A stretch of 57,038 nt of DNA from contig CAZAUE010000003.1 of NCBI GenBank assembly GCA_964488565.1, forward strand, positions 1-57,038. The letters run 5' to 3'. The notes under the pieces are model-generated. The model did not search any database. It worked only from the letters and a program-made list of their open reading frames with translations, and was not told where the DNA came from. Below, in pieces: positions 1 through 57,038 of the stretch (its first letter is position 1; each line of letters starts with the position of its first letter). The stretch is from an uncultured Candidatus Saccharibacteria bacterium. GTDB taxonomy: Bacteria; Patescibacteriota; Minisyncoccia; 2-02-FULL-40-12; GWA2-44-9. The position numbers and the translations under genes were made by a program.

Positions 1-52
1 GCCTAAGGCGGGTAACTTTTTGTTACCAATCGCTTCACTCTTGGACAAAAAT

Positions 53-277
53 TTAGGCAAAGAATACTCTGGCAACAGAAACACCGAGAAACAAAATAGC
101 AAAAACTATCGTGGCCCAAAAAATTACTTTCTCTGCACCTCTCTTGGTGCTGTATTCCAAAGAGCCACCCCCGAAAGAAGAGGAAAGACCCGTTCCGCGC
201 TGTTGAAGCAAAATAGCTGCGATGAGTAGTAATGATAATCCTATCTGAGCATATGTTAATATTTGTGTTGTATTCAT
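53..277 (-). CDS. secG: Preprotein translocase subunit SecG
   Basis: Two TM helices around ILLQQRGTGLSSSFGGG; TKRGAEK motif typical of SecG. Confidence 0.93.
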   Translation of the reverse strand: MNTTQILTYAQIGLSLLLIAAILLQQRGTGLSSSFGGGSLEYSTKRGAEKVIFWATIVFAILFLGVSVARVFFA

Positions 278-283
278 ATTGTA

Positions 284-634
284 TTATTTAATTGCCTTTG
301 TGCCAGCTGACACAAAAAGATTTACTATGGAAATTATGACGACAGCATATAAAAGCGCTGTTACGTCTCTGATTGCCATGAAGTCAAAGATATAATCAAC
401 TGTCCATAAAATCAACCCATTTATGACCAGAGTGAAAAGTCCGAGAGTAAGAATTATTAACGGCATAGATATTGCTTTCAGGACTGGTCTGACCACAAGG
501 TTCAGTAGTCCCAGAAACGCTCCGGCCATTAAATACTCTTTCCAGCCCCCACTTATTACAAAACCAGGAACGAAGTAATAAGCTACATAAAGAGCCAAGG
601 AATTGCCTAATATTCTGATTATAAAGCTAATCAT
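284..634 (-). CDS. 4-TM phage holin family / YvlD (DUF360) membrane protein
   Basis: LGLLNLVVRPVLKAISMPLIILTLGLFTLVINGLILW signature. Confidence 0.85.
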   Translation of the reverse strand: MISFIIRILGNSLALYVAYYFVPGFVISGGWKEYLMAGAFLGLLNLVVRPVLKAISMPLIILTLGLFTLVINGLILWTVDYIFDFMAIRDVTALLYAVVIISIVNLFVSAGTKAIK

Positions 635-701
635 ACTGTAATTAATACGATAGCACCAAAAGAATTAAAATTCAACCATTCACGCAACCTCCGCCAGTTG
701 T

Positions 702-1073
702 TTGGATAAAAACGCGATGCTCTTGCTTAAGAACCAAAAGTGTTGTATGATTTTAACATCTCAAAGCTTAAGAGAAAAAAGAGGTACTGTGACAACAAGA
801 AGAGCACCTGAGTCGTATCTCAATCACAGGCGACCGCCGCTTTTGGAGGCGATAGTTGCAGAAGGCGACATGTCGATAGGCGAAGCTGTGGAGTCACTTA
901 AAAAGAAAGGGTACTATACTCCCCATCCAAGACCATGGCAGTTGGGTTATAAAGATCGTGGACTTGGCAGAGGAGATTATGCAGTCCTTGACCGTTTCGG
1001 AGACCTTGTGGCCGAGTTCGAAAGCAAGGCAGATGCCGAGCTCGTCATCTCTGTGGTTAATGCACAAAAATGA
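702..1073 (+). CDS. Hypothetical protein; true start uncertain (ATG 870 plausible)
   Basis: C-terminal ~70 aa look protein-like (PWQLGY...YAVLDRFGDLVAEF); N-terminal part may be untranslated. Confidence 0.45.
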   Translation: MDKNAMLLLKNQKCCMILTSQSLREKRGTVTTRRAPESYLNHRRPPLLEAIVAEGDMSIGEAVESLKKKGYYTPHPRPWQLGYKDRGLGRGDYAVLDRFGDLVAEFESKADAELVISVVNAQK

Positions 1074-1366
1074 CGGTATATTTTTAGAGAAATTGAGGGG
1101 TGCCACAACACCCCTTTTTTGTTTGAGATTAAAATTTATAATACCCAGCCCCATCGCTTTTATGTCACTTTGACGAGGCGAGGAAACAGATGAGGTTGGT
1201 TGATTATTGATTTCCAAAATAATAGGTCGAGCGCCCCGCCTATCGTAATGATGGACGGGGAGGCAAGCGAGGGTTACCTGTTATTTTGGTTTAAATCAAT
1301 TCAATCATACCGAATCTGTTTCCGAGATGAGGAACCGGTGACAGAAAAGTGATGGGGCGAGAGCGC

Positions 1367-2623
1367 CTATCTAAAAGGTTTTCTGTGCAGTTTTCTGTAA
1401 TACTCAATTGCAAATCTGTGGGCTTCCGAGTCAATCGTTAAGAGGAGGTTTTTGTCTGCTGGCGATAGCTTTGTTAGTGGAAGCGGGGTTTTTCGGCCAG
1501 GAATTATTAATTGGTGCCCCATGTGACGTTCATTTTTAGACATACCTATAACTTGGATTTTTATGGACATTTTTTTAAGAACCTTAACCGCTGTGCTTAC
1601 TTGGCCTTTTCCACCATCAATAAGTATCAAGTCGGGGAATGGCCATTCACTATGCCTGAAACGACGTTCAAGTATCTCTTTTAACATGGCAGTGTCATCT
1701 GGGGTATTTTTTGTTTGAATTTTGAATTTACGATAAAAATTTTTATTTGGCTGACCATCAACAAATGTCACCATTGAACCGGTTGCATGTAGGCCTTGGA
1801 TGTTTGAAACGTCATAACCCTCAATCTTAATTATGGGTTTTGACATTTTTAACAAAGACCCAAGTCCTGAACGATGAGCTTTTAAAATATCAGAATTTTT
1901 TATTATTTTGGCATTTCTAAATATTCTCTCAAGCTTGGTGATTTTGTCGCGTAGTTCTATGGCTTTTTCAAAGTTATCTTTTTTGGCAAAGTCGTCCGCC
2001 TCTTTTCGGAGTTCCTTAACGAAGGAATTTTTTTTACCGCTTAATATTTTCTCAATGGACTTAATGTTGTTTAAATAGTTTTTTCGGTCTTTACCTGAGG
2101 GGCTAGATTTTAAGCAACAAAAACCGAGACATTTTCCGATGTGATAGTTTAAACAGTAGTTGTGATGAGATTGTGTGCAAGTGCAATAGGGGAAAACCGA
2201 TCGCAGGAAACGCAATGTTGTTTTTAAAGCACTCCCATCAGTAAATGGTCCAATATACTTATCGCCATTCAACTGATGGGTTAAATAAATGCGGGGCATT
2301 TCATTTTTAGTAAACCCTACAAAAAAATATTGTTTGTCATCTCGCATTACAATGTTGAATTGGGGACGAAATTTTTTTATTAATTGTGACTCTAGTATCA
2401 AGGCCTCAATATCAGACTCTGTTTCTATGAATTTTAAAATGTTGGCAGAATCAATCATTTTTTTAATCCGAGGATCATCAGTTCTCAAATACGAATTCAA
2501 ACGATTCTTTAGATTAGAAGCTTTGCCTACATAGATAGGTTTGTGTCTGCTGTCCTTAAAAATATATATTCCCGAATCAGGGGGTAATTTTCTTATTTGC
2601 TCTTTGAGTGTGGAATTTAACAT
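1367..2623 (-). CDS. uvrC: UvrC-family excinuclease (GIY-YIG, UVR, RNase H-like; no C-terminal HhH)
   Basis: SGIYIFKD, IYVGKASNLKNR, ALILESQLIKKFRPQFN, IEGYDVSNIQG, LILIDGGKGQ, DSEAHRFAI. Confidence 0.9.
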   Translation of the reverse strand: MLNSTLKEQIRKLPPDSGIYIFKDSRHKPIYVGKASNLKNRLNSYLRTDDPRIKKMIDSANILKFIETESDIEALILESQLIKKFRPQFNIVMRDDKQYFFVGFTKNEMPRIYLTHQLNGDKYIGPFTDGSALKTTLRFLRSVFPYCTCTQSHHNYCLNYHIGKCLGFCCLKSSPSGKDRKNYLNNIKSIEKILSGKKNSFVKELRKEADDFAKKDNFEKAIELRDKITKLERIFRNAKIIKNSDILKAHRSGLGSLLKMSKPIIKIEGYDVSNIQGLHATGSMVTFVDGQPNKNFYRKFKIQTKNTPDDTAMLKEILERRFRHSEWPFPDLILIDGGKGQVSTAVKVLKKMSIKIQVIGMSKNERHMGHQLIIPGRKTPLPLTKLSPADKNLLLTIDSEAHRFAIEYYRKLHRKPFR

Positions 2624-2717
2624 TAGTCAATATTATACCACGAATTAACTTGATTGACGATAGTGTATTTATAACGTAAACTCATGGCACTTAAGAACTT
2701 TAAAAAATGAGATAAAG

Positions 2718-3935
2718 ATGAACAGAACCGAACAGTTGATAGCTGAAACAGATAGATATCTTGCTCACAACTACCATCCATTACCGGTCGTCTTTACAAA
2801 GGCGAAGGGTGTTTGGTATTGGGACGTTGAGGGAAAAAAGATTATGGACATGCTTGCTGGTTATTCGGCTGGTAACCATGGCCACTGTCATCCTCGTATT
2901 GTTAAGGCGTTAAAGGATCAATGCCAAAGACTGGTAGTTGCTCCTCGTTCAGCTTACTCAGATAAGCTTGCAGAATTTGGGCGGGTTATTACTGAGTTTT
3001 GCGGAATGGATAAAATCCTACCTTCTAACGGTGGGGTTGATGCTGTTGAAACGGCAATAAAATTAAGCCGTAAGTGGGGATATACTTACAAAGGCATTGA
3101 AGAGAAGAGTGCCGATTCTGAAATCATTGTTTGTTCCGGTAACTTTCATGGCCGAACCACAACTGTTGTGGGCTTTTCCACTGAGAGTCAGTATCGAAAA
3201 GGATTTGGGCCTTTTGCTCCCGGATTCAACGTAATTGAATTTGGAAATTCAGATGCTTTGGAAAAAGCGATTACCAGAGATACCGTAGCGTTCTTGGTTG
3301 AGCCCATTCAGGGTGAGGGTGGAATAAATATTCCCCCAAGCTCCTATTTTAGAGAAGTTGAACTGATTTGCAGAGAGAAAAATATCCTTTTGATTTTGGA
3401 TGAAATCCAGACTGGATTCGGAAGAACTGGTTATGATTTTGCTTTTCAGCATGAAAATATCCGACCCGACATTCTGATAATTGGAAAATCTCTTGGTGGT
3501 GGTATGGCCGTTTCTGGGGTTTTAGCAAGTAATGAAATAATGAGTGTCATGACTCCTGGTGATCATGGAAGCACCTTTGGTGGAAATCCTTTGGCCTGTG
3601 CTGTTGCTATTGAGGCAATCAATGTTTTGAAGGATGAGGAACTTTCAAATAGATCAGCTTTGATGGGAGATTATTTTAAGTGGAGACTAAAAGCAATAAA
3701 GAGCCCGCTTATAAAAGAGGTCAGGGGAAGAGGGTTAATGATAGGTGTTGAGCTTACTCCTCAAGCTGGAGGGGCAAGACGGTTTTGTGAAGCTTTGCTG
3801 AATGAAGGAATTTTCTGCAAAGAAACTCGCGACAACATTATTCGGTTTACTCCGCCACTTATCATAACGCAATCGCAGATAGATTGGGCGATGAAAAGAA
3901 TAGAAAAAGTTTTTCAAAATGAGGTGAGGAAATGA
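2718..3935 (+). CDS. rocD: Ornithine aminotransferase (class III PLP-dependent)
   Basis: AHNYHPLPVV, MDMLAGYSAGNHGHCHP, EPIQGEGG, DEIQTGFGRTG, PLP Lys in IIGKSLGGG, HGSTFGGNPLA. Confidence 0.88.
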   Translation: MNRTEQLIAETDRYLAHNYHPLPVVFTKAKGVWYWDVEGKKIMDMLAGYSAGNHGHCHPRIVKALKDQCQRLVVAPRSAYSDKLAEFGRVITEFCGMDKILPSNGGVDAVETAIKLSRKWGYTYKGIEEKSADSEIIVCSGNFHGRTTTVVGFSTESQYRKGFGPFAPGFNVIEFGNSDALEKAITRDTVAFLVEPIQGEGGINIPPSSYFREVELICREKNILLILDEIQTGFGRTGYDFAFQHENIRPDILIIGKSLGGGMAVSGVLASNEIMSVMTPGDHGSTFGGNPLACAVAIEAINVLKDEELSNRSALMGDYFKWRLKAIKSPLIKEVRGRGLMIGVELTPQAGGARRFCEALLNEGIFCKETRDNIIRFTPPLIITQSQIDWAMKRIEKVFQNEVRK

Positions 3936-4870
3936 GCAAAGTATTATTTGGTGGAATTTTATTTATTTTAGCATTAACTCTTGTTGCGTGTAATCCGCCA
4001 CCCGTTGAGAATGTTTACCGTAAGGAGATGCGTTTTCCCTCAACCCTTAATGTTCCAGTAGCATTTCTAGCGGTTGAATGGGGCGGTAAGCTTCGAGGTT
4101 CGGGTTCCGCGTGGCTCATTGATGGCGGTAATGGGGTTTTGTTTACCGCAAAACATGTCACTGATGCTCTCATGAATAATCAGATTGAGTTGGGTGCTAA
4201 TGAGTGTAAATTGTTTTTGGGAAACGGTAGGGTCTTTACCTGCATTACTGTTAGGGTTCCGCCATTGCGGGATGCTGTAGTGTTGAGGTTGCTTGAAAAA
4301 TTCAACCTCGAAGAGATGCCTAAGCCATATAAGATTTCAGAAAAGAAACTTAAGGTTGGGGACAAGATTTATGTTCAAGGATTTCATTCTCACCCACTTG
4401 ATGTGACTATTTCGAACAAGGAAGACGGGTTTGAAGATTTGACCGTCCCAATTTTGGAAAATTTTTACGAAATAAGGGAGGCTGATCCTTTAAGACAAAG
4501 AGAGGTCGTATTTGATAGCTTGGAGGCGGTGGTGGTTGATGTTGATGCCCGCGTTAATATTGGTAGCGATGAACCAAATTCTTACGATGCAATTAGATAC
4601 AAAACCAATGATTATATTAAGGTTATTACCACCAGAAATCATAAATTCTCCTTCGGAGGATTAAGTGGTGGTGTAGCGGTGAAGATTAATGATCAGGGAG
4701 TTCCTGAGGCTGTGGGGATTGTGACAGCCGAAAGATCCGAAAGATGGGGATATGATAAAAAGGGTAACCTTGAGGGTGTTAAAGCCCCCGTAATTATTTC
4801 GGACACCATCTTCATAACGCCAATCAGTTCTGTAAAAGAGCTTTATGAGTATGCAAGGCAAATTAGATAG
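3932..4870 (+). CDS. Lipoprotein, trypsin-like serine protease
   Basis: Lipobox LVA-C; triad candidates TAKH, RDAVVL, GGLSGG; ATGA overlap with rocD. Confidence 0.7.
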   Translation: MSKVLFGGILFILALTLVACNPPPVENVYRKEMRFPSTLNVPVAFLAVEWGGKLRGSGSAWLIDGGNGVLFTAKHVTDALMNNQIELGANECKLFLGNGRVFTCITVRVPPLRDAVVLRLLEKFNLEEMPKPYKISEKKLKVGDKIYVQGFHSHPLDVTISNKEDGFEDLTVPILENFYEIREADPLRQREVVFDSLEAVVVDVDARVNIGSDEPNSYDAIRYKTNDYIKVITTRNHKFSFGGLSGGVAVKINDQGVPEAVGIVTAERSERWGYDKKGNLEGVKAPVIISDTIFITPISSVKELYEYARQIR

Positions 4871-4874
4871 TTTT

Positions 4875-4908
4875 ATCCCACACATAGAATCCTATGTGTG
4901 GGATTTTT
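4875..4908 (+). terminator. Intrinsic terminator
   Basis: 13-bp stem atcccacacatag/ctatgtgtgggat followed by T run. Confidence 0.8.
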
Positions 4909-4977
4909 GTTTGATTGACCTTCTTTGTTATTTTCAGTATTATCTTGGGCAAGTACGTTAAAAATTGAGAGACAGAA

Positions 4978-6120
4978 ATGGCACTCACAGACCCGAATGA
5001 AGCGAGAAAATTAATCAGAGCTTTAAAGGCTCAACCAGAGAAGTTTTTATTCGGACTCAACAGGGCAGTTTACAATGCTGTACTGGCACTTGTTACGCCA
5101 ATCGCGAAGGATGGGCCAATGGGCAAAGAATGGGCTCAAGCTCACACACTGGTCTCAGACGTTCCTGGTACCGGTAAAACGGCGATGTTTAATTATTTGG
5201 CTTCAGCGATGAAAGCTAAGCTTGGAAGGGTCGATGGTAGACCTGATTTGATGCCGAGTGATTTTACGGGCAGAGAAGAGAAGGATAAATTTTCTGGCGT
5301 CAGAACCCTTTTGAAGGGCCCTCTCTTCAGCAACATCTTTTTTGCCGATGAAGTTAACAGAACTCCTCCCAAGAGTCAGGCTCCAATGCTTGGCGCCATG
5401 GAAGGTGGTCATGTTTATATTAATATAACGAATGAAAAGGATGGGGTAATTGAGTCAAAATCGTTTCCTCTTTTTCCGGTTCCGGATGATCCGACCAGAA
5501 TGTTTTTCATCACTTTCGCAACAATGAACCCAATTGAGTTTGAAGGAACCTATCCTTTGTCAGAAGCTCAGCTGGAGAGATTTACCTATCGTTTTGTGAT
5601 GGGTGCTCCATCAAGAGAAGAAGAAAAGATGATTAGGTTTGAAAACGTTGTTGGAAAAAAAGTTGAGATCGTGATGGGTTTGGGCGATCTTCTTGATATT
5701 CAAGAAATGGCAAAGAAAATCAGATTAACAGATGAAGCGAACGATCTTATTATGCGCTATCTGCAGAATTCAAGAACCCATGCTCAGGATGAGCGAGAAT
5801 TTGGCAAAACTCAAAAACGTGACGCCTCAAAAGATCTCGTGACCTTTGTTAATCAGTATGTTACTTCAGGTTGTTCACGAAGAAGAAATTATCACATGCA
5901 AGGTGCAGTGTTGGGCCATCGGCTGATGCGTTTGTTGTTGTCCGATGATAAACCAATTGAAAACCTTGATAATGTTAAAGCTACTGTTGATGATGTGAAA
6001 GCTATTGCTCCGCTTACAATGGAGCATGTGATTCTTCTTGAACCCAGATCTCTCGGAGATGATGTCACTACCAAGAAAGTGGTGAGAAGGATTATTGAAG
6101 AAACACCAATGCCATCATGA
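4978..6120 (+). CDS. MoxR-family AAA+ ATPase (MxaR-like)
   Basis: Walker A DVPGTGKT, GRPDLMPSDFTG, FADEVNRTPPKSQ, NPIEFEGTYPLSEAQLERF. Confidence 0.9.
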   Translation: MALTDPNEARKLIRALKAQPEKFLFGLNRAVYNAVLALVTPIAKDGPMGKEWAQAHTLVSDVPGTGKTAMFNYLASAMKAKLGRVDGRPDLMPSDFTGREEKDKFSGVRTLLKGPLFSNIFFADEVNRTPPKSQAPMLGAMEGGHVYINITNEKDGVIESKSFPLFPVPDDPTRMFFITFATMNPIEFEGTYPLSEAQLERFTYRFVMGAPSREEEKMIRFENVVGKKVEIVMGLGDLLDIQEMAKKIRLTDEANDLIMRYLQNSRTHAQDEREFGKTQKRDASKDLVTFVNQYVTSGCSRRRNYHMQGAVLGHRLMRLLLSDDKPIENLDNVKATVDDVKAIAPLTMEHVILLEPRSLGDDVTTKKVVRRIIEETPMPS

Positions 6121-7055
6121 AGGACCTAAGTTTCAACGACGTCCTTGCGGCGCTGACTCATATTAAGAGCGGTATCCCACTAGAAAGATTAACAAGCAGA
6201 ATTCGTCTGGGTGAACACAGGAGTTTATTTTTTGGTCCGAGTCATAATTTGTATGACATCAAAGAATTTGATCCAGAATGTGATCCACCAAATATGATTG
6301 TTGAAGTTCCGGGTGGCGATGAAGATGTTGTTTATGCTAGAAGATGTATTGAAACCCACGAGGTTAAAATAAATTTCCTTATAGATTTAAGCCCTTCTGT
6401 TTATGCGGGCGTGGATCTGAATAAGAGAAAATTACTTCTTGAGGCACTAGGCTTTATCGGAGTTACCGGTGTTCGTTATGGTGATCCAGTTGGATTCACT
6501 GGTTTTACAGATAAGATAGTTTTAAATTCAACGCCAAGGTGTGGTGCTAATAATTTTTATTATCTTGTTAGGATTGTTTACGATTATTTAAGAGACAACG
6601 ATCCAACCAAAAAGAAAATCAAGAAAGATAAAACCGATTTTTTTGCAGCATTGGATTTTGTGAGAAGGTCGTTTGATAAGTCGTGTTTTATTCCCGTGAT
6701 ATCTGATTTTGTGGGCTTTGAGAAGGTTGTTGATTCGCCCCTCTTGCGCATGGTTGCATCAAAGCATGAGTTGATATTTATATTTTTGGACGACCCGCTA
6801 GAGTTGTTGGGAGCTCAAGGTTTTGGGCAAATAAGAACAGAAGACATAGAAAGTGGAGACCAAATTGTTGTCTCAAGAAGAAGATTGTCTCAAATTGAAA
6901 AAGAAATTAGAGCTGAACGGAGAGAATTAAGAACAAAATTAAGGAGAATGGGTATCGATTCTGTTGTTTTGGAATATGGTAAACAGGGAAGACATTTTAA
7001 TAGATTAACTAGGTTTTTCCTGAGAAGACACAAGAGACTAAGTTTTAGAAGATAG
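6117..7055 (+). CDS. DUF58 / MxaS-like vWA-associated protein
   Basis: GEHRSLFFGPS, KEFDP, FLIDLSPS (DxSxS), VISDF; coupled to MoxR by ATGA overlap. Confidence 0.82.
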   Translation: MKDLSFNDVLAALTHIKSGIPLERLTSRIRLGEHRSLFFGPSHNLYDIKEFDPECDPPNMIVEVPGGDEDVVYARRCIETHEVKINFLIDLSPSVYAGVDLNKRKLLLEALGFIGVTGVRYGDPVGFTGFTDKIVLNSTPRCGANNFYYLVRIVYDYLRDNDPTKKKIKKDKTDFFAALDFVRRSFDKSCFIPVISDFVGFEKVVDSPLLRMVASKHELIFIFLDDPLELLGAQGFGQIRTEDIESGDQIVVSRRRLSQIEKEIRAERRELRTKLRRMGIDSVVLEYGKQGRHFNRLTRFFLRRHKRLSFRR

Positions 7056-7063
7056 AATTAGTC

Positions 7064-7089
7064 ACCGCCCTTTACTGGGCGGTTTTTTT
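7064..7089 (+). terminator. Intrinsic terminator
   Basis: accgccc/gggcggt stem followed by T7. Confidence 0.75.
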
Positions 7090-7133
7090 GTTATACTATC
7101 TTCGCAAAGAACCTTAACATTTTAGAGGATGCG

Positions 7134-8243
7134 ATGAGATACAAACTGCTCATCTGCGCTTTTCTATTGTTAATTGCTACACCAGCATTAAGTCAAGAAT
7201 TTTCTCCGATTGTTATTGAAACTGGCAAGCCAAATCCGAGTGTCGTTAAAAGTGGGGAACCTTTCAAGGTTACCTATAGGGCTAAGTTTTTTGACACCGT
7301 TCTTATTTATGAAGAGCGGATGAGTCCTGATAATTTGGCTCTTGAAAAAGTTGAAGCCATTGACCTTGAGGTTTCTAAGGTAAGAGTAAACAACGACTCC
7401 CTCGGATTCGTAAATGTTTGGGATTTTACTTACACCTTCAGAATTATTCAACCAGAGAAACAGGGATATAAGATTCCGCCGTTTAACTTTATTTGGGCTG
7501 AGAAAAAAGCAGGAGTTACTGAAGTTCAAACCAAAGAAAATGAAAAACCAAGAGAGATTTTAACTGAAGAGGTTGGTGTTAATTATGTTTCTTCGATTGT
7601 GAAACCGCCACCCCTTGATATTAGGGATGATATTGATTTCACTCTCCCACTGGTAGGTGGTACTGTTTTGCGCCGATGGGCCTATGCTGTAATGGGAGTT
7701 TCGTTCTTGATTTCTCTGTTTACTATTTTCAGGTTTTCTAGACGTTTAAAGCTCAAGAAAACTCAGGATCTCAGCAGGAAAGATATTTCCACAGAAGTTC
7801 CAGGCGATGACTTCATTGTTGGCACAGAACTAATTCTTTCACCAAAGAAAGCCAGAAAGAGATTCTTGGGAGAATTGAAAAAGTTGTATTTATACGATGA
7901 GGAATCGTTTGGATTAACAAAAGAAAGAAGACTTCGCCAGCTTAGTAGAGATTTACTGTTAGCAGAATTACAGGGAACGATACGAGATTCAATGTCTGAA
8001 AATGAGATTTGTGCCAAATTGTGCGAGCTTGATGAGAAACAAAAAAAACTGATTGGCTTAAAGTATTCAACCATGCTCGGTGTGGCAAGAAGATTGAAAA
8101 AATATCAGGAATGTATTGATTCGGGAACATATTTCCTGAGTGTTAATGATGAGATTGTCGAATTGCACAAGATGGTTTCTGGTCTTAAGTTCTATAAACA
8201 AGTCTTATCTTTCATTAGTCACTTAACCAAGAGGGGGAATTAA
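7134..8243 (+). CDS. Signal peptide + Ig-like + TM protein (MxaA/BatD-like)
   Basis: N-terminal signal ATPALSQE, VVKSGEPFKVTY, YKIPPFNF, single TM near residue 185; position in MoxR cluster. Confidence 0.6.
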   Translation: MRYKLLICAFLLLIATPALSQEFSPIVIETGKPNPSVVKSGEPFKVTYRAKFFDTVLIYEERMSPDNLALEKVEAIDLEVSKVRVNNDSLGFVNVWDFTYTFRIIQPEKQGYKIPPFNFIWAEKKAGVTEVQTKENEKPREILTEEVGVNYVSSIVKPPPLDIRDDIDFTLPLVGGTVLRRWAYAVMGVSFLISLFTIFRFSRRLKLKKTQDLSRKDISTEVPGDDFIVGTELILSPKKARKRFLGELKKLYLYDEESFGLTKERRLRQLSRDLLLAELQGTIRDSMSENEICAKLCELDEKQKKLIGLKYSTMLGVARRLKKYQECIDSGTYFLSVNDEIVELHKMVSGLKFYKQVLSFISHLTKRGN

Positions 8244-8244
8244 G

Positions 8245-9396
8245 ATGTCCTCAAGTTTATTCTATGTTTGGGAATTAATCAGAGCGGGCCTAAAAAGTTT
8301 CCGAGATACGAATTTTGATCTTGTCGGATTTGATTCACGGGGCCTTGCTTTTGGAGCGGGCCTTTTTATTATTCTAATTCTGTTGTTTAAGCTTTTGTGG
8401 GGTCGTAATAAGTTTAGTCATGTCAGTTCTGGGCACCGCATTTCTAGGAAATATCAGCAAGGAAAACTTGTTAAGATTATCTTTTTAACTCCCAAGATTC
8501 TTCTTGGTGTGGCCACTGTCTTTTTACTGATTGGTTTGGCTAATCCTTATTTACCCAAAACCACCGAAGAAAAGGTGGTTCAGTCACGGGAAAGAATTGA
8601 TTTGATTGACACATCATCTTCAAAGGGCTGGGAATTTGAACGCACTGGAAAATCTGCCGGACAACTTGGTCGTGAAGCATTTCTAAGATTCTTAAAAATG
8701 CGTCGAGGCCAAAACGACAGAACTTCGCTTTGGACTTTTTCCGACAACCCATATATAAGAGAAGATTTTATCATTGATGATGATATCTACATGATGCAAG
8801 CTGAGGATGCTCCCTATATAACTGTTAGTGAAGGACATCCAGCTCTTCCTGAAAACGATAAGGATGATCAAAATTTAGATATAATTACCCCGAGAGATAA
8901 AATCCAGTTTATCAATGGAGAAGCTGGCACAGATTTGAACAATGCTCTTGATGCCGTGATTAAGTATTTTGACAGAGAGGGGAATAAAAAAATTAAGAAC
9001 AAGGCTTTGCTAATAGAAACTGATGCGGCCGTTGAAGATGATGCGGAGCCGTATTTGAGGGAGCTTAAAAAAAGAAACATAAAAGTATATCTTCTACACA
9101 TTAAGCCAAACATAGAAGGCGAGAGTCAGTATGCCAACTTGAAAGGCCTTGAACATGCCGCACTGTTAAAGAAGAAGGTCTTGCAATATGGTGGTAATGT
9201 TTATGACATTCAAGACAAGAAAAGTATTGAAAATGCTTATAGAGAGATTGATAAACTAGAAAAGGCGCCCATCCTGACAGTTAGACATCTTTTTAGAGTT
9301 TTTATCTATCAAAGACCACTCTTTGTTGCGATTGCGCTGATGCTTTTGGCAATAGCAATGGGTTTGTTGATGGAAATAGTTAATGAGAATCCATAA
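8245..9396 (+). CDS. Membrane vWA protein (MxaC/BatA-like)
   Basis: N-terminal TMs, LIGLANPY, MIDAS DTSSS, AGTDL, LIETD, IENAYREIDKLEK, C-terminal TM. Confidence 0.78.
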   Translation: MSSSLFYVWELIRAGLKSFRDTNFDLVGFDSRGLAFGAGLFIILILLFKLLWGRNKFSHVSSGHRISRKYQQGKLVKIIFLTPKILLGVATVFLLIGLANPYLPKTTEEKVVQSRERIDLIDTSSSKGWEFERTGKSAGQLGREAFLRFLKMRRGQNDRTSLWTFSDNPYIREDFIIDDDIYMMQAEDAPYITVSEGHPALPENDKDDQNLDIITPRDKIQFINGEAGTDLNNALDAVIKYFDREGNKKIKNKALLIETDAAVEDDAEPYLRELKKRNIKVYLLHIKPNIEGESQYANLKGLEHAALLKKKVLQYGGNVYDIQDKKSIENAYREIDKLEKAPILTVRHLFRVFIYQRPLFVAIALMLLAIAMGLLMEIVNENP

Positions 9397-9420
9397 TCCC
9401 CGCTAAAGTGCGGGGATTTT
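9395..9420 (+). terminator. Intrinsic terminator
   Basis: aatccccgc/gcggggatt stem with T tail. Confidence 0.7.
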
Positions 9421-9526
9421 TACCCCCACACTCATTCATGAGTGTGGGGGTTTATTTTTGACAGTGCTGGAACTTAGTTTTATAGTAATCCCAAGAACTT
9501 TTAAAATTGCATAATAAGAAGGGAAT

Positions 9527-10240
9527 ATGAGAAAAAGAACCGCTGTCGGTGGTTGGGTTGTGCTTTTTGTGAAGCTGGCATTAGTTGTTTCTGTGGCAAC
9601 AGTTTTAAGCTTTACACTTATTACTCTCGCCAACCTTAGCGATAATGTAAAAAGATTTTCTTTCTACGTTAAAATAAATGATGCTGAAATGGCCAAAAAA
9701 GAACTTATTGGTCTCCATTATTTTTATGACCTAAGCCGTAAGTGGAAAGTTCAGTGGCTGGCGGACAAATATTTATTTGGCGACGCACTATTTTATGAGG
9801 TTTCCGATTCGTACCTCATAAGAGATTGGGAGAAAGTTCGGAACGATCTAAAAGAAAAATTAGATGATCCGAAATCTTATCCTTATGGAAATGCAAAATT
9901 TAGACAAGCTCAAGCCCTCTATAATAATGGTTATGAAAAAGAAGCACTGGAGCTTGTGTTAACCGAGGTGGCTGCTGATTATGAAAAAGCTCTCAGAAAT
10001 TGCTTGGGTTCGATGGCGCCATACGACAAATGCTTTGATCGTGTTTGGAATTATGATTTGGCAACCAACAAGAAAAATGCCGAAGAGGCCTTGAAGAATC
10101 CTTCGCCTGTGGTGCCATTTATTCTTGGGCCGCCAAAAAAAGATGGAGAGCCAATATTGCCTCCGCCCAAAGTGCCAGGTGGTGGGGGTAAAGAAAGTGA
10201 AGAAAAGCCAGGTGGTGGGGGAGCCAAAAAAAGACCATGA
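9527..10240 (+). CDS. MxaK-like TPR-type membrane-anchored protein
   Basis: N-terminal TM; YGNAKFRQA...ADYEKALR...WNYDLA pattern resembling MxaK/BatC; Pro/Gly-rich tail. Confidence 0.55.
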   Translation: MRKRTAVGGWVVLFVKLALVVSVATVLSFTLITLANLSDNVKRFSFYVKINDAEMAKKELIGLHYFYDLSRKWKVQWLADKYLFGDALFYEVSDSYLIRDWEKVRNDLKEKLDDPKSYPYGNAKFRQAQALYNNGYEKEALELVLTEVAADYEKALRNCLGSMAPYDKCFDRVWNYDLATNKKNAEEALKNPSPVVPFILGPPKKDGEPILPPPKVPGGGGKESEEKPGGGGAKKRP

Positions 10241-11424
10241 GTCTTCATTTCCTTGAGCCAGATTTTTTATATCTTCTGATCCCTTTAGCTACTTTATTTA
10301 TCTTTTGGATCGGTGTTACAGCGATTAAGATTTCGAAAAGACCCAATCGCACTTATGGTTCAAAATATCCGCTTATCGGAAAAATAAAATTATGGGGATT
10401 GTTTGTCATACCAGCTGGAGTTTTGATGGTTTTGGCCTTAGCCAAGCCGAGTTTCGATCAGAGCTCTTTCAGGGCATCACAGGGTGATGTAGAAGTAATT
10501 CTGGTTGTTGATCGGTCAATATCCATGCGGGCTGATGATATAAAACCGTCTCGTTTGGAGATAGCCAAACGGGAAGCTGTTAATGTGGAATCTCTTTTGA
10601 GAGAAGATGACAAGGCGGCTTTATTTATCTTCGGAAAAGAATCTCACAGAAAAATTTATCTTTCTGGAAGGTTTGAAACTACGTTTGATAGACTGGCCAG
10701 AATCTCATTCCCCGAGAGTTTAGCGGGGGACGGTCTTATTTGGGATTCTGATTTTGCCACCATGTTGGAAAACATTTATCAATCCATGGATAGACAAGAC
10801 GCAAACAGTGAAGGATATTCGGGGAAAAATTATGTCCCCAAAAAAAGATCAAATAGAATTGTTATAATTTTCAGTGATGGGGAAGATCAGTTAAAGAAAG
10901 AAAAACCAGTTTCGCCGGAAGAAATTCAGAGTCATAAGAATTATCTTAAAAGACTCAACGGAGCTTTAGCGGAATTTAAAAAGAGGGGCCTTAAGATTTA
11001 TCCCGTAGGAATTGGTACTCAAAAAGGTGTTGGGTGGACATCTTTGCTGAGGGATTACGACGCTGGTAAATATGTTCAGGGTGAAGGTTCTATGTATTAT
11101 GACGCGGGTGATTATAGCGAGGATTTATTGAAAGAATGGAAAGATAAAATTACCCGTCTTGATAAAGAAAACCTTATGTTTCTATCCAGACAATCTGGAA
11201 CTGAGCAAGGAAATAAAATCTGGTCAGTTGAAAATAGCGCAACGACAGTTAAGGATTATCTTCAGTTTGCCATTGATTCAAACAGAAGAACGTTGCTTGA
11301 ATTTAGTCAGGGTGAGGGCGATCAGGATTTGTGGCAGTACTTTCTCCTTTCTGCTGTCGGTATTTTAGGACTTGGAATTTTGTTCTATCCTGTTTCGGGA
11401 TATTTCAAAAAAAATAAAACTTAG
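10237..11424 (+). CDS. Membrane vWA protein (MxaL/BatB-like)
   Basis: LALAKPS, MIDAS VDRSISM, ADDIKPSRLEIAK, IFSDGED, YPVGIGT, C-terminal TM. Confidence 0.8.
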   Translation: MSLHFLEPDFLYLLIPLATLFIFWIGVTAIKISKRPNRTYGSKYPLIGKIKLWGLFVIPAGVLMVLALAKPSFDQSSFRASQGDVEVILVVDRSISMRADDIKPSRLEIAKREAVNVESLLREDDKAALFIFGKESHRKIYLSGRFETTFDRLARISFPESLAGDGLIWDSDFATMLENIYQSMDRQDANSEGYSGKNYVPKKRSNRIVIIFSDGEDQLKKEKPVSPEEIQSHKNYLKRLNGALAEFKKRGLKIYPVGIGTQKGVGWTSLLRDYDAGKYVQGEGSMYYDAGDYSEDLLKEWKDKITRLDKENLMFLSRQSGTEQGNKIWSVENSATTVKDYLQFAIDSNRRTLLEFSQGEGDQDLWQYFLLSAVGILGLGILFYPVSGYFKKNKT

Positions 11425-11481
11425 GTATGGCCCCGTTGTTGCGGGGCTTTTAATTTGCCTAGATTTTTGTATTGTAGGGTT

Positions 11482-12471
11482 ATGTATAGTTTGCGAAACT
11501 CAATTCTGGCAACCTTGGTCTATCACGATATTTTAGATTTCCCCCTAACTTTGCTTGAGGTTAATAAGTATTTGATAAACCCTGGGCGATTATCCAAAGA
11601 TCCTGTTTTGGGAACAATTTCTTTGAATCAAGTTGCAGAAAGCCTTGAAAGTTTAGTTGCTGCCGATCTTGTTGGCTCAAAGAATGGTTTTTATTTTTTA
11701 CCACAAAGAGACGCTCTTTATGAGTTAAGAATAAGGAGAGAAAAAATAGCTGCTCAAAAATGGAAGAAATTTTTGAGAATTGCAAAATGGTTTCAGGCGG
11801 TGCCTTATTTGAGGGGGGTTTTAGCTTCAGGTTCTCTGTCTATTAATAATACTGAACACGAAAGTGATTTCGATGTTTTACTGGTGGTAAGGTCTGGTAG
11901 ACTTTATTCGTGTAGAATATTTTTGTCTCTGGTGGCTTCGGCTTTTAGAGCAAGAAGAACGAGGTACGAAAGAAGCGCGCCAGATAAATTTTGTTTTAAT
12001 CATTACATAACTGACGGAAACATGAACATCAAGCATGAGAGTTTGTTTAATGCTCAAGCTTATGTCAATCTCAAGCCAGTTTTAGTTGCCGATGGAATTT
12101 TTAGTCGTTTTTATACTGAAAATATTTGGCTAAATAAATATGTCTATAATTTTAAACCAGCCGAGGAGTTTGTTTTAAGAAAAGTTTTTTATAATCCCTT
12201 GTTGTCTTTTGTTGGTAGTGTGGGGGAATTTGTTCTAGATTCTTCGTTGGGAGATAAATTTGAGAATTGGGCCAAGAAATATCAGCAGAAAAGAATAAAA
12301 AACAATCCGACGACTTATGAGTCTGGTGGCAGGGTTGTTTTTAGTGACAATGAACTCGAGTTTCATCCCCGTTCTTTTGAGGCGTTTGCTATTGATAAAT
12401 ACAATAAAAAATTAAAACAACTTGGCACCATTACTTATGCCGAAGAAAGGGATTCAGGGCTTAATCTCTAA
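11482..12471 (+). CDS. Nucleotidyltransferase-fold protein (pol beta superfamily) with N-terminal helical domain
   Basis: ASGSLS..N...SDFDVLLV motif; ATG 11482 chosen as start. Confidence 0.65.
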   Translation: MYSLRNSILATLVYHDILDFPLTLLEVNKYLINPGRLSKDPVLGTISLNQVAESLESLVAADLVGSKNGFYFLPQRDALYELRIRREKIAAQKWKKFLRIAKWFQAVPYLRGVLASGSLSINNTEHESDFDVLLVVRSGRLYSCRIFLSLVASAFRARRTRYERSAPDKFCFNHYITDGNMNIKHESLFNAQAYVNLKPVLVADGIFSRFYTENIWLNKYVYNFKPAEEFVLRKVFYNPLLSFVGSVGEFVLDSSLGDKFENWAKKYQQKRIKNNPTTYESGGRVVFSDNELEFHPRSFEAFAIDKYNKKLKQLGTITYAEERDSGLNL

Positions 12472-12909
12472 TCGCTCTCACCCCTCGCCAAACATCCTCT
12501 CGCTACGCTCGCTCACCCAGCGTGTTCGCTCACTGCTATTGCTCATAAGCTCTCCGCCTAAACGGCGGAACCATGCCCGCTTATTTCGCAAAAGCCGCTC
12601 GAGAATGCATTGGCTCGGGTTGTTAGCATTTTCTCCGTCATTTTCGAAACCATTGTGGAGGGATAGATACAAACAAAGCTTTACCTTAAACCGACAGGAA
12701 AGCTGGAACTGACCCTGTGTTTTCTTTAAAAAACACAGAAGGGAATTCCGGAAGGCTTCCGGAGGTTTTAAAGCTATTGTTTGTCTAGACCGGAACACGG
12801 GTTGAGAAGGTGATGGGGAAAATGATGGGAGGCGAGAGCTGGTTGCGGCTTTTAGCTATTTAATTTATACTTCCTCCAGATTCTTTCGGTTCTTTGAAAA
12901 GAGAACGAA

Positions 12910-14724
12910 ATGAAGTGCTTTTTCAGACTTCTCTCAGCCTTTCTTTTAGTCGGACTTTTTGGCGTTGATGCCTTTGCCAATATCCCCAAAATACTCTTAT
13001 TGAAAGACCTTAAGCCAGGAACGCTGGCGATTGGTTTTTCTGTTTTTAAGGGCGTAGAGCCATTACCTTTTAACGTTGTTCTTGGTGAGTCAATAGACAA
13101 GATGGGAAGCCGTTTTATTTTAGCCAGAATTTCTGGTGGCCCGATGGATACACCTCTTGAAAAGATTGGTGCAATTTCTGGCATGAGCGGTAGCCCGATC
13201 TTTGTTAATTGCACTGATCTGGGTGACTGTATTAAAAACGGAACCTTGGTTGGCGCCTTAAGTTATCGGATCGGAAGCTTTATTGAGGGTGGGATGAATT
13301 GCCTTCTTACTCCGGCCGAGTATATGCTCGGGTCTAGATTTGGCGGATATATGGCGGCGTCTCAACTTTCAAATCGCATGTCGAGCAAGATTAACATTGA
13401 AGGCAAGGAGTTTGTTAATCTGATGGTTTTGCCAAAGATTGATGGTTTGGGATCACAGGCGACATTGGATCAAAAATGTGACGAATCAGTAAAAGGCGAA
13501 CTTAAGCCGGGCTCAATGGTTACTGTGTTTCTGACCAAGGGCACGATTTCCTTTGGAGGTTCTGGTACGGTGGTCTGGAGAGATGGTGATGAGATTTATA
13601 TTTTTGGACACCCGTTTCTCGGTACCGGCATGATTAATTATCCATTTGTTCACGTTGCGGTGGCTGACACTGTTCAGACACCGACTGGTGCTTATAAACT
13701 ACCTAGTTGCTCATTGGATACCGAGGGAACGATGCTTGTTGATGGTGCTTTTGAGGTGGCTGGTTTGATCGACAGAACTCCAGCACCCACTATTCCCTTG
13801 AAGGTGGAGCTCCACTTAAATGACAACGGTGCCATTATGGAGGAAGATGTTGTGCCAAGTCCCATGATGAGTGATGTTATTAAACAAATCCCAGTCCTTT
13901 GGGCAGGTCAATTATTGGGTGATCTCAACACGCTATCCATTGCCTATCAGGTGCGAATTGTTGTAAAGAATAATCCTGAAATTTTTCTAAAAAATATTAC
14001 CTCTGCGCGGGCAGAGGGTAATCCGTTTGCCAAGCTGTTTGGTAAAATCGATGCAACGCTTCAAAAGCTTGATGCGCTGGGAGTGTCTGGTTATGGAATT
14101 GAAAAGATTGATGTGCATGTTGATTTTATTGAGAGCCCCAATATTTGGATTAAAAAGACGGCATTTCTTTCTCAAAAAGAGGCAACTCCCGGAGAAGTGA
14201 TTTATGCCAATGTGGTTTTGGAGGAAGTTTCTTCTGGCACTATTAAGCAGATGAGTTTCCCCGTAAAAGTTCCACTTGATTTCAAAGACAGAATGGGTGT
14301 GGGTGCCTCCAGTGTGGATATTTTGATTCAAAGTAGCGGTAAGTTTACTGACAAGAAGAGTCCTGTCGGAGGAGCCTCTGTTGGAGATTTTGTCAGACAG
14401 TTAAACCAGACCATGAATTATAAAACCAATGTTTTGTATATCCAGCAAATAATGCCTCGGTTGAAATCTGATGAGGAGACGGATGGTGCTAATGCCAAAA
14501 CATCAGTCAAGCCAGCATGGAAGTGGACCGAACTTCAGGAAGGTGACTTAAGACTATTTCCAAGTAACGATAAAAGTGAAATCGTTTTGACACTTTCACC
14601 GGAGCTGAAGGGCTTCATTGATTTTGATGCAACACTTAGTCTGGAAGTTAAAGACGAGGAAGCAGTTGTTTTGGAAAAGAAGGAATCTAAAAAAAGAAAA
14701 TGGTTTGATTTTTTAAAGAAATAA
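12910..14724 (+). CDS. Secreted SpoIVB peptidase S55 domain protein
   Basis: Signal peptide; FILARISGG, GAISGMSGSPIF, VGALSY, GTVVW..DEIYIFGHPF. Confidence 0.78.
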   Translation: MKCFFRLLSAFLLVGLFGVDAFANIPKILLLKDLKPGTLAIGFSVFKGVEPLPFNVVLGESIDKMGSRFILARISGGPMDTPLEKIGAISGMSGSPIFVNCTDLGDCIKNGTLVGALSYRIGSFIEGGMNCLLTPAEYMLGSRFGGYMAASQLSNRMSSKINIEGKEFVNLMVLPKIDGLGSQATLDQKCDESVKGELKPGSMVTVFLTKGTISFGGSGTVVWRDGDEIYIFGHPFLGTGMINYPFVHVAVADTVQTPTGAYKLPSCSLDTEGTMLVDGAFEVAGLIDRTPAPTIPLKVELHLNDNGAIMEEDVVPSPMMSDVIKQIPVLWAGQLLGDLNTLSIAYQVRIVVKNNPEIFLKNITSARAEGNPFAKLFGKIDATLQKLDALGVSGYGIEKIDVHVDFIESPNIWIKKTAFLSQKEATPGEVIYANVVLEEVSSGTIKQMSFPVKVPLDFKDRMGVGASSVDILIQSSGKFTDKKSPVGGASVGDFVRQLNQTMNYKTNVLYIQQIMPRLKSDEETDGANAKTSVKPAWKWTELQEGDLRLFPSNDKSEIVLTLSPELKGFIDFDATLSLEVKDEEAVVLEKKESKKRKWFDFLKK

Positions 14725-14825
14725 TTAGTTAAGCAGCGCAAGGGCGCTGCTTTTATTGTGGTTGACAATGTGTCATTTTTGAGTAAAATATGACTACGTA
14801 AATCAACTAATAAATAGCTAGAAAT

Positions 14826-15113
14826 ATGACCAAAATCACACCACTTTCAGACCATGTTTTAATAGAACCCCTAAGAGAGGAAAAGAAAAAGGGAGGAATT
14901 ATTTTGCCAGAAACGATTGAAAAAGAGAAGCAGGAAAAGGGCAAGGTTGTCGCTGTTGGATCCGGTAAAATTAAAGATGGCAAGAGGGTGCCCATGGAGG
15001 TTAAAAAGGGTGATGTTGTTTTGTTTACCAAATACGGGCCCAATGAAATCAAGGTTGATGGTAAGGAATATTTAATAGCTAGAGAAGAAGATATCTTGGC
15101 GATTGTAAAATAG
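14826..15113 (+). CDS. groES: Co-chaperonin GroES
   Basis: [38 protein letters not shown]. Confidence 0.97.
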
Positions 15114-15133
15114 TTGTAAAAATAAAAATTTAA

Positions 15134-16846
<1,713 letters not shown>

Positions 16847-16863
16847 GATTATTTAAGAAGTTT

Positions 16864-16903
16864 AGTCACAAACAAACCGCTTGCTAGCGGTTTGTTTGTG
16901 ACT
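16864..16903 (+). terminator. Long hairpin after groEL (probable terminator)
   Basis: 17-bp perfect stem agtcacaaacaaaccgc/gcggtttgtttgtgact. Confidence 0.7.
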
Positions 16904-17036
16904 GGGTGTGGTTATCCACACATCTTTTGAGTGAAAAAATGCTATGGTGTAAATAGCTAAAAAACTATTTTGGTGTCTAACGTATTAGCCTTTATTTAAG
17001 CGCTAGCTCTTACACCAAGTGGTCTCAAAATTGAAT

Positions 17037-18029
17037 ATGAAAACTTTTAAAAAGTTTTCGGGAGTTATGGTGGTTTTTTTCTTAATGCTTGGTCTGGTCG
17101 GACCATACTCTGCGATTGCGGCAACAACCCCATCCTTAGGGGCAGCAGCAAGCTACGGCGTTCTCGGCAGTACGTATACCAACACGGTAGCAGGAACCAC
17201 TGTTAATGGAGATGTTGGATTCACTACGGGGCCAGCAGTCGCTCCTTTAGGAGTCCACACTAATTATGGATCAGGTGCCCCGTATTCTACAGCAGGCATA
17301 GATCAAAATAGTGCCTTGTCTGCTTTGAATTCTCAGGTTTGTACATTTACCTTTGCGCCAGGAGCAATTGATTTGGCTACTGACACAACTCATGGCCCAA
17401 TTGGAGTTTATGCACCAGGGGTTTATTGCGTATCAGGAGCCGCTTCTATCGGGGCAGCTGGAATTTCTCTTAGTGGTACAGGAACATATATTTTCAGAAT
17501 CAATGGTGCATTTACCACAGTAGCTAATTCCTCGGTTACATTGCCTGGTGGCGCATCATCTTGCGATGTTTTTTGGACACCGACTTCTGCCACTACACTT
17601 GGAGCTAATTCCACAATGAGAGGAACAATAATTGATGCCTCAGGAATTACTATTGGAAGTACAGCATTATTAACAGGACGAGCTTTGGCTTTTGGTGGAA
17701 CAGTCACAACTGATGCTGACACAATTACAGTTCCTTCATGTGTGGCTCCTACCCCAACTCCTACACCTACACCTACACTTACACCAACTCCTACTCCTAC
17801 ACCAACCCCAGCACCTACGCTTTCTCCTACTCCAACACCAACTTCAACACCAATCGCAACTCTTACCCCAACTCCTTTCCCAACATTACCACGTGCAGGA
17901 ATCGCTCCCGATAATGGAACCTCATGGAATCTTGTTGCCATGGTTGGAATTTTTGCCACCCTAGCTTCGCTTTATTTTGCTCGAAGAAAGCAAGCGACCG
18001 AAGGGGAGCGCAGTGCCCAGCGCCAGTAG
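17037..18029 (+). CDS. DUF3494 ice-binding-like protein, PT-repeat stalk, sortase signal LPRAG
   Basis: Signal peptide; LGAAASYGVLG, YAPGVYC, YIFRINGA, CDVFWTP, GRALA; (PT)n linker; LPRAG + TM + RRK. Confidence 0.82.
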   Translation: MKTFKKFSGVMVVFFLMLGLVGPYSAIAATTPSLGAAASYGVLGSTYTNTVAGTTVNGDVGFTTGPAVAPLGVHTNYGSGAPYSTAGIDQNSALSALNSQVCTFTFAPGAIDLATDTTHGPIGVYAPGVYCVSGAASIGAAGISLSGTGTYIFRINGAFTTVANSSVTLPGGASSCDVFWTPTSATTLGANSTMRGTIIDASGITIGSTALLTGRALAFGGTVTTDADTITVPSCVAPTPTPTPTPTLTPTPTPTPTPAPTLSPTPTPTSTPIATLTPTPFPTLPRAGIAPDNGTSWNLVAMVGIFATLASLYFARRKQATEGERSAQRQ

Positions 18030-18071
18030 GTGGCGGGTGCAAATAATTTAACTAACTAAAAATTATTTAAC

Positions 18072-19883
18072 ATGAAAATGAATAACAAAAATTCAATAAC
18101 TATAATAACCATAACCGTGTTGATTCTGTCCTTAATGCTTGGTCTGGTCGGACCAAATTCTGCGCAGGCGGCAACGGCGCCAGTTTTGGGAACCGCTTCT
18201 GGTTATTCAGTTTTTGGTAATGCCGGCATAACGGAAACCGTTGCACAGACCTCTCATCTTTGGGGAAATGCTGGCGGTAATGGTTTTGGTCACGCCAGTC
18301 TTATTGCTTCTCAGGTTGATGGGACAATAGATGCTGGGGCCAATGCTTCGGTTGTGAGTGCAATATCCTTTGCATATGGAGATCTGGCTGATGAGGCACA
18401 AACAGGAGCAATTGATTTGGCCACATCACCTACGGTCACACCGGGCGTATATGATGTTGCCGCGACGGCATTTAGTTCCACCCTTACTCTTAATGGTGCG
18501 GGTGTCTACATTTTCCGAAGTACATCAAGCATTGCTCAAACAGCTGGAGGTACGATGCTTTTGACTAATGGTGCAACGGCCTGTAATGTTTTTTGGCAGA
18601 TTCCTACATCTATGACATTTGCTGCTGCTGGAAATATTGCGGGAACGATTATTACAAACACAGGACTCATTTCATTTGTATCAGGATTGAATTTGCAGGG
18701 TCGAGCTTGGGCAGCTACTCAAGTAACGATGAGTAATAACCAGATTACTGAACCGACATGTGTTACAGCTACTTCCACCCCGGCACCTTCACGAGCAGTA
18801 GCAACAATTAATGTTGTAAAAAATGTTATTAATGATAATGGCAGAACAAAGATTGCTGCTGATTTTCCATTATTCGTTAACGGAACACCAGTTATCTCTG
18901 GAATGACATATACCTTTCCTGCGCCTGCTAGTGTGTATTCAGTGACCGAAACAGGTGATTCAAATTACACTCGTGTATTTTCTGGTGATTGTGACACAAA
19001 CGGTCAATTCAATCTAAACCCAGGTGATAACAAATTTTGTATTGTCACAAACAACGACATAGGTGCACCCATAGTTCCTCCAGTACCACCGCTTATTGAT
19101 GTATTGAAAGTTCCAAGCCCGTTAGCTTTACCAGCTGGTCCCGGTCCGGTTACATATACTTATACGCTCAAAAATGTTGGAACAGTTCCTGTAACTGATA
19201 TAACCATGGTTGGTGATACATGTAGCCCAATAGTCCGCGTTTCTGGTGACTCAAACGGAGATAATAAGCTTGATATAACTGAGACTTGGATACACACATG
19301 TTCCACAACACTAACAGAAACTCATACCAACATTGTTACCGCTACTGGATGGGCCAACGGTATTTCTGCGGTTGATATCGCCTCTGCCACAGTTATTGTT
19401 GGATCACCGGTAGTTCCACCATTGATACATTTAATAAAAAGACCAAGCGTGTTTACTCTTCCGGCGGGCGGAGGGGCGGTTACCTATACATATATAGTAA
19501 GTAATCCAGGCACAGCGCCTTTGAGCAATGTAAAAATTAGTAGTGACAAATGCACTGGAGTTCCAAGCCGTGTTTTGGGACATCCTGGAGACATTAACAA
19601 AAACAGTTTACTTGAGAGTGGCGAAGAGTGGTTGTTTACTTGTTTAACAAACATTACACAAACAACAACAAATACAGGCACAGCTAGTGGCGATGCTAAT
19701 GGTTTTACAGCTCGAGATTTAGCGGTTGCTACGGTTGTTGTGGCCGCCACTATTCCAAAGTTGCCGAGTACTGGAATTGCCCCGGATGAATTAAGTGTTC
19801 TTTGGAATATTACCATACCAACAGGAGTCTTTATTGCACTACTTTCATTCTATTTTGTTCGAAGAAAACAAGAGGACTACTAA
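18072..19883 (+). CDS. DUF3494 ice-binding-like protein with Ig-like/DUF11-type repeats and LPSTG signal
   Basis: VTPGVYDV, GVYIFRS, ACNVFWQI, LQGRAWA; two VTYTY..N.G..P repeats; LPSTG + TM + RRK. Confidence 0.8.
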   Translation: MKMNNKNSITIITITVLILSLMLGLVGPNSAQAATAPVLGTASGYSVFGNAGITETVAQTSHLWGNAGGNGFGHASLIASQVDGTIDAGANASVVSAISFAYGDLADEAQTGAIDLATSPTVTPGVYDVAATAFSSTLTLNGAGVYIFRSTSSIAQTAGGTMLLTNGATACNVFWQIPTSMTFAAAGNIAGTIITNTGLISFVSGLNLQGRAWAATQVTMSNNQITEPTCVTATSTPAPSRAVATINVVKNVINDNGRTKIAADFPLFVNGTPVISGMTYTFPAPASVYSVTETGDSNYTRVFSGDCDTNGQFNLNPGDNKFCIVTNNDIGAPIVPPVPPLIDVLKVPSPLALPAGPGPVTYTYTLKNVGTVPVTDITMVGDTCSPIVRVSGDSNGDNKLDITETWIHTCSTTLTETHTNIVTATGWANGISAVDIASATVIVGSPVVPPLIHLIKRPSVFTLPAGGGAVTYTYIVSNPGTAPLSNVKISSDKCTGVPSRVLGHPGDINKNSLLESGEEWLFTCLTNITQTTTNTGTASGDANGFTARDLAVATVVVAATIPKLPSTGIAPDELSVLWNITIPTGVFIALLSFYFVRRKQEDY

Positions 19884-19904
19884 GTATTGATAAAAGTTGA
19901 AAAC

Positions 19905-19935
19905 CAAGAGTCCCGCCACGGTGGCGGGACTCTTG
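19905..19935. repeat. Near-perfect 31-bp palindrome between adhesin and sortase genes
   Basis: caagagtcccgccac-g-gtggcgggactcttg. Confidence 0.8.
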
Positions 19936-19959
19936 TGGCGATAATTTTTTGAAAAGTTT

Positions 19960-20559
19960 ATGAAATTAAAAACATTATCAACGAGAACATTGGTGATTGG
20001 AATTATTGCTGCTTCAATGTTTTTGTTGGCACTATTTTTTGATATTTTTCAGAAAAATAGTTCGGCGAGACTTATTGAAAATTTTGACAAAAACTTCACA
20101 CAAGAGCAACTGGGTCGTGGACTGCCAATGCGTCTTAAAATTCCAAAAATTAATGTTGATTCCGATGTTGAAAGTGTGGGCCTTGCCCCCGATAGTTCAA
20201 TTGGTGTTCCAAGAGAGCGAGAGAATGTCGCTTGGTTTAATACTGGATCACGCCCAGGTGATAATGGTAGTGCTATTATTGTCGGACATTATGGAATAAA
20301 TAATAAAAAAACTTCGGCATTTGATAATCTGCACAGATTGCGCAAGGGGGATAAATTATATGTGGAAGATGACAAAGGGGTAGTTACAACTTTTGTTGTT
20401 CGTGAAAACAGAAGATACGACCCCGATGCAGACTCTTCAAGTGTGTTTGGTCCAAATGACGGAAAGTCACACCTCAATCTTGTCACTTGCGAGGGAACTT
20501 GGGATGAAGAGAACCAGCAGTATACTAAGCGATTAGTAGTGTTTACTGACAAAGAATAA
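19960..20559 (+). CDS. Class F sortase
   Basis: N-terminal TM; PMRLKIPKINVD, RPGDNGSAIIVGH, LNLVTC, KRLVVF (His/Cys/Arg triad). Confidence 0.9.
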   Translation: MKLKTLSTRTLVIGIIAASMFLLALFFDIFQKNSSARLIENFDKNFTQEQLGRGLPMRLKIPKINVDSDVESVGLAPDSSIGVPRERENVAWFNTGSRPGDNGSAIIVGHYGINNKKTSAFDNLHRLRKGDKLYVEDDKGVVTTFVVRENRRYDPDADSSSVFGPNDGKSHLNLVTCEGTWDEENQQYTKRLVVFTDKE

Positions 20560-20621
20560 TAATACTCTTTGAATAAAAGTTAGATTTCGGCTATACTAAT
20601 TTAAATTTAGAATTATCACAC

Positions 20622-20710
20622 GGAGGAGTCGGATAGTGGTTTATTCCACCGCCTTGGAAAGGCGGCATCCCGCAAGGGATACGTGAGTTCGAATCTCACC
20701 TCCTCCGCCA
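20622..20710 (+). tRNA. tRNA-Ser(GGA)
   Basis: Acceptor ggaggag/ctcctcc-GCCA; anticodon arm ccgcc-ttGGAaa-ggcgg; long variable arm atccc-gcaa-gggat; T arm gtgag-ttcgaat-ctcac. Confidence 0.96.
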
Positions 20711-20818
20711 ATGTTTACCAATACAGCCAGTGGTTGTATTCCTCAAAAAGAGTATAATTAGGGCATTAGCTCCTTCTCTGTCGGGAGGTGAGTTCTTAAA
20801 ACAACTAATCAATTTATT

Positions 20819-21154
20819 ATGAAATTTAATAAAAAAGATGTCAGGAAAATAAAAAATGCAACTCAAGAAGAGCTAGGTAAGTTACAAGAGGAATATGAAA
20901 CAGTAACAAAAAACATTCACACCATGAGTCCCGCTGGGCTTATGGCAATTGCAGTTCTTGGTGTTTTGGTAATAATTTATTTCCGAAACAATTTTTTTGA
21001 CTTCATTGGACTTGTAATGTTGTTGTACCCGCTTTATGTGTTCATTCAGCGAGGAGCACACCGTAAGGGCTACTTTGATGGATACTATGACATGATGACG
21101 AAGATGAATACTCGAGTTGAGGATAAAAGCTCTGAAAAATCAGACAAGGAATAA
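20819..21154 (+). CDS. Hypothetical 2-TM membrane protein
   Basis: Two hydrophobic segments; promoter-like tataat upstream. Confidence 0.65.
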   Translation: MKFNKKDVRKIKNATQEELGKLQEEYETVTKNIHTMSPAGLMAIAVLGVLVIIYFRNNFFDFIGLVMLLYPLYVFIQRGAHRKGYFDGYYDMMTKMNTRVEDKSSEKSDKE

Positions 21155-21190
21155 ACAATTTAAATTTATTTAGAAAACAAAACAAAATAT

Positions 21191-22270
21191 ATGAATTACA
21201 TAAAATACATTTTAATTTCCTTGCTATTTATGCCAGTTTTGGTTTTTGCAGAAACTCAATCGGTTTTACCAAGTGCCGGTCTTACCCCAGAAAGCTCTTT
21301 TTATTTTTTCGATAGATTCGGAGAAACCCTTCAGAGGTTTTTTACATTTAACCCAGAAGGCAAAGCAAGACTTGAAATATCTTTTGCTAAAGAAAGGATT
21401 GCGGAAATCAAACTCATTCTTGAGGATAAAGGTGTTACTGCCAAAGGGTTAGATGTTGCAGAGGCTAAATTGCAAGACAATCTTTCAAGAGCAACAGCTA
21501 TCTTAATAAAAGAGAAACAGGATGGAAACGAAATTGGTGAAATTGCCAAAGAGCTTTCAGATGAAATTAATCCTGCCCAAGAAGAGCTTAAAGACGCTTT
21601 CAAATCTGAAAGAGACGCCCTGAAGGCAAAAGAGGAAGAATTAAAAGCAAAACTAAAAGAAGCTCGCCGAGTTGGAGATACGGCACAAATCACAATCTTA
21701 ACAAAAGAGCTTGCAGATATTAGGGCCGAAAGAGAACTTCTTGATCAGAGTGATGAGGATAATGATGAGGCAATTGACCAAGAGGATGAAAAGATTGACG
21801 AGGCCATGGAATTAAAAGAAGAGGCTGAAAAGAAAATTAGAGAAGCGGAAAAAGATAAGGCAGAATTACTTAAAGAAGCAGAAGATAAAAACGTTGTTTT
21901 TCCTGCCACAACATTTAATACGTTCGATGGGCTAATTTCTCAAGCCAAAACTGCTTTTGCGGCAGGTAAATATGAGGAAGCTAAGCGCTTGGCCAAAGAG
22001 GCTAAGGGTAATCTTAAAGAAGTGGAGAAGAGTTTAGAAAAACTCAAAGATGTTAAAGAAAAGAATGAAGAATTGAAACAAGGATCAGATGAACAACAAA
22101 ATGAGTTGAGAAATAATCTTAAAGAAGCAGATAAAGAAAACGCAGAAAGAATACTAGAAGAAATTAAAAAGAATGAGGAAAATTTAAAAGAAGAGCAAGA
22201 AAAGATTTTGGAAGAACAGAAAAAGATTGAAGAAGAACTCAAGAGTTCAGGAGAACAGGAAAACGACTAA
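21191..22270 (+). CDS. DUF5667 domain secreted coiled-coil protein
   Basis: Signal peptide; AGLTPESSFYFFDRFGE...AKERIAE motif; long E/K-rich coiled coil. Confidence 0.8.
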   Translation: MNYIKYILISLLFMPVLVFAETQSVLPSAGLTPESSFYFFDRFGETLQRFFTFNPEGKARLEISFAKERIAEIKLILEDKGVTAKGLDVAEAKLQDNLSRATAILIKEKQDGNEIGEIAKELSDEINPAQEELKDAFKSERDALKAKEEELKAKLKEARRVGDTAQITILTKELADIRAERELLDQSDEDNDEAIDQEDEKIDEAMELKEEAEKKIREAEKDKAELLKEAEDKNVVFPATTFNTFDGLISQAKTAFAAGKYEEAKRLAKEAKGNLKEVEKSLEKLKDVKEKNEELKQGSDEQQNELRNNLKEADKENAERILEEIKKNEENLKEEQEKILEEQKKIEEELKSSGEQEND

Positions 22271-22349
22271 AAATCTTTAAGGCAAACATTATTGCTAACT
22301 AAAAAGAGTGTGATACACTCTTTTTAGTTACTTAAAAAACGAGATAAAA

Positions 22350-23105
22350 ATGAATAAGGTATTTGTCTTTGATTTGGACGATACGCTTATGGACAATATG
22401 CATGATTATGCCAATCCAATTCTTGATATGGCGAGGGTCATTATTCGAGAGTTGGGTTCAAAAGCCCCTCATGTTTCGGTGATTATTACCAAAGAACAAG
22501 AAATAGATAAAGCACGGGTTCATGAAATTAATCCGGCCACTGGGCGTATTTTTTTGTATTCAATAGAAAGATTTCCTGGAAGCATGGTAATGGTCTACAG
22601 ATATTTTTGTAAGAATGCAAAAGTTGAGCCGAATAAAATGGTTGAACAGGAACTTTACACCATTGGAATGCAGGCATTTGATCCAGCAAGGTATAAAGAC
22701 CAAGTTCGTCCTGACGCCAATTCGACCATATTCTTTTTGTATGATCAAAAAGACCTACCTATGCTTCTCACAAAAGGGGACAAAAGGGTGCAGGCAAACA
22801 AATTTTCAGCTATTGATGCTGGTAGACTTTTTTTCAGATCAAGGATTGTTGAAGACAAAACTCCGGAAACATTTAGACTAATGAAAACCGGTTTCAATGG
22901 TAATGAGTCTTGGTATAGTGTTGGTAATGATTATGACAAAGACATCGTGCCAGCATTTGATGCTGGATTTAAGGGGATTTGGATACCCGTTGAAACGTGG
23001 GAAGCCATGGGTAAGATTGAGGAGATTCGAGCTAGGGTGGACTGGTCGCGATGTGTCGAACTGAGAAGTCTCAGTGAAATTAAGGAAAGGTACGGTGAGT
23101 TGTGA
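22350..23105 (+). CDS. HAD-superfamily hydrolase
   Basis: FVFDLDDTL motif I, LTKGD, VGNDYDKDI motif IV. Confidence 0.85.
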   Translation: MNKVFVFDLDDTLMDNMHDYANPILDMARVIIRELGSKAPHVSVIITKEQEIDKARVHEINPATGRIFLYSIERFPGSMVMVYRYFCKNAKVEPNKMVEQELYTIGMQAFDPARYKDQVRPDANSTIFFLYDQKDLPMLLTKGDKRVQANKFSAIDAGRLFFRSRIVEDKTPETFRLMKTGFNGNESWYSVGNDYDKDIVPAFDAGFKGIWIPVETWEAMGKIEEIRARVDWSRCVELRSLSEIKERYGEL

Positions 23106-23251
23106 GACTTGTGACCATGGCCAAGTCTTTGCCAAGTATATTTTCAGGGTTAGGTGACTCCGTTATGGCGGGGTCTTTTTTTTGCTTGCAAAAGAGGGGA
23201 GGGTTGCTATACTTCGGGCAGATTTCTGCTCTTTGTCAATTAGGACAAGAA

Positions 23252-26200
23252 ATGGCCAAGAAATTGGTTCTTTTGGTTTTGATTATTCTGTTGATGCCGT
23301 TTACTGCTTATGCTCAGTTTGGTAAGAATCAGGTAATTTGGGAAAAGACGACGTGGAATTTTTATCAGTCTGCCCATTTTGATTTCTACTTTTCACTTGA
23401 GATTAAAGACGAAGAAGTCCAAAAGCATTTTGCTAATTTGGTAGCGCACGTGGAAAACTCTAGTGAGTTTTTGAGCGTCAAACTCAATCACCAATTAAGG
23501 AAGCGACCAATCGTAGTTGTGTCACGTACACATAGTCAATTTGAAGCTCTCCACCTTGCTGGTGGCGAGTTTATGCCTGAAGGAGTAGGAGCTTACGCTT
23601 TTCCGCGTGGTTCTCGTCTTACGTCCGATTCAGACATGATTCTTGTTGTTAAGCCGGATTTTTTACCGGTCTTGAACCGCACGATCTTCACTCATGAATT
23701 GGTTCACATTTTTCAGTTTGATATGGTGAGCCGAGGTTTCCTTAGTCGGACTATTGGTGCTGATCCCATTGAACAGTGGTTATATGAAGCAACCGCCGAT
23801 TATTTGGCGAATAAATTTGCTCCATATTCACGTGACGACATTCGCAAGATGGAACAACGTTTGGCTGCGGCTAATGTCAAAAATCCCCAAATGGGATTGC
23901 CTACGTTGGAAATGTTGTCACAAGGCCAAGCCAATCCTTATTCGCTTGGAGCTATGGTGTTTATGTTTCTTGAATCAAAATATGGCGAGCAAGCGACTGC
24001 AGATTTGGTCATGGGTATCTTTAAGAGGCGTGGTCAAAAATTTGACGAACTTTTAGCAGATATTTCACAGGGAGAGTTTTATAATGCCGAGGCATTTGAT
24101 CGGGCGCATCGGAATTATTGGGCAGAAAAATATGCCAAGGATTCTTTGGATAGACCAAAGCCTTATCAGGAAACTTCCAGCATGAAGAGTCGTCAAATTA
24201 TCAAACAACCCTATCCTTATCCGCTGACATCAACCGAGATATCACCCGATGGAAATTTTGTAGCTTTTTTGACTTACAATCCCAAGAACGGGATTGTCTT
24301 GGCGGTATCACATATGCTACCGCAAGATGATTTACCATATGTTCCTTTGGCTAAGCGCAAAAAGTTCCGCGTGTTTGGTAACAAGGTTGCCATTCAGGGC
24401 AAGCCCATACAAGTCTTAACAACATTTATGCCTCCTAAGCATTACGAGTACATTATTGCTCAGGAGTTAAATGTTTGGCCATTCAACGGTTCAGATTTGG
24501 ACTGGTGGCAGGACAAAGAATGGGCGTCTAAGGTTGGAGATGCTGAATATATTCTTGAGATGGACAATAAAAATCTTGCCGAACTCAGGGCAATGGTCTC
24601 AAAGGACAGACCCAACGATTACAATGAAAGGATTGTGGCGATAGAAGAAGAAATTAAGTCTGTTGAAAAGGATATTAAACAACTTAAGCGCACTCCCGAT
24701 GTTAGTAAGATTGCTTTTTTTGCCCGCAACAATAAGGATCATGCCTTATTCGTCCTGGATGTTAATACGGGTAAATTTGTTCAAGAAATTGAAATTCCTC
24801 TTGATCAGGCATTTTCTCCCAATTTTAGTTCTGACGCTAAGTTGATTTATTTCTCCGCAGCCAAGAATATTCAAAGAGATATTTATTCAATGAATCTTGC
24901 AACCCGCGAGCTGAAGAATCTAACTAATGGTGGTGTGTTTAATAGTGCACCTCAAGTATCACCTGATGGAGCTAAGATTGCTTACGTAGCATTTGACGGT
25001 AGTTTTCAGAAGTTATTCATGTTGGATATGGTCACTGGCAATAAGGAACAGTTAACTTATGGCCGATGGAATGATAATTCGCCGAGCTGGTCATCTGACA
25101 ATTCAACTCTTGTATATACTTCTGATGAAAAGGATGGAATTTGGAATCTATACACACTTGATTTGTCAGCCCATGTCAGTAAGCAGTGGTCGGAGGTTTA
25201 TGGAGGTATTTTTACTCCTAAATTTGTTACCGACGAGAACTATGACAGGAATGATCGTGTTGTGTATTCAACCAACATGGAAGACGATCAGTTCAGAAGT
25301 TATATTTTTTCCAACTTTGAATTGTTTGATTCTCGCCTAAAAGAACCACTCAGAACTTTTGCGATTGAAAATAAAAACGAGAATATGGAATTAGCCTTCC
25401 GAAGTCAGGGGGCAGTTGAAGAGCAACTTGAACAGAGTCAGTTAAGTAATCCTCAAGAACCGCCGGCTCGTTGGAAACTCTATGGATCCGATGTAACCAT
25501 TGGCTCAAGTTCATATTGGGGAATATTTGCTAGTTCACAATTTATGCTTCAGGACATGTTGGCTAATCGAACTTATTCTGGTATTTATGCTCAACAGGGC
25601 GGATTCAATTATATGGACTTTTCATACTTGAATCGGTCTCGTCGTTGGGGTTGGGCGGCAAACGTTAACAGGGCTCAATACCCACTGTATTACATGTTGC
25701 GAGATTTTAAGGGTCAATATCCTCGTTATGAGAACCCTAATGGAGAACATGACCAATTTACTCTTAACAATACTTGGGTAAAAGAATTAAGCTCTTCGCT
25801 TTATGTGGAATACCCATTTAACAAGTGGAATCGTCTTGAATTGGGAATTAGACCACACAAGCGTTCATACTTCCTGCCCCTTACAGATGAAAGTCTTGAG
25901 CTTTTTGGAGATTCAATTCCAGAGATTGATCGACAGATGTACAGGTTCTTTAAAGATTCAAATGGTCAGGCAAATGTTGGTTTCACCGCGGCATTCGTGC
26001 GTGATACGATTCTTTATTCCAATGATACGCTTGGACCAATGCATGGCAATGCTCTTCGTGGTCAGGTGGAATATGGACCAGGCCTTAACAAAAATTCAGC
26101 AGCATATTTTACAGCGCAGTTTGATGCGCGTAAGTATATAAGACTATCAAACAGTTCCTTGTTTGCCGTTCGTGCTACAGGACTTAATAGTAATAGGCCT

Positions 26201-26581
26201 AACGGAGAATTCATGTTGTTGGGTGGTAGTGACACGCTTCGCAACTATCCTTACTTCAGTATTGCTGGTAATCAGGTTGGTTATGGAAGCGCAGAATTAC
26301 GATTTCCCGTTGCTGATGTGTTTCTTCTCGGCTCTATCCCATTTCAGGTTAGAGGAACATTTTTTGGTGATTATGCGATAGCTAAATTTAGTAACCCACG
26401 AGCGCAGCGAGCGGAGCTATCGTCGTATGACGGCAACACTTCACTTCCTGCTCGCCGTGAATGGGCGTATGGTGTTGGACTGCAAGCCTATGTCTTTTTG
26501 CCACTGAACTTTGAGTGGGCAAAGACAAGGTTTTCACCGGACAAGTGGACCTTCAATGTCCGAATCGGATTTAGTTTTTAA
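23252..26581 (+). CDS. Zn-peptidase (MA-like) + PD40/TolB-like propeller + Omp85 (BamA/TamA)-type beta-barrel protein
   Basis: Signal ending AYA-QFGKN (ATG 23252); HELVH..E; repeats SPNFSSD, APQVSPDG, SPSWSSD; LGGSDTLRNY lid loop; ends FNVRIGFSF. Confidence 0.82.
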   Translation: MAKKLVLLVLIILLMPFTAYAQFGKNQVIWEKTTWNFYQSAHFDFYFSLEIKDEEVQKHFANLVAHVENSSEFLSVKLNHQLRKRPIVVVSRTHSQFEALHLAGGEFMPEGVGAYAFPRGSRLTSDSDMILVVKPDFLPVLNRTIFTHELVHIFQFDMVSRGFLSRTIGADPIEQWLYEATADYLANKFAPYSRDDIRKMEQRLAAANVKNPQMGLPTLEMLSQGQANPYSLGAMVFMFLESKYGEQATADLVMGIFKRRGQKFDELLADISQGEFYNAEAFDRAHRNYWAEKYAKDSLDRPKPYQETSSMKSRQIIKQPYPYPLTSTEISPDGNFVAFLTYNPKNGIVLAVSHMLPQDDLPYVPLAKRKKFRVFGNKVAIQGKPIQVLTTFMPPKHYEYIIAQELNVWPFNGSDLDWWQDKEWASKVGDAEYILEMDNKNLAELRAMVSKDRPNDYNERIVAIEEEIKSVEKDIKQLKRTPDVSKIAFFARNNKDHALFVLDVNTGKFVQEIEIPLDQAFSPNFSSDAKLIYFSAAKNIQRDIYSMNLATRELKNLTNGGVFNSAPQVSPDGAKIAYVAFDGSFQKLFMLDMVTGNKEQLTYGRWNDNSPSWSSDNSTLVYTSDEKDGIWNLYTLDLSAHVSKQWSEVYGGIFTPKFVTDENYDRNDRVVYSTNMEDDQFRSYIFSNFELFDSRLKEPLRTFAIENKNENMELAFRSQGAVEEQLEQSQLSNPQEPPARWKLYGSDVTIGSSSYWGIFASSQFMLQDMLANRTYSGIYAQQGGFNYMDFSYLNRSRRWGWAANVNRAQYPLYYMLRDFKGQYPRYENPNGEHDQFTLNNTWVKELSSSLYVEYPFNKWNRLELGIRPHKRSYFLPLTDESLELFGDSIPEIDRQMYRFFKDSNGQANVGFTAAFVRDTILYSNDTLGPMHGNALRGQVEYGPGLNKNSAAYFTAQFDARKYIRLSNSSLFAVRATGLNSNRPNGEFMLLGGSDTLRNYPYFSIAGNQVGYGSAELRFPVADVFLLGSIPFQVRGTFFGDYAIAKFSNPRAQRAELSSYDGNTSLPARREWAYGVGLQAYVFLPLNFEWAKTRFSPDKWTFNVRIGFSF

Positions 26582-26594
26582 TTGATAAGATTAT

Positions 26595-26620
26595 GCCCCA
26601 CATTTTGTGGGGCTTTTTTG
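26595..26620 (+). terminator. Intrinsic terminator
   Basis: gccccaca/tgtggggc stem followed by T6. Confidence 0.75.
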
Positions 26621-26721
26621 TGCTTTGTAATTACACTTTTGAATGAGTGCGGGGGTTTACATTTTCGGTAGGTGGCATATAGTTTCAGGCAGATGTCTGC
26701 TCCTTAAAAACAGGAATTCAC

Positions 26722-27360
26722 ATGCACTTTTTATTGGCCGCTTTTCTTGCCTTGGAAATTGTGAGTTCTGGCATTTTTAGCCAGGATATTTCACCGCCTG
26801 ATGTGGAAAATTTCAATATAGTTTTGTCCAAAGAACTTGAGTTTCGTGTGGATGATTATAAGACCGCTTTTGTTGGTCGAGTGGTTGTTTATCAAAACCC
26901 AGACGACCCAAACGAATATACAAGGGTATATTATCGGCAGATAGCTATTATTTCTGAGCGAGCTCAAGAAAAAAGCATCTCAGAAACCGGTGTTTTGGAG
27001 AATAATTCTTCTAATCTGAATTACCATCTTAAACAAGAGGAAGAAGTTTTGGATAGAGTTCAGCAGGCAACCGATGCTTTTGCTTATGTTAAATGGCGAA
27101 CAGATCGCGACCCACGAACTGGGCAAGATTTCAGGGCAGGTCCTCTTCAGTCGTGGCTTTTGGAACAAAATGGAAATTGGGTCTTCAGTTCAGAATTGAG
27201 TATTTTTACGATGCCATTTTCCGAACGCTCAAAGGCAAATCCAGACAAGTTAATTATCGTTGGAATTCAGTTTACTTTGGCGGGTGGATCTCATGTTGTC
27301 CGCATTGATCAAGATGAACTGATTATTTACAAGAAAGGATCGGTCGATGACAAGAAGTAA
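26722..27360 (+). CDS. Secreted hypothetical protein
   Basis: Signal-like N-terminus; overlaps start of next gene by 14 nt; aggaa SD-like site. Confidence 0.65.
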   Translation: MHFLLAAFLALEIVSSGIFSQDISPPDVENFNIVLSKELEFRVDDYKTAFVGRVVVYQNPDDPNEYTRVYYRQIAIISERAQEKSISETGVLENNSSNLNYHLKQEEEVLDRVQQATDAFAYVKWRTDRDPRTGQDFRAGPLQSWLLEQNGNWVFSSELSIFTMPFSERSKANPDKLIIVGIQFTLAGGSHVVRIDQDELIIYKKGSVDDKK

Positions 27361-28621
27361 GGTGCTTGCGCCAATTATTCTATTATTGCTTGCAGTTGGC
27401 CTGACTGCGCAGGCAGGATGTGCCTCTAGTGGTAATAAAAAACCAACCATATTGGTGGATCAATACAATAATGTTCCAGCTGACATTCAGTCTCAGTTTT
27501 TGGATCGCTACAGGCGATTTATAACCGGCAAAGAACGTAAAGAATTTGAGAAACTTCTTACAGATGAAGAACGAGATGTGTTTATTGAAAACTTTTGGGC
27601 CAAACGAGATTCTGATCCCGCAACGCCCGAAAATGAATTTAAGAAAGAAGTTGATGATCGGATTGAGAATATTATTAATGAAAGCTTTTTTGGAACATTT
27701 GGTGCTGGGGGATTAATGTTCAGATCAAATGGTGGGTTCAATGGGGGCATGGCTCATGTTTATCTTCTTCATGGAGAACCCGATGTTGTGGATTTGATTG
27801 AAGGTGGTTCGTTTGTCCCTATGATGCTTTGGGTTTATATCAATCCCGAAAATGGTCGACTTCTTTATGCCTTTATGTTTTATCAAAAAGGTGGCTCAGG
27901 AGAATTTACTTTATTTTACCAAGATTCTTACAAAATGGATCAGTGTGGAGCGATTTATGAAGTCGCTACTGTGCGGAGTTACAACTACAATGGTGGAGGC
28001 GGGCAAAATTGCCCCAGCGATTTGTATGATGTCTATGGAGAAATCGCTAGGTCTACTGGTAAAAATGGTTTTTTGGACGGAAACATGTTTGCTTGGGCAT
28101 TGTTTAACTTTTCAAGTAACTCAGATTTGAAACTTGAAGTCGCCCTTGACCCCCCAAAGCCAGCTTCGGAGATTGCCGTCAAATCAAAGGCGCGCGTGGT
28201 TGGTGAGGCGCCAGAGCTTGTTGGCACCATCGGAACTGACTACATTATTAATTCTTGTGAGAGATGTAATTCATTAATTCCAGCCCAACTTATATTTGAT
28301 AAGGAATTGGCCTTATTAATCAGACGCAGTGATGTTGACTGGCGAGTTGTTAACGATGATGCCGGGTTGGAGTTAAAGGTAAGGGTGATGGTTGAAGACA
28401 ATAAGAATCAAATTCCTTCGTTGGTTTTTGAAAAAAATGTTTCTTTCACCGACAAGAAAGAATCGATCATGTTGGACCCTCTTGGTCAGAACACTGTTGT
28501 TCTCTTGACCGAGGATGAGGTGGCTAAAATTCCGGCCGGCAGTTATCGGGTCAGTGTTTATGTAAAAAACACAATGACTCAAAAGTATAATGCTTGGCTC
28601 AGAGAGATTGTTGTAAAATAG
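27347..28621 (+). CDS. GWxTD domain-containing exported (possibly lipo-) protein
   Basis: FITGKERKEFEKLLTDEERDVFIENFWAKRDSDPATPENEF...R; VYLLHGEPD; signal with AG-C. Confidence 0.75.
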   Translation: MTRSKVLAPIILLLLAVGLTAQAGCASSGNKKPTILVDQYNNVPADIQSQFLDRYRRFITGKERKEFEKLLTDEERDVFIENFWAKRDSDPATPENEFKKEVDDRIENIINESFFGTFGAGGLMFRSNGGFNGGMAHVYLLHGEPDVVDLIEGGSFVPMMLWVYINPENGRLLYAFMFYQKGGSGEFTLFYQDSYKMDQCGAIYEVATVRSYNYNGGGGQNCPSDLYDVYGEIARSTGKNGFLDGNMFAWALFNFSSNSDLKLEVALDPPKPASEIAVKSKARVVGEAPELVGTIGTDYIINSCERCNSLIPAQLIFDKELALLIRRSDVDWRVVNDDAGLELKVRVMVEDNKNQIPSLVFEKNVSFTDKKESIMLDPLGQNTVVLLTEDEVAKIPAGSYRVSVYVKNTMTQKYNAWLREIVVK

Positions 28622-28794
28622 TCAAAAACCATCAAAAAGATGGTTTTTTTATTAATTGACAAAACATCCCAAAGATGATAAATTGGATACACATTTGAAT
28701 AGATAAGTTCTCACGGGGTTTAAAAACCCTTTATAATCAAAAATTTTTGTTGTATTCTGTGCCTATATTAGACTAATTAAATTCTCATTTTTTG

Positions 28795-30567
28795 ATGGAA
28801 GATAACGTCTCCAAAATTAAGGACAGACTTGATGTTGTTGATGTTCTTTCTGGTTATTTAAAAGTCCAAAAAGCAGGCATAAACTACAAAGCTCGCTGTC
28901 CTTTTCATAACGAGAAAACACCATCCTTTGTTATTTCTCCAGAACGCCAAGTATGGCATTGTTTCGGGTGTTCTAAGGGTGGTGATATTTTCAGTTTCAT
29001 ACAAGACATAGAAGGTGTTGATTTTCCGGAAGCCTTAAGAATTCTTGCTGCCAAGGCTGGAGTAGAACTAGATTCTTTTAACCCCGCCGTTAAAGACGAT
29101 AAGGCAAGATTGTTTGAGGTGTGTGAAGCAGCGACTAAGTTTTTTGAAAAACAATTCCATTCCAATACTGGAAAACTTGCTTTGGAATATTTAAAAGAGA
29201 GGGGAGTTTTAGATTCCACAATTCAGGAATTTCGTTTAGGTTTTGCTCCTAATGATTGGAGTGCCTTGGGGACTTTTCTAAAAAATTGTGGTTATTCTGA
29301 AAATGAAATAATTGAAGCCGGATTAGCAATCAAAAGAAACGATGGGTCAGGATCTTACGATCGCTTTCGTTCTAGAATAACTTTCCCCATTTTTGACCTA
29401 AATGGACAGGTTGTCGGGTTCACTGGAAGAATTTTTGGATCTGATGATAAGGAGCCCGCTAAATACATTAACACTCCCCAGACAAGAATTTATGACAAAG
29501 GAAGAATCCTTTATGGACTCAACAAGGCGAAGATGGAAATTAAGCAGGCTGACCAGTGTATCTTGGTGGAGGGTAATATGGATGCCTTGATGTCCTATCA
29601 AGCAGGAGTAAAAAACGTTGTAGCTTCATCCGGAACAGCTTTAACTCCCAGTCACTTAACATTACTCCACAGATATACGACTAATCTTGGTTTTTGTTTT
29701 GATACTGATCAAGCGGGAGCGATGGCCACCAAAAGAGGAATAGGATTAGCCCTCGGTCAAAATTTCAACATTAAAGTTGTTGAGATAAGTGACAAAGAAT
29801 GCAAAGATCCTGCGGATGTTGTAAGAAAAAATTCCGAAAATTGGTCAAAAGTTGTGAGTGAAGCCAAGCCTGTAATGCAGTTTTATTTTGACAAAGCTAA
29901 GGCTGGATTTAATCCTGATTCAGCTGATAGTAAAAAATTAGTAATTTCCGCCTTGGCTCCATTTTTAAAGAGATTGACTAGTCAGGTGGAGAGAGAGCAT
30001 TGGTTGGCTCAGTTGGCCTTTTTCCTCAGGGTTAAAGAAGAAGCGATAGAGGCTGATATAGATTCAGCAAAAGATGATCTTGAGGCCTATGATCGTGAAC
30101 CAGTAATGGTCAAGACAGCAATGAAAGAGGTGACCGCAACAACCGATACTCTTAGCGAAACCTTATTGTCGTTAATAATGAAAGATCCAATATTTTTTAA
30201 AAACGATATTAAAAAAATAAGTCCCGAACTGTTGGACTCTTATACTGCAGAAGCGGTTGTTAAGTTGTCAGCAATTGAATCAGATAATCTGACCGATTTG
30301 CTGAAAGATTTCAGAGAGAAAAACCAAAGTTATAAATTAGAGTTTGCCTATCTTAAGTCTCAGGAATTTTGGAAAGACTCCAAAGAAGAAGAATTAAGGA
30401 TAGAATTTAATAATTTGATAAATAAACTTGAAGAACGCCACCTTAGAACTAAATTGGAAAAAATAGGATTTGAAATGAGGGCCGGAGATGACAAAGATAA
30501 AAGGACGGCTCTGGCGGTAGAGGCAAATAAAATTTTAAACAGATTAGGAGAAATACAAAAAATTTAA
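28795..30567 (+). CDS. dnaG: DNA primase
   Basis: CHC2 zinc finger [17 protein letters not shown]; [10 protein letters not shown]; KYINTP; TOPRIM VEGNMD, FDTDQAG. Confidence 0.97.
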
Positions 30568-30575
30568 ATAACAAT

Positions 30576-31802
30576 ATGAAAAAAAAGCTAAAACTCAAAA
30601 AAGCAAAAAAACCGGCAAAGAAGTCAGTCAAAAAACCAGCAAAGAAAAAGATTAAAAAACCTGCTCGACCTCATCCAAAAAAAGCTGGCAAAAAGGTTAA
30701 GTCAAAGCCATCAACAGCAAAGAAGAGCCCGATTTCGGAGAGCGGGGTTTTAGCTTTAGTTGAAAAAGGCCGATCAAGAGGTTTTGTCACTCAAGCTGAG
30801 GTTCTAAATGCTTTTCCAAGCATAGAAAAAGACATCAAGGGCCTAGAAGCTCTTTATGAAAGATTAGAATCAGCAAATATAAACATAATTGAATCAGGAA
30901 GAGTTTTTGAGGAAGAAAAGGTTAAAGAATATGATGAGAAAAAGAAAATAGAAACTGAATTTGGGGATGTCGCATCCGACTCTGTTCAGATGTATTTGAA
31001 AGAAATTGGACGATATCCATTACTCACTGGAGATGAAGAGGTGGATCTTGCTAAAAAGATTGAGAAAAATGACGAATCAGCACGACACAAATTAGCTGTT
31101 TCCAACCTCCGCTTGGTTGTTTCAATTGCCAAAAAATATGTTGGTCGTTCGGCCAATTTAACCCTACTCGATTTGATACAGGAAGGTAATATTGGTTTGT
31201 TTAAGGCTGTAGAAAAATTTGATTATAAAAAAGGATATAAGTTCTCTACTTATGCTACTTGGTGGATAAGACAAGCAATCACTCGTGCCTTGGCTGACCA
31301 AGGAAGAACTATTCGTATTCCGGTTCACATGGTAGAAACTATTAATAAATATCAGCAGGTTGTAAGGCGTTTAGTCCAAGATTTGGGCCGTGATCCAATG
31401 CCTGAAGAAATTGCTTCAGAAATGGGAATGGAAGTAGACAAGGTAAGACATATTCAAAAAATTTCTCAGGAAACGATATCTCTTGAAGCACCAGTGGGAG
31501 AAGATGATGAAGATAGCTCGCTTGAAAGCTTTATTCCTGATGATGATTCAATATCGCCATCAACATCTGCTGCTCGAAAAATTCTTAAAAGTTATATTGA
31601 TGAAATAATTGCCGACCTTACTCCAAGAGAACAGAAAATTCTTGATATGAGGTTTGGTTTAGCTGATGGCGTGACTCACACTCTTGAAGAGGTGGGTAAG
31701 GTTTTTGCTGTCACCAGAGAACGCATCCGACAGATTGAGGCCAAGGCACTTGAAAAAATTCGCCAACACCACAAACTCGGCAAACTCAAAGGATACGAAT
31801 AA
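30576..31802 (+). CDS. rpoD: Primary sigma factor RpoD
   Basis: [59 protein letters not shown]. Confidence 0.96.
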
Positions 31803-31832
31803 AATACTCAAAAGTGTGCTATACTGTTATTA

Positions 31833-32597
31833 ATGACAAAGAAAACATTAATAATATCTCTAGTAATTTTAGCCGGTGGCTTAACCGCGGTTTTGGTGTT
31901 TAAAAAGGTTGATTTTCTTTCTAGGGTTTTTGAGACACCTCTTCCATCCGCCATCCCTTACAACGGAACCCCTGTCGCAACCCCCATCAATACATCTATT
32001 CCAAAACCTGTCGTAAGCACAGCCGTTTTGGCTAGTGGAATTAATTTAAAAGTTCCGTTCACATCTCAAGCGCCTTCTAAGAACTGGGGACTTCCATTTT
32101 CTGAATTTTGCGAAGAAGCATCGGCTCTTATGGTCGCAAGCTATATAAACGGGTGGACTATCCCAACAATTGAATTTGCTGAACAAAAAATGCTTGAAAT
32201 AAAAGCATTTGAAGATAAAAGATTTGGCTATTATAAAGATACTACCGCCGAAGAAACCGCTGTTATCTTAAGGGAGTTTTATAAATTAGATAAGGTTAAA
32301 GTTGTCTATGAACCAACTGTTCAGATTATGAAAAAAGCATTATCAGAAAATAAGGCGATCTTGATTCCAGTGGCTGGTCGCATGCTTGGCAATCCTTACT
32401 TTCAATCGCCTGGTCCTATTTATCACATGCTTGTTATAAAAGGATATACAAAAGACGGTGATTTTATAACCAACGACCCGGGTACTCGTAATGGAGAAAA
32501 TTATATTTATTCTCCAGAAGTAATCATGAACGCTCTCCATGATTGGAACAGTGTTGATATGAATAAGGGGGCAAAAGTAATTGTTATTGTCGGCTAA
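31833..32597 (+). CDS. C39-like cysteine peptidase, membrane-anchored
   Basis: VPFTSQAP, FCEEAS, HMLVIKGY, NDPG. Confidence 0.8.
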   Translation: MTKKTLIISLVILAGGLTAVLVFKKVDFLSRVFETPLPSAIPYNGTPVATPINTSIPKPVVSTAVLASGINLKVPFTSQAPSKNWGLPFSEFCEEASALMVASYINGWTIPTIEFAEQKMLEIKAFEDKRFGYYKDTTAEETAVILREFYKLDKVKVVYEPTVQIMKKALSENKAILIPVAGRMLGNPYFQSPGPIYHMLVIKGYTKDGDFITNDPGTRNGENYIYSPEVIMNALHDWNSVDMNKGAKVIVIVG

Positions 32598-33952
32598 AGG
32601 CCTTCCAGATGAGGTAATGGGGAATCTTTGATGGCTTCTTTGGCCATCTTTTTTAAACGGTTGGGAATGAAAAGAAGAAGCAAAATTAATTCTGTGGCAC
32701 TGGCCAGGAAGAAAGAAAAAGGCAGAGCGATAATATCAAAACGAGGAACTAAATAAAAAGCTGCTGTTGTTGAAATAATAAATCCAATAATACTAAACAC
32801 GACCGGAATGGTTGTGTTTTTGGTTGCATAAAACGCTCTCGCCATCAATTGTACTAATGATTCAGTTGGAATTGCCAAGGTAAATATTCCCAAGGTTAAT
32901 GCTGTGCGTAAAACACTTTCGTTATCAAAAGATCCACCACCGAGCACTATTCTTATTAGGGGTTCTCGTATGAGAAAAACAATTCCCCCAGCCAAAACAC
33001 TTCCTGAAAATATTACCCAAAAAGATGTCTTCAGTATCTTGTTGAATCGTTCTATGGAGTGGTTTGTGATTGATTGAGCTAGGAGCGGAAAGGTTGTTGT
33101 GGCGATTGTTATGCCTATTAGGCTTACTGGTACGCTTTGGAAATTGCGTGCGAAACTTAAAATTGCGACAGAGCCAGGTTTTAATGCGGAAGCGAAAATT
33201 GTAAAAACCCAAAAGGTCGCCAACTCAACTGGATGGCCGAACATTTTAGGAACCATAAGAGAGATTGTTTTTTTAAATTCGGGTGTAGTCGGATTAAAAT
33301 TAAATTTAAATCTGAAACCTGAACGCATCACATCAACAACCCTGATAAGAAGGTGCAGTAAAGCTCCTATAATGGTTCCGATAGCAACACCCACTATTCC
33401 AAAATGCGGAGTGAGAAATATTGTGCCTAAAATTATGCCGAGGTTGTAAAGAACAGGCGATAATCCGTAGTAAAGAAATCTTCGTTTTACAACAAGTAGG
33501 GCGCCAAGTGTGTTTGAGGCGCCAAATATTATTGGCGACAGTGCTAGATATCGTAAAAGGTGGGCTACAAGAATTTGGTCTTGAGGTTGGAATCCAGGAG
33601 CAATTAAGGAACTTATTTTTCCAGCAAAAATCATTATCATTCCGGCTGCCAAAGTCATGGTGCCCATTGCTCCAGCTATCATGGTGTTGGTATATTCGGA
33701 GGCCCTCTCTCTATCAGATTTTAAAAGTTCGGTTAGTATTGGAACGAATGCTGCGGCGATACCACTGGCGATTAAAATGTTAAACAAAAGATCGGGTAGT
33801 AGGAAGGCGGCGTTATATGCATCAAGCGTTCGAGATGCACCAAATGTCTGGGCAAAAATTCTGTCACGCAAAAGCCCCATCCCATAGGATGCTAAAGTTG
33901 TGGCTCCCAAAATGATACTTCCAGCAGGAATGAACCTTAAAAATCTTTTCAT
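32594..33952 (-). CDS. murJ: Lipid II flippase MurJ (MviN)
   Basis: GLLRDRIFAQTFGA, DAYNAAFLLPD, AFVPIL, RAFYA.KNT.IPV. Confidence 0.9.
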   Translation of the reverse strand: MKRFLRFIPAGSIILGATTLASYGMGLLRDRIFAQTFGASRTLDAYNAAFLLPDLLFNILIASGIAAAFVPILTELLKSDRERASEYTNTMIAGAMGTMTLAAGMIMIFAGKISSLIAPGFQPQDQILVAHLLRYLALSPIIFGASNTLGALLVVKRRFLYYGLSPVLYNLGIILGTIFLTPHFGIVGVAIGTIIGALLHLLIRVVDVMRSGFRFKFNFNPTTPEFKKTISLMVPKMFGHPVELATFWVFTIFASALKPGSVAILSFARNFQSVPVSLIGITIATTTFPLLAQSITNHSIERFNKILKTSFWVIFSGSVLAGGIVFLIREPLIRIVLGGGSFDNESVLRTALTLGIFTLAIPTESLVQLMARAFYATKNTTIPVVFSIIGFIISTTAAFYLVPRFDIIALPFSFFLASATELILLLLFIPNRLKKMAKEAIKDSPLPHLEGL

Positions 33953-34117
33953 ATAAATTTGTTATCTTACCCAAGTATATCAATCATTTGGGAAGCCGTC
34001 ATGCGACGATGGCCATGCGGCCACTGCTCGGCTTTGCACGGTTGCTGCTCCGCTTTGCGGGTTATTGAAAAATCAGTCCATTTTTGCTACTTTCTATGCA
34101 TCTGTTCCTTGAAAGAG

Positions 34118-34939
34118 GTGGCGAAAGTGCTTCCACTTGATTTGGTTTTAGTCAGACACGGACAATCGGAAGAAAATTTGGCTGATACAATGAGTAGAAG
34201 GGGTGATAGAAGTTTTTTTACTCCTGAGTTTGGAGGTAGACATAGTCGTGAATATCGGCTTACGGATACGGGAATTTTACAATCCCAAATTGCTGGAAGA
34301 TGGTTGCGGCAAAATGTTCCAATGCCATTTGATCGCTTTTTTGTGTCGGACTTTATTCGAGCCAAAGAGACCGCAGCTCACCTTCAGCTTCCTGGTGCAA
34401 ATTGGAGGGTTGATTATGAGCTCAGAGAGCGCGATCAATCTTTCGTGAATAATTCTCCGGGTTTTGGGCACAATTATCCATCAGAATTAGAACAATACAG
34501 ATATCCTTTTGATCCGTTTCTTTCTTATCCGGCTGGTGGTGGTGAATCTATTGCTACACTTTGCCTTAGAGCAAGAATCGGAATTTTGGCCAAATTAGAA
34601 AAAGAATGTCAGGGGCATGAAAGAGTGATAGTGGTTTGTCATGGTCACACAATGAGGGCAATACAGATAAATCTGGAAGGACTTGGGCATGATGATTTTG
34701 TAAGGCTTAATGCATCCAAAGAACCTGCCGACAGAATACTTAATTGCCAGATTCTTTGGTATTCTAGATGTGACAATAAAACGCTTGATTTTGATAATTC
34801 AAGATATATTACTGTTCGTTCTGTTTGTGCTGCTGGTTTGGTTGGGGACTATGGCTGGCGTCGTATCAACAGGCATCTTTGTTCTGACGAGGAATTGTTG
34901 GCTGAGGTTGAAAAATATCCACGAATACTTAAAGGTTAA
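34118..34939 (+). CDS. Histidine phosphatase (phosphoglycerate mutase-like) family protein
   Basis: LVRHGQSEEN, SDFIRAKETA, LRERD, VCHG; GTG 34118 chosen as start. Confidence 0.85.
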   Translation: MAKVLPLDLVLVRHGQSEENLADTMSRRGDRSFFTPEFGGRHSREYRLTDTGILQSQIAGRWLRQNVPMPFDRFFVSDFIRAKETAAHLQLPGANWRVDYELRERDQSFVNNSPGFGHNYPSELEQYRYPFDPFLSYPAGGGESIATLCLRARIGILAKLEKECQGHERVIVVCHGHTMRAIQINLEGLGHDDFVRLNASKEPADRILNCQILWYSRCDNKTLDFDNSRYITVRSVCAAGLVGDYGWRRINRHLCSDEELLAEVEKYPRILKG

Positions 34940-34949
34940 ATCCGCATGT

Positions 34950-35216
34950 AGACCCCTAAATTAACACAAATCTCTGGCGCGATGCTGGAGATTTTTAATT
35001 TAGGCAAAGGCATTCTGGTGAAGGTGTAGACTCTACTCCGAGACAGAATTCCAAAGAATAAATTAAAAATAACCGCATCCCTCCGGGTTGTTGCTAAAAT
35101 TGCCCGACTCTTTGTTGCTCCGATTTGCCATAGAGTCTATGCCCACATCGTAGCAACTTCAATTCGGGCAATTTTAGCTATCAACGCGCCGAGAGTTTAT
35201 ATTAAATTAGGGGTCT
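34950..35216. other. Intergenic element bounded by 15-bp inverted repeats (ncRNA or MITE candidate)
   Basis: agacccctaaattaa / ttaaattaggggtct (1 mismatch); internal 15-bp inverted repeat gctaaaattgcccga/tcgggcaattttagc. Confidence 0.5.
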
Positions 35217-35258
35217 TGATTTTTTTAATTAAAAAACCACGCCAAATGCGTGGTTTGC

Positions 35259-35657
35259 CTATTTTACGACCTCAACAAGGCCGTATTTGCTCAGAACTGA
35301 TTCTGGATTACCATTGGAAATGTCTTCAACAAAAACCCATGTTCCGTTTTTGTCAGTTTCATACAAATTTGCCTCCGAATCTTTATTCAGAGAATGATGA
35401 ATAAGGACAGAAAACCATGCCTTGGAAGTGTCGGGGTTGTAAAAAACAATCACCTGAAACGCTTCCGTTTGTTCCTTATTAATAAATTCATAGTGCACGT
35501 CTCGCACTTGAACGGGCTTGCCCTTTAAAACATATGAAGTTGCGTGATCCACTGCCTTGTTCCATTTAGAAAAGTCGGGCATGGAGGGTTGAGCAGATGC
35601 ACAAGTTGCAAACGTAGCAAAAACAACAAATAAGGCTAAGCGACTAATGAGTTTCAT
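35259..35657 (-). CDS. Secreted hypothetical protein
   Basis: Signal peptide MKLISRLALFVVFATFATCASA-Q; ATG 35657. Confidence 0.7.
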   Translation of the reverse strand: MKLISRLALFVVFATFATCASAQPSMPDFSKWNKAVDHATSYVLKGKPVQVRDVHYEFINKEQTEAFQVIVFYNPDTSKAWFSVLIHHSLNKDSEANLYETDKNGTWVFVEDISNGNPESVLSKYGLVEVVK

Positions 35658-35726
35658 TTGAGATTCCTTGGATATGTAAATAAGCCTCAATAAATATAGT
35701 CCCCTAATAAATAAATGTCAAACAAA

Positions 35727-35759
35727 TAAAAACCACTCCCTTGGGGAGTGGTTTTTATA
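35727..35759. terminator. Terminator after csp gene
   Basis: aaaaaccactcccc/ggggagtggttttt hairpin. Confidence 0.8.
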
Positions 35760-35771
35760 AAATCGAGTCTA

Positions 35772-35972
35772 TTAAGCTCGCTGTACGTTCTTGGCAGCTG
35801 GGCCCTTAGGTCCATCAACTACGTCGAAAGAAACAGAATCTCCTTCTCTCAACTCCTCAAATGTCACACCATTCAAGTCGTCTTTGTGGAAGAAAAGATC
35901 TTTTGATTCACCTTCTCTGGCGATGAATCCGAAAGCTCTATCCTCAATCTTCTTTTTTATTGTTCCAGTCAT
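35772..35972 (-). CDS. Cold-shock domain protein
   Basis: FGFI (RNP1), DLFFH (RNP2), VSFDVVDGPKGPAAKNV; long 5' leader. Confidence 0.93.
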   Translation of the reverse strand: MTGTIKKKIEDRAFGFIAREGESKDLFFHKDDLNGVTFEELREGDSVSFDVVDGPKGPAAKNVQRA

Positions 35973-36185
35973 GTTTGTTTTTTAGTTTAAATTATACTTT
36001 GCATAACTGCTTCACTCGAATGAATCATAAGTGAACTTATGCTCATTCTCGCTAACAGCTATAAAGAAACTCGACCTCCGGACTTCCGTCTCTTAACTAT
36101 TACCTATTATACGCTAATCTAGGTAATAATGCAAGAAACGGGAATTTGTGGTATAGTATGGTCGGATAAAAGGTAATCCGACTCT

Positions 36186-37148
36186 ATGATAATAGACAAT
36201 CTAACAATCAGGATACAGGCCGGAAAGGGTGGCGATGGTATCGTTGCTTTCAATAAAAACAAGGGTTCTCAGGGCCCAACAGGTGGCAGGGGAGGCAATG
36301 GGGGCAATATTTATCTTGTGGGAGTTTCCGACCTTGGCGCACTTAATGCTCTTCGTAATTCGAAGGTTTTTAAGGCTGAAGATGGAAAGAATGGCAGGCA
36401 TCAATTGAATGATGGCACTGCAGGAGAAGACCTTTTTATAAGAGTTCCAATTGGAACAGTTATTCATAATTTAACTACTGGTATTGATCAGGAGATTGTT
36501 AAGGTTGGGGAGCAAATTTTAGTTGCCAAAGGTGGGCATGGTGGTAAGGGCAATTTTCTTTTCCGTGGACCACACAGCACTAGTCCGAAAAGATTTCAGG
36601 AGGGTTTGCCTGGTGAGCAGTATAATGTTTTTCTTGAACTTAAAATGATTGCCGATATCGGTATTATTGGACTTCCAAATGTCGGTAAATCAAGTCTCTT
36701 AAACGAGCTTACTAAGGCCCAGAGCAAGGTCGCCAACTACCACTTCACGACGCTGGAGCCCCATTTAGGTGCCTACTACGACCTTATTCTTGCCGACATC
36801 CCCGGTCTTATTGAAGGCGCTTCAGAGGGTAAGGGATTAGGTGTTAAGTTTTTACGTCACATTGAACGAACTCGCGTTCTCTTCCACATTGTTTCCGCTG
36901 AATCTGAAGATCCTGTTAAAGATTATAAATCCATTCGCAAAGAGCTTGGTGCTTACAGTAAGGCAATGTTAGAAAAAGATGAATATCTTTTCTTGGGCAA
37001 GACCGACATGGTTGATTCCGCAACAGTAAAAAAGAAATTAGCAAAACTAAAAAAGTTGAACAAGAATGTTTCTATTCTTTCAATTCATGATTTAGATTCT
37101 ATTACTGTAGTCAAAAAGATTCTCGGCAAAATTTCCAAGGAAAAATAA
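36186..37148 (+). CDS. obgE: GTPase ObgE (short form)
   Basis: AGKGGDG, GGRGGNGG, GLPNVGKSS, YHFTTLEP, ADIPGLIEGA, FLRHIERT. Confidence 0.95.
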   Translation: MIIDNLTIRIQAGKGGDGIVAFNKNKGSQGPTGGRGGNGGNIYLVGVSDLGALNALRNSKVFKAEDGKNGRHQLNDGTAGEDLFIRVPIGTVIHNLTTGIDQEIVKVGEQILVAKGGHGGKGNFLFRGPHSTSPKRFQEGLPGEQYNVFLELKMIADIGIIGLPNVGKSSLLNELTKAQSKVANYHFTTLEPHLGAYYDLILADIPGLIEGASEGKGLGVKFLRHIERTRVLFHIVSAESEDPVKDYKSIRKELGAYSKAMLEKDEYLFLGKTDMVDSATVKKKLAKLKKLNKNVSILSIHDLDSITVVKKILGKISKEK

Positions 37149-37154
37149 TAACAG

Positions 37155-37202
37155 TAGTGGAAAATCAAAAACCCAGTTAACTGGGTTTTTGATTTTCCAC
37201 TA
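37155..37202. repeat. Perfect 48-bp palindrome
   Basis: tagtggaaaatcaaaaacccagtt|aactgggtttttgattttccacta. Confidence 0.9.
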
Positions 37203-37278
37203 ATCTGCTCCGCACTGTGAACAATATTAGAACTATAATTCAGAGGCAAGAGAGGTATATTTACACACCAGATTTGAG

Positions 37279-37728
37279 ATGCTATCATTAGCCGTAAGGT
37301 TCTTTGAAGGAGAATATTCAGTGCAATTAACATTGGGCCAGTTCCAAAAACTTTTACCTGATATTTGCACAAAAGAAACAAGTTTTGACCCCGACAGATG
37401 GATTCCTGAAAATCCATTATGGGGCCATTGCGCGGTAGTATCTTTGTTAGCGAATGATTTTTTTGGAGGTGGATTTGTTAGAGCATTTTTAGACGGCACT
37501 CCATTTGCCGATGTCGGATCTCATTATTGGAATGTTCTTCCTGACGGAACAGAATATGATTTTACAAAAGTACAGTTTGGCAGAACCGAGTTACAGCTAA
37601 AAGGAAAACTTACGAAAAGCGACGGCAAGCCCATAGACAGAGAATATTTACTCAAGAACGAAGAAACTAAAAAGCGATATGAGCTTCTTCGTGAAAGATT
37701 TGAATCTTACCTTCAGCAGGCGAGCTAA
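37279..37728 (+). CDS. YunG-like family protein
   Basis: GHCAVVSLLANDFFGG, SHYWNVLPDG, DFTKVQF, KKRYELL. Confidence 0.7.
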   Translation: MLSLAVRFFEGEYSVQLTLGQFQKLLPDICTKETSFDPDRWIPENPLWGHCAVVSLLANDFFGGGFVRAFLDGTPFADVGSHYWNVLPDGTEYDFTKVQFGRTELQLKGKLTKSDGKPIDREYLLKNEETKKRYELLRERFESYLQQAS

Positions 37729-37782
37729 TGCTCGTCTTTTTATTTTCTCAAAAAGCTCTACCGCCCACATTGGGTCTAACCC

Positions 37783-37811
37783 AAAAAGCCACGCCAAGGC
37801 GGGGCTTTTTG
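37783..37811. terminator. Bidirectional terminator-like hairpin
   Basis: aaaaagccacgcc-aa-ggcggggcttttt. Confidence 0.7.
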
Positions 37812-37815
37812 AAAC

Positions 37816-37837
37816 TGCTCTGCGGCCAGGACTCGAA
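37816..37837 (-). repeat. Inverted copy of the tRNA-Asn 3' end
   Basis: Reverse complement ttcgagtcctggccgcagagca matches 38512-38533 at 21/22 nt. Confidence 0.9.
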
Positions 37838-37838
37838 T

Positions 37839-38246
37839 TTATAATTTTGCCCTGCCGTTCTCAACCTCTGTATGACAGTTTTTACACAATAAAATACATT
37901 TTTGAGCTTCCTTCATAACAGTTGCCCATGAATAACATAATCCCTTAACACTTAGCGCAAAGGATTTAGTTTTAGGGTTAATATGATGAAAATCAAGAGC
38001 GCCACTATATTTTTTATAACCACAAATAATACATTTACCGCCAAATATTTTTACCAATTTTTCCTTCTTGTTTCTGCGACTATCTATGACCCACTCGGAG
38101 GCACATTTACCACAACGATAAGTGTTATCGCCTCGTTTTAAGTGTTTTGTTTTTCCGTGTTTTGAACATTCAATTATCATTGTATTAAGTATAACACTTA
38201 GTGTTAAGACGTAAAACCTTATATCGATTAATTTGAAATCTTTCAT
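37839..38246 (-). CDS. HNH endonuclease with zinc-binding motifs (likely start ATG 38180)
   Basis: CSKHG..YRCGKC; GGKCIICGY; ALDFHH; CILLCKNCHTEVE. Confidence 0.82.
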   Translation of the reverse strand: MKDFKLIDIRFYVLTLSVILNTMIIECSKHGKTKHLKRGDNTYRCGKCASEWVIDSRRNKKEKLVKIFGGKCIICGYKKYSGALDFHHINPKTKSFALSVKGLCYSWATVMKEAQKCILLCKNCHTEVENGRAKL

Positions 38247-38280
38247 TTTTATGTTAATATAATCACGTTGTTTAATATAT

Positions 38281-38531
38281 TCCGCGGTAGCTCAATGGTA
38301 GAGCGGCTCCCTGTCAAATAAGGCAGCTTCACGCAGAAATGCGAGATGAAAAACTGGGCTAATTCGGGGAAACCTTTTAACTGGCAATCCCGAGCTAAAT
38401 TCACGCAAGTGATAAATGTGTAGAGACTATATACCCGGATCCCGTTAGGGATATGAGATAGTCCACCCCATTACGAAAGTTATGGATCATGTGTAAGGAG
38501 ATGGTTCCAGGTTCGAGTCCTGGCCGCGGAG
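38281..38531 (+). tRNA. tRNA-Asn(GTT) interrupted by a group I intron; exons 38281-38314 and 38494-38531
   Basis: Acceptor tccgcgg/ccgcgga + G73; D arm gctc-aatggta-gagc; joined loop CT-GT|T-AA; T arm ccagg-ttcgagt-cctgg. Confidence 0.9.
38315..38493 (+). ncRNA. Group I intron (179 nt, no ORF) between anticodon positions 35 and 36
   Basis: P1 ctgtc/ggcag with U-G pair at the splice site; aattcgggga and aatcccgagc core; P7 gacta/tagtc; P8 atccc/gggat; terminal G. Confidence 0.9.
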
Positions 38532-40162
38532 CACTTGTCATGATTTTGGTTTAAAACATCAGAATCGTGGCGAAGAATCAGTGTTTTTTGAAGTTCGAAA
38601 TTCTTTTTAACTTCGGGAGTCATTGATTCTATTGGTTGAACACTAAGAACGCCAGAAGCCCCATTAATACTGGGGTTTTTGGTTGGTTCGAAATTATTAT
38701 TGAGTTTTGGTGCCCAATCAGCTAAGAATTTGAAACCAGGAGTGTATTCGGCACTTACCTTACCTGCCAATAAATTAATGTTGGAGAAAACATAACTCAA
38801 CAACAACCTCTGTTCATCTTTTGTTATATGCTTGCATTTATATATATCCTTAACATGTAAAGCTAGCTCATGAATGGCCAGCCCAGCCTCATAGTAGGCC
38901 GTACGAGTCTCGCTAAGGCTCTCCAAGGCCTTTATGGCGGAGTTTTTTTCATCGGTGGCATCCTTTATCATTTTTTCACAAATTTCCAAGGGAAGCTCTT
39001 CTAGCAGTTTGCCTCGATATGCTCCTTCGATGATTTTATCAGAGGACTTAATGATTCTTTGGAGGTTTTCTTTCTGACGAGTATGCTCAGTAATCTCTTC
39101 TTTATGGCTGTCTTTTAACGCCTTGGTAAGTTTTTCAACTATTCTTGGATTTTTCATAACTACTGCATTGAAGAATGGTAAAAGTCGATTTTCAAATTCT
39201 GTCTCGAGTATAGTTCCAGCCTGAGAACAGTTTTTGTAGTGATTGCAATTTCCACGCCACTTACCCTTACTGAGATACCAGCTTATTACGCCTTTGCACT
39301 CCTCGCATCTAACCTTCCCTTTATACAGGGGAAGGTGTTTCTGATATTTACCGCCATGTTTGGCGTTTAATCTAGTCTGCACAGAGTCGAATAACTCTGG
39401 TGATATGATAGCTTCATGAGAACCATTTTGAGCCTTATCATTCCAAACCATTTTACCGCAGTAGAACGGGTCTGATAATAATTCATGGAGCCTGCTCTTT
39501 AATACTTTGCCACCCTTCTCATTTCGTAAACCTTTGTCGTATATTGCTTCAACGAGTCTCGATAACGAGTAGTTTCCTGAATTATATTTCTCAAAAGCTT
39601 CTCGCATCAGTCCGTCCATTGGCGGATTTACAACATGATGCTTGTGACCTTTTTCACCGATAGTTTTATAGCCAATTTTAGCCCTGCTTGGATAACCGCC
39701 CATTTTAAGTTTCTGTGCCTGACCCTTCTTAACCTCTTCTGAGAGGTTATTAATGTAAAATCTGGCTATTGCAACTTTCATATCCCAAACCAAATTTTCA
39801 TGGGCTTTAGTGTTCTGATTAAGAATAAAAGATTCTTTGATAAAGTGAACCTCACGCTTCAAATCGCCCTTAACCCACTCGTCAACAATACTGGCATCTT
39901 TGGGAGTTCTGGTCAGTCTGTCTATTTTCTCGCAGAGAATAACTGAAATCTTATGCTTAGCAGTATATTCCAGCATCTCGGTAAATATTTTTCTAATCTG
40001 CTTACCGCTTGCTGACTCAGCAATACGATACTCTTTTACAACATCGAATCCTTTTCGTTCGGCATATTCTTTAAGGAGAGAAAGCTGGGCATCTAAAGAA
40101 TAGCCAGTATCTTCCTGCTCTTTACTACTAACGCGGGCATAAATTACGCATTTAATTTTCAT
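38480..40162 (-). CDS. Large serine recombinase (resolvase + recombinase + zinc ribbon)
   Basis: IYARVSSKEQ catalytic Ser, EKIDRLTR, RCEECKG..CNHYKNC; frame runs through the tRNA 3' exon antisense. Confidence 0.9.
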   Translation of the reverse strand: MKIKCVIYARVSSKEQEDTGYSLDAQLSLLKEYAERKGFDVVKEYRIAESASGKQIRKIFTEMLEYTAKHKISVILCEKIDRLTRTPKDASIVDEWVKGDLKREVHFIKESFILNQNTKAHENLVWDMKVAIARFYINNLSEEVKKGQAQKLKMGGYPSRAKIGYKTIGEKGHKHHVVNPPMDGLMREAFEKYNSGNYSLSRLVEAIYDKGLRNEKGGKVLKSRLHELLSDPFYCGKMVWNDKAQNGSHEAIISPELFDSVQTRLNAKHGGKYQKHLPLYKGKVRCEECKGVISWYLSKGKWRGNCNHYKNCSQAGTILETEFENRLLPFFNAVVMKNPRIVEKLTKALKDSHKEEITEHTRQKENLQRIIKSSDKIIEGAYRGKLLEELPLEICEKMIKDATDEKNSAIKALESLSETRTAYYEAGLAIHELALHVKDIYKCKHITKDEQRLLLSYVFSNINLLAGKVSAEYTPGFKFLADWAPKLNNNFEPTKNPSINGASGVLSVQPIESMTPEVKKNFELQKTLILRHDSDVLNQNHDKCSAARTRTWNHLLTHDP

Positions 40163-40438
40163 TTCTAAGATAAAAGGGATAACTTGCTGGACATAACCTC
40201 TTGCGAGACTATAGGCAAATTATCCCATTTATCCCCACAAGATTATGTTATGTCCATCTAAATTATACCTCTTTTTAATTGATTAGTAAATTGTCCAGGT
40301 TGCCTAACTATTTATTTGCCAGACAAATAAATTTTCTAAACACAGAATTCTTTATTGGTTTTAAGGAAAAAAGAGAGAAAATTCTTTATTCTTTAATTTA
40401 TTTCCTTTTTCTTGTTTCTATTCATCTTATTTAATGTG

Positions 40439-40921
40439 CTATTTCGTGCCTGTAATAAAGGCAGGTTTTTGCACAGACGGTAGGCAAAGTTGTGACGGTT
40501 CCTGATACTTAATAGAAATCTCGTTACTGTTATTAAACCGTCTTTTTGTTGTTATAAATTTTTCTTCCTTGAGTCTTGATATAGCCGACCTCACTGTTCT
40601 TATCGGAATATTAAGGTCTTTTGATATTGTTTTCTGGCTACACCAAACTTTCTCTTTTCTTGATAGGGTTATTTTACCCCTGTTATACTCTGACTTAATA
40701 TGTTTCCAGTCATAAGATAATATACAGCCCAACACTCTCCACGTCGAACCGCTAAGGCGACTACCCCTTAAAAAGAATGAATAAGGAACCACTACCACTC
40801 TTTTTGTTAAGTCCCTGGTAACTAATGGCGCCCATGCAGGCATTCCTGGTGGCATATCATATCCTGGAATATAATCTCTTACCGTCTCTATTTCTCCATC
40901 AATTGTATTATCTTTATCCAT
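40439..40921 (-). CDS. Helix-turn-helix protein (replication-initiator-like wHTH)
   Basis: VWCSQKTISKDLNIPIRTVRSAISRLKEEKFIT pattern. Confidence 0.7.
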   Translation of the reverse strand: MDKDNTIDGEIETVRDYIPGYDMPPGMPAWAPLVTRDLTKRVVVVPYSFFLRGSRLSGSTWRVLGCILSYDWKHIKSEYNRGKITLSRKEKVWCSQKTISKDLNIPIRTVRSAISRLKEEKFITTKRRFNNSNEISIKYQEPSQLCLPSVQKPAFITGTK

Positions 40922-41081
40922 TTTGTGTGTCTTTTTGTGTCCTATGGCTAACTTTTGCCAGTAAGTCGAAATAGCCTAACCAATCATAAGCAAATCTTGA
41001 AACTTCCTGGAAAGAAAAATCTTTGCCATAGTCCTCTTTAATTATTTGTCGTAGTTCACTCACAAACTCTTTTTCGACCAT
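40914..41081 (-). CDS. 55-aa small helical protein (not in ORF track)
   Basis: MVEKEFVSELRQIIKEDYGKDFSFQEVSRFAYDWLGYFDLLAKV...; stop overlaps the start of the HTH gene. Confidence 0.6.
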   Translation of the reverse strand: MVEKEFVSELRQIIKEDYGKDFSFQEVSRFAYDWLGYFDLLAKVSHRTQKDTQNG

Positions 41082-41389
41082 ACACTAAGCCTACACTTGG
41101 TAACTGGTGTAATAAAATGTGGATTAGCCAAATTCCTCGCATTTTGTTTGTCTAAAAGTTTGTTCATTCAGAGCTATTTTCTTGATTTTACTTGTGTTTT
41201 TAGTATTAAATTCAAGGCTCATCATCAATGATTGGGTCTTTGTTAATATGGGGCTTGTAATAATAACCTTTCCGAGAAAAATTCTACATCGGGGTGGTGC
41301 ACGTTCTGGTATTAAAAATATTTTCTAGTCTTCATAAATTATCAGTAGACAGGGCAAATAAAAAGGGTATAATTTAATCAAAACTAAAC

Positions 41390-41516
41390 AGGAGCCTAAA
41401 CTCGGCTGATTTATCAGCAGGGCATGGCACAAAATCGTAGCGTATATAGACCCCATCATAGGGCGTACGCTACGTTGCAGACCGAAAGGTTTGTAGGTCA
41501 CCGAAAGGTGGCTCCT
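41390..41516 (+). promoter_or_regulatory. Structured leader / ncRNA candidate
   Basis: Closing stem aggagcc/ggctcct; 9-bp cgtagcgta/tacgctacg; two GAAA-capped hairpins; tagaca..tataat promoter-like sequence upstream. Confidence 0.45.
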
Positions 41517-41536
41517 GTGGTGGGTTTTATGTTTTT

Positions 41537-42010
41537 ATGAAAACAATAATAGTTCTTCTAGTGTTGGATTTATTTGTGTTTGTTTTAGTCCCCTTGGGGA
41601 GTAAGAGAGAGTGGACTAAAAAAGATTTTAAATACTACTATTTGATGTGGGGCGTATTTTTAGGTATTCCCACACTGCTTTTAATTTCAAAACTTATGGG
41701 CATTATAAATCTAGAAAATATGGCTTCAATATTTCAAATATATGGTTTAAGAGTAATAGTGGGCATAATTTCGGGTGTGGTTTTATTGTTGCTAACTTTT
41801 CTATTATTTTATTGTTTTTTCAGAGGTATTTGGGAAGAAATTAGGAAATCTATAATCAAAGGATTGAAAAAAGATATAAACGGAACTTCGGTTCCTATCA
41901 CCCAAAAAGAAGAAAATATTTTTGACCAACTAGAGGAAGTTCAGCCATCCGAAGGGCAAGAGGAGGAAGCTTATGTGATTTTTCACTCTGATAAAAATGA
42001 ACATAAATAA
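41537..42010 (+). CDS. Hypothetical membrane protein
   Basis: Three hydrophobic segments, acidic tail. Confidence 0.65.
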   Translation: MKTIIVLLVLDLFVFVLVPLGSKREWTKKDFKYYYLMWGVFLGIPTLLLISKLMGIINLENMASIFQIYGLRVIVGIISGVVLLLLTFLLFYCFFRGIWEEIRKSIIKGLKKDINGTSVPITQKEENIFDQLEEVQPSEGQEEEAYVIFHSDKNEHK

Positions 42011-42251
42011 ACACATCTATGTTATTACGGGTGTTGTTATTCTCGTCTTGGCTGGCTATTTTTACTTTATCCAAACCAACAATCAAGAAGTTGTTGAGTC
42101 TCAGGAGATGGGGGCTGATACATCAGAATCATTATCTATAAACCCCAAAGAAATACTTAAATATGACCCGAATGCTCCAGCATGGATGCAAGATGCTGAA
42201 TCGTGCACCAAGGTTAGAGAAAAGATTTTCTGCAAGCTCAAGGGTGAATAA
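41997..42251 (+). CDS. Small membrane-anchored hypothetical protein
   Basis: N-terminal TM, C-terminal C..C; overlaps upstream gene. Confidence 0.6.
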   Translation: MNINKHIYVITGVVILVLAGYFYFIQTNNQEVVESQEMGADTSESLSINPKEILKYDPNAPAWMQDAESCTKVREKIFCKLKGE

Positions 42252-42408
42252 AGCCCAAATCCAGAGTATTCATAGGGAGTTTATAAGGGGTTATTGAGTG
42301 GTTAAATTGACCTAAAATTACCCTGAGGAGCATCCAAAAGACACTTAAAAGACCCTAAATTACATCAAAAAGCATGCTATAGACAAACACTTAAAAACAG
42401 CGCAAGAT

Positions 42409-43458
42409 ATGACTATTGTGACTTACCTAAAAAAGAACTGGTTTCGGGCTATTCTCGTAGTAATAATTGTTATTTCTGTTCTCTCTATGTTTAGCAATTA
42501 CAGTAGTGCCGATGTTTATGTAAATGGTTATTATCGTAGTAACGGAACTTATGTAAATGGATATTACAGGAGTTCTCCCGACAGTAATCCATATAACAAT
42601 TACAGCTATCCAGGAAATACCAACCCTTATACTGGCAAGGTAGCCCCAGGAAACCCCGATACTTATCTAAAGAACTATTACGGAGGTTCGTCAGGTGGCT
42701 CTTCTGGGGGAAGTTATTATAATTACTATTCGACCCCGACACCTACCCCCTCTTGTCCATCCATGTCTAGCTATAACTCTTTAAGTGGTTCTTGTGAGTG
42801 TTATTCGGGGTATGTAGCTGATGGAGGTAGCTGTACGAGTGGTCTGAGTTATTGTTGGTCTAAATATGGCTACAATTCCAGCTATAGTTATCTTAATAAA
42901 AACTGTGAGTGTGATTATGGATATGAATTAAAATATGGGACATGTACCAAAAGTCCAACACCTACACCAACTCCGATTGACCCAGACGCATCGTGCAGAA
43001 GAAGCTTTGGAAACTACTCTTTGGCTAGTACGAGTAAGCCTGGTTATTGTACCTGTGTAAGTGGCTATAAATTTGACGCAAACAAGCAGTGCACTTTTGT
43101 TCCCATTTTTATTCCAACTCCAATACCAACGCCAATCCCGACACCTAATTTTCAGAGCATCTCTAATCAAGCAAAGATTAGCTTAAAAAAGTTCCAAGAA
43201 CCAATACCGTCTTCGACACCAGTAAGCATTAGTTGTAAGGGTGATTATTCAATATCTTTAGATAAAAAACGATGTGTCAAAATTCCAAACAATGCTCATC
43301 CTGCCAATGATGGCAAAAATGTTTGGCTTTGTAATGATGGCTATGTGGAAAAAGGTAATTTTTGTGTTTTAACAAGTCCTTCCTTAAACTCATTTCCGAT
43401 AACTGATACTTCTCCGAAAAGTAATAAAAGTGGTTGGGGTATATTTAAATTCTGGTAA
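42409..43458 (+). CDS. Secreted Cys-rich EGF-like repeat protein with PT linkers
   Basis: YVNGYYRSNGTYVNGYYRS; CECYSGY, CECDYGY, CTCVSGY, WLCNDGY repeats. Confidence 0.75.
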   Translation: MTIVTYLKKNWFRAILVVIIVISVLSMFSNYSSADVYVNGYYRSNGTYVNGYYRSSPDSNPYNNYSYPGNTNPYTGKVAPGNPDTYLKNYYGGSSGGSSGGSYYNYYSTPTPTPSCPSMSSYNSLSGSCECYSGYVADGGSCTSGLSYCWSKYGYNSSYSYLNKNCECDYGYELKYGTCTKSPTPTPTPIDPDASCRRSFGNYSLASTSKPGYCTCVSGYKFDANKQCTFVPIFIPTPIPTPIPTPNFQSISNQAKISLKKFQEPIPSSTPVSISCKGDYSISLDKKRCVKIPNNAHPANDGKNVWLCNDGYVEKGNFCVLTSPSLNSFPITDTSPKSNKSGWGIFKFW

Positions 43459-43463
43459 ATTAT

Positions 43464-43898
43464 ATGCAAACACAAGACAAGAGACGGTTTTGGCTTGGCG
43501 TGGTTTATCTAGGCGTAGTTGTTTCTGGAGTGTATACATTTTTACATTTTGGAGAAAAGATATTTTTCAACGTAAGTCCTATTAATAATCCTTATCTAAT
43601 GTTCGGACGGATTTGGTTTTCCTTTTGGTGTGGGTTGTTGGGCATTTCCCTACGAGCATTTAAATTTTCACGAAACGGGAGAGTTTCTCCTTGGATGCCA
43701 TATCTCTTTAAGTATCCCGTTCTTATTTTTTTTGAATCTGTATTTGTTTTTTCTATTCTAAATATGAGCGAAATTATTTCATTAAGTTATCTCTTTTATA
43801 CATTTACACTCCCAGTAATGTTTTATCTGGGATTTGGAGCCTTTGAGGCTTATTCGGAATTAAAGCAATTATTACGCAACAATTCGGGTATGGATTAA
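43464..43898 (+). CDS. Hypothetical multi-pass membrane protein
   Basis: Four hydrophobic segments. Confidence 0.65.
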   Translation: MQTQDKRRFWLGVVYLGVVVSGVYTFLHFGEKIFFNVSPINNPYLMFGRIWFSFWCGLLGISLRAFKFSRNGRVSPWMPYLFKYPVLIFFESVFVFSILNMSEIISLSYLFYTFTLPVMFYLGFGAFEAYSELKQLLRNNSGMD

Positions 43899-44009
43899 TA
43901 CTAAAAACATGCTCCGTGGTTAAATTCTGTGGTTTATATTAAACAAAGACTGGCAATTCCTGCCATGTTTTGTTAGATTGGTTCAGTATAAATTAATTTC
44001 AATGCAATT

Positions 44010-46604
44010 ATGTCCGATAAATCAAGTTTAAGAGGCTCTGAATGGGGAAAATGGGATTTACATTTCCATACCCCAAGTTCGTATGATTATCAGAATAAAT
44101 CCGTAACTAATTTAGAAATCGTTAGCATTCTAAAGCGTGCCAATATTAAGGTTGTGGCAATTACAGACCACCATTTTATTGATGTCCAGAGAATTAAAAA
44201 CTTAAAAGAATTAGCTGGGGGTGATATAACCTTTCTCCCAGGCATAGAATTCTGCTCTAATTCCAGAGGAAAGGAGCCCATTCATTTTATTGGAATATTT
44301 CCAGAAAACTCGGATGTTGAGTATGTCTGGAACGAGATAAACGCAAAAGCTGAAATAGCAAAACAAAAAAAAGATGGCAAATCTGATTCTGAGATATACT
44401 GCAACATAGAAACAACATCGAAGATAATAAAAGGTCTAGGTGGCCTGATTTCTGTCCATGCTGGTAAGAAATCAAATTCTTTGGAAACTATTACCAATTC
44501 TCTTCCTGTTAATATGGCGGAAAAAGAAGATATTGTAAAACACATTGATATCTTTGAATTGGGACAAGAGGGAGACCAAGACAGCTATATAAAAAAAGTT
44601 TTTCCTAAAATTGGTGACCGTCCCATGGTAATATGTTCCGACAATCACAATATTAAGAAATATAAACTGAAACAATCTTGCTGGATAAAAGCAGACCTGA
44701 CCTTTGAAGGCTTGAGACAGATTTTATATGAACCGAAAGATAGAATAAAAATTCAAGAGCTTAAGCCAGAAGATAAATCCAATTATAATATTATCGATAG
44801 GGTGGAATATAAAAATCCATCCGAAACCGATAACAGGGTTATATATTTTAATCCAAATCTGTGTTCCGTTATTGGAAGTCGTGCTTCAGGAAAATCAAAT
44901 CTGCTAAAAAATATAGCTTTGTCAATTGACCCAGACCAGTGCAGATTAAAAAACATTAGCCACACAGATCTATTTAAACTTAAAGATTTTAAATTATTTT
45001 GGAAAGATGGTAAGAGCAATATCTTAGACCCAGAAACCAAAGAAAAAGGTGTGTTGTTTATACCCCAAGGATACTTGGGGGAAATAGTATACAACAAAAA
45101 TCGCCAATTTGATGATTTCTTATCAGAATTATTTGAGAATAAAGAAGAATTCAGCCAAGCTTTGCAGAGCTACAGAAACTTTGAAGACGGTAATATTTTG
45201 GAAATTACATCCTTAACAAGAGAACTTTTGGCTATGAGAGAAAATGGTAGAGAAAAACAAAACAAGGTCAAGAAACTTGGGAAAAGAGAAGACATAGAAA
45301 TAGACATAAAAAAAATTGATACAAAAATTAAAGAAGTAAATGATGTCGAGAAAAACATTACATTAGAGGAGATAGAAAGTTATAAAAATTTAAACTCGAA
45401 TAGGTCTAAAAAAGAGAAAGAGCTCAAGCTGATTGAGGGGGACATCTCCTCTCTGGAGTTATTAAAAGAAGAAGAGATTATAACAGCAGATAGGATTTCT
45501 GAGTTTGATTTTTCTAAAGAATTCATGGAGAAAATCGAGAAGAAATTAAAAGAGTCTGACGATGCCTTTAAAAAAGATTTTATAGTACTGGAAATAAATA
45601 AACTTGTTAAAAACAAAAAGAAGATTGAAAAGGAAATTTTAGAGTTTGAAGGAAAAATAAAACCACTAAAGATTAAAATAGATAAACACAAGGCGCTAGC
45701 GGAACTAACCAAATCTCTTCAAGACAAAAAAGAGGACCTCGTACTGATAAATTCTCTTAAAAAAGACATCTCTGACCTAAGAGTAGTATACGGTGATAAA
45801 TTGCTTGACATCATCAACAAATATATGTTCTTTGACACTCAATATAAAAGCCTCAGTATTAATATTGGTTCACTAAAATTTTCAGCAGTAGATATAACCA
45901 CAGACTTCGATGATGATTTATTCAAAAATTTTATTGAAAATAATATTAATTATCACAATTCGATTTCTTTCAGAAAAGACCAGGATAAAAAATATGTGTC
46001 GGCAAACAAATTTCTTAGCGATATGGGTCAGTGGGCCTATGATAAGAAGGATTTCTCTATACTATTGAAACAAATTATGCTGGGAATTTTGTCTGGAGAT
46101 TTGCTATTAAAATCAGGGAGGGATGAGGAAAGTGTTATCATAGAATTGTTCAAAAATCGGTTTAAAATTAATTTTTTAAAAAGTATAAAAAACAAGAGTG
46201 GAAATGAATTCGAGGATATGTCAGATGGGGAAAAAGCCCTCGCACTCTTGGAGTTTATTTTTAAGTTTGATAACTATAACTATCCTGTATTAATAGACCA
46301 ACCTGAAGATGACCTTGATTCTAGGGCAATATCAAAACATATTGTAGATTTTATCAAAGAAGAGAAGGGTAAAAGACAGGTCATAATAGTATCGCACAAT
46401 GCAAACATGGTTGTATGCGGAGATAGTGAGGAAGTCATCGTATCAGAAAAAAAAGGTGGCAAAACACCTATCTTTGAATATTCTTCAGGTGCTATCGAAG
46501 ATAAAAAAATTAGTCGGGAGATAATAGAAATATTAGAAGGAGGTAAGATTGCTTTGGCAAAACGTCGTGATAAACTTGGACTATCTAATAATCAAAAACC
46601 CTAA
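44010..46604 (+). CDS. PHP phosphoesterase fused to ABC/SMC-like ATPase (TrlF/Ppl-like)
   Basis: WGKWDLHFHTP, ITDHH, GIEF, SVHAG, CSDNH; Walker A GSRASGKS; coiled coil; MSDGEK; LIDQPEDDLD; VSHN. Confidence 0.85.
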   Translation: MSDKSSLRGSEWGKWDLHFHTPSSYDYQNKSVTNLEIVSILKRANIKVVAITDHHFIDVQRIKNLKELAGGDITFLPGIEFCSNSRGKEPIHFIGIFPENSDVEYVWNEINAKAEIAKQKKDGKSDSEIYCNIETTSKIIKGLGGLISVHAGKKSNSLETITNSLPVNMAEKEDIVKHIDIFELGQEGDQDSYIKKVFPKIGDRPMVICSDNHNIKKYKLKQSCWIKADLTFEGLRQILYEPKDRIKIQELKPEDKSNYNIIDRVEYKNPSETDNRVIYFNPNLCSVIGSRASGKSNLLKNIALSIDPDQCRLKNISHTDLFKLKDFKLFWKDGKSNILDPETKEKGVLFIPQGYLGEIVYNKNRQFDDFLSELFENKEEFSQALQSYRNFEDGNILEITSLTRELLAMRENGREKQNKVKKLGKREDIEIDIKKIDTKIKEVNDVEKNITLEEIESYKNLNSNRSKKEKELKLIEGDISSLELLKEEEIITADRISEFDFSKEFMEKIEKKLKESDDAFKKDFIVLEINKLVKNKKKIEKEILEFEGKIKPLKIKIDKHKALAELTKSLQDKKEDLVLINSLKKDISDLRVVYGDKLLDIINKYMFFDTQYKSLSINIGSLKFSAVDITTDFDDDLFKNFIENNINYHNSISFRKDQDKKYVSANKFLSDMGQWAYDKKDFSILLKQIMLGILSGDLLLKSGRDEESVIIELFKNRFKINFLKSIKNKSGNEFEDMSDGEKALALLEFIFKFDNYNYPVLIDQPEDDLDSRAISKHIVDFIKEEKGKRQVIIVSHNANMVVCGDSEEVIVSEKKGGKTPIFEYSSGAIEDKKISREIIEILEGGKIALAKRRDKLGLSNNQKP

Positions 46605-46660
46605 AGGTGCGATGTTTCTTTTATTTGATTTTTTAGGGTTTTTGAGATAAACATATCTAA

Positions 46661-47026
46661 ATGGATAAGGACTATAAAAGAGAAGCCCTTAGAATACTGA
46701 AGGTCAGTAATTGGACAGATGATATGATTAGCAAAGCTTTTGCCGTTTCTGAGAAAGAAATTATTAGGATAGAATCAACAAAGAAGAATATATACAAGGA
46801 AGAACATAGAAAAAGAATCATGAACATTTTACCACCTGATTTAAAGAAACAGGTTGATTACCTATCTACTTATAGAAAAAGAAATAAAACGATTGTTAAT
46901 GAGCGGGTTAATATTATCAGAAGATTAAGAAGTGAATTCCCTTTTTCTTTTCCAGAGATAGGTCTACTACTCAGAAGAGACCATTCAACGATAATGCATC
47001 ATTACAAATCAAGCGTTGAGCATTAA
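46661..47026 (+). CDS. Small protein with DnaA domain IV-like HTH
   Basis: FSFPEIGLLLRRDHSTIMHH resembles the DnaA C-terminal S.PEIG..F.RDHTTV.HA motif. Confidence 0.65.
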   Translation: MDKDYKREALRILKVSNWTDDMISKAFAVSEKEIIRIESTKKNIYKEEHRKRIMNILPPDLKKQVDYLSTYRKRNKTIVNERVNIIRRLRSEFPFSFPEIGLLLRRDHSTIMHHYKSSVEH

Positions 47027-47283
47027 TTTAGTCCGCCTTAAATCCTGTACACAGTGTTTAGTTGATAACTCAAACTCAATTTTTGGGACAGGGCAATGTA
47101 ACAAATATTCTGATTGTCCAGACCGAAATGGGGACACATAAAACTATCCAGCCAAGGATATAAGGTGTTGAATTTGTCTTAAATCTAACTCTGGAACTGG
47201 GAACGCAGTCTTCCAATCATAAGATTTAAAGGCACTAGTCCATTGTTCTAAGGTTGTCCGCTTCAGCGAGCAGAACAGAACAG

Positions 47284-47315
47284 GACAAGACGACACGAAA
47301 GTGTGTCGTCTTGTC
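47284..47315. terminator. 13-bp stem hairpin
   Basis: gacaagacgacac/gtgtcgtcttgtc. Confidence 0.55.
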
Positions 47316-47366
47316 GTTTAATAGTGCGACGTATTCTGATTTAAGGATTTTTGCTATTATTATTGC

Positions 47367-47597
47367 ATGAACATTCATCCGATTGACGGACTTATTAATA
47401 ATTCTCAGGCTAGGTCAATTTCAAAAGCCATAACCTGGCGAATAATAGCTGCAACTATCACTGGGACTATAGTGTTCGTCTATACAGGGAAACTAAAAGA
47501 GACCGGGGAGATACTTATGGTAGCCGAAATAATACTGACTATTGCCTATTATCTTCATGAAAGATTTTGGATTTTGATTAGAAAAAAGAAATCCTAG
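47367..47597 (+). CDS. DUF2061 small membrane protein
   Basis: RSISKAITWRII...YYLHERFW signature. Confidence 0.8.
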   Translation: MNIHPIDGLINNSQARSISKAITWRIIAATITGTIVFVYTGKLKETGEILMVAEIILTIAYYLHERFWILIRKKKS

Positions 47598-47698
47598 GCT
47601 CTAATGTCTTGGGCAAAACGGAGCAGAATCTAACACCCCAGACCATGGGGAAGCCAAGTTGTTTACTAGTTAGTAAAAATGTGGTACAATATTAGGAC

Positions 47699-48832
47699 AT
47701 GAGAATCGCAACTAATATAACCAGAGAATATCTCGGAGGTATTACTCGATCAAATATAAATTTCTTAGATTCAATTCACGGTAAACACGGTGGTGTTGTT
47801 GGGATAGAATTAAACAGTAGAAGATATATGCAGGCGCCATCGATATTTAGACATTATGATCTAGATTGGTTTAGTCACCATATTATAAACATTCATGACC
47901 TATCTATTTTTACGGCAATTAAGAGGTCTAAATCTATAAAAGATTTAGAAAAAAAATATAAACCAATAATAAAAATAATTAAAACTATATTAATTAAAGA
48001 TAAACCAGACGTAATTTTCTTGAACGGGACATATTATATCCCATGGCTTATATCTATTGCTGCTCATGAATTAAAGATTCCAATAGTTTTAAGGTATGCT
48101 GGTGTCTATACCAAAGAAACAGAAAATTTTACTCCAAAGTTTAAAAAATTTTTCAATGAAATGGAGAAATCTTTTAAAAAAAGAGTCGGCCATTTTATAT
48201 TTCCATCACATTTATGTAGAGATTTGGTTGAGAAAGAAATTTACAAAAAAAGTATTGATAATGCTTTTGTAATTTCAAATTCTTTTAACACCAAAGAAGA
48301 CACTACTGTTTTTAGAACAGCAGAAAGAAGAATTGCTGCCGTCGGTAGATGGGATAGAATAAAGAATTTTAAGGAATTTTTTGAGATTCACAAGATGTTG
48401 AAAAAAAATGGTTGGGAGCATGAAGCCTCATTTGTGACTAGTGATTCAAAAATAAAAGATATGCCTAAGAGCATAAACAGATTAGCGACAATGACACACG
48501 AAGAACTGTTAAATTTCTATTCCTCCCAGGGTCTTATTATTTGTCCATCATTGTTTGAAACGTTTGGAAATGTGCCGATGGAGGCGGTTTGCATGGGAAT
48601 TCCTGTTCTTGTTAGTGACAATATGGGTTGTGCAGAAATTTTAAAAATTGCCGGATTAGGCAACATGGTAATTTCATTTAAGGATAGAAAAAAAGTTGTC
48701 GAAAGGGTCCAGTTGCTTTGTGGTCAACAAATATTACCAAAACAAATAAATAACGTTCGTAAAATTCTTAATTCAAAATTGATAAATGCTGAAATAATGG
48801 CAGTTCTCAGAGATGCTGCCCAAATCGAGTAA
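47699..48832 (+). CDS. Glycosyltransferase family 4 (GT-B)
   Basis: FIFPSHLC, AVGRWDRIKN, IICPSLFETFGNVPMEAVCMGIPVLVS. Confidence 0.88.
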   Translation: MRIATNITREYLGGITRSNINFLDSIHGKHGGVVGIELNSRRYMQAPSIFRHYDLDWFSHHIINIHDLSIFTAIKRSKSIKDLEKKYKPIIKIIKTILIKDKPDVIFLNGTYYIPWLISIAAHELKIPIVLRYAGVYTKETENFTPKFKKFFNEMEKSFKKRVGHFIFPSHLCRDLVEKEIYKKSIDNAFVISNSFNTKEDTTVFRTAERRIAAVGRWDRIKNFKEFFEIHKMLKKNGWEHEASFVTSDSKIKDMPKSINRLATMTHEELLNFYSSQGLIICPSLFETFGNVPMEAVCMGIPVLVSDNMGCAEILKIAGLGNMVISFKDRKKVVERVQLLCGQQILPKQINNVRKILNSKLINAEIMAVLRDAAQIE

Positions 48833-48998
48833 TGCTGGACGGACTACTCCCTCCCGATATTTTCTTGCGGCAGGAAGTGAACTACCTCACTTCCGTCAGG
48901 ACGAGAAAGACGGAGCGATGTAGCTGTCAGTAGACAGACACCGCGAGTCCCGTCCGAGTGCTCAAGTTTGCGACGGCAAACTTGAAGCCGAGGAAGAC

Positions 48999-49015
48999 GT
49001 CCTGGTCGCAGAGCA
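48999..49015 (+). repeat. attR-like direct repeat of the tRNA-Asn 3' end
   Basis: gtcctggtcgcagagca, 15/17 to the tRNA and 16/17 to the inverted copy. Confidence 0.75.
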
Positions 49016-49069
49016 AGATTGACAAAATACCACATTGTGGTATTTTATTTTGAGTTCTAATTTAACAAA

Positions 49070-49523
49070 GTGAAGGTGATTGCTGTGCCAAAAGATACCG
49101 CCGAATTATTGCTTAGAGAACTTGCTCTTCATTTGTCGTATGGGGCGGAGGTTAATGGTTCCAAATCGGCTGGGCGACCAGTCGGTTGTTTGTCCTTATC
49201 AAAGCATGAGGGTGATTTGTGGAAGAGGATTATTGACGTATTGGGAGGGGAACCCGACATGATTAGGGATGTGGTTGGGCCTGCCATTGTTGAAAGGCTG
49301 ACAATGCAACCACTAGTCTGCTCTAGGAGATACTTGCTGCTTTAGGGAATACTTGGATTTGCGCGATAGATCGTACGCAGTGTTTAGTGATCCTCAAGGG
49401 GGCCCAGATTTAATTTTAAGTCTCAAAGGATGTCAGGATCGTCTCAGGAACCTACAAGATAACAGTTGGTCTGTTGAAGAAACCGAGAAGGCCTTGAATG
49501 GGTGGACAAAATCAGCCGACTAG
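49070..49523 (+). pseudogene. Hypothetical gene with apparent frameshift near 49315
   Basis: 91-aa ORF continues in another frame as SALGDTCCFREYLDLRDRSYAVFSDPQGGPDL...WTKSAD*, ending at a terminator. Confidence 0.45.
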
Positions 49524-49605
49524 CAGTCGGCTTTTTTATTTGCGAGAGAATGAGTTATAATTACTAAGTGAGTTGATTTAAAAATTATTAAAATTTAAAA
49601 ACAAT

Positions 49606-50001
49606 ATGAACGAATCACAACAATATCTAGAATTAATTAAACCATTTTGGTCGCCTCCTGCTTGGATTTTCGGTCCGGTATGGTCGGTTCTCTATATAAT
49701 TATTGCCATTTCTTTTGGCGTGGTATTTTACAAAGTTTACACAAAAAAGATTTCATGGATTATTGCCCTTCCGTTTATTTTAAATCTAGTTTTTAACTTT
49801 TCTTTTACATGGTTTCAGTTTGGACTTAAAAATAATCTCCTTGCATCCGTAGATATTGTTTTTGTTTTAGGAACTCTTGTTTGGATGCTTGTTGCTATTT
49901 ACCCTTATACTTCATGGATTGCTTATGCCAATATCCCATATCTTCTTTGGGTTTCATTTGCAACCTGTCTCCAGATTACGATTACATATTTAAATCGGTA
50001 A
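49606..50001 (+). CDS. tspO: TspO/MBR tryptophan-rich sensory protein
   Basis: KPFWSPPAWIFGPVWSVLY, LVFNFSFTWFQFG, PYLLWVSFA. Confidence 0.9.
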   Translation: MNESQQYLELIKPFWSPPAWIFGPVWSVLYIIIAISFGVVFYKVYTKKISWIIALPFILNLVFNFSFTWFQFGLKNNLLASVDIVFVLGTLVWMLVAIYPYTSWIAYANIPYLLWVSFATCLQITITYLNR

Positions 50002-50016
50002 GTTTTGTATGTCCAA

Positions 50017-50742
50017 CTAAAAGACATAGCCGTAGAGTGGCAAGGTTCTCAATATGGTGGCGAGAATAATATAAAACACTAAGTGAATTACGTAGGCATA
50101 TATAAACCCTCCTCGAATGCGTAGTATTAAGTAGGGGAATATGAGAGCTGATAATACGGACCCAGCAATCATCATTAGTGCATATGTGGTAGGGGCTCCA
50201 TTAATAGAAAAAAGAAGTACGTGCGCTAATCCGAAGCATATCGCATAACTAATGACGGTTTCTTTTAGTGAGTTAAATCTGGAATAAAATTCTAAAACCA
50301 AAACAGCTATTAAAATTTGTTGTACAAGAATTTCTATGGACTTAGGAAGAAAATACCAAGGAGTAGAAAAAAGGATGTCGGTATTAAATGATAAAATTGG
50401 CACTTCTAATGCCGGTAAGAATGAAAAGAAATACAACATTCCCCATATTAATCCCGCAGAACCAAGACTTAGTGTTCCATATAACCAGATGTTTTGTTTT
50501 TTTGTTACATTTTTTTTAAACAAGTCCCAAAAAAACAGTGTGCTCACTATTGCCCACAAAAGAAAATAGACAGCAATGACTATTGGCGCAGAATTATAGC
50601 TAAGCCGGAGGCCGAATAGGGGAAGGATGGTGTAGTACCCAACATTGGCAACCGTCCACAACGCGGCGACTTCGCCTAGTGTTTTGTATAGTGGAGCATG
50701 TGACTTGTTCTCAATATGAGTATTTAGTTTTGATTGTTCCAT
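50017..50742 (-). CDS. Multi-pass membrane protein (possibly CPBP-like)
   Basis: About 7 hydrophobic segments; KSIEILVQQ, FGLAH, IHLVFY. Confidence 0.6.
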   Translation of the reverse strand: MEQSKLNTHIENKSHAPLYKTLGEVAALWTVANVGYYTILPLFGLRLSYNSAPIVIAVYFLLWAIVSTLFFWDLFKKNVTKKQNIWLYGTLSLGSAGLIWGMLYFFSFLPALEVPILSFNTDILFSTPWYFLPKSIEILVQQILIAVLVLEFYSRFNSLKETVISYAICFGLAHVLLFSINGAPTTYALMMIAGSVLSALIFPYLILRIRGGFIYAYVIHLVFYIILATILRTLPLYGYVF

Positions 50743-50854
50743 AAAAGTATTGATGTCTATAAATATTACCTTTTTAAGAAAATAATTTAAATAGACAAAA
50801 AGGGTTGCAGTGTGGTATTTTGTTTTTAGGTTTTTGTCTTGTGAAAAAGAGTAA

Positions 50855-51058
50855 ATGCCAAAGCAGGAACATGACGTTCGTTTTGACTATGCCGGATTCA
50901 ACGGCAATAGAGCAAGGTACACTTGTCATAGTGAGGGATGCAATGAAGCGACAATCGTTCGACAACCACACATGGACTATGAGGGGCGTGATAGGTGGGC
51001 CAAGTTAAGAAAAGATTTTTTTGAAAAACATCCTTGTTCAGTAATCAAGGTGGTATAG
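50855..51058 (+). CDS. Small hypothetical protein with Cys/His motif
   Basis: YTCHSEGC...HPC; tagaca-N17-tatttt promoter-like sequence and gag SD-like site upstream. Confidence 0.45.
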   Translation: MPKQEHDVRFDYAGFNGNRARYTCHSEGCNEATIVRQPHMDYEGRDRWAKLRKDFFEKHPCSVIKVV

Positions 51059-51121
51059 GAGAAAGGACGAACCGACTTTGGGTCGGTTTTTATCCCCGCG
51101 CTCATACATGAGTGTGGGGAT

Positions 51122-52387
51122 TTATTTTATTGCATGTTTTCCGGCTACCGCACCAGTGGTCCAGCAAAGTTGGAGACTGTACCCACCTGATGGACGAACA
51201 ATGTTTAGGATATCGCCAGTAAGATATAGGTTGGTGATTTTTCTTGAGCGCATGGTTTTAAAGTCTACTTCTTCAAGGGCGATACCACCGCTTGTTACAA
51301 TAGCTTTTTCTACACCAAGAACACCGGAAACGTGAAGAGGAAGAGCTTTAAGAAATTGAACAAGGCGAAGTCGTGCTTCACGACTGATGGTGTGACAAGG
51401 AGTTTTCTCGTCTATACCAGCAAGTCCACCAAGAACCAGTATTATGGATGCGGGCAAAAAATGTGTGACGACGTTTTTAAATATTTTATTTCTATTGAGC
51501 TTAAATATGTTTTGAATTGCTGTGTCTGTTCTCTTGTGATCTAGATTAGGAACAAAATCGGCCGTTATGACAACGGTACCATATTCTAAAAGTTCTCGAA
51601 CCTGATTGCTCATGTTCAGGATTGTTGGACCACTGACACCGAAGTGGGTAAATAAAATTTTTCCCTTGTGAACGGCCTGTCTTTTGTCGTTTTGTAATAC
51701 ACTAAAGCGAACCTTGGAGATTGTTACTCCTTGTAGTTTTTTTATCCACGGGTCACTAAGTTTAATTGGAACAAGTGATGGTGCTGTGTCTGTGACTTTG
51801 TGACCCAACGAGCGAAGCCATTCAAATCCGTCTCCAGTGGAACCTGTTTCGGGATGAGATTTTCCGCCTGTGGCAAGAATAAATTTTTTCCCATGAACAA
51901 TGTCTCCATTCGCCAATTTAACACCTGAGATTATTTTTTTATTAGAATTAACAAAACCTATTACCGGCGAGCTGGTTAGAACACTCACTTTTCCATCATT
52001 CATGTATTCACTTAAAACATTCCAGACGGATTGAGCTTTGTTGCTTGTCGGAAAAACTCGCAATTCGTTTTCAATCTTTGTTTCCATGCCATGATCATGA
52101 AAGAATTTTAATGTGTCCTTAACATCCCATTGAGAAAAAGCAGAGAAGAGGAATTTGCCTGATTTACCAAACTTAGCCAAAAGCTTTTTATTATCCGTTT
52201 CGGCGTTAGTTACATTACAACGCCCCCCACCGGTAATTAGAAGCTTTTTGCCAAGGGTGGCGTTTTTCTCTAAAAGAAGAACACGCGCACCCAAAGATGC
52301 AGCTGTTCCAGCCGCCATCATTCCCGAAGGACCCCCTCCAATAACTACAACATCCCAAGGTTTTTTAGAAATTAAGACCGATTTCAT
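51122..52387 (-). CDS. HI0933-family flavoprotein (NAD(P)/FAD oxidoreductase)
   Basis: VIGGGPSG, KLLITGGGRCNVTN, ATGGKSHP.TGSTGDG, TSGGI, GGYSLQLCWTTG; ATG 52387. Confidence 0.92.
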   Translation of the reverse strand: MKSVLISKKPWDVVVIGGGPSGMMAAGTAASLGARVLLLEKNATLGKKLLITGGGRCNVTNAETDNKKLLAKFGKSGKFLFSAFSQWDVKDTLKFFHDHGMETKIENELRVFPTSNKAQSVWNVLSEYMNDGKVSVLTSSPVIGFVNSNKKIISGVKLANGDIVHGKKFILATGGKSHPETGSTGDGFEWLRSLGHKVTDTAPSLVPIKLSDPWIKKLQGVTISKVRFSVLQNDKRQAVHKGKILFTHFGVSGPTILNMSNQVRELLEYGTVVITADFVPNLDHKRTDTAIQNIFKLNRNKIFKNVVTHFLPASIILVLGGLAGIDEKTPCHTISREARLRLVQFLKALPLHVSGVLGVEKAIVTSGGIALEEVDFKTMRSRKITNLYLTGDILNIVRPSGGYSLQLCWTTGAVAGKHAIK

Positions 52388-52469
52388 GGTGGATAACAGT
52401 ATAGCATATTTACTGAATTGGAGAAACATGGTATAGTATTGGGCTATAACCGTATAGACATTACACAAC

Positions 52470-53921
52470 ATGGCACAAGGAGAAACAATAATCAGGTTTG
52501 AGAAAGTTTCATTTGAATTCGGACACAACAAGCCCATTCTAAAGGAGGTGGATTTTTCGGTTAGACGAGGAATGAAGATGACTATTATGGGTCAGAATGG
52601 AGCAGGAAAGAGTACTATTTTTCAACTTATTACTCGTGGACTTAAACCAGAATCTGGGGCGGTTCATTTGGCACCCAACCTTACAATTGCGATTGCTCGT
52701 CAGGTAATTCCCCGAGACCAGCTCGATTTAACTATAAGAGATTTTTTCCAAGCGTGTTTCAGAGATAAGGTGTACGATATTGATCCTAAGATTGATGCTG
52801 TTTTGGAGGTGGTTAATTTAAATGCGCCCCACGATAGAATTGTACGTTCTTTTTCGGGTGGTCAGCAGGCGCGATTGCTTTTGGCATCGGCATTAATACA
52901 AGACTCAGATGTTCTGCTTTTAGATGAGCCAACAAATAACCTTGATAAGGCCGGCATCACTCATCTTCGTCAGTTTTTGATTGATTACAAAAAGACGTGT
53001 TTGGTTATTTCTCATGATGCAGATTTCCTAAACGCTTTTACTCAGGGCGTTTTGTATTTAGATGTGCGAACCTTAAAAGTCGAACAGTATCAAGGAAACT
53101 ATGCAAATGTGGTGCAACAGATAACTGCTCGTATTGAAAAGGAAAATAGTGCTAATGCTCGTTTGGCCAAAGAGGCGATAGATAAAAAAGAAAAAGCTAA
53201 TTTTTTTGCTATGAAAGGTGGACGATTACGCGTACTCGCAAAAAGAATGCGTGAAGATGCTGAAGAGATGGAAGAGTCTAAGGTTGAAGTTCGCAAGGAA
53301 GACAAAACTATTCGTAGCTTTACTATTCCAGCACAGAAAGATTTAATTGGTAACATTGTTGTTTTGTCTTCTGTAGGAATTTTCAAGAAACACAAGCCCG
53401 TTCAGAAAAAAGTAGATATCACACTCAACAAAAATCGCCACCTTTTGCTGTCAGGCCCAAATGGTATTGGCAAGAGCACACTTCTTGAGGCACTTGCTTC
53501 AGGAAAAGCAAAGGGAGCCACCATAACTTCTGGTGTTACTGTGGGTTATTATCGTCAGGATTTTTCAACCTTAAATTTTGAAGACACAGTATACGAATCT
53601 CTTCATGAGGTTACAAGAAACTTGGATGAGGAGGAGATTCGTTCAATTGCGGCCGGATTTTTAATTACGAGTGATGTTATTAAAACAAAAATAGGAAATT
53701 TATCCGAAGGGCAAAAAGGTTTAGTTGCATTTGCCCGATTGGTAATGCAAAAGCCAGGGTTGTTAATTCTTGATGAGCCAACCAATCACATAAATTTCCG
53801 ACACTTGCCAATTATTGCCAAAGCTCTGGATCAATATCAGGGTGCCATGATTCTTGTTAGTCATGTTCCTGAATTTGTGAGTCAAATAAGAATCGATGAA
53901 ACATTGGATCTTGGTGACTAG
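52470..53921 (+). CDS. ABC-F family ATPase
   Basis: Two ABC domains (GQNGAGKST/FSGGQ/DEPTN; GPNGIGKST/LSEGQ/DEPTN), no TM domain. Confidence 0.9.
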   Translation: MAQGETIIRFEKVSFEFGHNKPILKEVDFSVRRGMKMTIMGQNGAGKSTIFQLITRGLKPESGAVHLAPNLTIAIARQVIPRDQLDLTIRDFFQACFRDKVYDIDPKIDAVLEVVNLNAPHDRIVRSFSGGQQARLLLASALIQDSDVLLLDEPTNNLDKAGITHLRQFLIDYKKTCLVISHDADFLNAFTQGVLYLDVRTLKVEQYQGNYANVVQQITARIEKENSANARLAKEAIDKKEKANFFAMKGGRLRVLAKRMREDAEEMEESKVEVRKEDKTIRSFTIPAQKDLIGNIVVLSSVGIFKKHKPVQKKVDITLNKNRHLLLSGPNGIGKSTLLEALASGKAKGATITSGVTVGYYRQDFSTLNFEDTVYESLHEVTRNLDEEEIRSIAAGFLITSDVIKTKIGNLSEGQKGLVAFARLVMQKPGLLILDEPTNHINFRHLPIIAKALDQYQGAMILVSHVPEFVSQIRIDETLDLGD

Positions 53922-53985
53922 GAATGGTTTCCATTATTGCCGTTTTCTGCTATAATCAGTGGGTAATAAATTAATTAATACACAT

Positions 53986-54105
53986 ATGGGAAAAAGACGA
54001 ACTGGAGTGGGAAAGTTTCAAAAAACAAGTTCTCGCAAAACCAAAAAAAGATTAGAAATAAAAAGAGTTAGATTGGCGGCGTTAAAAAAGAAGAGAAATA
54101 GATAA
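53986..54105 (+). CDS. 39-aa highly basic small protein (not in ORF track)
   Basis: MGKRRTGVGKFQKTSSRKTKKRLEIKRVRLAALKKKRNR; tataat upstream, hairpin terminator 54125-54150. Confidence 0.6.
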   Translation: MGKRRTGVGKFQKTSSRKTKKRLEIKRVRLAALKKKRNR

Positions 54106-54182
54106 ATCTCAGAACAGTAATTTACAAAATACCACGAGAGTGGTATTTTGCTTTTGGTTCCTAATTAACCACAGAGGTGTGT

Positions 54183-54308
54183 ATGCGCCAGTTGCTTAGG
54201 GGGTCCAAGGTTTATGTTCGTTACTTGAGTGTCGGAATAATCATAAGCGTCTTAATTTGGGCCGGATTTTTCTTTATGGGTGAACGCCTGCTCTCTATCT
54301 TTTTGTAA
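54183..54308 (+). CDS. 41-aa single-TM small protein (not in ORF track)
   Basis: gaggtg SD; MRQLLRGSKVYVRYLSVGIIISVLIWAGFFFMGERLLSIFL; terminator right after stop. Confidence 0.55.
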   Translation: MRQLLRGSKVYVRYLSVGIIISVLIWAGFFFMGERLLSIFL

Positions 54309-54375
54309 GGCCGACATGTTTGTCGGCTTTTTTTGGGGATTAAAATGGCCTCTATGTGTTATAATTACTTCACGC

Positions 54376-55320
54376 ATGAGGTCTTATTTAATTAAATTGT
54401 TTGGCGGTCTATGTGTCGTCTTTTTGCTTTTGGGTTTTGGTTATTATCATAGAGATAATATTGGCAGTGTTTTTCGTAATCTTCTCAACAGGTTTCGACC
54501 TTGCCAGCGACCAATAACATATTCAATTGAACGCATTGATCCTCAATTTGGAATAACAAAAGAAGAGTTACTGAACAGTATGGGGCGAGCTGAAAAAATA
54601 TGGGAGTCATCGATTAACAAACCGCTATTTGATTATTCACCAACAGGGGATTTAAAAATTAGTCTCATTTATGATTATCGACAGAAAGCTACTGATGAGT
54701 TGCACAAATTGGGAATAGTTATTAGTGATGACAGGGCTTCTTATGATACGGTAAAAGCCAAGTACGATTCGCTTGTTGTCTTGTATGATAAAGAAAAAGC
54801 ACGTTTAGCGACCTTGGTCGATACTTATAATCGTGATAAAGATTCTTTTGAAAAGGATGTTAAGTATTGGAATGGTCGTGGTGGGGCACCAAAGAGTGAA
54901 TATGATGATTTGCAACAAAGAAGGAGTGATTTAAACAATCAAGTTACCATAATCAACCAAGTCCAAGACTCCTTAAACAACTTGGGTGATACTATAAATT
55001 CAACAGCAATAATTCTTAATAAGCTTATTACCGAACTTAATCTTCAGGTTAATGCTTATAATACTGTTGGCGCATCAACCGGTAAGGAATTTAACGAAGG
55101 TGAATACATAAGTAGCGCGAGTGGAATCTCAATCAATATTTACCAGTTTGATAGTGAAAATAAGCTTTTGAGAGTCCTTGCTCATGAGTTGGGTCACGCG
55201 CTTGGGCTTGGGCATTTGGACAACCCTAAAGCTATAATGTATTACCTCAATGAGGGTATGAATGAAAAATTAACATCAGATGATCTTAGGGCTTTGAAAG
55301 GTAAATGTGGAATCGATTAA
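54376..55320 (+). CDS. Matrixin-like (metzincin) metalloprotease with coiled coil
   Basis: HELGHALGLGH, Met-turn AIMY; N-terminal TM; ATG 54376. Confidence 0.88.
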   Translation: MRSYLIKLFGGLCVVFLLLGFGYYHRDNIGSVFRNLLNRFRPCQRPITYSIERIDPQFGITKEELLNSMGRAEKIWESSINKPLFDYSPTGDLKISLIYDYRQKATDELHKLGIVISDDRASYDTVKAKYDSLVVLYDKEKARLATLVDTYNRDKDSFEKDVKYWNGRGGAPKSEYDDLQQRRSDLNNQVTIINQVQDSLNNLGDTINSTAIILNKLITELNLQVNAYNTVGASTGKEFNEGEYISSASGISINIYQFDSENKLLRVLAHELGHALGLGHLDNPKAIMYYLNEGMNEKLTSDDLRALKGKCGID

Positions 55321-55353
55321 ACTAAAAACCCACCAAAGAGGTGGGTTTTTAGT
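55321..55353. terminator. Bidirectional terminator
   Basis: actaaaaacccacc/ggtgggtttttagt between convergent genes. Confidence 0.8.
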
Positions 55354-55369
55354 TTGCCCTGTTTAGGGA

Positions 55370-55627
55370 CTAGGATAAATGTTTAGAAACGAGCTTTGTC
55401 ATTTCAAACATGTTAACAACTTCTTTTCCTCCGAATACCTTTTTCAAGGCTTCATCGGCATTGATGTTTCTCTTGTTGGCTGGATCCTGAAGATTCTTGC
55501 TCTTTATGTAAACCCAAAGTTTTTTGACAACTTCGGATCTTGGCATAGGACCTTTACCGACAACTTCAGCTAAATCTGAGCTGATGTTCATTGGCTTCAT
55601 GAACGCAGAATTTGTTTTTCCGGGCAT
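55370..55627 (-). CDS. Stand-alone SWIB/MDM2 domain protein
   Basis: LAEVVGKGPMPRSEVVKKLWVYIK.KNLQDP.NKRNINAD..LKKVF. Confidence 0.92.
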   Translation of the reverse strand: MPGKTNSAFMKPMNISSDLAEVVGKGPMPRSEVVKKLWVYIKSKNLQDPANKRNINADEALKKVFGGKEVVNMFEMTKLVSKHLS

Positions 55628-55811
55628 ATTGTTGTGAATTTGTTAATTTGTTTATTATAGGTATTCGACCTTATATAGATACAAGCATATATCAATTTAA
55701 GCCAAATAGCAAACTTTATGAGGGAAAAGGTGGTTGGGCAATCTACTTGACTAAGGTCAATAGAATGGTAGTATCTTTGAAACGCATTTAGGTAGTCTGC
55801 TGGAGAAACAT

Positions 55812-56099
55812 GTGGCCAAGCCCATTAACAACGAACTGTTAGTACAACATCCACTTCTTGCCTTTTTGCTCATTGAAATAGCATCAGGAAATACATATTC
55901 AGACTTGGATTTTGAGATTTGTTGGGATAGGGTTTATATATTTTCCACCTTAGACAAGGGTCATCCCAAGGAAGAGAGTTCGCTCGAGGCCATGGAAACG
56001 ATTGCGCCCTTAGTCACAGAATGGGGCTTTGTGTCCGAGCCTCTTTTCAGAAACTCTCAAAACGGAGACAGGGTTGACGGGGTTAGGATTCATTTGTGA
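55812..56099 (+). CDS. Hypothetical protein
   Basis: ggaga SD before GTG; terminator after stop. Confidence 0.6.
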   Translation: MAKPINNELLVQHPLLAFLLIEIASGNTYSDLDFEICWDRVYIFSTLDKGHPKEESSLEAMETIAPLVTEWGFVSEPLFRNSQNGDRVDGVRIHL

Positions 56100-56207
56100 G
56101 TTGTTCGCGTAAACAACCCCGATTGGGTTGTTTTTTATTTTTTTAACCTGTTTACCTTCGGGTGTGTTGATTTTCTTGATTGTGGAATTCGTTTACGGTA
56201 ATATTGA

Positions 56208-56963
56208 ATGATGGAAAACAATATAAATGAAAATTTTGAAGTAGAGTTGGCACAAGTAAAAAATAAATCGGAAATGATTTTTGATAAAACAAAACTTATC
56301 TTGCCAGGAGCAATTTTAATCGCAGCGTTAATGATAAGTGGTTCGGTTGTTTTTTACTCATTAAATACTGGTAAGACTGGAGCAAATATAAAACAAGCTG
56401 CTGGACTAACACCAGGAGAGAAGGTTAAGGTTTCGGTTGACGATGACGCTTTTATTGGCAACGAAAATGCCAAAGTAACAGTAATTGAGTTTAGCGACTT
56501 TCAGTGCCCATTCTGTCGTTCGTTCTGGAGTGGTGCCTACCAGCAAATAAAGAGTGAATATATTGATACTGGTAAAATTAAGTTTGTTTTCAGGGATTAT
56601 CCATTACCATTCCATCAGGCTGCCCAGATTTCAGCTGAAGCTGCTGAGTGTGCAGAGGACCAAGGAAAATTCTGGGAAATGCATGACAAGATATTTAGTG
56701 AGCAGGGCAAACAGGGAACTGGAACTGTGACGTACGGAGCTACTGAATTGAAAAAATGGGCCTCTCAATTAGGATTAAATTCAACTAAATTTAATCAATG
56801 TCTCGATTCTGGAAAATACAAATCAGAGGTAGAAAAAGATTTGGCCGATGGTTCGTCTTATGGAGTTTCTGGAACACCGACATTGTTTGTGAACGGTTAT
56901 CCAATAGTTGGTGCTCAGCCATTTGCAGTATTTAAGGCTTTGATTGATAAAGAATTAAAATAA
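56208..56963 (+). CDS. DsbA/thioredoxin-fold membrane-anchored oxidoreductase
   Basis: EFSDFQCPFC, FVFRDYPL, GVSGTPTLFVNG, GAQPF. Confidence 0.92.
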   Translation: MMENNINENFEVELAQVKNKSEMIFDKTKLILPGAILIAALMISGSVVFYSLNTGKTGANIKQAAGLTPGEKVKVSVDDDAFIGNENAKVTVIEFSDFQCPFCRSFWSGAYQQIKSEYIDTGKIKFVFRDYPLPFHQAAQISAEAAECAEDQGKFWEMHDKIFSEQGKQGTGTVTYGATELKKWASQLGLNSTKFNQCLDSGKYKSEVEKDLADGSSYGVSGTPTLFVNGYPIVGAQPFAVFKALIDKELK

Positions 56964-57038
56964 ATTAATTTAAATTAAAATAACAGAGTTCCCAATATAA
57001 GTCGCCGACGCGTGTCCCCATTGCTCCTCTCGGGAGCA

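Follow-up and report, generated by a model that had tools for sequence, protein, structure and literature searches.

A 0.72-kb unit at positions 37813–38536 of the window, the whole 57,038-nt stretch of Candidatus Saccharibacteria DNA analysed here, probably joins an HNH endonuclease of the type found in phage tRNA clusters to an intron-bearing tRNA-Asn gene and to F, a remnant of a tRNA-Asn 3′ end. The segment between its two repeat arms was inverted in evolution by exchange between them, and F would be maintained by recombination with T3, the true 3′ end of the tRNA gene. The features on which this reading is built are listed in Table 1.

Table 1. Features of the HNH–tRNA-Asn region and of the elements around it
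Feature	Position	Strand	Basis or remarks
11-nt tRNA-Asn 3′-end relic (reverse complement GCGGAGCAGAT)	37203–37213	−	Directly after the Obg terminator palindrome, 37155–37202
YunG cassette	37214–37812	+	CDS 37279–37728; terminator hairpin 37782–37811; inserted into a repeat arm
G+C hairpin with T-run	37782–37811	−	Downstream of HNH and F on the minus strand
F, inverted copy of tRNA-Asn positions 54–73 with flank	37813–37837	−	Left repeat arm
HNH endonuclease gene, 113 aa plus stop	37839–38180	−	Homologues, invariant residues, PHROG, AlphaFold2/Foldseek, dN/dS
HNH protein motifs			N-terminal zinc-ribbon-like CxxH...CxxC; HNH core CxxC...DFHH...CxxCH
Conserved palindrome, putative promoter/operator, CTTAACAC-N4-GTGTTATACT	38188–38208	−	Extended −10 type; 11 nt upstream of the ATG
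tRNA-Asn(GTT) 5′ exon, ending ...CTGT	38281–38314	+	Read from the sequence; ARAGORN with intron option
Group I intron of 179 nt without an ORF, separating anticodon bases 35 and 36	38315–38493	+	Rfam RF00028
tRNA-Asn 3′ exon, to discriminator G73, no CCA encoded	38494–38531	+	Read from the sequence
T3, true tRNA-Asn 3′ end	38512–38536	+	Right repeat arm; also serves the island as its left attachment site
Large serine recombinase, 560 aa	38480–40162	−	Pfam Resolvase and Recombinase; 3′ end overlaps the tRNA 3′ exon
Integrated island, ~10.5 kb	38534–48998		Recombinase, HTH protein, LOOT RNA, Ppl-like PHP-ATPase, GT4 glycosyltransferase
Third, direct tRNA 3′-end copy GTCCTGGTCGCAGAGCA, 15/17	48999–49015	+	Far island border; AGATTGACAAAATACC-hairpin flank next

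The two arms form a 25-nt inverted repeat in which 23 of 25 positions are complementary and whose copies lie 674 nt apart. The 22-mer TTCGAGTCCTGGCCGCGGAGCA, allowing up to three mismatches, occurs at these two places only in the 57 kb, where shuffled sequences gave an expectation of 0.00. T3 comprises the T-loop, the 3′ strands of the T-stem and acceptor stem and the discriminator (tRNA positions 54–73), together with 2–5 flanking bases. F is identical to this local tRNA end at 19 of 20 positions, whereas the best of 445 control windows reached 15/20, and is separated from the HNH stop codon (37839–37841) by a single base (37838). Coordinates, repeat search and shuffles all agree with the initial annotation, which had placed on the minus strand, divergent from the intact tRNA, an HNH stop followed after 1 nt by a tRNA 3′-end copy and then a terminator.

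The HNH ORF more likely encodes 113 aa, starting from the ATG at 38180, than 135 aa, because homologues are ~113 aa long and the alternative ATG at 38246 would lie upstream of the conserved promoter motif. Its assignment to the HNH family, also proposed in the initial annotation, was borne out by a match to PHROG phrog_2255 'HNH endonuclease' (E 1.5e-24), and four more HNH PHROGs matched as well. Pfam PF21368, at 17 bits, stayed below its cut-off of 23, and searches of PDB sequences and of NCBIfam with the protein gave no match. Residues C50, C53, D63, H65, H66, C99, N101, C102 and H103 were invariant in 24 sequences. AlphaFold2 modelled the protein with a pLDDT of 90.7, and the top Foldseek matches in the PDB were all HNH nucleases (Cap5, Gme HNH 4H9D, Cas9 HNH and T4 endonuclease VII), albeit weak ones (E at least 0.09, TM-scores 0.31–0.39). 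We regard the protein as an HNH-family nuclease, its activity and its target both being predicted from sequence. The palindrome upstream of the gene, a putative promoter, was found as the strict pattern in 67 of 103 loci and as one-base variants in most others, and it occurs in every gene architecture. Its half-site GTGTTA resembles the anticodon loop CTGTTA, but over too few bases to carry meaning.

Standard ARAGORN missed the tRNA-Asn(GTT) gene; with the intron option the program found it, mislabelled as Thr(tgt). The 3′ exon pairs with the 5′ exon to give the acceptor and T stems, and no other tRNA-Asn gene lies nearby. The interrupting sequence matches Rfam Intron_gpI (RF00028) with 65.5 bits (E 2e-14; gathering score 50), the last base of the upstream exon is U and the last intron base is G, and we predict a self-splicing group I intron without an ORF. 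A literature search found nothing specific on tRNA-Asn introns or tRNA-linked HNH genes in Patescibacteria; one paper merely mentions group I introns in some tRNAs of such genomes.

The proximity of the two genes is not peculiar to the window. In a survey of Patescibacteria (CPR), the HNH gene lay within ~250 nt of tRNA-Asn, or inside its intron, in about 110 independent loci, as the linkage suggested in the initial annotation would lead one to expect. HNH and tRNA-Asn are divergent in 58 loci with the intron and 5 without it, and in tandem in 18 with and 9 without; the tRNA lies upstream of HNH in 6 loci, and HNH is inside the intron in 15 genuine loci (L055 was also filed there, but is a frameshifted HNH copy with a spurious tRNA call). 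A convergent arrangement was not encountered among the ~110 loci. In the surveyed Patescibacteria loci, any tRNA sequence placed immediately after the HNH stop is in the sense strand, as a whole gene, as the 3′ part of the intron with its exon, or as F. On viral contigs, 47 of 57 HNH homologues lie at most 300 nt from a tRNA gene; those of Felix O1 and crAss-like phages are located in tRNA arrays, and the phage locus L190 (L numbers denote surveyed loci) has the order tRNA-Arg, HNH, orphan tRNA-Arg 3′ half. The family thus lives beside or within tRNA genes, and in Patescibacteria it is attached specifically to tRNA-Asn.

Such linkage has a precedent in T4 SegB, a free-standing homing endonuclease encoded in a tRNA cluster, which recognises GGTTCRANTCC and has its major site in a tRNA-Asn gene. 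The likeness is that of a small nuclease gene set among tRNA genes, and F begins exactly at the T-loop motif of SegB; the window protein may, by analogy, recognise tRNA-Asn DNA as SegB recognises this motif. SegB is, however, a GIY-YIG enzyme and the window protein an HNH one. The enzymes of phage T5 likewise lie in a tRNA cluster, and we take these to be of the HNH class. Both systems are carried by lytic phages that have multi-tRNA arrays, and they spread during co-infection, whereas the gene in Patescibacteria is chromosomal, bound to one tRNA species, apparently vertically inherited and strongly conserved, with a target that is predicted.

The initial annotation had also likened the locus to collaborative homing, as described for F-CphI with psbA in cyanophage S-PM2 and for mobE with the nrdB intron in T4 (PMC3984707). 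The analogy is reasonable because HNH is linked to tRNA-Asn and more distant relatives reside within this intron itself, at an identical tRNA-Asn position, the host sequences being bona fide group I introns of 55–79 bits. With these intron-internal relatives, a single family holds all stages of the proposed route by which endonucleases invade introns, a further likeness to collaborative homing. The host gene differs, being a tRNA rather than a protein-coding gene. Where the analogy falls short is that HNH is not tied to the intron: it adjoins an intron-less tRNA-Asn in 17 loci, 14 of which have the 113-aa form with at least 60% identity, and coexistence therefore does not require an intron. 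The intron-less alleles mostly differ in the anticodon stem, and in L017 and L105 exon sequence is shared with alleles that have the intron. These 17 loci, some with exons identical to intron-bearing alleles, leave incomplete any simple model of cleavage at the intron-less allele and immunity through the intron. The tRNA-end copy and the flip between inverted repeats are without counterpart in collaborative homing systems.

F, too, recurs in relatives. A copy matching the tRNA end at 18 or more of 20 positions lies directly 3′ of the HNH stop in the window and in L139/L161, L009/10/11/93, L092, L094, L095, L022 and L044. Across nine related lineages F adjoins the stop, starting 0–1 nt after it at tRNA position 53/54, and it differs from the tRNA end at only 0–2 of 20 positions despite synonymous divergence of 0.9–1.3 (saturated) among the lineages. 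Weaker tRNA-end relics adjoin the stop in L096, L109 and L115, while most loci of the divergent type are without F. In the reading that we favour, F would stem from the distal portion of a tRNA-Asn gene that at one time had the HNH gene in front of it or within it, possibly as an insertion scar of the homing endonuclease or as the remnant of a second tRNA gene copy, and non-crossover recombination between F and T3 would have kept it near-identical to the selected tRNA end. An intermediate with two full tRNA-Asn genes flanking HNH was not found among the surveyed loci; L163 has two full inverted tRNA-Asn copies, which do not flank HNH. We also considered whether F forms a structured RNA, tRNA-like or otherwise, in the 3′ UTR of HNH and rejected this, since it lacks the 5′ strand of the T-stem and folds no better than shuffled sequences do (z = −0.68).

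Two other origins of F were weighed. F could be a working part of a mobile cassette, serving as a portable homology arm with which the HNH gene could home into any tRNA-Asn gene, or as a repair template for HNH breaks in the only tRNA-Asn gene, and would then be kept by selection and not by passive gene conversion. We think this unlikely, even though F is conserved far better than neutral sites and, in L124, where it represents a different tRNA sequence type, matches the differing tRNA end of its own genome at 30 of 30 positions. The similarity of the window to L022, L044, L094 and L095 also begins and ends exactly at the two arms; in the tRNA-upstream loci L096, L109, L115 and L123, HNH sits between direct tRNA-end copies, as if a cassette had inserted there; L190 repeats the design on tRNA-Arg; and homing of the SegB type takes neighbouring tRNA genes along. 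Against such a function, F in the window is inverted relative to the tRNA, which rules it out as a second arm for simple repair of double-strand breaks into a resident gene. In the window, L092, L094 and L095 it shows one to three changes or truncations specific to the lineage, which resemble relaxed constraint, it is missing from most loci, and the congruence of HNH with Obg described below suggests vertical descent.

It is still less probable that F is an ordinary attachment-site scar of an unrelated integrative element that came to lie beside HNH by chance. Scars in the form of direct repeats of the tRNA-Asn 3′ end do commonly lie downstream of the gene (L020, L021, L025, L033, L042, L118 and position 48999 of the window), L123 has two tandem tRNA-end relics, and serine-recombinase elements repeatedly target tRNA-Asn. 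However, F is inverted and lies 5′ of the tRNA, unlike all these scars, and its placement 0–1 nt from the HNH stop in nine lineages with saturated synonymous sites, like that of the weaker relics at the stop, speaks against coincidence. The known tRNA-integrated islands with direct tRNA 3′-end repeats share their pattern with the 38534–48998 island, the YunG cassette and the scars elsewhere, all at the same tRNA end; F differs from them in being fused to the HNH stop and in having no integrase beside it in relatives.

Comparison with relatives revealed that the segment between the arms has changed orientation. Positions 178–1243 of L009 align with window 36186–37213 in the forward direction, and positions 1236–1972 align with 38533–37817 in reverse; alignments of L094 and L135 to the window show the same pattern. 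Window 37194–37213 (CCACTAATCTGCTCCGC) matches the place in L009 and L094 where the Obg hairpin meets the tRNA 3′ end and the sequence runs on into a complete minus-strand tRNA; the window keeps this 17-nt junction as a relic. At the other side, the AGATTGACAAAATACC flank follows HNH-F in L044 and L092 and the displaced tRNA end in the window; the flank that comes after 48999–49015 is homologous to L044 919–974 (blastn E 3e-6) and to the flank of F in L092, and adjoins F in relatives. Judged by Obg, the closest relatives are L135/L139 (94.7%), and their order is unflipped. Both outer flanks are kept in relatives and the inner 674 bp are reversed in the window lineage, showing that the segment was inverted, by arm-to-arm strand exchange, after the split from these nearest relatives. 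L092 was examined as a second independent flip on account of its orientation relative to Obg, and was rejected: the AGATTGACAAAATACC flank remains attached to its HNH-F, as it does in L044, which indicates a different rearrangement. Only one flip is robustly documented.

The arms enclose the tRNA body, both promoters and HNH. The flip is neutral because either orientation rebuilds a complete tRNA gene and the HNH-F junction; with the same junctions in both orientations, inversion is predicted to alter no promoter–gene relationship. The initial annotation had raised the prospect of both orientations of 37816–38533 being present; the sole orientation seen in the 8 distinct places listed for 14 contigs with identical HNH was that of the window, the second being defined by the junctions ...TTTTTGAAACTGCTCYGCGGCCAGGACTCGAA joined to CCTGGAACCATCTCC and GGCAAAATTATAAATTCGAGTCCTGGCCGCRGAGCA joined to CTTGTCATG. 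Contig ends at 38307–38309 (L006 and L008) were considered as a sign of the alternative orientation and dismissed, since they fall at a population variant at the 5′ end of the intron (CGAGT versus CAAAT, with a 13-nt indel in L003) and do not lie in the repeat arms.

The initial annotation had proposed that the neighbouring serine recombinase could flip the HNH–tRNA segment through the inverted repeats. That the repeats mediated a flip was upheld, but the part given to the recombinase was not, as it is absent from the surveyed DNA of relatives that have the repeat pair. A programmed site-specific inversion, in which the large serine recombinase would use the inverted tRNA-end copies to flip the segment as a switch, appears highly improbable to us. 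The recombinase gene does adjoin one arm, its ORF overlapping it, and the arms contain the palindrome CCGCGG; serine integrases lose directionality when the central dinucleotide is symmetric. The junctions of the YunG cassette and of the island also fall inside the arm sequence GC(G/A)GAGCA, which implies that recombinases act there. Nevertheless, no recombinase was found near the repeat pair in L009, L022, L044, L092, L094, L095 or L139, within up to 4–6 kb on each side (the contigs of L094 and L139 being 1–2 kb), and a convergent serine recombinase next to the tRNA-Asn 3′ end recurs in ~15 other loci that have no F. As is usual for integrases, the recombinase is accompanied by island cargo and by a direct repeat of its own at a distance of 10.5 kb, and the substrates of this integrase class are attP and attB, not attL and a half-site. 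With both promoters inside the segment, inversion would change nothing that a switch could use, and the single orientation in the places listed points the same way.

The recombinase is thus best predicted to be the integrase of its island and not a dedicated invertase; it would simply share the tRNA end as the attachment site. The island has a lower G+C content (0.32–0.37), and its cargo was assigned with Pfam, PADLOC (Ppl, E 7.6e-40) and Rfam (LOOT). The YunG cassette (Pfam E 2.8e-23) is flanked by a 9-nt direct repeat, CTGCTC(C/T)GC, and is absent from all other surveyed loci. In the reading that we favour, the arms would have exchanged through general recombination or break repair, although a 22-bp repeat is near the lower limit for RecA-dependent exchange. 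Flip-flop between short inverted repeats is known from plastid or phage inverted-repeat isomers, and there, as in the window, inverted copies recombine, the intervening segment reverses and the copies evolve in concert. The window differs in that the arms are just 22–25 bp long, one of them lies in an essential gene and either isomer restores that gene.

The HNH gene is under strong purifying selection, with a dN/dS of 0.06–0.12 over deep divergence. Its identities are congruent with those of Obg, and in the window clade it looks vertically inherited. Together, a dN/dS of ~0.1 and this congruence look like the record of a vertically inherited useful gene rather than of a mobile one, and a purely selfish homing gene would not typically show such selection and descent. 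The protein might accordingly have been domesticated by the host, for example in tRNA-Asn expression or DNA repair, with no homing and with F and the repeat left as evolutionary debris. We consider this doubtful. The low dN/dS, the apparent vertical descent, the persistence of the linkage at intron-less tRNA-Asn and the conservation of the palindrome in all architectures would all fit a host function; but relatives occupy an intron and phage tRNA arrays, the classic places of homing endonucleases, the disrupted copies in L044, L055, L135 and L163 mark the gene as dispensable, and no domain points to another function.

At the other extreme, the 0.72-kb unit could be a selfish or addictive module, in which HNH would cut or nick tRNA-Asn at the T-loop, F would act in cis as a repair template or homology arm, and break-induced exchange would drive both concerted evolution and continuing flip-flop. 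We give this proposal a low probability; if true, it would make an essential single-copy tRNA gene the vehicle and hostage of a homing endonuclease across much of Patescibacteria.

For the biology of these bacteria, one practical consequence is that tRNA-Asn is probably scored as absent in many Patescibacteria genomes; standard tRNA finders overlook this gene. The tRNA-Asn 3′ end is also an integration hot spot for defence islands. The locus offers an unusually clean natural example of a neutral inversion, in which a 22-bp inverted repeat with one arm in an essential gene has allowed harmless inversion and concerted evolution. If the enzyme is specific, a 113-aa nuclease recognising tRNA-gene DNA would be of interest in itself. 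This HNH family, abundant in an uncultured bacterial radiation, presents within one family and on one target every proposed stage in the union of an endonuclease with a group I intron: free-standing at an intron-less gene, free-standing at an ORF-less intron, and intron-internal.

A repeat search recovered the inverted copy of a tRNA 3' end reported by the initial annotation as two arms of 25 nt each, complementary at 23 of 25 positions and spaced by 674 nt. The 22-nt core has no further copy in the window at up to three mismatches, and none in shuffled sequences. The plus-strand arm (T3) is the 3' end of tRNA-Asn(GTT), positions 54-73 plus flank. On the minus strand, the annotated succession of HNH stop codon, a single base, the tRNA-end copy (F) and a terminator hairpin was confirmed. 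The intron-bearing tRNA gene was missed by standard ARAGORN and detected when the program was run with introns. Right after the splice site (38315-38320), the population varies between CAAAT and CGAGT (window, L007 and L163), the L003 intron carries a 13-nt indel, and two short contigs terminate precisely at this variable intron 5' end.

Features of the tRNA-Asn/HNH module and adjacent insertions in the window
Feature	Position	Strand	Details
Palindrome after Obg	37155-37202		24+24 nt, perfect, no loop
Relic of old junction	37194-37213		CCACTAATCTGCTCCGC
YunG cassette	37214-37812		single gene with own terminator, inside repeat arm; flanked by 9-nt direct repeats CTGCTC(C/T)GC
F	37813-37837	-	left arm of inverted repeat
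HNH start (ATG)	38180	-	113-aa reading
Promoter-like palindrome	38188-38208	-	CTTAACAC-N4-GTGTTATA(A/C)T
tRNA-Asn(GTT) 5' exon	38281-38314		
Group I intron	38315-38493		179 nt, between anticodon bases 35 and 36; Rfam 65.5 bits
tRNA-Asn(GTT) 3' exon	38494-38531		
T3	38512-38536	+	right arm of inverted repeat
Island	38534-48998		~10.5 kb, at tRNA-Asn 3' end; recombinase at head
HTH protein			island cargo
LOOT RNA (Rfam RF03000)	41393-41513	+	73.3 bits (gathering score 46.4)
Ppl-like PHP-ATPase	44010-46604	+	864 aa; PADLOC 'Ppl' E 7.6e-40
GT4 glycosyltransferase			island cargo
Third tRNA-end copy	48999-49015		direct repeat at island border, 15/17

The 113-aa reading of the HNH ORF is preferred because it matches the length of the homologues and because a promoter-like palindrome lies downstream of the alternative start. 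This conserved palindrome, CTTAACAC-N4-GTGTTATACT, is located 11 nt upstream of the ATG. It contains an extended -10 box, occupies the same position in ~90 related loci and stands 10-15 nt ahead of the HNH start in every architecture; this position points to an mRNA with no leader or almost none, and the palindrome is possibly an operator. The protein matches phage HNH families (phrog_2255, E 1.5e-24), retains the invariant residues CxxC...DFHH...CxxCH, and yielded a high-confidence structure model (pLDDT 90.7) whose structural neighbours, all weak, are HNH nucleases. It is thus a member of the HNH family, with putative nuclease activity and target. More than 230 close homologues were found, nearly all of ~113 aa and from Patescibacteria.

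To place the gene in context, loci were gathered, 80 each from species-representative genomes and metagenomes, and annotated by tblastn and ARAGORN. The divergent arrangement of the window predominated (58 loci with and 5 without the intron), followed by HNH immediately upstream of tRNA-Asn on the same strand (18 and 9) and tRNA-Asn upstream of HNH (3 and 3); convergent pairs were absent from the Patescibacteria survey, with or without the intron. At 15 further loci a shorter form, 46-54% identical, lies within the tRNA-Asn intron, in the P1 loop of introns at the same insertion site (Rfam 55-79 bits); L055, a frameshifted copy of the 113-aa type, was filed with them through a spurious tRNA call. 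Phage tRNA arrays also harbour the family: of 57 homologues on viral contigs, 47 have a tRNA gene no more than 300 nt away, and for the closest ones this is tRNA-Asn. The HNH gene ORF44 of phage Felix O1 overlaps a tRNA-Ile start, a copy resides within the tRNA array of the crAss-like phage DAC15, and some phage homologues are convergent to the tRNA gene. The genomic survey and the phage arrays together identify the family as a tRNA-gene-associated HNH lineage. Published precedents for such an association are T4 SegB, which recognises the T-loop motif GGTTCRANTCC and has its main site in a tRNA-Asn gene, and the F-Tfl enzymes of phage T5 (PMC2330249).

The initial annotation had proposed, as one option, that nuclease and intron-bearing tRNA form a unit akin to collaborative homing (reviewed in PMC3984707). 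The survey did not support a dependence of the linkage on the intron: HNH also stands beside intron-less tRNA-Asn at 17 loci, so that the linkage is to tRNA-Asn, not to the intron. The intron-less loci include L012, L014, L015, L017, L048, L098, L105, L109, L119, L121, L122, L124, L125 and L138. In 15 of the 17 alleles the 3' strand of the anticodon stem does not start with GG, the sequence of most intron-bearing alleles, while L017 and L105 have exon sequence common to some intron-bearing alleles. The non-GG stem may reflect lineage, the pairing needs of the intron, or nuclease resistance.

Between the window and L009, L092, L094, L095, L013 and L109, HNH dN/dS is 0.06-0.12, with dS of 0.9-1.3 for the nearest lineages, and identities of HNH and Obg rank the relatives in similar order. 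These values show purifying selection and argue for vertical inheritance in the window's clade. Disrupted copies in L044, L055, L135 and L163 indicate that the gene is dispensable.

A strong F (at least 18 of 20 positions identical) directly follows the HNH stop codon in the window, L139/L161, L009/L010/L011/L093, L092, L094, L095, L022 and L044, always starting at tRNA position 53/54; the best identity among 445 control windows was 15/20. The more distant L124, whose tRNA gene is intron-less and ends in a different sequence, has a 30-nt copy identical to its own tRNA. Decayed copies adjoin the stop codon in L096/L097, L109, L115 and L123, all loci of the tRNA-upstream arrangement; these are direct repeats resembling non-local tRNA-Asn types. 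Wherever the HNH stop codon runs straight into tRNA sequence in the surveyed Patescibacteria loci, that sequence is sense-strand. A phage tRNA array on viral contig L190 (2701-3400) contains a complete tRNA-Arg(TCT), a homologous HNH and an orphan 3' half from a different tRNA-Arg(TCT); the HNH stop is followed at once by the anticodon loop, with which this half begins.

At a dS near 1, a neutral 20-mer is expected to lose about a third of its positions, and F has lost 0-2. Each lineage has its own changes: a G-to-A substitution in the window, a truncation in L094, and two and three changes in L095 and L092, respectively. The pattern fits recurrent correction against the selected tRNA end more closely than direct selection on F, the less probable alternative. 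F (37816-37824) and the far-border copy (49007-49015) both read GCAGAGCA, with the same G-to-A change. In a tRNA this A would be mispaired in the acceptor stem, and the functional end carries G. The altered form may once have belonged to the tRNA and been replaced upon island integration.

Comparison of flanks revealed an inversion. L009 and L094 align with window 36186-37213, through Obg and its terminator palindrome to 8 nt into the tRNA end, and their following 740 nt align reversed to window 38533-37817. The same reversed alignment is seen in L135, the relative whose Obg is most similar (94.7%). The old junction persists in the window as a relic, separated from the arm by the YunG cassette. 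On the other side, the third tRNA-end copy is in direct orientation and precedes AGATTGACAAAATACC and a hairpin, a flank that comes after HNH-F in L044 and L092. Both comparisons point to the ancestral order Obg - tRNA(minus) - HNH(plus) - F - flank, from which the window lineage inverted the inner segment through exchange within the arms. The exchange is symmetrical: in either orientation the tRNA is whole and HNH is joined to F, and the two promoters move with the segment. Misassembly is unlikely, since the repeat is far shorter than assembly k-mers and independent assemblies reproduce the same orientation. L092 was considered as a second flip and rejected, because it retains the flank beside HNH-F, indicating another rearrangement at the arms. 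The palindrome after Obg (TAGTGGAAAATCAAAAACCCAGTT / AACTGGGTTTTTGATTTTCCACTA) presumably terminates transcription in both directions; L009 and L094 conserve it. The close relative L163 has two complete intron-bearing tRNA-Asn genes (2198-2462, plus; 3635-3901, minus), inverted and 1.2 kb apart. One adjoins a serine recombinase, and beside the other is a truncated HNH; inverted duplication of the complete tRNA-Asn gene thus does occur.

The suggestion that the segment flips between its repeats stands as one evolutionary event, and the neighbouring serine recombinase is an improbable agent. No recombinase was found in relatives sharing the repeat pair (flanks up to 4-6 kb; contigs of 1-2 kb for L094 and L139), and ~15 other loci have a recombinase convergent to the tRNA-Asn end without F. 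The 560-aa protein (Resolvase and Recombinase domains), whose ORF extends into the tRNA 3' exon, heads an island of lower G+C (0.32-0.37 vs ~0.40 elsewhere) that ends at the border direct repeat; it is therefore an integrase for which the tRNA-Asn end serves as attachment site. The island arrived there after the flip. Its Ppl-like protein, combining an N-terminal PHP domain with an SMC/AAA_21-type ATPase, is a candidate anti-phage defence gene, and its LOOT RNA shortly precedes a 157-aa ORF that contains hydrophobic stretches. The YunG cassette, absent from every other surveyed locus, looks like the remnant of another element using the same site; it entered the arm that now forms F, either before or after the flip. 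Short direct-repeat scars of the tRNA-Asn 3' end occur in L020, L021, L025, L033, L042, L118 and L123, at a distance downstream of 150-400 nt or, at some loci, of kilobases, with two tandem relics in L123. In these genomes the tRNA-Asn 3' end is a hot spot for integration generally.

We consider it moderately probable that three elements jointly explain the module: a homing-type HNH gene attached to tRNA-Asn; F as a leftover of tRNA-Asn sequence that this gene formerly preceded or interrupted; and occasional exchange between F and T3, in which crossover would yield inversion and non-crossover concerted evolution. Stimulation of this exchange by putative HNH-made breaks is an attractive possibility.

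One paper remarks on group I introns in some tRNAs of such genomes; our literature search found nothing describing tRNA-Asn introns or tRNA-linked HNH genes in Patescibacteria. Free-standing endonucleases in tRNA clusters, collaborative homing, short-repeat inversion and tRNA-targeted islands are each of known kinds. What is apparently new is the combination of these four, the location of a repeat arm within an essential gene, and the chromosomal, radiation-wide attachment of an HNH gene to one tRNA species.

Follow-up and report, generated by a model that had tools for sequence, protein, structure and literature searches.

A hairpin-rich segment at positions 41390–41516 of the window (the whole 57,038-nt stretch analyzed, contig CAZAUE010000003.1 of an uncultured Candidatus Saccharibacteria bacterium) lies at the head of a series of island cargo genes, and raises the question of what kind of element it is and how it might act on the genes behind it. 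A first-pass annotation read it as a structured leader behind a promoter, and this description fits. The elements that it listed are all present: AGGAGCC (41390–41396) and GGCTCCT (41510–41516), GCTGAT/ATCAGC, a 9–10-bp stem that forms the base of hairpin H2 described below, two GAAA hairpins, an upstream TAGACA–16 nt–TATAAT sequence and an ATG at 41537, 20 nt after 41516. At 50% G+C, the stretch also stands out as GC-rich from the AT-rich DNA around it (~35%).

The segment is a member of the LOOT RNA family

Searching the window with cmscan matches 41393–41513 (+) to the Rfam family RF03000 (LOOT) with 73.3 bits, compared with a gathering score of 46.4. The match spans model positions 1–121 of 121 (E = 6e-12 over the whole window), and the structured segment is a new, full-length member of the family. 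No other Rfam family scores above noise at the segment, including c4 (RF01695) and the riboswitch models. The statement in the first-pass annotation that no known riboswitch matches is therefore correct as far as riboswitches are concerned, but an Rfam scan does return a known family. The window copy has the same four hairpins, the conserved internal loop in the first of them and the GAAA/GNRA loops of RF03000, and is not set apart from the family by any feature.

LOOT is a catalogued RNA family from ultra-small (CPR/Patescibacteria), uncultured or metagenomic bacteria. The source of RF03000 is the Weinberg/Breaker ZWD alignments and its Rfam type is ‘Gene; sRNA’. The Rfam 14 paper (PMC7779021) presents the family as a ‘metagenomic-based RNA’, the CaCoFold paper (PMC7657543) cites its dense covariation, and Rfam 15 (PMC11701678) refined it by 2 pairs. 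LOOT is not mentioned in the main text of Weinberg 2017, and we found no published function, taxon or genomic role for it in the literature. With its dense covariation it is among the better-supported orphan RNA structures in Rfam. As a discovery the window copy adds little because the family is already known. What extends beyond the public model is family-wide: a covarying long-range helix followed by a U-run, a conserved promoter and a leader position on mobile islands.

The distribution of LOOT is patchy. It occurs in 46 of 151 related small genomes, with at most four copies per genome, and in a single copy in the 745-kb, Yanofskybacteria-like CPR genome studied here. Named LOOT-bearing MAGs are of the Yanofsky-, Saccharibacteria-, Paceibacteria-, Uhr-, Magasanik-, Falkow- and Levybacteria-type. 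Two pattern scans were run, one of IMG/VR and one of GTDB genomes; 3 of 32 viral matches and 75 of 120 genome matches are true LOOT, indicating that the family is poorly represented in IMG/VR under the pattern used. The pattern is unspecific, and many matches in both scans are not true LOOT.

Four hairpins and a candidate tetraloop receptor

The LOOT core is composed of four consecutive hairpins:

41393–41513, + strand: LOOT core, hairpins H1–H4 (Rfam RF03000 match)
41394–41428, + strand: H1, hairpin with internal loop CCUAAA (41395–41400)/CAUGG (41423–41427)
41436–41474, + strand: H2, 10-bp basal stem (41436–41445 with 41465–41474) and apex (41446–41464), a weak local hairpin
41476–41495, + strand: H3, 8-bp hairpin with GAAA loop (41484–41487)
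41496–41513, + strand: H4, 7-bp hairpin with GAAA loop (41503–41506)

The + strand RNA folds with −53.5 kcal/mol (z = −5.8), a value that none of 200 shuffled sequences attains, compared with z = −3.3 for the − strand. The four-domain minimum free energy (MFE) fold is recovered in all 44 homologues folded. The first-pass annotation had named homologues and covariation as the evidence on which its reading turned, and both are abundant. Pairs in H1 show compensatory changes in RNAalifold. Because MAFFT misaligns H2, H3 and H4, covariation in these hairpins was assessed by per-sequence folds and by comparing the pairing of cognate and non-cognate strands. The basal stem of H2, formed in the window by CGTAGCGTA(T) at 41436–41445 and (G)TACGCTACG at 41465–41474, has 37 distinct 5′ strands among 42 copies, and pairs with −15.4 kcal/mol for cognate and −3.6 kcal/mol for non-cognate strands. 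The corresponding values are −8.9 and −2.7 kcal/mol for the H3 stem and −7.0 and −2.0 kcal/mol for the H4 stem. The H2 apex folds locally with a mean of −5.5 kcal/mol (z = −2.3).

The H1 internal loop, which lies below the GCTGAT/ATCAGC hairpin that forms the top of H1, is almost invariant across the alignment, and its two main variants change in concert (CCUAAA/CAUGG in 23 copies, CCUAAC/UAUGG in 12). Of 42 copies, 41 have GAAA as the H3 loop and 38 have a GNRA loop on H4 (GAAA 19, GCAA 13, GUAA 4). Conserved unpaired nucleotides are also found in an A-rich linker and in the H2 internal loop (AUA).

The 11-nt GAAA tetraloop receptor (CCUAAG/UAUGG) is found in J6a/b of the Tetrahymena P4–P6 domain, and also in RNase P and group II introns. 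We take the H1 internal loop CCUAAA/CAUGG, which agrees with it at 10 of 11 positions, to be a form of this motif. The near-invariant GAAA loop of H3 fits the GAAA specificity of the receptor, whereas the canonical closing G–U is replaced in LOOT by A–C or C–U, the two positions changing together. Judged from these motifs, the H3 loop probably docks into the H1 receptor to form a compact core.

A long-range helix joins the H2 apex to a 3′ tail

Directly 3′ of H4, homologues retain the consensus YnGYGGCGGGYUUUGUGUUU. This tail pairs with the H2 apex to form a long-range helix, T:

41442–41462, + strand: helix T, 5′ strand (H2 apex and top of the H2 5′ strand), pairing with 41514–41534
41514–41536, + strand: helix T, 3′ strand (41514–41534), and U-run (41525–41536), outside the Rfam model

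The helix contains an 11-bp GC-rich core (41452–41462 with 41514–41524), in which CCCAUCAUAGG pairs with CCUGUGGUGGG. The core is followed by UUUUAUGUUUUU, giving the GC-rich stem and U-rich tract on the transcribed strand that are found in an intrinsic terminator. A Shine–Dalgarno (SD)-like GGUGGG (41519–41524) lies within the 3′ strand of T, and the U-run abuts the ATG at 41537.

All 45 loci have helix T, which covaries. Cognate T duplexes average −22.1 kcal/mol, compared with −14.6 kcal/mol for non-cognate ones, and a second set of 77 loci gives −22.0 and −15.7 kcal/mol. In alignment A1 the helix is paired in 94% of cells, and compensatory double changes occur at 13 of its 15 pairs; none of 500 shuffles reaches this level, and slid controls give 44–57%. 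RNAalifold selects T unprompted. The tail makes the nested MFE 6.6 ± 2.2 kcal/mol lower across loci. In the window the difference is 8.6 kcal/mol, and the full-length MFE fold, tail included, uses T and reaches the AUG. At two T positions the commonest pair is a U–G wobble (30 of 43 and 37 of 43).

T and the covarying H2 basal stem are interleaved, which makes T either part of an H-type pseudoknot with that stem or a competitor of H2. T shares nucleotides with the hairpin of the H2 apex, and both are conserved; H2 and T could also coexist as a static pseudoknot that does not switch. A simple terminator scan (consensus, loop 3–8) does not call T, because its strands are ~50 nt apart and enclose H3 and H4, so that the short loop of a canonical terminator is lacking.

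The first-pass annotation had proposed a different switch, between H4 and a closing stem formed by 41390–41396 and 41510–41516. This closing stem is not a conserved feature, pairing in only 3–24 of 43 homologues, and the proposed switch is rejected for this reason. The interleaved helix that is conserved is the one between the H2 apex and the 3′ tail.

A conserved promoter places LOOT at the probable 5′ end of island transcripts

The sequence upstream of LOOT contains a well-matched promoter:

41346–41373, + strand: sigma-70-type promoter with −35 TAGACA (41346–41351), 16-nt spacer and −10 TATAAT (41368–41373), 11 of 12 consensus positions

Given the position of these hexamers, transcription is predicted to start at ~41380. 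Of the 43 homologous loci, 40 have a −10-like hexamer 8–32 nt ahead of LOOT. The extended −10 motif TGnTAnnnT is found in 28 of 43 loci, compared with 1 of 43 in a control region, and mostly ends 14–24 nt before LOOT. Of 43 loci, 39 have LOOT and the nearest downstream gene on one strand, and 31 have a divergent gene as the nearest upstream neighbor. A same-strand ORF starts within ~150 nt of the LOOT end in 41 of 43 loci, mostly at 18–110 nt; the distance is 32 nt or less in seven loci, including the window. Many ORFs downstream of LOOT are not preceded by an obvious SD sequence. Twelve of 43 relatives have a second copy of the H2 5′ strand at the downstream start codon (the ‘a2’ competitor), and pairing of this copy with the H2 3′ strand inside LOOT would hide the start. 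The window has no such competitor (z = 0.1), and its matches to the H2 strand are at chance level.

In the window, LOOT is flanked by the following genes:

38480–40162, − strand: large serine recombinase (integrase), divergent from LOOT (Pfam Resolvase and Recombinase; PHROG 95 integrase, E = 1.6e-66)
40439–40921, − strand: 160-aa winged-helix protein, divergent from LOOT (weak HTH matches in Pfam and PHROGs)
41537–42010, + strand: first cargo ORF, 157 aa, ~4 predicted membrane helices (ORF list, hydropathy count)
41997–47026, + strand: further cargo ORFs of 84 aa, 349 aa and 144 aa, an 864-aa TrlF-family/Ppl-like PHP-ATPase and a 121-aa HTH protein

The 157-aa ORF has no match in Pfam, PHROG, NCBIfam or PADLOC. 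The 864-aa ATPase (44010–46604) matches NCBIfam TrlF_fam_ATP with 444.7 bits (cut-off 350) and the PADLOC Ppl model with E = 7.6e-40. Their common strand and short gaps suggest that the cargo ORFs form one operon. The winged-helix protein, which also has weak PHROG matches to phage replication-initiation proteins, may be an island regulator or a replication-type DNA-binding protein. Neither a relaxase nor a rolling-circle Rep was found among the eight island ORFs (38480–47026) in Pfam, PHROGs or NCBIfam. The small integrative island adjoins a tRNA gene, and DNA homology within the genus ends at ~38.7 kb, placing LOOT inside the island and not at its border.

This setting recurs across the family. 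Large serine recombinase genes lie within 6 kb of LOOT in ~28 of 45 loci, mostly upstream and on the opposite strand, and other neighbors include ParB-methylases, terminases, type I/III restriction-modification genes and reverse transcriptases. The first ORFs behind LOOT are unrelated to one another (small membrane proteins, DNA methylases, a glycosyltransferase and others), with defense genes also among the downstream genes.

A model for LOOT function and its alternatives

In our view LOOT acts in cis as a leader, gating either transcriptional read-through into the island cargo or its translation, with a probability of about 0.55. LOOT would be transcribed from its own sigma-70-type promoter and form the first ~150 bases of the cargo mRNA. 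The four hairpins would fold with the H3 GAAA loop in the H1 receptor, bracing the core, and the 20 nt after H4 would pair with the H2 apex as helix T, ahead of the U-run. With T formed, transcription would stop at the U-run or the ribosome site would be hidden; in the window, the SD-like GGUGGG lies within T, which extends as far as the AUG. If instead the H2 apex folds locally, or the core is held by some factor, the cargo would be expressed. Whether by termination or by occlusion, and whatever the signal, the gate would sit where the window leaves no room for a second promoter, and cargo expression must therefore pass through the LOOT structure. Points that count against the gate are the negative terminator scan, the mixed functions of the genes behind LOOT, the static pseudoknot as an alternative to switching, the lack of an obvious SD sequence ahead of many downstream ORFs and the missing start-codon competitor in the window.

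Elements of this arrangement are familiar. Intrinsic terminators and riboswitch attenuators likewise have a GC-rich helix and a U-run that separate a structured RNA near the promoter from the first ORF, and riboswitch expression platforms likewise form an alternative local hairpin from the same nucleotides. In contrast to these systems, the LOOT stem is long-range, has two hairpins between its strands and interleaves with another stem, and the genes behind LOOT are unrelated to one another. A more specific form of the model, which we put forward tentatively and at somewhat less than even odds, is that LOOT is a dedicated cis-regulatory gate of CPR/Patescibacteria mobile-element cargo, built from a receptor-braced core and a pseudoknotted terminator, and cued by a ligand, by a factor of the host or a phage, or simply by the kinetics of folding upon arrival in a new cell. 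The terminator would then decide the expression of defense, methylase and membrane-protein genes of serine-recombinase islands and prophages.

The same promoter and terminator-like helix also bound a ~150-nt unit, as expected if LOOT were a free-standing trans-acting sRNA with T and the U-run as its own intrinsic terminator and the genes behind it unrelated or reached by leak-through. The heterogeneity of those genes and a compact core with stabilizing tertiary motifs, as in stable RNAs, fit this reading, but we regard it as unlikely: the downstream gene is so regularly on the same strand (39 of 43 loci), the window ATG directly follows the U-run, the H2 5′-strand copy at the start codon in 12 of 43 relatives is a cis arrangement, and a conserved single-stranded seed region is not evident. 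In the seven loci where a gene starts within 32 nt of the LOOT end, that gene has no room for a promoter of its own, which also argues against an sRNA. A true riboswitch, in which a small molecule or ion bound by the H1/H2/H3 core sets T (off) against the H2 apex hairpin (on), would account for the 5′ leader position with its terminator-like platform, for the use of the same nucleotides by two conserved structures and for the conserved unpaired nucleotides of the A-rich linker and H2 internal loop. This is improbable in our estimation. The tetraloop, receptor and terminator explain most invariant nucleotides, H2 and T may coexist as a pseudoknot, Rfam riboswitch models give no match, and the regulated genes do not share the one pathway that a riboswitch would be expected to serve. 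This functional mixture counts against a classical metabolite riboswitch and is the reason for the sRNA typing in Rfam.

The location of LOOT at the start of a rightward transcript, beside a divergent HTH gene and an integrase, recalls the control regions of temperate phages, and terminase genes lie near several LOOT loci. LOOT might thus be a processive antitermination or phage-immunity-type RNA (HK022 put, lambda nut/boxA–boxB, P1 c4/P4 CI) that acts on RNA polymerase or on sites in the same transcript. Like LOOT, the c4, P4 CI and put RNAs are structured and lie at the 5′ end of a temperate-element transcript, but they have no sequence or model similarity to it, and neither c4 nor other phage RNA models match. 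The H2 5′-strand duplication at the start codon of 12 of 43 relatives recalls the c4 a/a′ sites and the complementarity of c4 to a downstream ribosome-binding region; the window copy, however, lacks the duplicated site. The conserved 5′ motif TTAACAATT resembles, as we see it, the E. coli rrn boxA. It spans −2 to +7 of the predicted start, which would leave most of a boxA untranscribed. In two of three relatives examined, UUGUGUU follows a hairpin in the rRNA leader, an arrangement with a loose similarity to the LOOT tail UUUGUGUUU, but this boxA likeness is weak and is seen in relatives only, the genome of the window having no assembled 16S gene; put and nut, moreover, are not known to have a built-in terminator. 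The boxA and antitermination idea is unproven, and we consider this class of mechanism a long shot. Least credible of all is that the element acts as DNA, either as a single-strand origin of replication or oriT, the alternative raised in the first-pass annotation, or as a site of recombination for the island. A hairpin-rich, GC-rich block beside a recombinase in a mobile element would suit such a role, but the + strand folds markedly better than the − strand, the U–G wobbles in T become A–C mismatches on the other strand, and GNRA loops and the 11-nt receptor are RNA tertiary motifs. The conserved promoter in front, the position inside the island and the eight scanned island ORFs, among which no relaxase or Rep was found, likewise weigh against it.

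Implications of the gate model

To our knowledge, gene regulation in CPR bacteria is almost unstudied. If the more specific form of the gate model is true, LOOT would be the first class of regulatory RNA in CPR/Patescibacteria to be linked with the cargo of mobile elements, and its pseudoknot terminator, enclosing two hairpins, would represent a structural type that standard tools miss. The window copy combines a strong promoter, an ATG directly after the U-run and a cargo with a defense-type ATPase, which makes the region 41340–41600 a compact template of ~260 bp for the pseudoknot-terminator idea.

Family identity and distribution

A scan of the entire window against Rfam 15 matches the structured segment to the LOOT family (RF03000) at 41393–41513 (+), with a score of 73.3 bits (gathering score 46.4) and coverage of model positions 1–121 of 121; no other family rises above noise at this segment. 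The segment is an ordinary LOOT member. The searchable literature names LOOT in three places: as a ‘metagenomic-based RNA’ taken from the Weinberg/Breaker ZWD alignments (PMC7779021), for its dense covariation in the CaCoFold paper (PMC7657543), and as a family extended by two covarying pairs in Rfam 15 (PMC11701678). It goes unmentioned in the main text of the Weinberg 2017 survey. As a catalogued family LOOT is already known, and the window copy adds one member; the long-range helix T with its U-run, the receptor/GAAA pair, the promoter and the cargo-leader placement are absent from the searchable LOOT literature. The statement in the first-pass annotation that the leader matches no known riboswitch is narrowly true, in that the catalogued family to which the Rfam scan assigns it carries no assigned function.

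The window's own genome (745 kb, 98.7% complete) contains one copy. The family is patchy: 46 of 151 related genomes, from 30 of 95 genera, carry it, at most four copies each. These genomes are non-independent samples. A pattern scan followed by an nhmmer filter recovered 75 further true copies from GTDB species genomes, nearly all Patescibacteria-type MAGs (Saccharibacteria, Paceibacteria, Yanofsky-, Uhr-, Magasanik-, Falkow-, Kuenen-, Levy- and Doudnabacteria); among IMG/VR pattern matches, 3 of 32 were true copies. Two loci from genomes assigned to different families (L062, G005:C12; L063, G069:C4) are 100% identical over 12,117 bp around LOOT, reflecting either a very recent element transfer or one contig binned into two MAGs.

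Architecture of the LOOT core

The block is GC-rich in AT-rich DNA, as first described (50% G+C; surrounding DNA ~35%), and contains four hairpins, a layout common to all 44 homologues folded:

41394–41428 (+): H1, internal loop CCUAAA (41395–400) opposite CAUGG (41423–27)
41429–35 (+): A-rich linker
41436–74 (+): H2, 10-bp basal stem, apex 41446–64
41476–95 (+): H3, GAAA loop
41496–41513 (+): H4, GAAA loop

The two GAAA hairpins, the 9–10 bp stem CGTAGCGTA/TACGCTACG and the hairpin GCTGAT/ATCAGC recognized in the first-pass annotation are all in place. Its closing stem, AGGAGCC/GGCTCCT, has its complement in the window and pairs in just 3–24 of 43 homologues, which marks it in sequence comparison as a peculiarity of the window copy or a chance match; the switch proposed between this stem and H4 is accordingly not the conserved competition.

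A MAFFT-based alignment is poor for H2, H3 and H4, and their support comes, not from R-scape, but from per-sequence folds and strand-swap controls in which pairing of two strands from one locus (cognate) is compared with pairing between loci (non-cognate). Cognate and non-cognate energies are −15.4 versus −3.6 kcal/mol for the H2 basal stem (37 distinct 5′ strands in 42 copies), −8.9 versus −2.7 kcal/mol for H3 and −7.0 versus −2.0 kcal/mol for H4. At the level of sequence comparison, H1–H4 and helix T are established, with covariation.

The internal loop of H1 agrees at 10 of 11 positions with CCUAAG/UAUGG, the canonical 11-nt GAAA-tetraloop receptor. The two variants of the loop, CCUAAA/CAUGG (23 copies) and CCUAAC/UAUGG (12 copies), differ on both sides in concert. 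Of 42 H3 loops, 41 are GAAA; the H4 loop, also a GNRA, varies in sequence. The receptor match, the paired variants and the near-invariance of the H3 loop suggest that H3 likely docks in the H1 receptor as a tertiary brace. In four loci (L033, L043, L058 and L068), a further short GNRA-looped hairpin (GGAA, GCAA or GUGA) lies directly 5′ of H1, after the promoter.

A long-range helix formed by the 3′ tail

Conservation runs past both Rfam boundaries of LOOT. Directly 3′ of H4 lies a tail with consensus YnGYGGCGGGYUUUGUGUUU, complementary to the H2 apex in all 45 loci. In the window, the resulting helix is followed by UUUUAUGUUUUU and then by the ATG at 41537, the start codon previously noted 20 nt downstream of the block, across which it could be extended with weaker pairs:

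41442–62 with 41514–34 (+): helix T, 11-bp core CCCAUCAUAGG with CCUGUGGUGGG

Cognate T duplexes average −22.1 kcal/mol, versus −14.6 kcal/mol for non-cognate ones, and RNAalifold picked the helix unprompted on the extended alignment. In alignment A1, pairing holds in 94% of cells, and 13 of the 15 pairs have changes in both strands (87 cells); none of 500 shuffles equalled the observed values, and slid controls gave 44–57%. A second set of 77 loci gave −22.0 versus −15.7 kcal/mol, where only the complementarity of the 5′ partner is independent because the loci were picked by a pattern containing the tail motif.

Helix T and the H2 basal stem interleave, so that the two form either an H-type pseudoknot (S1, H2 basal stem; S2, T; loop 3, H3 and H4) or alternative folds. 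In the nested alternative, T displaces H2, and inclusion of the tail makes the MFE 6.6 ± 2.2 kcal/mol lower across loci. The H2 apex retains a local hairpin, weak at a mean of −5.5 kcal/mol (z = −2.3), that must be melted for T to form.

The 16S rRNA leaders of three relatives (L223–L225; G044, G017, G011) consist of a promoter and a long hairpin followed by UUGUGUUGUUGAAGAA, CUGCUUUGGAAAGAA or UUGUGUUAUUG. Leaving CUGCUUUGGAAAGAA aside, the other two bear a loose likeness to UUUGUGUUU, found after helix T in LOOT; any boxA-like role of the LOOT tail is conjectural.

Promoter and gene context

The promoter-like TAGACA-16-TATAAT reported upstream of the window copy (41346–41373) matches at 11 of 12 positions. 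A −10-like hexamer lies 8–32 nt upstream of LOOT in 40 of 43 loci, and the extended form TGnTAnnnT is found in 28 of 43 (control region, 1 of 43), ending 14–24 nt from LOOT in most. These comparisons demonstrate a conserved predicted promoter, whose −10 position would place LOOT 7–17 nt from the transcription start. Eight loci (L037, L041, L043, L046, L049, L053, L054, L056) have a second motif, TGGACGCCAAGGTCGATATTT, 25–45 nt upstream of the −10. It spans the −35 region, occurs in the subset of LOOT loci situated near terminase genes, and could be an operator or specialised promoter element.

Gene context was compared over the flanking 6 kb of LOOT in 45 loci. Of 43 loci, 39 have their closest downstream gene on the same strand as LOOT, 31 have a divergent gene as closest upstream neighbour, and 41 have a same-strand ORF beginning no more than ~150 nt past LOOT (mostly 18–110 nt). 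Large serine recombinases are nearby in ~28 of 45 loci, in most cases upstream of LOOT and in divergent orientation; other recurrent neighbours are ParB-methylases, large and small terminase subunits, type I and type III restriction-modification genes and reverse transcriptases. The carriers are mobile elements of CPR bacteria, either serine-recombinase islands or of phage descent, and on them LOOT occupies a leader position ahead of variable cargo.

In 12 of 43 relatives (L033, L034, L036 copy 0, L041 copy 0, L045, L049 copy 0, L050, L051, L056, L060, L064, L070), the A-rich linker and H2 5′ strand are duplicated 37–67 nt past the LOOT end, where the copy immediately precedes the start codon of the following gene, in many cases a DNA methylase. 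This would allow the H2 3′ strand to pair with the translation start in these loci, several of which have an additional hairpin with GGGCUUUGUGUUU in its loop. The duplication is absent from the window.

Proposed role

We favour, with a probability of roughly 0.55, a role for LOOT as a cis-acting gate on cargo expression. Transcription would start near 41380, and the core would fold first with the GAAA–receptor contact as brace. The emerging tail would then invade the H2 apex to form T, which together with the U-run would end transcription or, in the window, mask the SD-like GGUGGG and the AUG. Because T would terminate or hide the start, cargo output would depend on how frequently T does not form soon enough or is blocked; a ligand, a protein or plain folding kinetics are candidates for setting this balance.

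The same helix could be the terminator of a free-standing sRNA, which we consider less likely; in seven loci, the window among them, the ORF starts within 32 nt of the LOOT end, leaving no space for a separate promoter. A true ligand-sensing riboswitch appears improbable. The first ORFs behind LOOT are mutually unrelated; among them are DNA methylases, a glycosyltransferase and numerous small proteins carrying one to four hydrophobic helices. Lower still we place an antitermination- or immunity-type RNA and a function of the segment as DNA. The predicted + strand RNA fold has −53.5 kcal/mol and z = −5.8, with none of 200 shuffles as good, versus z = −3.3 for the − strand of the same block.

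The island in the window

The gated cargo would, in the window, be a series of + strand ORFs opposite a divergent integrase:

38480–40162 (−): serine integrase
40439–40921 (−): wHTH protein
(+): first cargo ORF after LOOT, predicted four-helix membrane protein, 157 aa
(+): next cargo ORFs, 84, 349 and 144 aa
44010–46604 (+): TrlF-family/Ppl-like PHP-ATPase, AAA-like with N-terminal PHP domain, 864 aa
(+): small HTH protein, last of the cargo ORFs, after the PHP-ATPase

The NCBIfam score of the PHP-ATPase is 444.7 bits (cut-off 350). The protein is a relative of the anti-phage protein Ppl and matches the PADLOC Ppl model with E = 7.6e-40. DNA similarity to same-genus genomes ends at ~38.7 kb, beside a tRNA gene, which fits an integrated element. 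Within 38480–38700, the last ~70 recombinase codons run across the 3′ portion of the tRNA gene and across sequence that same-genus genomes share (78–90% identity up to ~38700), and the left border of the island (attL) seems to fall within the recombinase ORF as annotated.

A group I intron of ~179 nt (Rfam RF00028, 38301–38485, 65.5 bits) splits the anticodon loop of the tRNA gene (38281–38532, +); ARAGORN with introns allowed reports tRNA-Thr(TGT), the anticodon call being uncertain. Among same-genus genomes, G002 has an intron-less allele and G003 and G004 have the intron. Adjoining the tRNA gene on the opposite strand is a 135-aa ORF (37839–38246, −) with a weak match to AI2M-like HNH endonucleases, which may be a free-standing homing endonuclease.
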